A stretch of DNA of 32,000 nucleotides from Candidatus Saccharimonadota bacterium (lineage in GTDB: Bacteria; Patescibacteriota; Gracilibacteria; UBA1369; 2-02-FULL-48-14), in NCBI GenBank assembly GCA_016699145.1, contig CP064962.1, forward strand, positions 1,230,001 through 1,262,000, read 5' to 3'. The translations under genes were made by a program, and so were the position numbers. A model generated the notes under the pieces. That model did not search any database and was not told where the DNA came from. It was given only the letters and a program-made list of their open reading frames with translations. Positions 1 to 32,000 of this stretch are shown here, one piece after another (the stretch's first letter is position 1; every line of letters starts with the position of its first letter).

Positions 1-1
1 A

Positions 2-169
2 ATTCTCAGCGATGGCATTCCTCGCAGTTGTGAAGAAATCACGAAAGAAGTGATGAAACAACGTCATGTCAAAGCCATCACCATTCGCTTGAACCTTAAA
101 AACAAAGCTCGCTTCGCTCGCGTAGGAAGAGACAAATACGCCCTGCTGGGGGAAGCTCAAGCTCTATAA
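2..169 (+). CDS. 3' end of a CDS entering from upstream of the window; product unknown (winged-helix-like tail)
   Basis: Frame 2 is open from the window edge to TAA at 167-169 and translates as ILSDGIPRSCEEITKEVMKQRHVKAITIRLNLKNKARFARVGRDKYALLGEAQAL. The ending (RFxRVGRxxYxL) resembles the last strand of HARE-HTH/winged-helix domains. This is a motif-level impression only. Confidence 0.45.
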   Translation: MLSDGIPRSCEEITKEVMKQRHVKAITIRLNLKNKARFARVGRDKYALLGEAQAL

Positions 170-188
170 ACTTTATCACACGCCAACC

Positions 189-1352
189 ATGTCCACACGC
201 CTTAAAACGATGGCAAGCTTGCTTGTCCTCTCTATCTTTCTTCAGTTTTTTTCCATGCCTTTGGCTTCTGCAGAAGGAAATCTCCTCACCAATCCCGGAG
301 CCGAAACAGGAGATTTTACAGGATGGACTCGCGTGAATGGAGGGGATGGCTGGGCTTTGACCTCTGCACCTTGGTACGTCCATGGGGGTACGTATGCCTT
401 CGTGGCCTCTTATGCCTTTGGGACACTGACTCAAGTGGTGGACTTAGTGGGCGAAGGCTACTCACGCTCTTTTTTAGACCGAGAGCCTCAAGTGGATTTC
501 AGCACTTTCATCATGGGTCTGGACAGTTTTTCGAGCCCAGAAGACCCTTATTCGGTGACCGTGCTTCTTTTGAATGAAGAAGAAGAGGAAATTGCCAGCT
601 TCGAAACAGGAGATCAAACGGCAACAGGGGAATGGCAAGAAATCAGCCACTCTTTCACGAATTATGGCAACGGATTGCGTTACGTTTCAGTGGAATTGCG
701 CGGCAGCGATCAAGAATTTTGGGCAGGAAACTATGGAGCTATTTTTGATGACACGTCACTCTCCATCGTAGGGAACCCCCATTCAGGCAGCATTCCCTTT
801 CCGGTAACGATTTTTGTACCCGAAGAATCCTCTGAAGAATCGCTCAAAGAGTCGCCTTTTGAAGATGTGACCGAAACAGATCACAAGACCGCGATTGAGT
901 ACCTCTACGAAGCAGACATCGTCAATGGTTATGAAAAAGAAAATGGAGGCAAAGAATTCAAACCAGATCAATCCATCAATCGTGCCGAATTCTTAAAGAT
1001 GGTCATGGCTCTGACCGAAGAAGAAACAGAAGAACAGCACAATTGTTTCACCGATGTTCAGGATCAATGGTTTGCGCCTTATGTCTGCACCGCCCACAAA
1101 AAGGGCATAATCACCGGCTATGGAGATGGAAGCTTTAAACCGGAGCAGCCCATCACTTTTGAGGAAATGTTCACCCTCGCTCTCAGAGCTTATGGCTACA
1201 CTCTCAAATCCGATGCCAATGAGGCATGGTACAAAGCTTATTGGGACAAAGTGGTCAGCCTCAATTTGCTCGAAGAACTCAAACCCATGCTTCATAAAGA
1301 GGCCAATCGAGGGGAAGCCGCTCAATTGCTCTACAACATGGAAGTCCCTTGA
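189..1352 (+). CDS. Secreted cell-wall-anchored lectin-like protein: signal peptide + FBA/Fbs1-type glycan-binding domain + SLH repeats
   Basis: 387-aa ORF. The N-terminal signal peptide has the hydrophobic core LLVLSIFLQFF and an ASA/EG cleavage-like site. Residues ~30-195 match the FBXO2 sugar-binding domain blocks: NLLTNPGAETGDFTGW..NGGDGW; FVASY..QVVDLVGEGYSRSFLD..P; YSVTVLLL..IASFETG; EWQEISHSFTNYGNGLRYVSVELRGSDQEFWAGNYGAIFDDTSLS. The C-terminus carries SLH-type repeats (FEDV..IVNGY..FKPDQSINRAEFLKM; FTDV..IITGYGDGSFKPEQPITFEEM; ..ANRGEAAQLLY). Confidence 0.8.
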   Translation: MSTRLKTMASLLVLSIFLQFFSMPLASAEGNLLTNPGAETGDFTGWTRVNGGDGWALTSAPWYVHGGTYAFVASYAFGTLTQVVDLVGEGYSRSFLDREPQVDFSTFIMGLDSFSSPEDPYSVTVLLLNEEEEEIASFETGDQTATGEWQEISHSFTNYGNGLRYVSVELRGSDQEFWAGNYGAIFDDTSLSIVGNPHSGSIPFPVTIFVPEESSEESLKESPFEDVTETDHKTAIEYLYEADIVNGYEKENGGKEFKPDQSINRAEFLKMVMALTEEETEEQHNCFTDVQDQWFAPYVCTAHKKGIITGYGDGSFKPEQPITFEEMFTLALRAYGYTLKSDANEAWYKAYWDKVVSLNLLEELKPMLHKEANRGEAAQLLYNMEVP

Positions 1353-1379
1353 AGGGTTTTCATTCTCCAATAAGACGTA

Positions 1380-2504
1380 TCAAAAATACTTTTTGTTACG
1401 AAGTTTCTCTGGCATTAAATCTTCTTTGGTGTACAAATCATAACCCTTACCATAACCTTCTTCTTTCATGAATTTTGTGGGAGCATTTCGTAGCATCAAA
1501 GGCACCGGCAGCGCACCAAAAACCTTCACATCTGAAAGAGCCGCTTCAATGGCGTCGTAAGCACGGCGATCCTTTTTGGCTTGGGCCAGGTAGACCACTC
1601 CATGCGCTAAATGGATGCGCGCCTCGGGCATGCCAATCGTCTCCACGGCTTTAAAGACTTCATTCGCCACCACGAGCGCTGTTGGCAAAGCCATACCGAC
1701 GTCTTCACTAGCAAAAATCACCATACGTCGCGCGATGAATTTGGGGTCTTCACCCGCATCGATCATCCGCGCCAAATAATAAAGGGCTGCATCCGGCTGA
1801 CTCGCCCGCATGCTTTTGATAAAAGCACTGATCACATTGTAGTGTTCCTCGCCTTTTTTATCGTAACGCAAAAATTTGGATTGGACGGTTTCTTTCAAGG
1901 CTTCAATATCTACTTTTCCATAAAGTCGTTCGGCATTTTCGAGCACGGTGATGGCTTGTCGGGCATCCCCATCTGCCATGCGGATCATCCATTCGCGAGC
2001 CTCTTGGTCGAGCGCAATTTTTGTTCGATCTAAAATCTCACCCATCTCTTCCTCAGTGAGCGACTGCAAGGTGAACACACGACAGCGCGACAGCAGCGCC
2101 GGAATCACTTCAAAACTGGGATTTTCTGTGGTCGCACCAATCAGGTGCAGCTCGCCGCGCTCCACATAAGGCAGCAAAAAGTCTTGCTGGGCTTTGTTGA
2201 AGCGGTGAATCTCGTCCAAAAAAAGAATTTTCGGGCGGCCCCAGTTGGGCTCTTCTAAAATCGCTCTCACATCTGCTTTACCTGCCGAAACGGCAGAAAG
2301 TTCATAGAGTTGCCCCTCTAATGCAGACGCATACAGTCTCGCCAAACTCGTTTTTCCAACCCCCGGCGGACCCCATAAAATGAACGAGAAAAGATGCTTG
2401 TCCTCAATGGCCTTTCGCAGGGGTTTGCCAGGTCCAACAAGATGGCTTTGCCCAACGTATTCAGTGAGCGATTGAGGCCGTAAGCGGGAAGCGAGAGGTT
2501 CCAT
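1380..2504 (-). CDS. rarA: Replication-associated recombination protein A (AAA+ ATPase RarA/MgsA)
   Basis: Walker A GPPGVGKTSLARL, Walker B LFLDEIHRFNK, sensor GATTENPSFEV, and the C-terminal MgsA domain (HYNVISAFIKSMRASQPDAALYY..GEDP). The start is placed at MEPLASRLRPQSLTEYVGQ (ATG at 2504), which matches the usual RarA N-terminus. The longer ORF to 2588 would overlap the upstream gene. Confidence 0.92.
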   Translation of the reverse strand: MEPLASRLRPQSLTEYVGQSHLVGPGKPLRKAIEDKHLFSFILWGPPGVGKTSLARLYASALEGQLYELSAVSAGKADVRAILEEPNWGRPKILFLDEIHRFNKAQQDFLLPYVERGELHLIGATTENPSFEVIPALLSRCRVFTLQSLTEEEMGEILDRTKIALDQEAREWMIRMADGDARQAITVLENAERLYGKVDIEALKETVQSKFLRYDKKGEEHYNVISAFIKSMRASQPDAALYYLARMIDAGEDPKFIARRMVIFASEDVGMALPTALVVANEVFKAVETIGMPEARIHLAHGVVYLAQAKKDRRAYDAIEAALSDVKVFGALPVPLMLRNAPTKFMKEEGYGKGYDLYTKEDLMPEKLRNKKYF

Positions 2505-2532
2505 AAAGGAGCTAAGGGAGCCAATTGTAGCA

Positions 2533-2802
2533 TCATTCGAGGGTGGCCGCCAAAGCCCCTTTCCCCGTGTGGAGCAGGAGGGAGCCACGGCTGACTTTGG
2601 AAATACTCACCTTTAGTTTTTTTGCAATCTCTCGCTGAGTTTCTCCATCGAGTAGATGCTTGATGATGGCGATGCGTTCATCCAAATCTTTAAGCTCCGC
2701 AGGGGTGAGTAGGTCTTGGAGGATCGCTTCAAGTTCTTGCTGGTCATCTGCTAAATAAAGAATAGCAGCAATGTTCTTGAGCCGAAAGGAAGTTTTCTTC
2801 AT
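2533..2802 (-). CDS. TrpR-like DNA-binding protein, YerC/YecD family
   Basis: 89 aa. LLTPAELKDLDERIAIIKHLLDGETQREIAKKLKVSISKVSRGS is the characteristic Trp-repressor-fold HTH of YerC/YecD proteins. Confidence 0.8.
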   Translation of the reverse strand: MKKTSFRLKNIAAILYLADDQQELEAILQDLLTPAELKDLDERIAIIKHLLDGETQREIAKKLKVSISKVSRGSLLLHTGKGALAATLE

Positions 2803-2806
2803 GGTC

Positions 2807-2835
2807 TTGACTTTTAGATTCTGATGTAATATTGT
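2807..2835 (+). promoter_or_regulatory. Putative sigma70-type promoter driving a long leader toward the 3029 gene
   Basis: TTGACT (2807-2812), a 17-nt spacer, then TATTGT (2830-2835). The implied TSS is near 2842, which gives a ~187-nt leader. Confidence 0.4.
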
Positions 2836-2905
2836 ACCGATACATCATAACATCTATGATACAAAACAACAATCCAAAATTCGTACTTAAAAATGGTCAA
2901 GGCTG

Positions 2906-3007
2906 GAGCCAAACTCTGACACAATTTCAGAGGGCTTGGCGCGTGCGCCACAATTAAAAACTTCAAACTTTTAAACACCTAAACCCTCTGAGAAGAGGTT
3001 TTTTTAT
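2906..3007 (+). promoter_or_regulatory. Attenuator-like leader: stem-loop, alternative antiterminator pairing and terminator-like hairpin with a T-run
   Basis: Hairpin 1 pairs 2906-2919 with 2927-2937 (GAGCC-aaa-CTCTGA / TCAGAG-GGCTT). A GGCG-cgtg-CGCC hairpin lies at 2938-2949. The terminator-like stem is CCTCT (2985-2989) / AGAGG (2994-2998), followed by T7 (2999-3005). TCAGAGGG (2927-2934) is exactly complementary to CCCTCTGA (2984-2991), and that pairing excludes both hairpin 1 and the terminator stem. Confidence 0.35.
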
Positions 3008-3028
3008 TTCTTTACAAACTCATTATTT

Positions 3029-3469
3029 ATGAACACCCTAGAATACATTGATCAAACCATTCTACGACCAATGTCGCAACAATTGGAGTTTGATCGCAAA
3101 AAACAAATAGAAACTCAGTTCGACACTCCTGAGGCTTTAACGTCTGAATTCAAGGCCATCTTATTGGCTATCCTTGCCCGTAGGAAAAAAGAAAACCTAC
3201 GTGCAGGGCTGATTTTAACGGTTTCCCATCCTGCGATGTCCGCAGAGGAGCAAATTCCTTATTTGGTGGAACACTCTGAAGTCCCAGCCGTCACCATACG
3301 CCGCAGTACCCTAGAAGATCGGCAACATATGTACTCTCTGAGACAATTGTTCCCCAGCTTGCTGGATGCCCACAACGCCATCGGATCCAGTTTTCAACAT
3401 CGATCTCAACCTAACACTTATTCACCTAAATATGGAAAAAACAATTCATTACAACTCAGGCTCCTCTAA
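3029..3469 (+). CDS. Hypothetical protein
   Basis: 146-aa ORF with an ATG start and no motif I recognise. Its last ~38 nt overlap the next CDS, and the C-terminal ~25 aa look low-quality, so the true end is uncertain. Confidence 0.5.
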   Translation: MNTLEYIDQTILRPMSQQLEFDRKKQIETQFDTPEALTSEFKAILLAILARRKKENLRAGLILTVSHPAMSAEEQIPYLVEHSEVPAVTIRRSTLEDRQHMYSLRQLFPSLLDAHNAIGSSFQHRSQPNTYSPKYGKNNSLQLRLL

Positions 3470-4391
3470 ACTCTTCCTTGAAATGCCTCACAGTGGCCGC
3501 TTAGGAATTCAAGATAAGGAAGGCGTTCCAGACCTTCTGAAGACAAGGTTGAACGCAACAGAAGCCGTGAGAGCTTCCCTCGTCTTTGGCTGCGACATCG
3601 CCGTCCCCACAATGACACAATTCGATGCCAGACGCATAGAGGCCCACCATACCACTTTATCCAACGATCTTTCCAGAATTTACACCGATCCCAATCGGGA
3701 TAAGAACACCGATTGCTCGGGCCGGATTCGTGAAGGTTTCGACAGAGATGCCTTTCCAAATGGAGTGATCTGGACTCGTACGGTTCCTCGCGGACTGAAC
3801 TTTGAACTCAGCCCTGAAGAAGTTGCAGAGCAGGCCCGTGCTCAATTTGAAGACATTTTTAATGCTCCATTGAGTTCAGATGAATTCGACGCGCTGATGC
3901 GAGAAGTCTATGACCCATATCACGCTCACATTCGTGAAACTCATGAAGCCATTCGAGGTCAACATGGGGAAGTGATACATCTCTCCCTTCACACTTTCCC
4001 TCCGGTGCTCGGAACCGTCGTGGACGGAGGCTACTCTCTAGGTAAACCCGCTCGTCCCGGGCTCTACGACGTGCAGGCCGGCACCTTTCCAGACTTGCTC
4101 ATCATTCACAATGACTTTAAAGCAGCGAGTCGAGAAAAAGTGGAAGTGGTTCGCCGCCATTTTAAAAGGGCAGGACTGATCGTTCAGGACGGCTTCGGAC
4201 CTTTCTTAGGAAGCAACGGAGTGACAGGCCTCTATGGAAACCCCGAGCAAGGAGTGAATGTTATCGGAATCGAGCATATTCCTCACAGGATTGAAACCGG
4301 CCGTCATCTCGGCTCCATGTCTTTTGATGAAGACGAAGCCAAAAAACATCAAGCCATGTACAGCGCTTTATTTGAAGAATTATCTCTTTAG
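3432..4391 (+). CDS. N-formylglutamate amidohydrolase (FGase) family protein
   Basis: Motif series typical of the FGase family: EMPHSGR (HxG), LSRIYTDPNRD (SR..D.NR), YDPYHAHI (PYH), IHLSLHTFPP (H-S/T-F), GPFLGSNG..GNP, IGIEH. The start is placed at MEKTIHYN (ATG 3432), which puts the HSG motif ~20 aa from the N-terminus as in family members. The ORF is open from 3342. Confidence 0.7.
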   Translation: MEKTIHYNSGSSKLFLEMPHSGRLGIQDKEGVPDLLKTRLNATEAVRASLVFGCDIAVPTMTQFDARRIEAHHTTLSNDLSRIYTDPNRDKNTDCSGRIREGFDRDAFPNGVIWTRTVPRGLNFELSPEEVAEQARAQFEDIFNAPLSSDEFDALMREVYDPYHAHIRETHEAIRGQHGEVIHLSLHTFPPVLGTVVDGGYSLGKPARPGLYDVQAGTFPDLLIIHNDFKAASREKVEVVRRHFKRAGLIVQDGFGPFLGSNGVTGLYGNPEQGVNVIGIEHIPHRIETGRHLGSMSFDEDEAKKHQAMYSALFEELSL

Positions 4392-4434
4392 ACATCCTTA
4401 TTCATTCAATTTAAGGTCAGGCAAGGCAGAGCAA

Positions 4435-4464
4435 TTGCAACGACGCTTGGCTCTCACGTATACT
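4435..4464 (+). promoter_or_regulatory. Putative promoter of thyA-folA
   Basis: TTGCAA (4435-4440), an 18-nt spacer, then TATACT (4459-4464). The ATG lies at 4484. Confidence 0.5.
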
Positions 4465-4483
4465 CGCAGCACTTAAGTGTCTT

Positions 4484-5272
4484 ATGCAACAATACCTCTC
4501 TCTTGTCCGTGAAGTGCTCGAAAAGGGCGAAAAAAAGGAAGACCGAACCGGAACGGGGACCCTCTCGATCTTCGGGATGCAACGCAAATACGATCTTCGG
4601 GAGGGTTTTCCTCTTTTAACCACCAAAAAAGTGCTCTTTGACGCGGTGCTCTGGGAACTTCTATGGTTCCTGCGCGGCTCCACCAATATCAACGATGACC
4701 TCACTCAGCACACGCCCATCTGGAACGCTTGGGCCGACGAAAACGGTGAACTGGGGCCAGTTTACGGCAAGCAATGGCGCGACTGGGAAGCGACCGACGG
4801 ACGCCATATCGACCAGATCAAAAATGTGATCGAGCAGATCAAAACGAATCCGAACAGCCGCCGCCTCATCGTCAACGCCTGGAACGTGGGAGACATCGAT
4901 AAAATGGCCCTGCCGCCCTGCCACATGTTCTTCCAATTTTACGTAGTGAATGGACGTCTAGACTGCCAACTCTACCAACGCAGCGCTGACATCGCCCTCG
5001 GTGTGCCTTTCAACATCGCCTCCTATGCCACTCTTCTCATGATGGTGGCCCAAGAATGTGACCTTGAGCCCGGCATCTTCACCCACACCATGGGGGATGC
5101 GCATATTTATCTGAACCACGTGGAAGGTCTTGAAGAGCAACTCACGCGCAAGCCCAAGAAATTACCCATGCTCGAAATCGCCAAAAAACCCTTCTGGGAT
5201 TTAAAATTTGAAGACTTCAAACTGGTGGGCTACGAACACGATCCGTTCATTAAATTCAAAGTCGCTGTATGA
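4484..5272 (+). CDS. thyA: Thymidylate synthase
   Basis: [36 protein letters not shown] (catalytic Cys) and [14 protein letters not shown] all match ThyA end to end. Confidence 0.97.
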
Positions 5273-5829
5273 AATTCTCAATCATCTCAGCCCTCGACAA
5301 AAACCGTGGCATCGGAAAAAACAATAGCTTGCCCTGGCACCTGCCCGCCGATTTAAAGCACTTCAAAGAAACCACGATAGGTGGGACCGTGATCATGGGC
5401 CGCAAAACCTGGGAATCCATTCCCGAAAAGTACCGACCTTTCAAAGAGCGCCTCAACATTGTGATCAGTCGTGGGGAACTCGTCCTTCCTGAGGGAGTAT
5501 TACTGGCTCATTCTCTGGACGAAGCCTTAGAATTGGCCGAAGCTCATGTTCAAAAAGAAGATGGCCACAAGCGCAAAGCCTTCATCATCGGAGGGGCCAC
5601 TCTCTATACAGAAGCCATCCAGCACTCCGCTTGCGAAGAACTCCTCCTTACAGAACTGGAAGGCAGCTTCGACTGCGATGCATTTTTCCCTGAAATCAGC
5701 AGTGAATGGAGAATCGAAGAAGACGGCGACCTCCAAGAAGAGAATGGAATTCAGTTCACTTTCAAAACCTACAAAAAAGATTCACTCTTTAAGCTCGCCA
5801 ATCTCCAGCCCAATCGGGCAATGATCTGA
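5269..5829 (+). CDS. folA: Dihydrofolate reductase
   Basis: [43 protein letters not shown] and IIGGATLY. There is an ATGA overlap with the thyA stop. The C-terminal ~16 aa run antisense into the xth 3' end and may not be conserved. Confidence 0.93.
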
Positions 5830-6579
5830 GCCCGGCACTTCCGATAAAATCCAGGCGCGTTTCACGTAAGGGAGGAGGTCTTGGGTCACGAAAAAATAAT
5901 CGATCCGCCAGCCCACATTCCGCACCCGAGCCGCCGTGCGATAGCTCCACCAAGTGTAGGCATCAAAGACATCGGGATTGAAGTGTCTAAACGTGTCCAC
6001 ATAACCGGCCGCCACAAACTTGTCGAGCCACGCGCGTTCCACCGGCAAAAACCCGGTCACCCCCACATTTTCTTGAGGGCGAGCCAGATCAATTTCGGTG
6101 TGGGCCGTATTGAAATCGCCACAAATCACCAAGTTTTTCCCCTCCTTGCGGAGGCGCTGTAAAAAGTCCAAAAGTTCATCGTAATAGTCGAGTTTATAGG
6201 TGATGCGATGATCCCCTTGCCCTCCATTGGGGAGGTACAAATTCACCACGGTCACGGTGCCCCCCGGCAGTTCAGGGCAGGGAAGCTCAGTGAGCAGCAG
6301 CCGGCCCTCGCCATCGTGCCGTCCGTTGCGCAGTTCCTTTTCCACATGAAGCGCTTTGATCTTCGAAAAAGTCGCCACCCCACTGTAGCCCGCGCGTTCG
6401 GCAGACACCCACTGGCTATAATAATCGAGAGGATTGATCATTTCCTGTGTGAGCTGATGAGACTGAATTTTGGTTTCTTGAATGCACAGTACATCCGCAT
6501 TTTCTCGTTCCATGAAGTCGAAAAACCCTTTATTCGCAATGGCTCGAATGCCATTCACATTGTAACAAATCAGTTTCAT
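5782..6579 (-). CDS. xth: Exodeoxyribonuclease III
   Basis: MKLICYNVNGIRA, DVLCIQETK, GDFNTAH and the C-terminal SDHCP match the ExoIII/APE1 EEP family. Confidence 0.95.
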   Translation of the reverse strand: MKLICYNVNGIRAIANKGFFDFMERENADVLCIQETKIQSHQLTQEMINPLDYYSQWVSAERAGYSGVATFSKIKALHVEKELRNGRHDGEGRLLLTELPCPELPGGTVTVVNLYLPNGGQGDHRITYKLDYYDELLDFLQRLRKEGKNLVICGDFNTAHTEIDLARPQENVGVTGFLPVERAWLDKFVAAGYVDTFRHFNPDVFDAYTWWSYRTAARVRNVGWRIDYFFVTQDLLPYVKRAWILSEVPGSDHCPIGLEIGELKE

Positions 6580-6640
6580 GCGCTGTGCTAGCGTTTAAGA
6601 AGAAGCAGGAGTATTCTAAGCCCAATTCCCGCGTTAAGCC

Positions 6641-7333
6641 ATGAAAAAACCATCCTACAACTGGCTCCCCGACTTCGTCTACGGAGGCATTGATGGAGCC
6701 GTGACCACTTTCGCCGTGGTTGCAGGAGTGGTGGGGGCCGAGCTCTCCACGCCCATCATTCTTATTTTAGGAATAGCCAACCTGGTCGCCGATGGCTTTT
6801 CCATGGCCGTGAGCAAATTTTCCAGCGACAAAGCAGAATTGGAGCGCATCGGACATATTCGTGCGAATGAAGAGAAATCCATCATCAAAAAACCTGCAGA
6901 AGAAAAGGGGGAGGTGCGCAGCATCCTCAAAAAATTCGGCTTCAAAGGCCGAGATTTGGATCGAGCTCAACACATCATCACTAAAGACCCTAAAGTGTGG
7001 GTTGAACTCATGCTCACTCACGAATTCAACGTGATTGAAGAGAACATCAACCCTTTAAAAGGAGCTACATTCACTTTTCTAGCCTTCATCTTGATTGGTT
7101 CTATCCCCCTTATGGGCTATCTGTTGCAGCTCTTTATAGATCTGAACCCGTCCAATATCTTCAGAGTCACCTGTTTCACCACTCTTTTTGCACTGTTTTT
7201 GGTAGGAACCATTAAAGCACGTTTTTCTAGCCGCCCCTGGGCGATCACTGGTTTAGAAACGGCTTTCATAGGAGGAGCGGCTGCGGGCATTTCATACCTC
7301 ATTGGGGACGTGCTCGGAAAAACTTTACAATAG
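6641..7333 (+). CDS. VIT1/CCC1-family iron/manganese transporter
   Basis: YGGIDGAVTTFAVVAGVVGA near the N-terminus, a central soluble acidic/basic segment and C-terminal TM helices give the typical VIT-family layout. Confidence 0.88.
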   Translation: MKKPSYNWLPDFVYGGIDGAVTTFAVVAGVVGAELSTPIILILGIANLVADGFSMAVSKFSSDKAELERIGHIRANEEKSIIKKPAEEKGEVRSILKKFGFKGRDLDRAQHIITKDPKVWVELMLTHEFNVIEENINPLKGATFTFLAFILIGSIPLMGYLLQLFIDLNPSNIFRVTCFTTLFALFLVGTIKARFSSRPWAITGLETAFIGGAAAGISYLIGDVLGKTLQ

Positions 7334-7354
7334 AAGTTCTTTAGCAAGAAAAGA

Positions 7355-7380
7355 CCCAGGATCACCTGGGCCTCTTTTTT
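7355..7380. terminator. Bidirectional rho-independent terminator between convergent genes
   Basis: CCCAGG (7355-7360), loop atca, CCTGGG (7365-7370), then CCTCTTTTTT on the plus strand. An A-run upstream supplies a T-tract on the minus strand. Confidence 0.6.
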
Positions 7381-7395
7381 GAAACCAAATAAGAA

Positions 7396-7623
7396 CTACT
7401 TCATCTGAGCAAGCGCCTTGGTACCTCCCTTCTTCACAGGTTTAGCAATGTGCATAGCCACCTTGCGAATCACAGGGCAATATTTCTTGCGCTTCATATC
7501 CTTGAGTTTGTCACGTTGAGCCCATCCAGAACCCCCAATATGGTTGCCATGAGAGGCACCTTCAGGTATTTCAGTGGGTCCTTGACAGATCCAGACGTAC
7601 GAAACAGATTTTCCTTTTGCCAT
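7396..7623 (-). CDS. Small basic protein, possibly a divergent ribosomal protein bL33-like paralog
   Basis: 75 aa with its own strong promoter and terminator. The N-terminal MAKGK and the segment KRKKYCPVIRKVAMHIAKP resemble the bL33 signature (..LELRKYCPxCRKHTxHRExK), but there is a ~15-aa insertion and a Lys-rich tail. The family call is tentative; only the call that this is a real CDS is reasonably firm. Confidence 0.55.
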   Translation of the reverse strand: MAKGKSVSYVWICQGPTEIPEGASHGNHIGGSGWAQRDKLKDMKRKKYCPVIRKVAMHIAKPVKKGGTKALAQMK

Positions 7624-7644
7624 AAATAAATCAAAAGCGGGAGG

Positions 7645-7673
7645 AGTATAGAACGCTTCAACGGGTTACGCAA
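7645..7673 (-). promoter_or_regulatory. Putative promoter of the 75-aa gene
   Basis: Read on the minus strand: TTGCGT (7673-7668), a 17-nt spacer, then TATACT (7650-7645). Confidence 0.5.
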
Positions 7674-7708
7674 GAGCATTTTTAGAGGCGGCCGCCCCCA
7701 AAGTCCCC

Positions 7709-7736
7709 TTGCCTTCCGAGGAAAAAACACTAAACT
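7709..7736 (+). promoter_or_regulatory. Putative promoter of tRNA-Phe
   Basis: TTGCCT (7709-7714), a 16-nt spacer, then TAAACT (7731-7736), ~10 nt before the tRNA 5' end. Confidence 0.45.
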
Positions 7737-7745
7737 GACACTCGT

Positions 7746-7820
7746 GCCGCGGTAGCTCAGTGGTAGAGCAGGGGATTGAAAATCCCCGTGTCGGTGGTTC
7801 AATTCCGCCTCGCGGCACCA
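7746..7820 (+). tRNA. tRNA-Phe (anticodon GAA), CCA encoded
   Basis: Hand-folded cloverleaf: acceptor GCCGCGG/TCGCGGC, D arm GCTC..GAGC, anticodon stem GGGGA/TCCCC with loop TTGAAAA (GAA), T arm GGTGG-TTCAATT-CCGCC, discriminator A, then CCA. Confidence 0.95.
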
Positions 7821-7841
7821 CTCGGTTTTTTACCGACTCCC

Positions 7842-8324
7842 ATGTCAAAACTCTACGCACTCCTAGACGAACTCCAAATATCTTACGAGAAGTTTGAACA
7901 CCCTCCGGTTTTCACCATTGAGGAGTGCGAGATTTTAAAAAGTCTGAAAATGCCAGGCATCGAAGCAAAAAGCCTCTTCTTAAGGAATGACAAAGGCAGT
8001 GAACACTATTTAGTGGTACTTGCCGGTCACAAGCGCCTCAACCTTAAAGAATTGGGTCTGAGCTTAGGCACAAAATTCTCTTTTGCTTCCCCCGATCGCC
8101 TGCTCAAATACTTGGGGGTGACGCCCGGTTCCGTCAGCCCTTTTGCCCTGATGAACGACATGGAAAAAACAGTCAAAGTCTGTCTAGACACAGAAGTTTT
8201 CGCTGAAGAAAAAGTGCAATTTCATCCTCTCGTCAACACGGCAACTCTCGTTTTAAATGCCAAAGACTTGCTCCGTTTCATTGAGGCGACGGGGCATTCT
8301 TACCAATTGATGGATCTAGCTTAA
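7842..8324 (+). CDS. YbaK/ProX-type aminoacyl-tRNA editing (deacylase) domain protein
   Basis: MSKLYALLDELQISYEKFEHPPVFTIEE, EAKSLFLRN (conserved Lys), GVTPGSVSPFAL and FHPLVNTAT. The start is taken as ATG 7842 because the longer ORF from 7776 overlaps the tRNA. Confidence 0.85.
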   Translation: MSKLYALLDELQISYEKFEHPPVFTIEECEILKSLKMPGIEAKSLFLRNDKGSEHYLVVLAGHKRLNLKELGLSLGTKFSFASPDRLLKYLGVTPGSVSPFALMNDMEKTVKVCLDTEVFAEEKVQFHPLVNTATLVLNAKDLLRFIEATGHSYQLMDLA

Positions 8325-9031
8325 AGCGCCGTAAATTGTTCCCAATGCAGATCTTCCTTGGGCACACCCTTCTCTTGCATGGAGGTTTTGACTCCCTTCA
8401 CCATATCTCCGTTTCCACAGATGTAGACTTGCACTTTGTCATAGGCAAGCTCGTTCAAAAATTCAGTGACGCGACCTTTGAGACCGGTCCAAGTTTCACT
8501 GGGCTGAGAAAGCGATACATGGGCCTTAAAATGGGAGTGCGCCGCTTCCCACGCTCGCAATTCATCCACATAAAATAGATCTGCTTCGTGCCGCACTCCA
8601 AAATAGAGGTCGATTTTGCCAGAAAAACCTTTTTCAAACAGATCAGGGAGCATGCTCATGAACGGAGCTAAACCTGTTCCCGTAGCCACCATAACAATGT
8701 CTTTAGCACTGGTAAAACCCGCATCATTCACAAAAAAATGCCCAAAAGGAGCCATGAAACTGGCACTTTCGCCCGGTTTCAAACCCCTCAGAAGCGCAGA
8801 TCCTCGTCCATCGGGTAATAATTTTACGCACAGCGAAAAAAAGTCTTTATTACTGGGGCTACTGGCGACTGAATAGGCACGGCTGACCTTTCCTTGGGCA
8901 TCTTCCACTTGAAGCATAAAAAACTGACCGGACTTGAATTCAACAGCGATGTCTGTCCAAGAGAAGTCATACTGAACCACATCCTGAGTCAACGGAAGAG
9001 CACGTAAAAGAGCAGCTTGGAATTTTTGCAT
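8321..9031 (-). CDS. FNR-like FAD/NAD(P)-binding oxidoreductase
   Basis: RAYSVASSP (RxYS FAD motif), VATGTGLAPFMSM (NAD(P)-binding GTGxAP) and a C-terminal YICGNGDMVKGV. Confidence 0.85.
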   Translation of the reverse strand: MQKFQAALLRALPLTQDVVQYDFSWTDIAVEFKSGQFFMLQVEDAQGKVSRAYSVASSPSNKDFFSLCVKLLPDGRGSALLRGLKPGESASFMAPFGHFFVNDAGFTSAKDIVMVATGTGLAPFMSMLPDLFEKGFSGKIDLYFGVRHEADLFYVDELRAWEAAHSHFKAHVSLSQPSETWTGLKGRVTEFLNELAYDKVQVYICGNGDMVKGVKTSMQEKGVPKEDLHWEQFTAL

Positions 9032-9033
9032 AG

Positions 9034-9489
9034 TTAACGAGATAAATTTTCAATGGGTAAAGAAGCCACAGTCTTGTTAGGAATCACCACCATAGCCTTT
9101 TCTTTACTGCGAAGCCGAACACTGCGCAGGCCCATAGAGAGCACTTCACCTGTATACTTATCACAACTAATAGTGTCGCCAACACGGAAAGGTTTATCGG
9201 CAAGAATGGAAAAATAAGCAAAGGCATTGCTCAGGGTTTCTTGTGCCGCTAAAGCCACAGCCACACCTCCAATACCCAGCCCGGTAAGTAGAGAAGAAAC
9301 GTTAAAGCCAAGGTTGCTTAGAACAAAGACCAGTCCAAGCGCCAAAACAGCAAAGCGGGAAATTTTATAATAAGAAGCGCCATACCGTTGAACTGTTCGG
9401 AGCCCAAGCAAGGTGAGCAGTAAGATGATCAGGACACGAAGGCTGAGCTCTCCATAATCAAGTATGAAACCATTCAGTAGATTTTCCAT
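9034..9489 (-). CDS. Short MscS-family mechanosensitive channel-like protein (TM helices + beta domain only)
   Basis: LTGLGIGGVAVALAAQETLSNAFAYFSILADKPFRVGDTI..GEVLSMGLRSVRLRS..MVVIPN aligns to MscS TM3 plus the beta domain. The ORF stops at ..IENLSR, where canonical MscS continues into a ~100-aa alpha/beta domain. Confidence 0.8.
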   Translation of the reverse strand: MENLLNGFILDYGELSLRVLIILLLTLLGLRTVQRYGASYYKISRFAVLALGLVFVLSNLGFNVSSLLTGLGIGGVAVALAAQETLSNAFAYFSILADKPFRVGDTISCDKYTGEVLSMGLRSVRLRSKEKAMVVIPNKTVASLPIENLSR

Positions 9490-9826
9490 GGCTTTTACTT
9501 TAGCATTGCACTCAGTGGATTCAAAGCGCGTTCTTAAACTTCAGCCCGAAACTTTTTTACTCCTGGTAAAGCAGCTTCGCCATTTTGAAAAAGACGCCGA
9601 AATTTTTGAAATCAATTTAGATAAAATGAAAGTAAAAGGCGATTTAAAAGTGATCAAAAACACCTTCAAAAACAAAGAATTCATCGGAGTCTCAAGCTCA
9701 CTCAATTTGCTTAAAGCCGCCACCATCGCAGGCTGGGATACGCTTAAAGTCCCTGAAGGAATGGAGGTGGATGCTGAATTCACCAGTTTGGTGAAAAATA
9801 GAGGGACAAAAATTCTTCCATCATAG
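9488..9826 (+). CDS. Hypothetical protein (opposite-strand ORF filling the gap between two minus-strand genes)
   Basis: A 113-codon ORF from ATG 9488 in a ~38% GC stretch, with a protein-like K/E/L-rich composition. It spans the inter-CDS gap exactly. I found no convincing promoter and no recognised family. Confidence 0.4.
   Translation: MAFTLALHSVDSKRVLKLQPETFLLLVKQLRHFEKDAEIFEINLDKMKVKGDLKVIKNTFKNKEFIGVSSSLNLLKAATIAGWDTLKVPEGMEVDAEFTSLVKNRGTKILPS
9497..9524 (-). promoter_or_regulatory. Putative promoter of the MscS-like gene (near-leaderless)
   Basis: Read on the minus strand: TTGAAT (9524-9519), a 16-nt spacer ending in TGc, then TAAAGT (9502-9497). Only 7 nt separate the -10 from the ATG at 9489. 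Confidence 0.45.
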
Positions 9827-11149
9827 GATTCTCTCTCCAAGAAAGTCCTGAGCCCAATCCACTGCTACGCCACGCCCATAAAAGTTCACATGTGCGTCAT
9901 TGCTGGGACCATTGCGAACAAAGCTTTGAAGCACGGGATCCAAGCCAGGCAAAGCTCGCAGAGAAGCATCCAAATGGACAAAGTCGTTTTGACGGGCCAA
10001 CTGACCCGTTCCTATGTGGCCACAGTTGCTGGGGCCATTGAAGCCAAAATTGAAATAACGGCGATTGGCGACAGACCCGTTCACATGCAAGTCTCCAACA
10101 AGAAGAGCTACCGTAGGCCGTTCAGCCAAGATTTGCAAAATCTCTGCTTTTGCAGTGGTGGGCAAGCGATGAAGGGCAAAGTTAGCAGTCACAACAAGAG
10201 GGCGATCTATGGGAGTATTACCAACGACACTTTGAACTCCATCCACCATATCAGCAAAAATGAAACTAGAGTTCCCATCCAGCTCAGCATGTCCCCCTGC
10301 AAGGCTAAAAAGCTCTTTTTGATCCCTTAAAAGTGCCCCATGAAACGCTTGAGTTCCTTCAATTCCAACCAATTGCATATTTGGACGGACTTCCAGGTCC
10401 TGAATGCCTTTGAGTCCAGCAGCAATCGTGGCACCCGTTCCACTCCCCAAATCGATCCAGGTAAAACCTTCATGGCCAAATTGTCCAGCAAAATCTTTCA
10501 CCCCAGATCCGAGCACAAAGTTGGAAGCCCTCAAGTGAGCCATACCCGTGCCTTCTTGTCGAATCATATCCTCTAAACTACGAGAATCCTCAAGCATTCC
10601 AGTTCCAGTGGTCATGGTCTCATGAGTCCATCCAGCATAATTGGCATTGGCCACGAAACGCTGACCTTGAGGATGCCTGCCACGCAAAGCATTAAACCCC
10701 TGATTGGCACGTAGAACTTGATCCAAAGCCACATCCTCACTCATCTCAAGAGATTTATCCACAAACTCAGAAGCACTGAATTGTTCAGCAAGAATCGCTC
10801 GGCGAGTCGAATTCAACTTTCCATCCTGAACTGCTCTTTTATAGGGATACTCTCTATCGGTCGCCACACAATTCCAAAGCATCACATCCATCGCTTCCGC
10901 AGCACCAGATACATCTAAGTTTAGAACATCAGGCAAACCATTTTGAATCGCCAAAGTGGCTCGTCTCATCATTTCGGCCGCAACCCCATTTGCCTGGCCT
11001 TTTCTATCAGCAAAAGGTCCATACAGAGTGCCCTCTGCTGAAGCAGCTCGAGCATTCGTTTCAATCTCTTTACGTACAACGGAATTGGGAATATGGGGCA
11101 GCACGGCGTCCAAGTAAGCTTGAACCTGATCAGGGGCACGATCTTCCAT
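9821..11149 (-). CDS. Class I SAM-dependent methyltransferase-like protein with an N-terminal region of unknown function
   Basis: SAM motif I FTWIDLGSGTGATIAAG, post-I LVGIEG, then IFADMVDG and VVTANFALHRLP. The first ~220 aa are unrecognised. The start is taken at MEDRAPDQ (ATG 11149) because the T-rich upstream extension to 11200 coincides with a good promoter. Confidence 0.7.
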   Translation of the reverse strand: MEDRAPDQVQAYLDAVLPHIPNSVVRKEIETNARAASAEGTLYGPFADRKGQANGVAAEMMRRATLAIQNGLPDVLNLDVSGAAEAMDVMLWNCVATDREYPYKRAVQDGKLNSTRRAILAEQFSASEFVDKSLEMSEDVALDQVLRANQGFNALRGRHPQGQRFVANANYAGWTHETMTTGTGMLEDSRSLEDMIRQEGTGMAHLRASNFVLGSGVKDFAGQFGHEGFTWIDLGSGTGATIAAGLKGIQDLEVRPNMQLVGIEGTQAFHGALLRDQKELFSLAGGHAELDGNSSFIFADMVDGVQSVVGNTPIDRPLVVTANFALHRLPTTAKAEILQILAERPTVALLVGDLHVNGSVANRRYFNFGFNGPSNCGHIGTGQLARQNDFVHLDASLRALPGLDPVLQSFVRNGPSNDAHVNFYGRGVAVDWAQDFLGERIL

Positions 11150-11172
11150 AAATCTAAAAAAGATAAGACAGA

Positions 11173-11200
11173 ACCATATCACAAAATAAAAAAACATCAA
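11173..11200 (-). promoter_or_regulatory. Putative promoter of the methyltransferase-like gene
   Basis: Read on the minus strand: TTGATG (11200-11195), a 16-nt spacer ending in TGa, then TATGGT (11178-11173). It sits back-to-back with the ychF promoter. Confidence 0.4.
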
Positions 11201-11202
11201 AT

Positions 11203-11231
11203 TTGCACTTTTCTTTCTAACTCTTTAGAGT
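11203..11231 (+). promoter_or_regulatory. Putative promoter of ychF
   Basis: TTGCAC (11203-11208), a 17-nt spacer, then TAGAGT (11226-11231). Confidence 0.5.
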
Positions 11232-11253
11232 GGGCCCAATTTCACTTGCGAAA

Positions 11254-12348
11254 ATGAATCTTCAAATCGCCATCGTCGGACTGCCCAATGTGGGGAAATC
11301 AACTCTGTTCAACGCGCTCACTAAGAGTCAGGCCGCCCAAGCCGCTAACTACCCCTTCTGCACCATCGATCCCAACGTCGGCGTGGTGGAAGTACCCGAC
11401 GAACGACTCAAAGAACTCACGCGCATTTGCAATCCGCAAAAAGTCATCCCAGCCATTGTTGAGTTTGTGGACGTGGCCGGTCTCGTCAAAGGGGCCAGCC
11501 AAGGGGAGGGGCTGGGGAACCAATTCCTATCCCACATTCGCGAATGTCACGCCGTGGCCCAAGTGGTGCGTCACTTCAAAGAAAAAGACATCACCCATGT
11601 GCATGACTCAGTAGACCCCAAACGTGACCGGGAAATCATTGAATCGGAACTGATTTTGGCAGACCTTCAAACCTTAGAAAAACGCATGATTAAATCGGCT
11701 GGAGACGCTCGCAGTGGAGCCAAAGAAAAAGTGATTTACCACGCCCTGCTCGAACGTCTCAAACCGGAACTCGAAGCCGGGAAATGGCTGTCCACTTTGG
11801 AATGGACCGATGAAGAAAAAGAACTGCTCCGAGACCTCCACCTCATCACCATGAAACCTCTGATGGTCATCGTGAACGTGAGTGAAAATGAAGTGGCCAG
11901 CATCAATGAATCCGTCCTTCGCAGCGAATTGGCCATTCCTACAAACACACCCTTGATCCCTATTTCGGCCAAGGTCGAAGCGGATCTCATCGCTTTTTCC
12001 GAAGAAGAAGCACAGGCCTACCTCACTGAACTTGGGCTCAAAGAAACAGGGTTGCATCGCGTCATTCGTGAAGCCTACGATGTGCTCGGTCTTCAAACCT
12101 ACTTCACCGCCGGTGAAAAAGAAGTTCGTGCTTGGACGGTACGCAAAGGGGCCAAAGCTCCAGAAGCCGCCGGCGTGATTCACACGGACTTTGAAAAAGG
12201 ATTCATCAAGGCCGAAGTCATCTCTTGCAAGGATTACATTGAATGCGAAGGAGAAACCAAGGCCCGCGAAAAAGGCGTGCTGCGAATGGAAGGAAAAGAG
12301 TACCTTGTGAAAGACGGCGACGTGATGCATTTCCGCTTTGCCAACTAG
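11254..12348 (+). CDS. ychF: Redox-regulated ATPase YchF (Obg-family P-loop NTPase)
   Basis: [55 protein letters not shown] and the C-terminal TGS-like [13 protein letters not shown]. The GTG at 11230 was rejected because it lies inside the predicted -10. Confidence 0.95.
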
Positions 12349-12365
12349 TTCCCTAGCCCCACGCC

Positions 12366-13028
12366 ATGCGAATCATTCCCAATTTATTTTTACAAAAAGG
12401 GCACGCAGTTTCGTTGTACAAAGGCACCGAAAATCTTGAAAAAAAAGTCTACCCCAGGGCGCCAAAAAACTATGCTCAGTGGTTTCAGAACCAAGGAGCC
12501 AAAACGCTTTTTGTAGTCGATTTAGATGGTGACCAAAAAGACCATGCCACTGAATTGCGTGCAGCCTTCAAGGGAGAACTCTGGTGGGCCGGGCACGTAC
12601 GTGACCTCGCCACCCTCGACCTGCTTTTTCAAAAAGGCATCAACCGAGTCGTGCTCGGGCAAAATGCTGAACCCATTTTTGTCGAAGCTTTAGCCAAATA
12701 TGGCCCCAGCAAACTGCTCGCCGGAATTCAAGCCTTTCATTACGACGATGTGCCCACTCTCTGCGAGCGACTCAAAGGCCTCGGCTTTAGCGATCTCGTA
12801 GTGAAGGATATGAATGCGGAAGGCACGCTCTTTCATCCCAATTTTGACCTCATGGAAAAGGCCAAATATTTTTCCAGCGCAAATATTTTTGCTTCGGGTG
12901 GAGTGGCGCAAACGAACGACATCCATTTACTTGCTCAAGCGGGAGTCAGCGGCGTCATCATTGGTCGTGCATTTTATGAGAATGAATTGAATGTGGAGAC
13001 TCTAGTGCAGAATTTCGAAGGCGCATGA
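12366..13028 (+). CDS. HisA/HisF-fold (beta/alpha)8 barrel protein, apparently catalytically degenerate
   Basis: MRIIPNLFLQKGHAVSLYKG, VVDLDG, ASGGV and GVIIGRAFYE match the HisA/HisF scaffold and its phosphate-binding sites. The positions of catalytic Asp8 and Asp127 (T. maritima HisA numbering) read as F8 and Q122 in my manual alignment. Confidence 0.75.
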   Translation: MRIIPNLFLQKGHAVSLYKGTENLEKKVYPRAPKNYAQWFQNQGAKTLFVVDLDGDQKDHATELRAAFKGELWWAGHVRDLATLDLLFQKGINRVVLGQNAEPIFVEALAKYGPSKLLAGIQAFHYDDVPTLCERLKGLGFSDLVVKDMNAEGTLFHPNFDLMEKAKYFSSANIFASGGVAQTNDIHLLAQAGVSGVIIGRAFYENELNVETLVQNFEGA

Positions 13029-14925
13029 TTTTCAAAACACCCGGCACTTTTCTAAATTCTTTCAATAGGCGTTCAAACTGAGACAAGGTTTCAATTTCTA
13101 AAATGAGTTGAATGTTCACCACCTGGTCGCGTTTGCCAGCTCCTGCCGAAATGCTTTGGATATTCACATTCAATCGCACCAAAACACTGGTCAAATCCTT
13201 GAGGAGACCGACACGATTTTGACCCTGCACTTCTAAATGAACAAGATGCAAATTGTCCTGGGGAAGGCCCATGAGTTCATCTTCCGTCAACAGCACTCGC
13301 CACAAGTCTCGCATGTCCAAAGTGCCTTGCCCCAAATCGTTTAAAAGTTCTTCCCAAGAACTCTTTGAAAAATGTTCAATGGCCATGACTTTTTGAAGAT
13401 CGGTCAGGCTCTCCACTCCATCGGCGCCCAAAACTTTAAGCTCATGATCCAAAGCTTCTTCACCCGCCTGAACACTGTCGGTACGATTTTTTTCTTTTAA
13501 AAATTCACGAATACGCGTTTTTGCCAGGGAAGTGTGCACAAGGTTCAGCCACTCCACTTCTGGCCCCTCGGACTCTTCGGAAGTATCAATCAAAACCGTG
13601 TCTCCACTACCGAGCGGAGTACTCAGCGGAGCATTTTTCCCATTCACCAAAGCACCCACCGCAAGCATGCCCAAGTCGCTGTGAATATGATAAGCAAAAT
13701 CGATCACCGTCGAACCCACCGGCAAATCCACCACGTCGCCTTTCGGTGTGAATACAAAAATGCGGTCTTCAAAAATATCCAACTTTAAATCTTCCATGAA
13801 TTTTTGATTGTTCGTAGTGCTGCGCTGAAGATCTAAAATGCGTTGCACCCACTGATATTTTTTATCGGTCTTGGTGGAGACTTTTTTCTTTTTATTGCTG
13901 TAAAAATAATGAGCGGCCACGCCATATTCATTTTCCAAGTGCATATCATAGGTTCGAATTTGAAATTCCGTAAGCACGCCATCTACGCCAAAAACCGTGG
14001 TGTGAATGCTTTGATAACCATTGTTTTTAGGGATGGCAATGTAGTCCTTCAGACGTCCAATTTTAGGGCGAAAATCTTGATGAATCACACCCAGCACTTG
14101 GTAACAAAGGCCTACGTCTTTCACAATAATACGCACACCGATGAGGTCATAAATGTCTCGAAAACTTTTCCCTGAACGCAGCATTTTTCGATAAATGCTA
14201 TAAATATTTTTTTCACGTCCTTCAATGGCTACAATTTCGATGTGTTTTTCTTTGAATATTTTTTTGACGGATTGAATGGTCTTTTTTAAAACATTTTGTC
14301 GCTTATAATTGGAGGCGTTCACCATTTCCAAGATATTGGCATATTCCACAGGATGCAGGGCTTTAAAACACCAATCCTCCAGTTGATTTTTCAGTTCCCA
14401 AATGCCGAACAAATTCGCGATGGGCACAAAAATTTCAATGGTTTCTTTCGCAATACGTTGTCTTTTTTCAGGGTTTGAAATGGCTTCCAAAGTCATCATG
14501 TTGTGCAAACGGTCGGCCAATTTAATCAAAATGATGCGAGGGTCTTGCGCGTTGTGAATGAAGAGTTTTTTAAGCGACTCAACTTGCCGGGATTCCATGT
14601 CGTTGCGATAGTGCACCTTAGACAATTTGGTAATGCCGTCCACCAAAAATTGAACCTTGCTTCCAAAGCGTTCACCCACATCTTCAATGCTGTACTCGGT
14701 GTCTTCCGGAACATCATGCAGTAGACAGGCGATGAGCGTGTCTTCATCCACATGCAACTTGGTCAAAATCATAGCCGCACTCCAGGGGTGAGTGATGTAA
14801 GGGGAGCCATCTCGTCTTTCCTGACTGCCATGGGCCATTTTTGCAAACTCAAAAGCCTTCTTCAGACGTTTTTCATTCAAATCGGGAAGATAACTCTTGG
14901 CTGCATTGACAAGGCGTTCCATCAT
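12958..14925 (-). CDS. rel: Bifunctional (p)ppGpp synthetase/hydrolase (RelA/SpoT homolog)
   Basis: HD hydrolase domain (HPWSAAMIL..LLHDVPEDTEY), synthetase domain (REKNIYSIYRKM, DLIGVRIIV, YQSIHTTV, EFQIRTYDMH), TGS (IFVFTPKGDVVDLPVGSTVIDFAY) and a C-terminal ACT-like segment. Confidence 0.93.
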   Translation of the reverse strand: MMERLVNAAKSYLPDLNEKRLKKAFEFAKMAHGSQERRDGSPYITHPWSAAMILTKLHVDEDTLIACLLHDVPEDTEYSIEDVGERFGSKVQFLVDGITKLSKVHYRNDMESRQVESLKKLFIHNAQDPRIILIKLADRLHNMMTLEAISNPEKRQRIAKETIEIFVPIANLFGIWELKNQLEDWCFKALHPVEYANILEMVNASNYKRQNVLKKTIQSVKKIFKEKHIEIVAIEGREKNIYSIYRKMLRSGKSFRDIYDLIGVRIIVKDVGLCYQVLGVIHQDFRPKIGRLKDYIAIPKNNGYQSIHTTVFGVDGVLTEFQIRTYDMHLENEYGVAAHYFYSNKKKKVSTKTDKKYQWVQRILDLQRSTTNNQKFMEDLKLDIFEDRIFVFTPKGDVVDLPVGSTVIDFAYHIHSDLGMLAVGALVNGKNAPLSTPLGSGDTVLIDTSEESEGPEVEWLNLVHTSLAKTRIREFLKEKNRTDSVQAGEEALDHELKVLGADGVESLTDLQKVMAIEHFSKSSWEELLNDLGQGTLDMRDLWRVLLTEDELMGLPQDNLHLVHLEVQGQNRVGLLKDLTSVLVRLNVNIQSISAGAGKRDQVVNIQLILEIETLSQFERLLKEFRKVPGVLKIMRLRNSALESPHSIHSHKMHDQ

Positions 14926-14930
14926 GCAAA

Positions 14931-14959
14931 TTGACTAATTGTATTCTCCATCTTATAGT
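14931..14959 (+). promoter_or_regulatory. Putative promoter of mnmA
   Basis: TTGACT (14931-14936), a 17-nt spacer, then TATAGT (14954-14959). Confidence 0.55.
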
Positions 14960-14985
14960 CGAGAGGTGCTTGGAATCAATTCAAA

Positions 14986-16086
14986 ATGAAATCAAAAGTT
15001 AAAGTGTTGGTGGGCATGTCCGGTGGTGTGGACTCTTCAGTGGTGGCAGCTCTGCTCAAAGAGCAAGGCTACGACTGTGTTGGCGTCTACATGAATTTAT
15101 GGGCGGACCCCACGGTCTTTGATCTGGAGGACAAAAAAAAATTTCCTCAAAACAAATGCTGCTCCATCGGTTCACTCATGGCGGCACGCTCCATTTGTCA
15201 GCGCCTGGACATCCCTTTTTACTCCATCAACTTTGAAGACGTTTTTAAAGAAAACGTAGTGGACTTTTTTTTAGAGGGTTTTCGTGAAGGTGAAACACCC
15301 AACCCTTGCGTGCGTTGCAATAAAACCGTGAAATTCGGTGTGCTCTTTAAAAAAATGGAGGAATTGGGCTGTGATTTTTTAGCCACCGGCCATTACGCCA
15401 AGCTCATCTCCAAAAAAGAGCTCATGGAACTGCACCGTGGGAAAGATCAAGCCAAAGATCAAACATATTTTCTCTACAATCTTTCTCAAGAGCGACTGAA
15501 GAAAATCCTTTTCCCTTTAGGGGATTACGACAAACCTGCCGTTAAAAAACTGGCGACAAAATTCGGGCTCAAAGAACTCAAAAACAAGCGAGAAAGTCAG
15601 GGAGTGTGTTTTTACCCTGAAAAAACCTATTTTGAATTTTTAAAGCGTTACTTAAAACCAGGAGAAGATTTTAAAGAGGGCGACATTGAAGATATCAGCG
15701 GGCAGAAAATCGGCACTCACACAGGGCTGCCTTTTTACACCGTAGGGCAGCGCAAAGGCATCGGCGTGGGAGGAGGGGCCGCGCTCTACGTTCAAAAAGC
15801 AGATTCCATTCGCAATGTGCTCATTGTGGGTTCTCAGGAAGATCTTCTAGTGGAATCTGTGTCCTTGCGTGAGGCCAATTTTTTAGCAGGCACGCCTCCC
15901 GACCTCACTGAAGAACTGCAAGCCAAAATCCGCAGTCAAGGCAGCCTCACCCCCTGCCATGTCCTTCAAAAAGGGAAAAATTTTCAAGTCCAATTCAAGG
16001 AACCTCAGCGAGCCATCATGGCTGGCCAATCACTCGTACTTTACCGGGGCACGGAACTCGTTGGAGGGGGAATCATGATGGTATAG
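14986..16086 (+). CDS. mnmA: tRNA 2-thiouridine(34) synthase
   Basis: PP-loop VGMSGGVDSSV, catalytic NPCVRCN, then ATGHYA and KDQTYFL. Confidence 0.95.
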   Translation: MKSKVKVLVGMSGGVDSSVVAALLKEQGYDCVGVYMNLWADPTVFDLEDKKKFPQNKCCSIGSLMAARSICQRLDIPFYSINFEDVFKENVVDFFLEGFREGETPNPCVRCNKTVKFGVLFKKMEELGCDFLATGHYAKLISKKELMELHRGKDQAKDQTYFLYNLSQERLKKILFPLGDYDKPAVKKLATKFGLKELKNKRESQGVCFYPEKTYFEFLKRYLKPGEDFKEGDIEDISGQKIGTHTGLPFYTVGQRKGIGVGGGAALYVQKADSIRNVLIVGSQEDLLVESVSLREANFLAGTPPDLTEELQAKIRSQGSLTPCHVLQKGKNFQVQFKEPQRAIMAGQSLVLYRGTELVGGGIMMV

Positions 16087-16095
16087 AATAGCAGC

Positions 16096-16656
16096 ATGGG
16101 AATTGAAAGGATCTTGTCCGGTGATGCCATAGCGGCCGCTTCTATTATGGCTCCCGCCATTATTCGCAAGAATCCAAAATACCGCAAAAAAATCAAGGAA
16201 CGACTCGCGACATTAAAACGTCCAAGTCCAAAATCGGTTGAGCTAGAAAAGCTGGGATGGGCTTACCATCTGTCGAATCTTTTTCTCATCAGTGGATTCG
16301 TTGCAGGTGGAATTCTAATGGCGCGAGCTTTGGGCGACGAACCTTCTGTAGTGAGCATCATCAATCTTTTTATTCGATTGTTCATGCTACCGTTTGCGAT
16401 TGAACTGCTTCTTTTGATGCTCTACGAGCTCGTGCCCACTTATAAAAACTATCATTGCGCACAAGAGTTGGAACGCCTGCTTTACATGGCTGGAGAAATA
16501 AATTTGGAGCCGAATTCAGAAAGATTTTTCACGCGCCTCAAAGAGATCTCCAGTAAATACGATCTAGATAAACAGGCCAGACGAGAAAAAAAGACCTACC
16601 TACTCTGTCTGCTATTTCTCGCTAGCCTTACAGTTATTGTGGGTTTATTCCGTTGA
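16096..16656 (+). CDS. Hypothetical integral membrane protein
   Basis: 186-aa ORF with 3-4 hydrophobic helices (LFLISGFVAGGILMA, LFIRLFMLPFAIELLLLML, LLCLLFLASLTVIVGLF). No recognised family. Confidence 0.6.
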   Translation: MGIERILSGDAIAAASIMAPAIIRKNPKYRKKIKERLATLKRPSPKSVELEKLGWAYHLSNLFLISGFVAGGILMARALGDEPSVVSIINLFIRLFMLPFAIELLLLMLYELVPTYKNYHCAQELERLLYMAGEINLEPNSERFFTRLKEISSKYDLDKQARREKKTYLLCLLFLASLTVIVGLFR

Positions 16657-16675
16657 AATCCAAGCTCTTATCATC

Positions 16676-16704
16676 TGGTAAAATTCCCTTTTTTCTGCTA
16701 TAAT
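16676..16704 (+). promoter_or_regulatory. Putative promoter of the sortase gene
   Basis: A perfect TATAAT at 16699-16704, with a weak -35 TGGTAA (16676-16681) at 17-nt spacing. Confidence 0.35.
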
Positions 16705-16723
16705 TGAGGGATAAAACAGAGCC

Positions 16724-17611
16724 ATGAATTCCCTTCAATCGAAAATACAACAGTGGGCCCACCAAGTGGACAGAAAAGGGCTTAAAGCCGAAGAAGCCGA
16801 TCATCTGCGTTTGGATCTTTTGGCTCACGAAAAAGTGCAGTGGAATGCACAGTTCCCCACTCACCGTTCTTCCTTTGAAAATTTAAGGCGCTTTGCCACA
16901 ACAGCACTGGCACTTTTTTTATTGTTCTTCACGCTGACCAACGCACCGGCCTACGGGAAAATGGCTCTGGCCAGCCTTCAAGAAAACTGGCAAAATCATC
17001 AAAATTCTCAGCCACTGACCCCGCTCACCGTTCTAGAAAACGACCCCTGGACAGGAGCAAAACACCAATCGGAAGCCTTACTCGCCACAGAGCCTCGGCT
17101 CCTAGCCCCTCAAGCGGACTACGAGCTCCCGCCCTTGGCTGCACCCGTTTCTTACGAAAACCGCATCCAAATCCCAACTTTGGACATCAATGCCCCCATT
17201 GTGGAACCGAGTCTGGGCCTTTCCGCCCTTCAAAATAAGGATTGGGCAGCACTTGAAGAGCAAATCCACAGCGCTTTGACTCAAGGCGTAGTACATTTTC
17301 CGGGCACCGCAGAGCCCGGCCAGCAAGGGAACGCTTTTTTGACCGGACACAGCTCCAACGTGCTCTGGGAACAAAGCGCTTATAACACGGTCTTTGCTCT
17401 TTTACCCAAAATAAAAATCGGCGATGAAATTTGGGTGACTTACAATCAAACCGAGTACCGTTACACCGTAACTGAACGCAAAGAAGTCAGCCCCAAAGAC
17501 GTCAGTGTATTGAAACAAGGGGAAGGGAAAACCCTCACTTTGGTCACCTGCACTCCGGTAGGAACCACCTTGCGTCGCCTCGTGGTGACGGCTGTTTTGA
17601 ATGAGAATTAA
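16724..17611 (+). CDS. Sortase-family transpeptidase (N-terminal cytoplasmic segment + TM anchor)
   Basis: Catalytic triad context: FLTGHSS (His), TLVTCTP (TLxTC Cys), LRRLVV (Arg). The TM anchor is ALALFLLFFTL. Confidence 0.88.
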   Translation: MNSLQSKIQQWAHQVDRKGLKAEEADHLRLDLLAHEKVQWNAQFPTHRSSFENLRRFATTALALFLLFFTLTNAPAYGKMALASLQENWQNHQNSQPLTPLTVLENDPWTGAKHQSEALLATEPRLLAPQADYELPPLAAPVSYENRIQIPTLDINAPIVEPSLGLSALQNKDWAALEEQIHSALTQGVVHFPGTAEPGQQGNAFLTGHSSNVLWEQSAYNTVFALLPKIKIGDEIWVTYNQTEYRYTVTERKEVSPKDVSVLKQGEGKTLTLVTCTPVGTTLRRLVVTAVLNEN

Positions 17612-17949
17612 ACCGCAGGAGCAGGGGGCGGAGCAGCATTGGGCTCATCCAATTGTTTGAGCAAAGCCTCTTGGGCAGCTGCTTCAGAAACCTCTTCTTT
17701 AGCCTCAGCTTTTTCAAGTCCCTCACGGTCTTGCTTACGTTGAAAATCGCTCCATTCATCCAGGTGCTTTTGATTGAGCTTCGTCAGATCCGACTGATAT
17801 TGATCGTCGAGCTTAGCCAATTGAGCCGCCTCTTCCACTAAAATACTCTTGAGACGCGTCACTTGATCCTCCGTCATGATCGGCAAAATCTGAAACCAGT
17901 ATTCGCGCTCCTCATCTGTCATGGACTCCGTTTTTTTGATCATTTCCAC
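17608..17949 (-). CDS. Acidic, coiled-coil-like hypothetical protein; start uncertain
   Basis: The ORF has GTG 17949 and ATG 17943 as possible starts. It contains ESMTDEEREYWFQILPIMTEDQVTRLKSIL and then an E/K/Q-rich helix. The frame stays open and protein-like upstream to 18069 without a canonical start codon. Confidence 0.6.
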   Translation of the reverse strand: MEMIKKTESMTDEEREYWFQILPIMTEDQVTRLKSILVEEAAQLAKLDDQYQSDLTKLNQKHLDEWSDFQRKQDREGLEKAEAKEEVSEAAAQEALLKQLDEPNAAPPPAPAV

Positions 17950-18116
17950 AAGCTCTGGATATTTTTCCAGAACAACAGGAGGAATAGTGAATTGTTTTCC
18001 AGAGCCGGAAGCCGCAGGAGGGTTCCCGAGCCATTGGCGGGAGGAGGCGTGGTAGAATCCATAAGCGAACTATACGCGTGAAGAATGAATAAATCTACAA
18101 ATTATATCAAAAATAA

Positions 18117-20171
<2,055 letters not shown>

Positions 20172-20179
20172 AAGCCAGC

Positions 20180-21223
20180 TCATAAAACCTGTCGAACCGC
20201 TTTCATCAAACGGAAAGACCCCACAAAAACCACAAAAGGAACTTCTTTCAAAAGTTCAGGGATGGAAGCGGAAGACAAATCCGGGGGCTGAAGGCCCGCG
20301 CGTTCATCGTGCAGTTCAATCCAATGACTTCGCTGCCTAGGAAAAAGTCGCCACAAATCTGGATTTTTATCCTTCAAAAAGTGGATGCCGAAGTGAGGCT
20401 CTGGCAACTTTTCACGACGCGTAAAATCCTGCACTTGCTCCAGCACAAATTGCACGCTGTCGTAAGTGTGGGCACCGTCTAAAATCACGACCTGAGACCC
20501 TCGCTTCGCCACTTCAAATCGTCCGGGCAAAAGCAAGTGAGCCAGTTTTTCTTCAATGACACTGTCCATCGAGTAACCCAAAAAATCGGCGGCGGAAGCA
20601 GCAAGCCCCACACTCTCAGGATGATGATTGCCCAGCTCAAAAGCAGGAGCAATCTGCACCTCGTAACCGCTGTGTTCAATCTCGGCAAAAACTTCAGGAA
20701 CTTGTTGAACACCGGTCATCAGTGGCACACCTTTTCGGCAAATACCCAGTTTTTGACGAGTGATTTCACCGAGCGTGTCCCCCAATTGTTCCTGATGTTC
20801 CAATTCCACATGGGTCAAAATGCTCAAGGCTTTTTGCGTCGCGACATTGGTCGCATCGTGGAGTCCTCCCAGCCCACACTCCACCACCAAAAGTTCACAA
20901 TTTTGCTCTTTAAAATATTCATAAGCCGCCAAAGTTTGCACTTCAAAAACGCTGAGTAGAGGCCCTATTTCTACAATTTTTTCTTTGAGCCGCTCGAAAT
21001 CTTCCGATGAAATGTTCACGCCATTCACCGCAACCATTTCACATTCGTCCTCAATGAACGGGGAGGTGAAAAGTCCAACTCTCTCACCATGAAGTTCAAT
21101 GATTTTAGCGAGCAGAGTGGCCACGGTTCCTTTGCCTTTGGAGCCGGCAATATGCACCATGGGAATGGAGAGGCCGCCCAACTTTTCAAAGGCGGCTCGA
21201 ACATTTTCTAAAGTGTAATTCAT
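20180..21223 (-). CDS. folC: Folylpolyglutamate synthase/dihydrofolate synthase-like Mur-ligase-family protein (short form)
   Basis: P-loop VHIAGSKGKGTVA, ECGLGGLHDATN and LDGAHT. ATG 21223 overlaps the dnaX stop (ATGA). At ~348 aa it is shorter than typical FolC, so the exact activity is uncertain. Confidence 0.78.
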   Translation of the reverse strand: MNYTLENVRAAFEKLGGLSIPMVHIAGSKGKGTVATLLAKIIELHGERVGLFTSPFIEDECEMVAVNGVNISSEDFERLKEKIVEIGPLLSVFEVQTLAAYEYFKEQNCELLVVECGLGGLHDATNVATQKALSILTHVELEHQEQLGDTLGEITRQKLGICRKGVPLMTGVQQVPEVFAEIEHSGYEVQIAPAFELGNHHPESVGLAASAADFLGYSMDSVIEEKLAHLLLPGRFEVAKRGSQVVILDGAHTYDSVQFVLEQVQDFTRREKLPEPHFGIHFLKDKNPDLWRLFPRQRSHWIELHDERAGLQPPDLSSASIPELLKEVPFVVFVGSFRLMKAVRQVL

Positions 21224-22602
21224 GCACTGGAAGACAGAGGTTCTTCTACCGTTTCCCAACCCAGAGGATCATCGAGCATTTTATCAAGTTCCAAAAAAAG
21301 TTTCACTTCATGTCCCAAAACGGCCTTAAACGCATTTTCAATGGTGACTAAACTTTGAGGCTCTCGACTTTTATTCAAATGAAATTCTGAAGTGAAGCCA
21401 AAGGTCAAAGATTGTTCCTCCATTTTTTTCAATTTTCCCGTTTGAAAAGAGACGCGCAAAGCTGGATTGCTGAGCATGGCATAAACTTTAGGCAACTGCT
21501 GGATCAAAGCTTCTCGATGCAAAAACATTTCACCCTTCGGAGCTTCCGCCGTGACCGGGCGGGGGCCTTCCTCTTTTTGTGCCTCGGGATGATGAGTCGC
21601 GCGCACCACAGCAATTTCTAAAGGCAAAGTGGCAATGCTGGCTCGTTTCAATTTGATCCAGGCGTCGTCAAACAGTTGAATCCATTCCAAAAGCTTTGGC
21701 AACACCGCTGTCTTTTTTTGCTCCACAGCCTCATGCAATTTCTTTCGCAGCAGTCCTAAAAATGCCACAGTAAAGGCCTGCAAATCCATACCTTCTTTAT
21801 ACAAATTTTCAATGAGTAGCAAAGCTTTTGAAGCATCGCAACTGCCTAAAGCGCCATACAGCTCTTCGCAGTATTGATGACCGACCAGCCCCAAGCGCTC
21901 TTGCACCAAAGCGAGCGTCACAGGTTCGTTAGACAGTTGTTCAAATAAAGAGAGCGCATCACGCATGCCTCCATCGGCAACTTTTGCAATGCATTCCAAA
22001 GCGCTCCGCTCCGCGTCGCGCCCTTCTTCTTTTGCCACAGCTTCCAAATGCGACACAATATCGCGTTCAGAAATGCGCTTGAAATCATAACGTTGGCAGC
22101 GCGACAAAATCGTCTCGGGTATTTTATGAATTTCTGTCGTCGCTAAAATAAAATAGACGTGCGGAGGAGGTTCTTCCAAGCTTTTTAAAAGAGCATTGAA
22201 GGCTTCCTTGGTGAGCATGTGCACCTCATCAATGATATAAACTTTAGACTTGGCCCGAGTGGGAGCAAAACGGATTTTTTCACGTAGGTCACGAATTTCA
22301 TCGATTCCACGATTGCTGGCAGCATCCACTTCCACTAAATCCACCAACTCATTGCGGGCATTCAGCTGGCAAATCTCGCATGTGCCACAAGGTTCTCCGC
22401 TGGCCAGACGACTTTCACATTGAATGGCTTTGGCCACGAGCCGCGCGGTCGAAGTTTTGCCTGTACCACGAGGACCCGAAAACAAATAGGCATGAGAAAG
22501 GCGACCCTGCTTAAGGGCTTCCAACAAAGTGACTCGAATAGGGGTTTGCCCCACAAGGTCTTCAAAACGTTGAGGTCGATATTTACGATAAAGAGCAGTC
22601 AT
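21220..22602 (-). CDS. dnaX: DNA polymerase III subunit gamma/tau
   Basis: YRKYRPQRFEDLVGQ, GPRGTGKTS, the Zn module CESRLASGEPCGTCEIC, YIIDEVHML and SRCQRYDF. Confidence 0.95.
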   Translation of the reverse strand: MTALYRKYRPQRFEDLVGQTPIRVTLLEALKQGRLSHAYLFSGPRGTGKTSTARLVAKAIQCESRLASGEPCGTCEICQLNARNELVDLVEVDAASNRGIDEIRDLREKIRFAPTRAKSKVYIIDEVHMLTKEAFNALLKSLEEPPPHVYFILATTEIHKIPETILSRCQRYDFKRISERDIVSHLEAVAKEEGRDAERSALECIAKVADGGMRDALSLFEQLSNEPVTLALVQERLGLVGHQYCEELYGALGSCDASKALLLIENLYKEGMDLQAFTVAFLGLLRKKLHEAVEQKKTAVLPKLLEWIQLFDDAWIKLKRASIATLPLEIAVVRATHHPEAQKEEGPRPVTAEAPKGEMFLHREALIQQLPKVYAMLSNPALRVSFQTGKLKKMEEQSLTFGFTSEFHLNKSREPQSLVTIENAFKAVLGHEVKLFLELDKMLDDPLGWETVEEPLSSSA

Positions 22603-23711
22603 GCCTCCAGCTTAGCATGTTCAATCATGGATTTCATGGCTTTTTTAAAGGCTTTTTCTGAAAACTGCTGCGCGTGTTTAGCAATCTTTTCGGCATCAAA
22701 CTCTTTTTCATGGATCAGCAATTGAGTGAGCCCCGCTTCCATGCTCTCTACGCTGAGTTCATTAAAAAATTCACCCGTCACGCCTTCGATCATGGTTTCA
22801 GTCAATCCTCCTTTTCGATAAGCCAGAACAGGTTTGCCACAGGCCATGGCCTCCACCGGTGCAATGCCAAAATCCTCTTCCCCAGGGAAAATAAAGGCTC
22901 GACAATTTTCAAAATATTCTTTGGTCACGTCATCCGATTTATAGCCCAAAAAGTCGATATTGTTCGCCGCCATGCTTTGCAGCCGCTTCGCATCCGGCCC
23001 CTGCCCAATGATCACGAGCCGCTTCCCAATTCGGTTGAAAAGTTCCACAGCCAGATCAATGCGCTTGTATTTTGTGAGCTGAGACACGATTAAAAAATAG
23101 CCCTCATTTTTTTTATGCGGACGGAAACGTTCCGTGTCCACGGGCGGATGAATCACTAGCGAATCTTCACGATAATATTTGCGAATGCGATCTTGCACGG
23201 TCTTGGAATTGGCCAGTTTAAGGTCCACTCGCTTTGCCGCCAAATAGTCCCACATGCGAACCTCATGCAAAAGGCCACTGACCACACTTTCTCCAATCAT
23301 GCCCAGTTGCTGTTCTTTGAGGTATTGATGGGTGTAATCCCAGGCATAGCGCATGGGGGAGTGATAATAGCAAATATGTCGAGTTTCCAAATTGGTCACC
23401 ACGCCATGAGCATAAGCACTGGAGCTGGAAACCACCACGTCGTAATCGCTGAAATCCAAACGCTCCATTGCGCCCGGCATCAGCGGAAACAAGAGTTTGT
23501 GCATGCCTGGCAAAAAACGAGGAAATTTTTGCAAATATGAAGTTTTCACTCGTTCGCGAGGGAACAAATGCCCCATTTTTTTCTCATCGTAAAGCAAGGT
23601 GTAAACGGGCGCCTCGGGGTAAAGCTCCATCAATACTTTGAGCACACGTTCGGCACCTCCAGGCCGTAGTAAAAAATCATGGACGAACGCGACTTTGGGC
23701 AGATGAGACAT
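22599..23711 (-). CDS. Glycosyltransferase family 4 (GT-B)
   Basis: GGAERV near the N-terminus. The C-terminal E-x7-E region is PGEEDFGIAPVEAMACGKPVLAYRKGGLTE. Confidence 0.9.
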   Translation of the reverse strand: MSHLPKVAFVHDFLLRPGGAERVLKVLMELYPEAPVYTLLYDEKKMGHLFPRERVKTSYLQKFPRFLPGMHKLLFPLMPGAMERLDFSDYDVVVSSSSAYAHGVVTNLETRHICYYHSPMRYAWDYTHQYLKEQQLGMIGESVVSGLLHEVRMWDYLAAKRVDLKLANSKTVQDRIRKYYREDSLVIHPPVDTERFRPHKKNEGYFLIVSQLTKYKRIDLAVELFNRIGKRLVIIGQGPDAKRLQSMAANNIDFLGYKSDDVTKEYFENCRAFIFPGEEDFGIAPVEAMACGKPVLAYRKGGLTETMIEGVTGEFFNELSVESMEAGLTQLLIHEKEFDAEKIAKHAQQFSEKAFKKAMKSMIEHAKLEA

Positions 23712-23715
23712 GGGC

Positions 23716-24786
23716 CTATTTTAACGCGTTGGATCCATTAAACAACAGCACAAGGCTTTTTGCGGCTTTTTCCCAAGAAAATTGCTCCAGTCGTTTTTTC
23801 CCTTTCAAACTCAAAATAGCCATATGCTCGGGTTCATCAATCAGTTGCAGCATGGCTTTTGCAAAAGCGCGGGTATCTTTAGGGTCGGCATAAAGCACCG
23901 CATCGCCACCCACTTCTCGCAAGACAGCTAAATCCGAGCAAAGCACGGGGCAACCGGCTTGAAACGCTTGAAGCAGGGGGAAGCCAAAACCCTCTTCCAA
24001 AGTAGGAAACACAAAAGCAGTGGCCCGAGCATAGAGGTCCGCCACTTTTTTTTCATCTAAAAATCCAGGTAAATCCACGCCTTTTTGTTTTTGAGCTTTC
24101 ACTTCCCATTCCTTCCATCCAAAGCCACTGCGCCCTGCCAAAACCAAGCGAGCCATTGAATACTTTTTTTGTACAATGGCAAAGGCATCCAACAAAACTC
24201 CCAGATTTTTTTTTGCTTCCAAACGGCCCAAATAAAAGAACAAAGGCTCTTTGGCTCGAGGACCAGCTTTGAGGGGCAAATCCAAGCTCAAAGGGCCATG
24301 AGGAATCACCGTCACTCGTGCCTCGTCAATCTTATAAAAGTGCATCAAATCGGCTTTCACGGCTTCGCTGGGCACCAGCACAGTCTGAGCTTTTCGCACG
24401 GCACGGCGCGTGCTCCATCGCAAATAACGGCGTGCATTTGAACCATAAGCTTTCGGAATTTTTTCAAAAGCGATGTCATGGATCATCACAAAGCTTCGCA
24501 CCGGAGCAAAAAAAGGCAAAACATGAGCCGGAACAAACAAAAGATCCGGTTTATGTAAAAGCATTTCCAAACTCAAACGCAGCACACTCCAAAAACGCGG
24601 GGCCCAGAGCAATTTCTGTTTCTTTTCAGGGAATTCGGCAATTGTTTTTGGGGTGTAAAGTCGAACCTCCCCCTTCCATTCTTGCAAAAGCGCACGAATG
24701 ATTTCAGTGCTGTAACGCTCCACTCCTGTGGGTTTAGGGTGGATGCTGCGAGAGGCATCAATTCCGAGAAGAAGTTTGGAGGGCAC
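23716..24786 (-). CDS. Glycosyltransferase family 4 (GT-B)
   Basis: LLGIDAS..TGVERY at the N-terminus and PTLEEGFGFPLLQAFQAGCPVLCSDLAVLREV near the C-terminus. GTG start at 24786. Confidence 0.9.
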   Translation of the reverse strand: MPSKLLLGIDASRSIHPKPTGVERYSTEIIRALLQEWKGEVRLYTPKTIAEFPEKKQKLLWAPRFWSVLRLSLEMLLHKPDLLFVPAHVLPFFAPVRSFVMIHDIAFEKIPKAYGSNARRYLRWSTRRAVRKAQTVLVPSEAVKADLMHFYKIDEARVTVIPHGPLSLDLPLKAGPRAKEPLFFYLGRLEAKKNLGVLLDAFAIVQKKYSMARLVLAGRSGFGWKEWEVKAQKQKGVDLPGFLDEKKVADLYARATAFVFPTLEEGFGFPLLQAFQAGCPVLCSDLAVLREVGGDAVLYADPKDTRAFAKAMLQLIDEPEHMAILSLKGKKRLEQFSWEKAAKSLVLLFNGSNALK

Positions 24787-25426
24787 GATCCGCTAAGGTT
24801 AGCGCTGCAATGGACTTCGCACCGCTCGCCTCAAGGGCGGCCCGGCACGCAAGCAGCGTAGATCCGGTGGTGACTATATCATCCACCAGAAGGATTTGGC
24901 TACTCTCCGCAAAGATTTTTTCAAAGCCTTTTCGCACGCGAAAAACTTCTTTCATGTTTTCCAAACGGTCCCGTTTTTCCAAATGAGCCTGATGGCCGGT
25001 GTCTTTCACACGCTCAAGTCCATCCGCCACGCCGCAAGCAAAATAGCGCGCCACCGTTCGTGCCAAGAGTTCCGCTTGATTGTATCCCCGTTCCAACAAA
25101 CGACTTTTATGCAAAGGGACAGGAACTAAAATCACCTGACTCGGCTCCCAAAACAATTCCAAACTTCGGCGTAAAGCAGGGGCAAAGTAACGGTACACAT
25201 CGGCCTGATGCTTGTATTTAAGTCCGTGCACCAATTGTGCCAGCACCGAATCCGGTTCGTAATAGCAAGCAGCAGCCACTTTCAAGGCAGCCTGGGGGGT
25301 TTCAACCACTCGCACATGAGGCTCAAACGGCAAAAGATCTCGACATCGCGCGCAAAGAGGCTCATCTAAATAACCACAAACCAGGCATAAACTGGGAAAG
25401 AAAAGTTTGAGAAGACCATGAATCAT
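24758..25426 (-). CDS. comF: ComF-family protein (phosphoribosyltransferase domain)
   Basis: N-terminal Cys pairs (CLVCG..CARC), GYNQAELLA and the PRTase motif ILLVDDIVTTGSTL. Confidence 0.85.
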   Translation of the reverse strand: MIHGLLKLFFPSLCLVCGYLDEPLCARCRDLLPFEPHVRVVETPQAALKVAAACYYEPDSVLAQLVHGLKYKHQADVYRYFAPALRRSLELFWEPSQVILVPVPLHKSRLLERGYNQAELLARTVARYFACGVADGLERVKDTGHQAHLEKRDRLENMKEVFRVRKGFEKIFAESSQILLVDDIVTTGSTLLACRAALEASGAKSIAALTLADRALQTSSRN

Positions 25427-25496
25427 TCCTAAAGGCTAGCACAAAAGACCTGACAAAACCCTGAAATCCATAAAGTGAGATTCTGTGAATGAAAGT

Positions 25497-25524
25497 TTGG
25501 GTGAAAAGCATCCTGTGCTACACT
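25497..25524 (+). promoter_or_regulatory. Putative promoter of the NUDIX/helicase operon
   Basis: TTGGGT (25497-25502), a 16-nt spacer, then TACACT (25519-25524). It is followed by the 7-bp inverted repeat CTAGTCT/AGACTAG (25523-25542). Confidence 0.4.
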
Positions 25525-25545
25525 AGTCTCAACTAAGACTAGAAT

Positions 25546-26067
25546 ATGCATCATAAACCCTCACATCAGGGAGGGGGAGCTCGAACCGGCCCCAACCCTC
25601 ACAAGCCCAAAAAGCAACGCTCGCCACAAGGTACTCGTCGCAGTGTTCATGAAAAATCCTGCGGCATCATTGTGTACCGCCGGACAGCAGAAGGGCTCAA
25701 GTTTTTACTGCTCCATTACCCCGGAGGACACTGGGATTTTCCCAAAGGTCACGTAGAAAAAAAGGATGCCGATGAAAAAGCAACAGCCCGTCGTGAACTT
25801 CAAGAAGAAACGGGCATCATTCAAGTGGACTTCAATCCGGGCTACAGGGAAGCCATGTACTACGAATTCAACCGAGGTTACAAAGCGCGTGTCAAAAAAG
25901 TCGTCGTTTATTTTTTAGCCGAAACTAAAGAAGAAGCCGTCGCGATTTCTTTTGAGCATCAAAATTTTGTGTGGTTGCCTTACGAGGAAGCCCTGAGCCG
26001 CCTGACCTACGAAAACGCCAAAGAATTGATCCGTAAAGCTCAGCCTTATCTCAGCCATGACTTTTGA
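25546..26067 (+). CDS. NUDIX hydrolase (Ap4A-hydrolase-like) with a basic low-complexity N-terminal extension
   Basis: NUDIX box GHVEKKDADEKATARRELQEETGI. The core begins at SCGIIVYRR. The first ~35 aa are rich in H, P, K, R and G. Confidence 0.88.
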   Translation: MHHKPSHQGGGARTGPNPHKPKKQRSPQGTRRSVHEKSCGIIVYRRTAEGLKFLLLHYPGGHWDFPKGHVEKKDADEKATARRELQEETGIIQVDFNPGYREAMYYEFNRGYKARVKKVVVYFLAETKEEAVAISFEHQNFVWLPYEEALSRLTYENAKELIRKAQPYLSHDF

Positions 26068-29000
26068 TGAAGCCTATTCCAAACTGAATCCTGAACAAAA
26101 AACCGCAGTGGATTCCATTGAGGGACCCATGATGGTGCTCGCCGGACCCGGAACTGGAAAAACACAAATTCTCACCCTGCGTATTGCCCGCATTTTGAAA
26201 GACACGCAGATGAGTCCGCAGAACATTTTGTGTCTCACTTTTACCGAATCGGGAGTTGCGGCCATGAGAAAGCGCCTCTTCGAATTCATTGGAACGCCGG
26301 CCTATTACGTGCGCATTCACACCTTTCATTCATTCTGCAACGAAATCATCAAGCAAAACCCAGAAAAATTCCTCTTCGCTCGCGAGCTCGAATCTCTCAC
26401 CGACATCGAATCTGTACAAGTTTTTCAAGCCATACTCGATAAGGCTCAAACAGGCGGGCCTTTGAAACCCTTCGCTGACCCTTATTTTTATCAGCGAGAC
26501 ATTGCGGGAATGATCAAAAATTTCAAGCGCGAAGACCTCAGCCCCGAGCTCATAACAGGGGTGCTCGACGAGACCGAGGCCACTCTAAAAAAACACGGAG
26601 CCATCATCGAAGCTTTTTGTGAAACCCGTGTGACCAGTCTAACCGAAGCGGACTTCACTCAGCTGCAACTCACGCTCGCAGGCAGCTTCCTCGCCAGTGC
26701 CTTCACACACTTCGATCTCAGTGAAAAGACTCAGCGAACAGAAGCCAAAAAAGAGCTCAAAGGGGACTATGAAGATGCTCAAAAAAATCTGCCCAAACAA
26801 CGTGCCCTCGTGGAGCTGTACAACGCTTATCAAACCGAACTTAAAAAGCGAGGCCGCTACGATTACGAAGACATGATCCTCATGGTTGTGCGCAAAATCA
26901 AAGAGGACGCCGACTTGCTCGCAAATCTCCAAGAGCAATTTCAATACCTCTTGGTCGACGAGTACCAAGACACCAACGGAGCCCAAAACGAAGTCGTCGA
27001 TTTGCTCGCAAGTTTTTACGAAGCTCCGAGCGTCTTCGTCGTTGGGGACGACAAACAATCCATCTACCGTTTTCAAGGTGCCTCACTCGAAAACATGCTG
27101 GCTTTTTATAAGCGTTACAAGGCAAACATCGAGCTGGTCTCTTTGCAAAACAATTATCGCAGTCAGCAGACCATCCTCGATGCGGCGACTCGCCTCATCC
27201 GCCACAACGAGCAAGGGCTCGAAACCCTGATTCCCGAGCTGCATCAAACCCTTCACTCACAGGCCGGACACCCCGCCACGAAGCTCATTCGCCAAGAGTG
27301 TGCCACCCCCGCCGACGAGCGCAGCTTCATTTTAGAATCCGTGCAAAAACTCATCGCCGCCGGCACCGAGCCGCGCGAAATCGCCGTGCTTTACCGTAAC
27401 AACGCCGATGCCGATGCACTCGAAGAACTCTTCCTTCGTGCCAAAGTCCCGTTTCACATTTTCTCTGGCAAAGACATCCTCAAAGACAAAAAAATTCAAA
27501 GCCTCCTTCGCCTGCTCACTTGGCTTTCAAGCCCCACCGACGACCGCGAACTTTTTCTACTGCTCAACGCGGACTTTCTCAAACTTCCCGCACTCGAATT
27601 ATTGAAACTTTCTCGCAAAGCGGCCGATGCTCGTCAGCCCCTGCTGGATGCCATGGGTGAGGCGGAAAAACCGTTTCAACTCTTGCGGGAAAAACTCGCA
27701 GAGTGGCAAAAAGAAGCGAACAACAAAACCCTTGTCGATTTCTTTGAACTCGTGATCAACGACTCTGGCTACCTCTCCCACCTCATGGCTCAGGAAAGCC
27801 GCATCGAACAGCTCAATCGATTGAATACATTTTTTGATCAACTCAAAGCCTGGTGCCGAGCCAATCCCAAACTCACGCTCGAGGGCTTTGTCGAACTGCT
27901 TCAACTCCATCAAGAAAATCGAATCGCCATCAACGAAGCCGAACTCAGCACCCAAAAAAATGCCGTCGCGCTCATGACCGCGCACCGATCCAAAGGCCTC
28001 GAATTCGAGCATGTTTTCCTCATGAACGCCGTGGACAAACACTGGGGCAACAATCCCGACCGCAGCAAAATCAAAGCTCCCGCCGGCCTCCTCAAAAGCC
28101 TCGAACTCTTGCCCAAAGAAAAAAACGAAGACGAGCGCCGCCTCTTTTACGTGGCCATGACCCGCGCAAAAAAATCACTCACTTTCACACTCGCCACCAC
28201 CAATGAAAACGGAAAAGCCCAAACGCCCTCGCTCTTCCTGGAAGAGCTCGGCACCGAAGGCATCGAACGCCGCGAATGCGAAGACGAAACACCCAATCCC
28301 GATCAACTCGAGCAGCGTCTGCTCCTCAACTTCCAGCCCATCGTCCGCGAGGTGTCTCAAGAAGAACGCGACTATGTGAAAAGCCTTTTGCACAACTACA
28401 CCCTCAGTGTGACCCACCTCACGACCTATCTCCGCTGCCCCCGACTTTTTTACTACAAGGTGCTGCTCCGTGCGCCTCGCGCCAAAACCAAAGAAGCCGC
28501 TTTTGGAACCGCCGTGCATGAAGCTCTCAAAGATTTGCTACTGGCCAACAAAAGGGGGGGAGCCACCCAGCAGCTTTTTCTCGACTCCTTCGAACGCCAC
28601 CTTCGCCGCGAAATTTTGCGCGAAAAGAATTCGAATACGCGCGCCAATTTGGCTTAGAAACCCTCGCGGCATACTACGACCATTATGAAGGGCGTTTTTC
28701 TCAAAACGTGCTGATGGAATTTGACTTTGCTCCTCATCACGTGCGCGTGGAAGGCGTACCCATCACCGGTAAACTCGACAAAATTGAATTCCAGGGCGAT
28801 AAAAGCGCCACCGTCACCGACTACAAAACCTCGAACCCCGATTCTCACGCCAGCGAACTCCGTCCCGGCGGCGACTATCACCGCCAAATCGTCTTCTACC
28901 AACTGCTCTGCGACCATTCGACTCAGTTTCCCTACAAAATGACAGCCGGCGAAATCGACTTCATCCAAAAAAGCAAAAAGGAAGAGGACTTTCTCCGCGA

Positions 29001-29142
29001 ACGCATCCACGTGACCGACGCCGACAAAGCCGCCCTCATCGAAACCCTCAAAGACACCTATGCAGACATCCTAGACCTCAAATTCCTCGAACCCGACGAA
29101 TTCGCTCTCTGCGGGAATTGCGACTATTGCCAGATGGCCTAA
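26057..29142 (+). pseudogene. UvrD/PcrA-type SF1 helicase fused to a C-terminal PD-(D/E)XK (RecB/Cas4-like, 4-Cys) nuclease, interrupted by a 1-nt frameshift near 28623-28630
   Basis: Helicase motifs: LAGPGTGKTQ (I), LLVDEYQDTN (II), VGDDKQSIYRFQGA (III), NYRS (IV), TAHRSKGLEFEHVFL (V), YVAMTRAKKSL (VI). Nuclease: the first Cys (YLRCPRLFYY) lies in the 26057-28657 frame, while GKLDKIE, VTDYKTS, QIVFYQLL and CGNCDYC lie in the frame that is open over 28522-29142. This could be a true pseudogene, an assembly indel or a -1 slip. Confidence 0.8.
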
Positions 29143-29155
29143 ACTCCGCTAGAAT
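29127..29155 (+). promoter_or_regulatory. Putative promoter of the 29178 gene
   Basis: TTGCCA (29127-29132), a 17-nt spacer, then TAGAAT (29150-29155). Confidence 0.45.
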
Positions 29156-29177
29156 ATCCGCCTCGTACAAAACTTTT

Positions 29178-29711
29178 ATGAGTTCAAATTCAACACAAAG
29201 GACGCAAGTGCCAGACGTCGATGTTCAAAGACCAACCATGATCGATGCAATGGTGGACGAATTGATAGCCGAAGAATACCCAAAAGTTCTAGCTGCCATT
29301 GAAAACTGTGACATGTCAGGACAACACATGCCCGTCGATGAATTTATGGGAAATCTTAAAGCGATAGGGATTTCTCTTAAGGGAATTCGTTTAAATGAGA
29401 AAAATGAATTGGTGAATGGAAATACCTTATTGGGATCTTACTCTCCAGCTCTAGGACAAATTTATGTTGAAAGAAACTTTAAAGCCATCCTCACTCAAAT
29501 GGTGGATAGCTATTTTGAGAAAGATAATTTGCTAGGTGCGTTATATGTGCTTCAGTCAGAAGGCGGATACGTGGGCCCCAAGATACAGGCAGATCTGCTC
29601 CATGATTTAGAGACAAAAAGACTTCAATCCTATAGCGCACTAAGTGCAGTATTTTCAATACGCAAACAAAGCTACGCCACGCACACCGCCTCAGAAGCAG
29701 TAGCTTTTTAA
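29178..29711 (+). CDS. Hypothetical protein (low-GC gene)
   Basis: 177 aa from ATG 29178 (MSSNSTQRTQ). The longer ORF from 29118 would begin upstream of the predicted promoter. There is no signal peptide and no recognised motif. Hand-counted GC is 32-43%. Confidence 0.6.
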   Translation: MSSNSTQRTQVPDVDVQRPTMIDAMVDELIAEEYPKVLAAIENCDMSGQHMPVDEFMGNLKAIGISLKGIRLNEKNELVNGNTLLGSYSPALGQIYVERNFKAILTQMVDSYFEKDNLLGALYVLQSEGGYVGPKIQADLLHDLETKRLQSYSALSAVFSIRKQSYATHTASEAVAF

Positions 29712-29724
29712 ACAGCACTTACTC

Positions 29725-29737
29725 AAATTCTGGTGGG
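29725..29737. repeat. 13-bp direct repeat AAATTCTGGTGGG, distal copy (att-like)
   Basis: Identical to 30508-30520, which covers the last 7 nt of tRNA-Val (CCCACCA on the minus strand) plus the 6 nt downstream. Confidence 0.7.
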
Positions 29738-29771
29738 GAAGAGGCCTCACGTTCTGGAAGAGGCCAAGCCT

Positions 29772-30434
29772 CTAGATACAATCTGAAGTATAATCTCCCG
29801 GGTCTCCTTCACCGTTTTCACCGTAGCATAAGGGTCTTTCATCTGTAGCATTGGATTCTCCATCAGCATCGAAATCCAACTCTCCGTCGGTATAACACTC
29901 TCCACTATAGAAACTATATTTAGAGCAAGGATTGTAGCCCATAAGGAATTCGTTCCAGGTTGAAATTCCATCCCCATCAGAGTCAGACTCATTAACCTCA
30001 TAGCCATAATTTGGATCAGAGGTGCCCTCTCCAACAACATCAAAAACTGCCGCTCCACATACCCTTAAAGGAATTTTATTGACCTGCTTCATGTAAATAT
30101 ATTGGCATCTGGCCTCAGCTTCATCTTGTTGATCATTACACTCAGCACTCCCTCCTTCTTCTCGTTGACAGTCATTTGCATCTACTTCAGCTCCGAGAAA
30201 GCATGAATTGTAAAAGTTGTTTGCTTGACTCCAAGAATACTGCATTTCTCCTGTATGGGCATCTACAGGACAAACAGTCGCCACATCTTGAATGGCAGTG
30301 TCTTCTGAATTTGACCCCTTACATCCTGCTAAAGCAGCCAAAATTGCGCCTCCTTTAAAAAGGTGTGAGGCTAACTTTGCAGAAGCTGAGACCCCTGTAT
30401 TTAATGCATTCAAAGCGGATTTAGGAAATTCCAT
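29772..30434 (-). CDS. Cys-rich secreted lipoprotein with DxDxDG-type calcium-binding loops
   Basis: Lipobox AILAALAG|C after a long n-region, with 10 further Cys residues in the mature part. There are two acidic loops, SDSDGDGISTWNE and DFDADGESNATDE (thrombospondin-type-3/EF-like). The start is ATG 30434, since the 30464 start lies upstream of the predicted -10. Confidence 0.7.
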   Translation of the reverse strand: MEFPKSALNALNTGVSASAKLASHLFKGGAILAALAGCKGSNSEDTAIQDVATVCPVDAHTGEMQYSWSQANNFYNSCFLGAEVDANDCQREEGGSAECNDQQDEAEARCQYIYMKQVNKIPLRVCGAAVFDVVGEGTSDPNYGYEVNESDSDGDGISTWNEFLMGYNPCSKYSFYSGECYTDGELDFDADGESNATDERPLCYGENGEGDPGDYTSDCI

Positions 30435-30455
30435 ATTAGGATAGGTTAAAAGCCA

Positions 30456-30484
30456 TATATACAATACTTTATATATTTAGTCAA
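30456..30484 (-). promoter_or_regulatory. Putative promoter of the lipoprotein gene
   Basis: Read on the minus strand: TTGACT (30484-30479), a 17-nt spacer, then TATATA (30461-30456). Confidence 0.5.
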
Positions 30485-30507
30485 ATTACAACGGCAGAAA
30501 TTTAAAA

Positions 30508-30520
30508 AAATTCTGGTGGG
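30508..30520. repeat. 13-bp direct repeat AAATTCTGGTGGG, tRNA-proximal copy
   Basis: Overlaps the 3' end of tRNA-Val (30514-30520) and the 6 nt beyond it. An exact copy lies at 29725-29737. Confidence 0.7.
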
Positions 30521-30590
30521 CGATAATGGACTCGAACCATCGACCTCCACAATGTCAATGTGGCGCTCTAACCAGCTGAGCTAACCGCCC
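30514..30590 (-). tRNA. tRNA-Val (anticodon GAC), CCA encoded
   Basis: The reverse complement folds as acceptor GGGCGGT/ATCGCCC, D arm GCTC-AGCTGGTTA-GAGC, anticodon stem CCACA/TGTGG with loop TTGACAT (GAC), T arm GATGG-TTCGAGT-CCATT, discriminator A, then CCA. Confidence 0.95.
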
Positions 30591-30723
30591 ACAGAGGTCT
30601 TTTCGTGCCCATCAGCAAGCGCTAATGAAGCGCAGCCATACTAGAGACTATCTCAAGAAAAGGCCAGAGTATTTAGGACGGCACTGACTCCGTGCCCATC
30701 TTTTCCCTTTTTTGCCTTAGCCT

Positions 30724-31923
30724 CTACTCAACAATCGAGATCCCGGCAAGTTCACCGGTTTTCACCTGTTCGGCGCTGGACGCTTCCAAGGCTTCTAAAA
30801 TCTCTGAAAAACTGAGCTCAGGATCTTGCATGAGCAAACGCGCCACCGCAGCAGTCACAAAGGCCGTTGCTTGAGAAGTGCCACTTTTATAACCGTATTC
30901 ATTGCCTGGCAAAGAAGATTTCACGCGATAGCCATAAGCCGCCACATCCACCCAATTGCCATAATTGGAACTGGGCATCTGATGTCCCCCCGCATCCACA
31001 CTGCCCACCGCCAAGCTTTGAGCATAACTGGCAGGGTAAAAGCCCACATCTTTCCCTGAATTGCCAGCAGCGGAAACCACAATGATTCCCTGGTCGTAAG
31101 CCTTAGCGATCAAATTTTCCAAGGCATAAGAAGACGTGCTCAGGCCAAAACTGGCATTCACCACTGTAACGCCGTCTTGCATGGCTTTTGAAAAAGCCTC
31201 CAAAACGTTCGAAAGTTTGCCTCCTTTGCTGTCCACTATCTTATAAGGAACCAGGCTCACCCCTGGCGCATGAGCGGCAATGATGCCCGCAATATGGGTG
31301 CCATGACCCACATCATCCACCATGGTTTCGTCGTCCTTCAAGGTGTTCCACCCTTTTTGTATGGAAACATCTGCAAAAATCTCATGCCCCTCATCCACTC
31401 CACTGTCAATCACCGCCACCACCACTTCATTCAAAGGCTCCGAACTCAAGGCCACTGGCTGCGAAGCCATTGGATTCAGTTCCCACTCATAAACGGGGCT
31501 TTCCAAGCTCACTTCCTGATCCAATTCCACATGAGCAAATTCGGGAATGCTGCGCGCATATTGATCTGCAATTTCAGCTAATTTTTCATCCGAAAGCGGG
31601 TCTTGAGGCTGTAAAAGCAGCAAATGCTCTTCTTCCTTTAAACTGACCACGAGCCCTTTATTGTCCTTTTTTTCTTGCACAGGGATCAAGGCATCCGCCT
31701 TATAAAGCTCTGCAATCAGAGCAGATTCACTTTCTTTATCGATGAGCAAATCCTCCACATTCATCTGATACTGGTAATTGAGCGTGCGCAAAGCTTTGAG
31801 TGAATTCAATTCGAAAAGCTCGCTGCGGGGATGAATTTGAGCATCCAAAAGGGTCAAACCCAGGGCGAGTCCAACGGCTAAAGTGACCGGGATATAAGAG
31901 AGAAGTTGAGAGCGTGAAAGCAT
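30724..31923 (-). CDS. S8-family (subtilisin-like) serine peptidase, secreted or membrane-anchored
   Basis: Catalytic triad contexts: VAVIDSGVD (Asp), HGTHIAGIIAA (His), GTSQATAFVTAAVA (Ser). The N-terminal hydrophobic signal/anchor is IPVTLAVGLALGLTLL, followed by a propeptide-like region. Confidence 0.93.
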   Translation of the reverse strand: MLSRSQLLSYIPVTLAVGLALGLTLLDAQIHPRSELFELNSLKALRTLNYQYQMNVEDLLIDKESESALIAELYKADALIPVQEKKDNKGLVVSLKEEEHLLLLQPQDPLSDEKLAEIADQYARSIPEFAHVELDQEVSLESPVYEWELNPMASQPVALSSEPLNEVVVAVIDSGVDEGHEIFADVSIQKGWNTLKDDETMVDDVGHGTHIAGIIAAHAPGVSLVPYKIVDSKGGKLSNVLEAFSKAMQDGVTVVNASFGLSTSSYALENLIAKAYDQGIIVVSAAGNSGKDVGFYPASYAQSLAVGSVDAGGHQMPSSNYGNWVDVAAYGYRVKSSLPGNEYGYKSGTSQATAFVTAAVARLLMQDPELSFSEILEALEASSAEQVKTGELAGISIVE

Positions 31924-32000
31924 GGCGTGTGACTAAATTTGGCTAGAGCTTGGCACAATATTTAAAAAAAGACTAGACAAGTTTTTCTGGATTGTATATA

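Follow-up and report, generated by a model that had tools for sequence, protein, structure and literature searches.

We identified a gene (positions 189..1352, + strand) whose product joins an FBA (F-box-associated) domain to an SLH module, and we propose that this FBA-SLH protein is probably a wall-displayed lectin or adhesin of Candidatus Peregrinibacteria (CPR/Patescibacteria). The gene is a complete ATG-to-TGA open reading frame of 387 aa and the only FBA or SLH gene in the window, by which we mean the whole 32-kb stretch of DNA that was analyzed. Sequence analysis confirmed the order of the modules: a predicted Sec-type signal peptide comes first, then the FBA domain and an acidic linker, and finally the SLH repeats, two of them canonical and the third degenerate.

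The protein matches exactly QQR54837.1 of Candidatus Peregrinibacteria bacterium. The LigA encoded in the window is identical to QQR54859.1, from the same 1,338,973-bp Candidatus Peregrinibacteria contig. The NCBI name for QQR54837.1 is "S-layer homology domain-containing protein", with the FBA part unnamed. Since public annotation names the SLH part only, the FBA content is invisible to searches by name. Inspection of the region 5' of the gene revealed no Shine-Dalgarno-like sequence or consensus promoter, and a promoter/terminator scan around the gene gave nothing exceeding shuffled expectation.

An FBA domain of Fbs1 type behind a predicted signal peptide

The N terminus (residues 1-28, 189..272, +) reads as a Sec-type signal peptide, with R4 and K6 in the n-region, a hydrophobic core (ASLLVLSIFLQFF) and A26-S27-A28 directly before E29. 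Cleavage is predicted after A26-S27-A28, and this n/h/c layout with its AxA site agrees with the N-terminal export signal proposed in the initial annotation. The peptide contains no Cys and is therefore not a lipoprotein signal. Residues 3-21 are helical in the single-sequence AF2 model, and in homologues the FBA domain likewise begins directly after an AxA-type site.

Residues 29-195 (273..773, +) were assigned to the FBA (Fbs1-type) beta-sandwich by Pfam, PDB sequence searches, AF2 and Foldseek, and both sequence and predicted fold confirmed this membership. The presence of the domain, claimed from the sequence by the initial annotation, was substantiated by a Pfam PF04300 match that covers residues 29-192 and profile positions 7-174 of 175 (E=5.3e-26, 91.9 bits; gathering cut-off 32.4 bits). 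Phmmer against PDB sequences retrieved the sugar-binding domains of FBXO2/Fbs1 (1umi, 1umh, 2rj2 and 2e33; E ~3e-21, residues 25-190), followed by FBXO44 and FBXO6 (E ~1e-16). Four motif blocks had originally been compared with FBXO2 strings. All four co-align in one HMMER alignment with FBXO2, and the quoted strings are nearly exact.

The AF2 model of the FBA domain, built with an MSA, reached a pLDDT of 95.8. Its top Foldseek matches were 2rj2, 1umi and 2e33 (TM 0.86-0.87, rmsd 1.7 Å, 34% identity to Fbs1), and the ten best PDB matches were all Fbs1, Fbs2 or FBG3 (TM 0.77-0.87, 31-34% identity). After a marked drop, the second tier consisted of CBM61/16/22/4 domains and those of phage tailspikes (TM 0.49-0.67, 10-19% identity), with 0.67 as the best TM of any non-FBA match. 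The superposition on Fbs1 structures that had been suggested as a check was thus obtained (TM 0.86, 1.7 Å), with generic CBM folds scoring far lower. Galactose-binding-like CBMs (CBM4/9/16/22/61) and phage tail-fibre or tailspike domains share the beta-sandwich superfold and the extracellular glycan-recognition context. They differ in their low identity and TM, and a Pfam scan of the FBA-SLH protein gave no CBM family at E up to 10; the protein belongs to FBA and to no described CBM family.

The likeness to Fbs1/FBXO2 (and to Fbs2/FBXO6 and FBG3/FBXO44) thus comprises homologous sequence (E ~1e-21 to 1e-26) and, in the predicted model, the ten-stranded antiparallel beta-sandwich. Unlike Fbs1, the FBA-SLH protein has neither an F-box nor the linker helix and therefore cannot join an SCF ubiquitin ligase. 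The lack of an F-box, as originally described, was corroborated by the Pfam scan, in which no F-box or F-box-like match appeared even at E up to 10; the N terminus is occupied by the predicted signal peptide instead. Because it has no N-terminal F-box, the protein is by its sequence an FBA-domain protein and not an Fbs-type F-box protein (SCF substrate receptor). Moreover, Fbs1 is cytosolic, whereas the FBA-SLH protein would be extracytoplasmic according to its predicted signal peptide. To our knowledge, ERAD substrates do not exist in such bacteria.

The domain is followed by a linker (residues 196-222, 774..854, +) with an acidic Ser/Glu-rich stretch (…PEESSEESLKES), assigned by composition. 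Seven acidic residues and one basic residue between positions 196 and 226 of the protein bear out the acidic linker of the initial annotation, and pLDDT is low here in the single-sequence model. After cleavage, the mature protein would comprise 359 residues (~39 kDa) with a single 167-residue globular domain, and it is strongly acidic by composition count (D+E 62 vs. K+R 22).

The candidate glycan pocket and the SLH module

The hydrophobic chitobiose pocket of Fbs1 is formed by Phe177, Tyr279 and Trp280 (PMC4603797). We read the corresponding columns from a MAFFT alignment of 217 family domains and mouse Fbs1. Tyr75 (411..413, +) is the equivalent of Fbs1 Phe177 in the beta3-beta4 loop, and Phe177-Trp178-Ala179 (717..725, +) are the equivalents of Fbs1 Tyr279-Trp280-Lys281 in the beta9-beta10 loop. 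The pocket aromatics of Fbs1 are hence kept as Y75/F177/W178, and they are also preserved in the collinear homologue P0014. Across the family, the Phe177 column holds Tyr or Phe in 180/217 domains (Y 149, F 31), the Trp280 column holds Trp in 183/217, and the Tyr279 column reads Y51/F50/W20 in the 217 domains. The Lys281 column is mostly Ala (99 of 217 domains), as in the FBA-SLH protein. The protein also differs from Fbs1 by a shorter loop where Fbs1 residues 157-161 align. Conservation at the glycan-contacting loops, which the initial annotation had suggested checking, therefore applies to the three aromatics but not to Lys281 or to this loop. FBXO44/FBG3 has the same three aromatics as Fbs1 and yet binds no sugar, owing to differing neighboring loops (PMC4603797). 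As FBG3 keeps the aromatics without binding sugar, residue conservation alone is insufficient for sugar binding, and we regard the FBA domain as a putative glycan-binding domain.

Pfam SLH (PF00395) matched the C-terminal part in two stretches (E=2.5e-23, 82.2 bits in total; cut-off 20.8 bits). Scanned alone, repeat 1 (residues 223-276, 855..1016, +) scored 39.4 bits and repeat 2 (residues 286-336, 1044..1196, +) 52.5 bits. A degenerate third SLH-like segment (residues 342-387, 1212..1349, +) was assigned by motif reading and gave no Pfam match when scanned separately. The original count of two to three SLH repeats is therefore accurate. The full-length single-sequence AlphaFold model had a pLDDT of 41.6 (<60 in the region of the third segment) and yielded no reliable model of the SLH module.

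We used published SLH motif definitions, in which SLH-Arg43, SLH-Gly29 and SLH-Trp13 are the ligand-contact residues (PMC6081394). Repeat 1, whose alignment to Sap SLH1 takes in the TRAE motif with its arginine, carries NRAE (SLH-Arg43 = R265) and IVNG (SLH-Gly29 = G247), while SLH-Trp13 is missing. Repeat 2 aligns to Sap SLH2 and contains Trp294 and GIITG (G310), with TFEE in place of TRAE and hence no Arg, comparable to TVEE in SpaA. The third segment contains Trp347 and NRGE (R374) and lacks the GIIxG glycine. It resembles 'TKAEAAQFI' of Sap SLH3, and its W and xRxE motif are conserved in P0014 (TRSE), which suggests that it corresponds to SLH3. From the sequence and the Sap alignment, with segment 3 taken as a repeat, two predicted grooves are complete (R265+G310+W347 and R374+G247+W294). 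SpaA of Paenibacillus alvei has two active grooves and one dead groove (PMC6081394), and the distribution of Arg43, Gly29 and Trp13 in the FBA-SLH protein appears to reproduce this pattern.

The module thereby shares TRAE-type arginines, the GIIxG glycine and the Trp with SLH proteins of Gram-positive bacteria (Bacillus anthracis Sap/EA1, P. alvei SpaA/SlhA and SLH exoenzymes). In contrast to these, the FBA-SLH protein has its module at the C terminus, with a degenerate third repeat, carries one FBA domain as passenger in place of a lattice-forming or catalytic region, and belongs to a CPR bacterium. No match to PS_pyruv_trans (CsaB, pyruvyl-transferase) was obtained among the ORFs of the 32-kb window.

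FBA domains of bacteria and archaea

What is known of FBA concerns almost solely the SCF ubiquitin ligases of eukaryotes, in which it reads glycans, and our literature searches on prokaryotic FBA domains returned eukaryotic F-box work only. A search by word index, with nothing but the FBA domain as query, gave no homologue at E<=1e-5. This was a limit of sensitivity, as an exhaustive search gave 817 cluster representatives (50% clustering). The best 150 of these 817 are nearly all prokaryotic; CPR bacteria, Bacteroidota, Myxococcota and Planctomycetota are represented, as are several archaea. FBA domains were located at 68 loci, whose hosts belong to numerous bacterial phyla and to several lineages of archaea. 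The vertebrate FBXO proteins group together in a single clade of an NJ tree (50/50 bootstrap), amid far more divergent prokaryotic sequences. The term eukaryote-type used in the initial annotation is thus misleading. Its description of the domain as uncommon in bacteria is right in that the occurrence is sparse, but it misses a broad and deep prokaryotic radiation.

In a Pfam scan of 99 close family representatives, FBA was found in 99/99 and an F-box in 3/99. The T9SS C-terminal sorting domain was present in 22/99 and PG_binding_1 in 9/99, and further partners were Ig-like, cadherin or SprB repeats. Bacteroidota relatives carry the C-terminal type IX secretion (T9SS) sorting domain. In CPR relatives, FBA is N-terminal and the layout is SP-FBA-(Ig)-PG_binding_1 or SP-FBA-...-TM. 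Some relatives are giant multi-domain adhesin-like proteins. By a crude ad hoc hydrophobic-segment rule, N termini resembling signal peptides were counted in 98/142 Met-initiated proteins among the 150 representatives, and the first FBA domain begins within 60 residues of the N terminus in 97/150. Family-wide sequence comparison thus links the FBA domains of prokaryotes to export signals as well as envelope anchors. We conclude that, as far as domain searches tell, FBA is a surface module in bacteria and archaea, sparse in occurrence yet widely distributed, for which we found no study in the literature.

The FBA-SLH protein has the domain in common with prokaryotic FBA surface proteins such as those of Pyxidicoccus (WP_267862192.1), Methylococcaceae (MFZ2724938.1), Chloroflexota (MFZ5880906.1) and CPR/ANME-1 MAGs (40-56% identity), which are likewise envelope-associated and usually carry FBA straight after the signal peptide. 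It differs in its anchor, most of the others having a T9SS C-terminal domain, PG_binding_1, a TM helix or a giant repeat protein in place of SLH. The combination of FBA and SLH was found in four proteins only, namely the FBA-SLH protein itself, P0014, P0032 and P0127. P0014 is 51% identical over 387 aa, and its gene adjoins other genes than the FBA-SLH gene does. This is the closest relative found anywhere; the FBA-SLH protein is alone in its 90% cluster, and no close relative of the full protein turned up in a scan of genome contigs. Conserved patterns were taken from a 12-sequence alignment, a 50-sequence alignment being too diverse. Clustering of the ORFs flanking the 68 FBA loci gave no recurrent neighbor, and the genomic context therefore holds no clue to the FBA ligand.

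Proposed role and alternative explanations

The initial annotation suggested a surface lectin or adhesin. This reading gains support because the pocket aromatics are conserved and because CPR and Bacteroidota relatives carry FBA on other envelope anchors; it is weakened by the Ala in place of Lys281, the shorter loop and the FBG3 precedent. Further points against the proposal are that Pfam misses the third SLH segment, that the window contains no match to CsaB, that the region 5' of the gene shows no Shine-Dalgarno-like sequence or consensus promoter, and that no neighbor recurs at the 68 loci. We propose that the protein would be exported by Sec, with removal of the signal peptide after Ala28. 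Its C-terminal SLH module would fold as the usual three-pronged spindle and bind an anionic, probably pyruvylated secondary cell-wall polymer non-covalently via two grooves, one composed of R265 (repeat 1), G310 (repeat 2) and W347 (segment 3), the other of R374 (segment 3), G247 (repeat 1) and W294 (repeat 2). The acidic linker would keep the N-terminal FBA beta-sandwich clear of the wall. As a lectin, the FBA domain may hold a glycan in the aromatic pocket Y75/F177/W178 at the top of the sandwich, which corresponds to the binding site of Fbs1 for the GlcNAc-GlcNAc core of N-glycans. The protein would likely serve to attach the cell to a glycan, be it of a host or partner cell or of some polymeric substrate. 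Attachment fits the symbiotic lifestyle inferred for the phylum. Genes for peptidoglycan synthesis, sortase, S-layer proteins and large proteins for extracellular attachment are present in Peribacteria genomes, for which symbiosis has been inferred (PMC4736985).

The protein might instead be anchored to the wall while its FBA domain has a ligand other than a carbohydrate, such as a protein, or is a mere structural spacer, comparable to FBXO44/FBG3. That an FBA domain with three pocket aromatics can be without a sugar pocket (PMC4603797) speaks for this, as do the missing conservation of Lys281, the divergent loop and the fact that no glycan-metabolism gene is a conserved neighbor at the 68 loci. 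We nevertheless think it unlikely, given the strong conservation of the aromatics in very divergent prokaryotic members and next-best structural neighbors that are all carbohydrate-binding modules and phage glycan-recognizing tail proteins. Still less probable, in our view, is an S-layer protein or lattice component with a self-assembling FBA domain and an SLH anchor. The small size of the mature protein with its one globular domain does not suit an S-layer protein, and the occurrence of FBA on many unrelated anchors and in giant adhesin-like relatives speaks for ligand binding and not for lattice formation. A protein that is lone in its 90% cluster and 51% identical to its closest relative also fits poorly with a core envelope component of the lineage, even though the SLH-anchored architecture, the strongly acidic mature protein, the NCBI name and S-layer genes reported from Peribacteria (PMC4736985) are all compatible with an S-layer function.

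If the gene had recently been acquired from a eukaryote by horizontal transfer, or were a contaminant of the assembly, FBA would be an ERAD domain without adapted function. The Pfam family was named for and characterized in eukaryotic F-box proteins, and the identity to vertebrate FBXO2/6/44 is 31-34%. Against this, bases 1-2000, which hold the gene, have a G+C of 0.47 that agrees with the window (0.44-0.51), the neighboring genes in the window are bacterial housekeeping genes on a 1.34-Mb contig, and FBA shares one reading frame with export and anchor modules of bacterial type. The nearest FBA relatives are prokaryotic (44-56% identity; CPR bacteria and an archaeon), with the vertebrate sequences in their separate clade. 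Contamination or recent eukaryote-to-bacterium transfer is hardly credible to us and was rejected on composition, context and phylogeny.

Returning to the lectin or adhesin reading, the broad extracellular radiation of FBA in bacteria and archaea recasts the origin of the module. We tentatively raise the possibility, doubtful as it is, that prokaryotic FBA domains are ancient extracellular GlcNAc-beta1,4-GlcNAc lectins that serve as wall adhesins in CPR bacteria, and that Fbs1/2/3 descended from them by capture and F-box fusion. If so, they would recognize chitobiose cores, chitin, glycan strands of peptidoglycan or similar motifs, and prokaryotic FBA would in effect be a new, so far unrecognized CBM family. 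The Peregrinibacterium adhesin would then grip glycans of the host-cell surface, and the cytosolic N-glycan sensors of eukaryotic ERAD would come from a prokaryotic surface lectin.

The Fbs1-type scaffold has already been engineered into an N-glycan capture reagent (PMC5457524). The prokaryotic FBA domains represent many natural variants of this scaffold. A life attached to other cells is assumed for CPR/Patescibacteria, yet only a small number of adhesin candidates whose class of ligand can be predicted are known. A small two-module protein, composed of a putative lectin and a wall anchor, is an experimentally tractable adhesin candidate.

Identity and predicted fold of the FBA domain

The FBA-SLH protein (387 amino acids) is encoded by a single ORF of 387 codons at 189..1352 (+), with an ATG start and a TGA stop. 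A Pfam scan of the protein returned two significant families, as the initial annotation had anticipated: FBA (PF04300), with profile positions 7-174 of 175 aligned to residues 29-192 (E=5.3e-26, 91.9 bits; cut-off 32.4 bits), and SLH (PF00395) in two stretches (E=2.5e-23). The FBA match is reachable by routine annotation. The same scan found no F-box at E up to 10, also as first claimed, so that the protein lacks the defining domain of Fbs-type F-box proteins.

When all PDB chains were searched by sequence, residues 25-190 matched mouse Fbs1/FBXO2 sugar-binding domains (1umi, 1umh, 2rj2, 2e33, 2e31; E about 3e-21), followed by FBXO44 and FBXO6 (E about 1e-16), and residues 234-344 matched the B. 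anthracis Sap SLH module (E = 6e-9). The four motif blocks originally lined up with FBXO2 all fell in register within one HMMER alignment. Together with the Fbs1 matches, this makes the FBA observation real and far beyond chance.

AlphaFold was uninformative on the single sequence (pLDDT 41.6). Given an alignment of 50 family-domain sequences, it modelled residues 25-200 at pLDDT 95.8 and pTM 0.91. The ten top Foldseek PDB matches of this model were Fbs1/Fbs2/FBG3 chains (E down to 6e-19, TM 0.77-0.87, rmsd 1.6-3.8 Å, 31-34% identity). Only after a clear gap came CBM61, CBM16, CBM22, CBM4 and phage tailspike domains (TM 0.49-0.67, 10-19% identity), so the model superposes on Fbs1 and its best hits are not just generic galactose-binding-like or CBM folds, the outcome that would have refuted the initial annotation. 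By all sequence and fold criteria the protein belongs to the FBA domain family, and we regard the homology as solid. Five unnamed viral proteins in BFVD (A0A346G414, A0A346G412, A0A346G4A3, A0A346G422, A0A346G3Y3) also matched the model (TM 0.75-0.79, 20-26% identity), more closely than ordinary phage CBM-like tail domains; their adjacent accession numbers suggest one common submission.

Predicted export signal, wall anchor and sugar pocket

Residues 1-28 (MSTRLKTMASLLVLSIFLQFFSMPLASA) read as a putative Sec signal peptide, with an n/h/c layout and A-S-A as the cleavage site, and without a lipobox cysteine. The linker at residues 196-226 is acidic, as initially described (7 D/E versus 1 K/R), and the mature protein is acidic overall (62 D+E versus 22 K+R). 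Two or three SLH repeats had been proposed. Pfam recognised two when each was scanned alone (residues 223-276, 39.4 bits; residues 286-336, 52.5 bits), and the final 46 residues, scanned separately, gave no Pfam match; this third segment is a putative degenerate SLH, a reading backed by the homologue P0014, in which its W and xRxE motif are kept.

SLH contact residues were assigned by alignment to Sap and from published definitions (SLH-Trp13, SLH-Gly29 in GIIxG, SLH-Arg43 in TRAE; PMC6081394). Repeat 1 lacks Trp13 and has Gly29 (G247, IVNG) and Arg43 (R265, NRAE); repeat 2 has Trp13 (W294) and Gly29 (G310, GIITG) and lacks Arg43 (TFEE); segment 3 has Trp13 (W347) and Arg43 (R374, NRGE) and lacks Gly29. 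Since each groove of the SLH spindle takes its Arg43, Gly29 and Trp13, in that order, from three successive repeats, two grooves would be complete and the third dead, as in P. alvei SpaA (TRAE/TVEE/TRAQ) (PMC6081394).

In Fbs1, Phe177, Tyr279 and Trp280 bind the GlcNAc-GlcNAc core (PMC4603797). In an alignment of 217 family domains with mouse Fbs1, these correspond to Tyr75 (family column Y 149, F 31), Phe177 (Y 51, F 50, W 20) and Trp178 (W 183) of the FBA-SLH protein, and Fbs1 Lys281 corresponds to Ala179 (A 99). Opposite Fbs1 residues 157-161 in the alignment, the FBA-SLH protein has a shorter loop. FBG3/FBXO44 has Tyr/Tyr/Trp at the pocket positions, yet binds no sugar because its surrounding loops differ (PMC4603797); conservation of pocket residues is therefore no proof. 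The kept residues would thus favour, without proving, sugar binding.

Relatives in bacteria and archaea

An exhaustive phmmer search of 1.84 billion cluster representatives, with residues 25-200 as query, yielded 817 FBA relatives at E<=1e-3 (420 at <=1e-10, 56 at <=1e-30). Among the best 150 of the 817 are proteins carrying 2-8 FBA domains in tandem, very large proteins of 2,000-3,700 aa and, of those with names, Methylococcaceae "DUF4347", a Pyxidicoccus hypothetical and Chloroflexota "choice-of-anchor Q". FBA domains stand in tandem in the very large proteins P0002 (locus L015) and P0001 and P0003 (L009, L010); there are 8 within 1,506 aa in one uncultured bacterium, and 4-5 in the Methylococcaceae 'DUF4347' proteins of 2,774-3,757 aa.

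Scanning species-representative genomes with two conserved peptide patterns gave 68 FBA loci, a lower bound. They occur in CPR bacteria (Uhrbacteria, 53% identity; Saccharibacteria, 49%; Moraniibacteriota, 47%), in Planctomycetota, Methylococcaceae, one cyanobacterium, Myxococcota (Pyxidicoccus, Minicystis rosea), Bacteroidota, Acidobacteriota, Verrucomicrobiota and Chloroflexota, and in archaea (Methanoperedens, 47%; Methanophagales/ANME-1, Altiarchaeota, Methanobacteriota). At L004 (6845-8878, Candidatus Moraniibacteriota), another ORF that clusters with FBA proteins follows the first FBA-PG_binding_1 gene after ~700 bp, which suggests local duplication.

A Pfam census of the 99 of the best 150 representatives that are <=720 aa found FBA in all 99, Por_Secre_tail (T9SS sorting domain) in 22, PG_binding_1 in 9, Big_5 in 6, Flg_new and HYR in 5 each, and SprB and F-box in 3 each. 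Among the 150, a crude hydrophobic-segment rule detected a signal-peptide-like N-terminus in 98 of 142 Met-initiated proteins, and the first FBA domain starts <=60 residues from the N-terminus in 97. The closest relatives show the architectures SP-FBA-Big_5 (Uhrbacteria), SP-FBA-Ig-PG_binding_1 (Saccharibacteria, Moraniibacteriota), SP-FBA-Laminin_G_3-Ig-PG_binding_1 and SP-FBA-Ig...-C-terminal TM helix; beyond the query, only P0014, P0032 and P0127 among them combine FBA with SLH. P0014 is a collinear 388-aa homologue, 51% identical over its full length, that shares both cysteines and the pocket aromatics; its gene neighbourhood shows no synteny with the window. The recurring pattern is an exported protein with FBA at its distal N-terminal end and with an envelope-associated module, be it SLH, PG_binding_1, a TM helix or a T9SS sorting domain. 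The FBA protein of L025 (Candidatus Methanophagaceae archaeon) ends in a C-terminal TM helix and so would be a membrane-anchored archaeal version; an in-frame TAA (3508-3510), Gln in the sister locus L021, lies exactly between signal peptide and FBA domain and marks either a pseudogene or a sequencing error.

Genomic setting, origin and putative role

The window encodes bacterial housekeeping functions (RarA/MgsA, a TrpR-like regulator, ThyA, DHFR, exonuclease III family, RelA/SpoT, MnmA, LigA, DnaX, a UvrD/PcrA-like helicase), a sortase, two GT4 glycosyltransferases, one subtilase and two tRNAs, at an even G+C of 0.44-0.51. Its LigA is 100% identical to QQR54859.1, and the FBA-SLH protein exactly matches QQR54837.1 on the same Candidatus Peregrinibacteria contig (1,338,973 bp); the gene is therefore already deposited, as "S-layer homology domain-containing protein", a name that omits the FBA domain. 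No neighbour is conserved across the 68 FBA loci, and the 32-kb window holds no second FBA or SLH gene and no CsaB gene, so genomic context does not help interpretation.

Several other window features were noted. The upstream gene's 3' end (1-168, +; …RFARVGRDKYALLGEAQAL*) extends past the left edge and encodes a C-terminus that we take to resemble a HARE-HTH-type DNA-binding tail. The YbaK-like (tRNA_edit) ORF (7776-8324, +) has a mechanical TTG start within tRNA-Phe (7746-7820) and probably begins further downstream. ORF 9821-11200 (-; 459 aa) has no Pfam family at E<=1e-3. The sortase gene (16724-17611, +) is preceded by a membrane-protein-like ORF of 186 aa without a family (16096-16656, +), and no LPXTG-type substrate was found among the inspected unannotated window ORFs. 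The subtilase (Peptidase_S8; 30724-31923, -) has a hydrophobic N-terminal segment and is probably another exported protein. ORF 29772-30464 (-; 230 aa) has no Pfam family; its product is very acidic and rich in cysteine, its hydrophobic N-terminus is followed by a lipobox-like LAGC, and it is reminiscent of Peribacteria cysteine-rich extracellular proteins (PMC4736985). In published Peribacteria genomes there are genes for peptidoglycan synthesis, for S-layer proteins, for a sortase and for large extracellular proteins with a proposed role in attachment, and a symbiotic lifestyle has been inferred for these bacteria (PMC4736985).

A recent import from a eukaryote, or contamination, is contradicted by composition, context and phylogeny. 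In a neighbour-joining tree of 58 FBA domains, the query pairs with P0014 and adjoins CPR sequences and Methanoperedens, and twelve vertebrate FBXO2/6/44 sequences form one clade (50/50 bootstrap) among far more divergent prokaryotic branches. This tree, which has vertebrates as its only eukaryotes and a midpoint root and so sets no direction of transfer, gives no support to the notion that the bacterial protein recently arrived as a eukaryotic domain. As to function, we weighed a non-carbohydrate ligand, for which FBG3 is a precedent, and a role as a true S-layer subunit. A putative wall-displayed lectin or adhesin is the best-supported reading, and by analogy with Fbs1 a GlcNAc-containing motif may serve, speculatively, as first-guess ligand.

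Neither FBA nor SLH is new as a family, and the anchoring of sugar-binding passengers by SLH is a well-known arrangement. The papers found in our literature search describe neither an extracellular, F-box-less prokaryotic FBA branch across many phyla nor its coupling to wall anchors in CPR bacteria. The attraction of the FBA-SLH protein lies in this evolutionary angle and in its putative function as a CPR adhesin.
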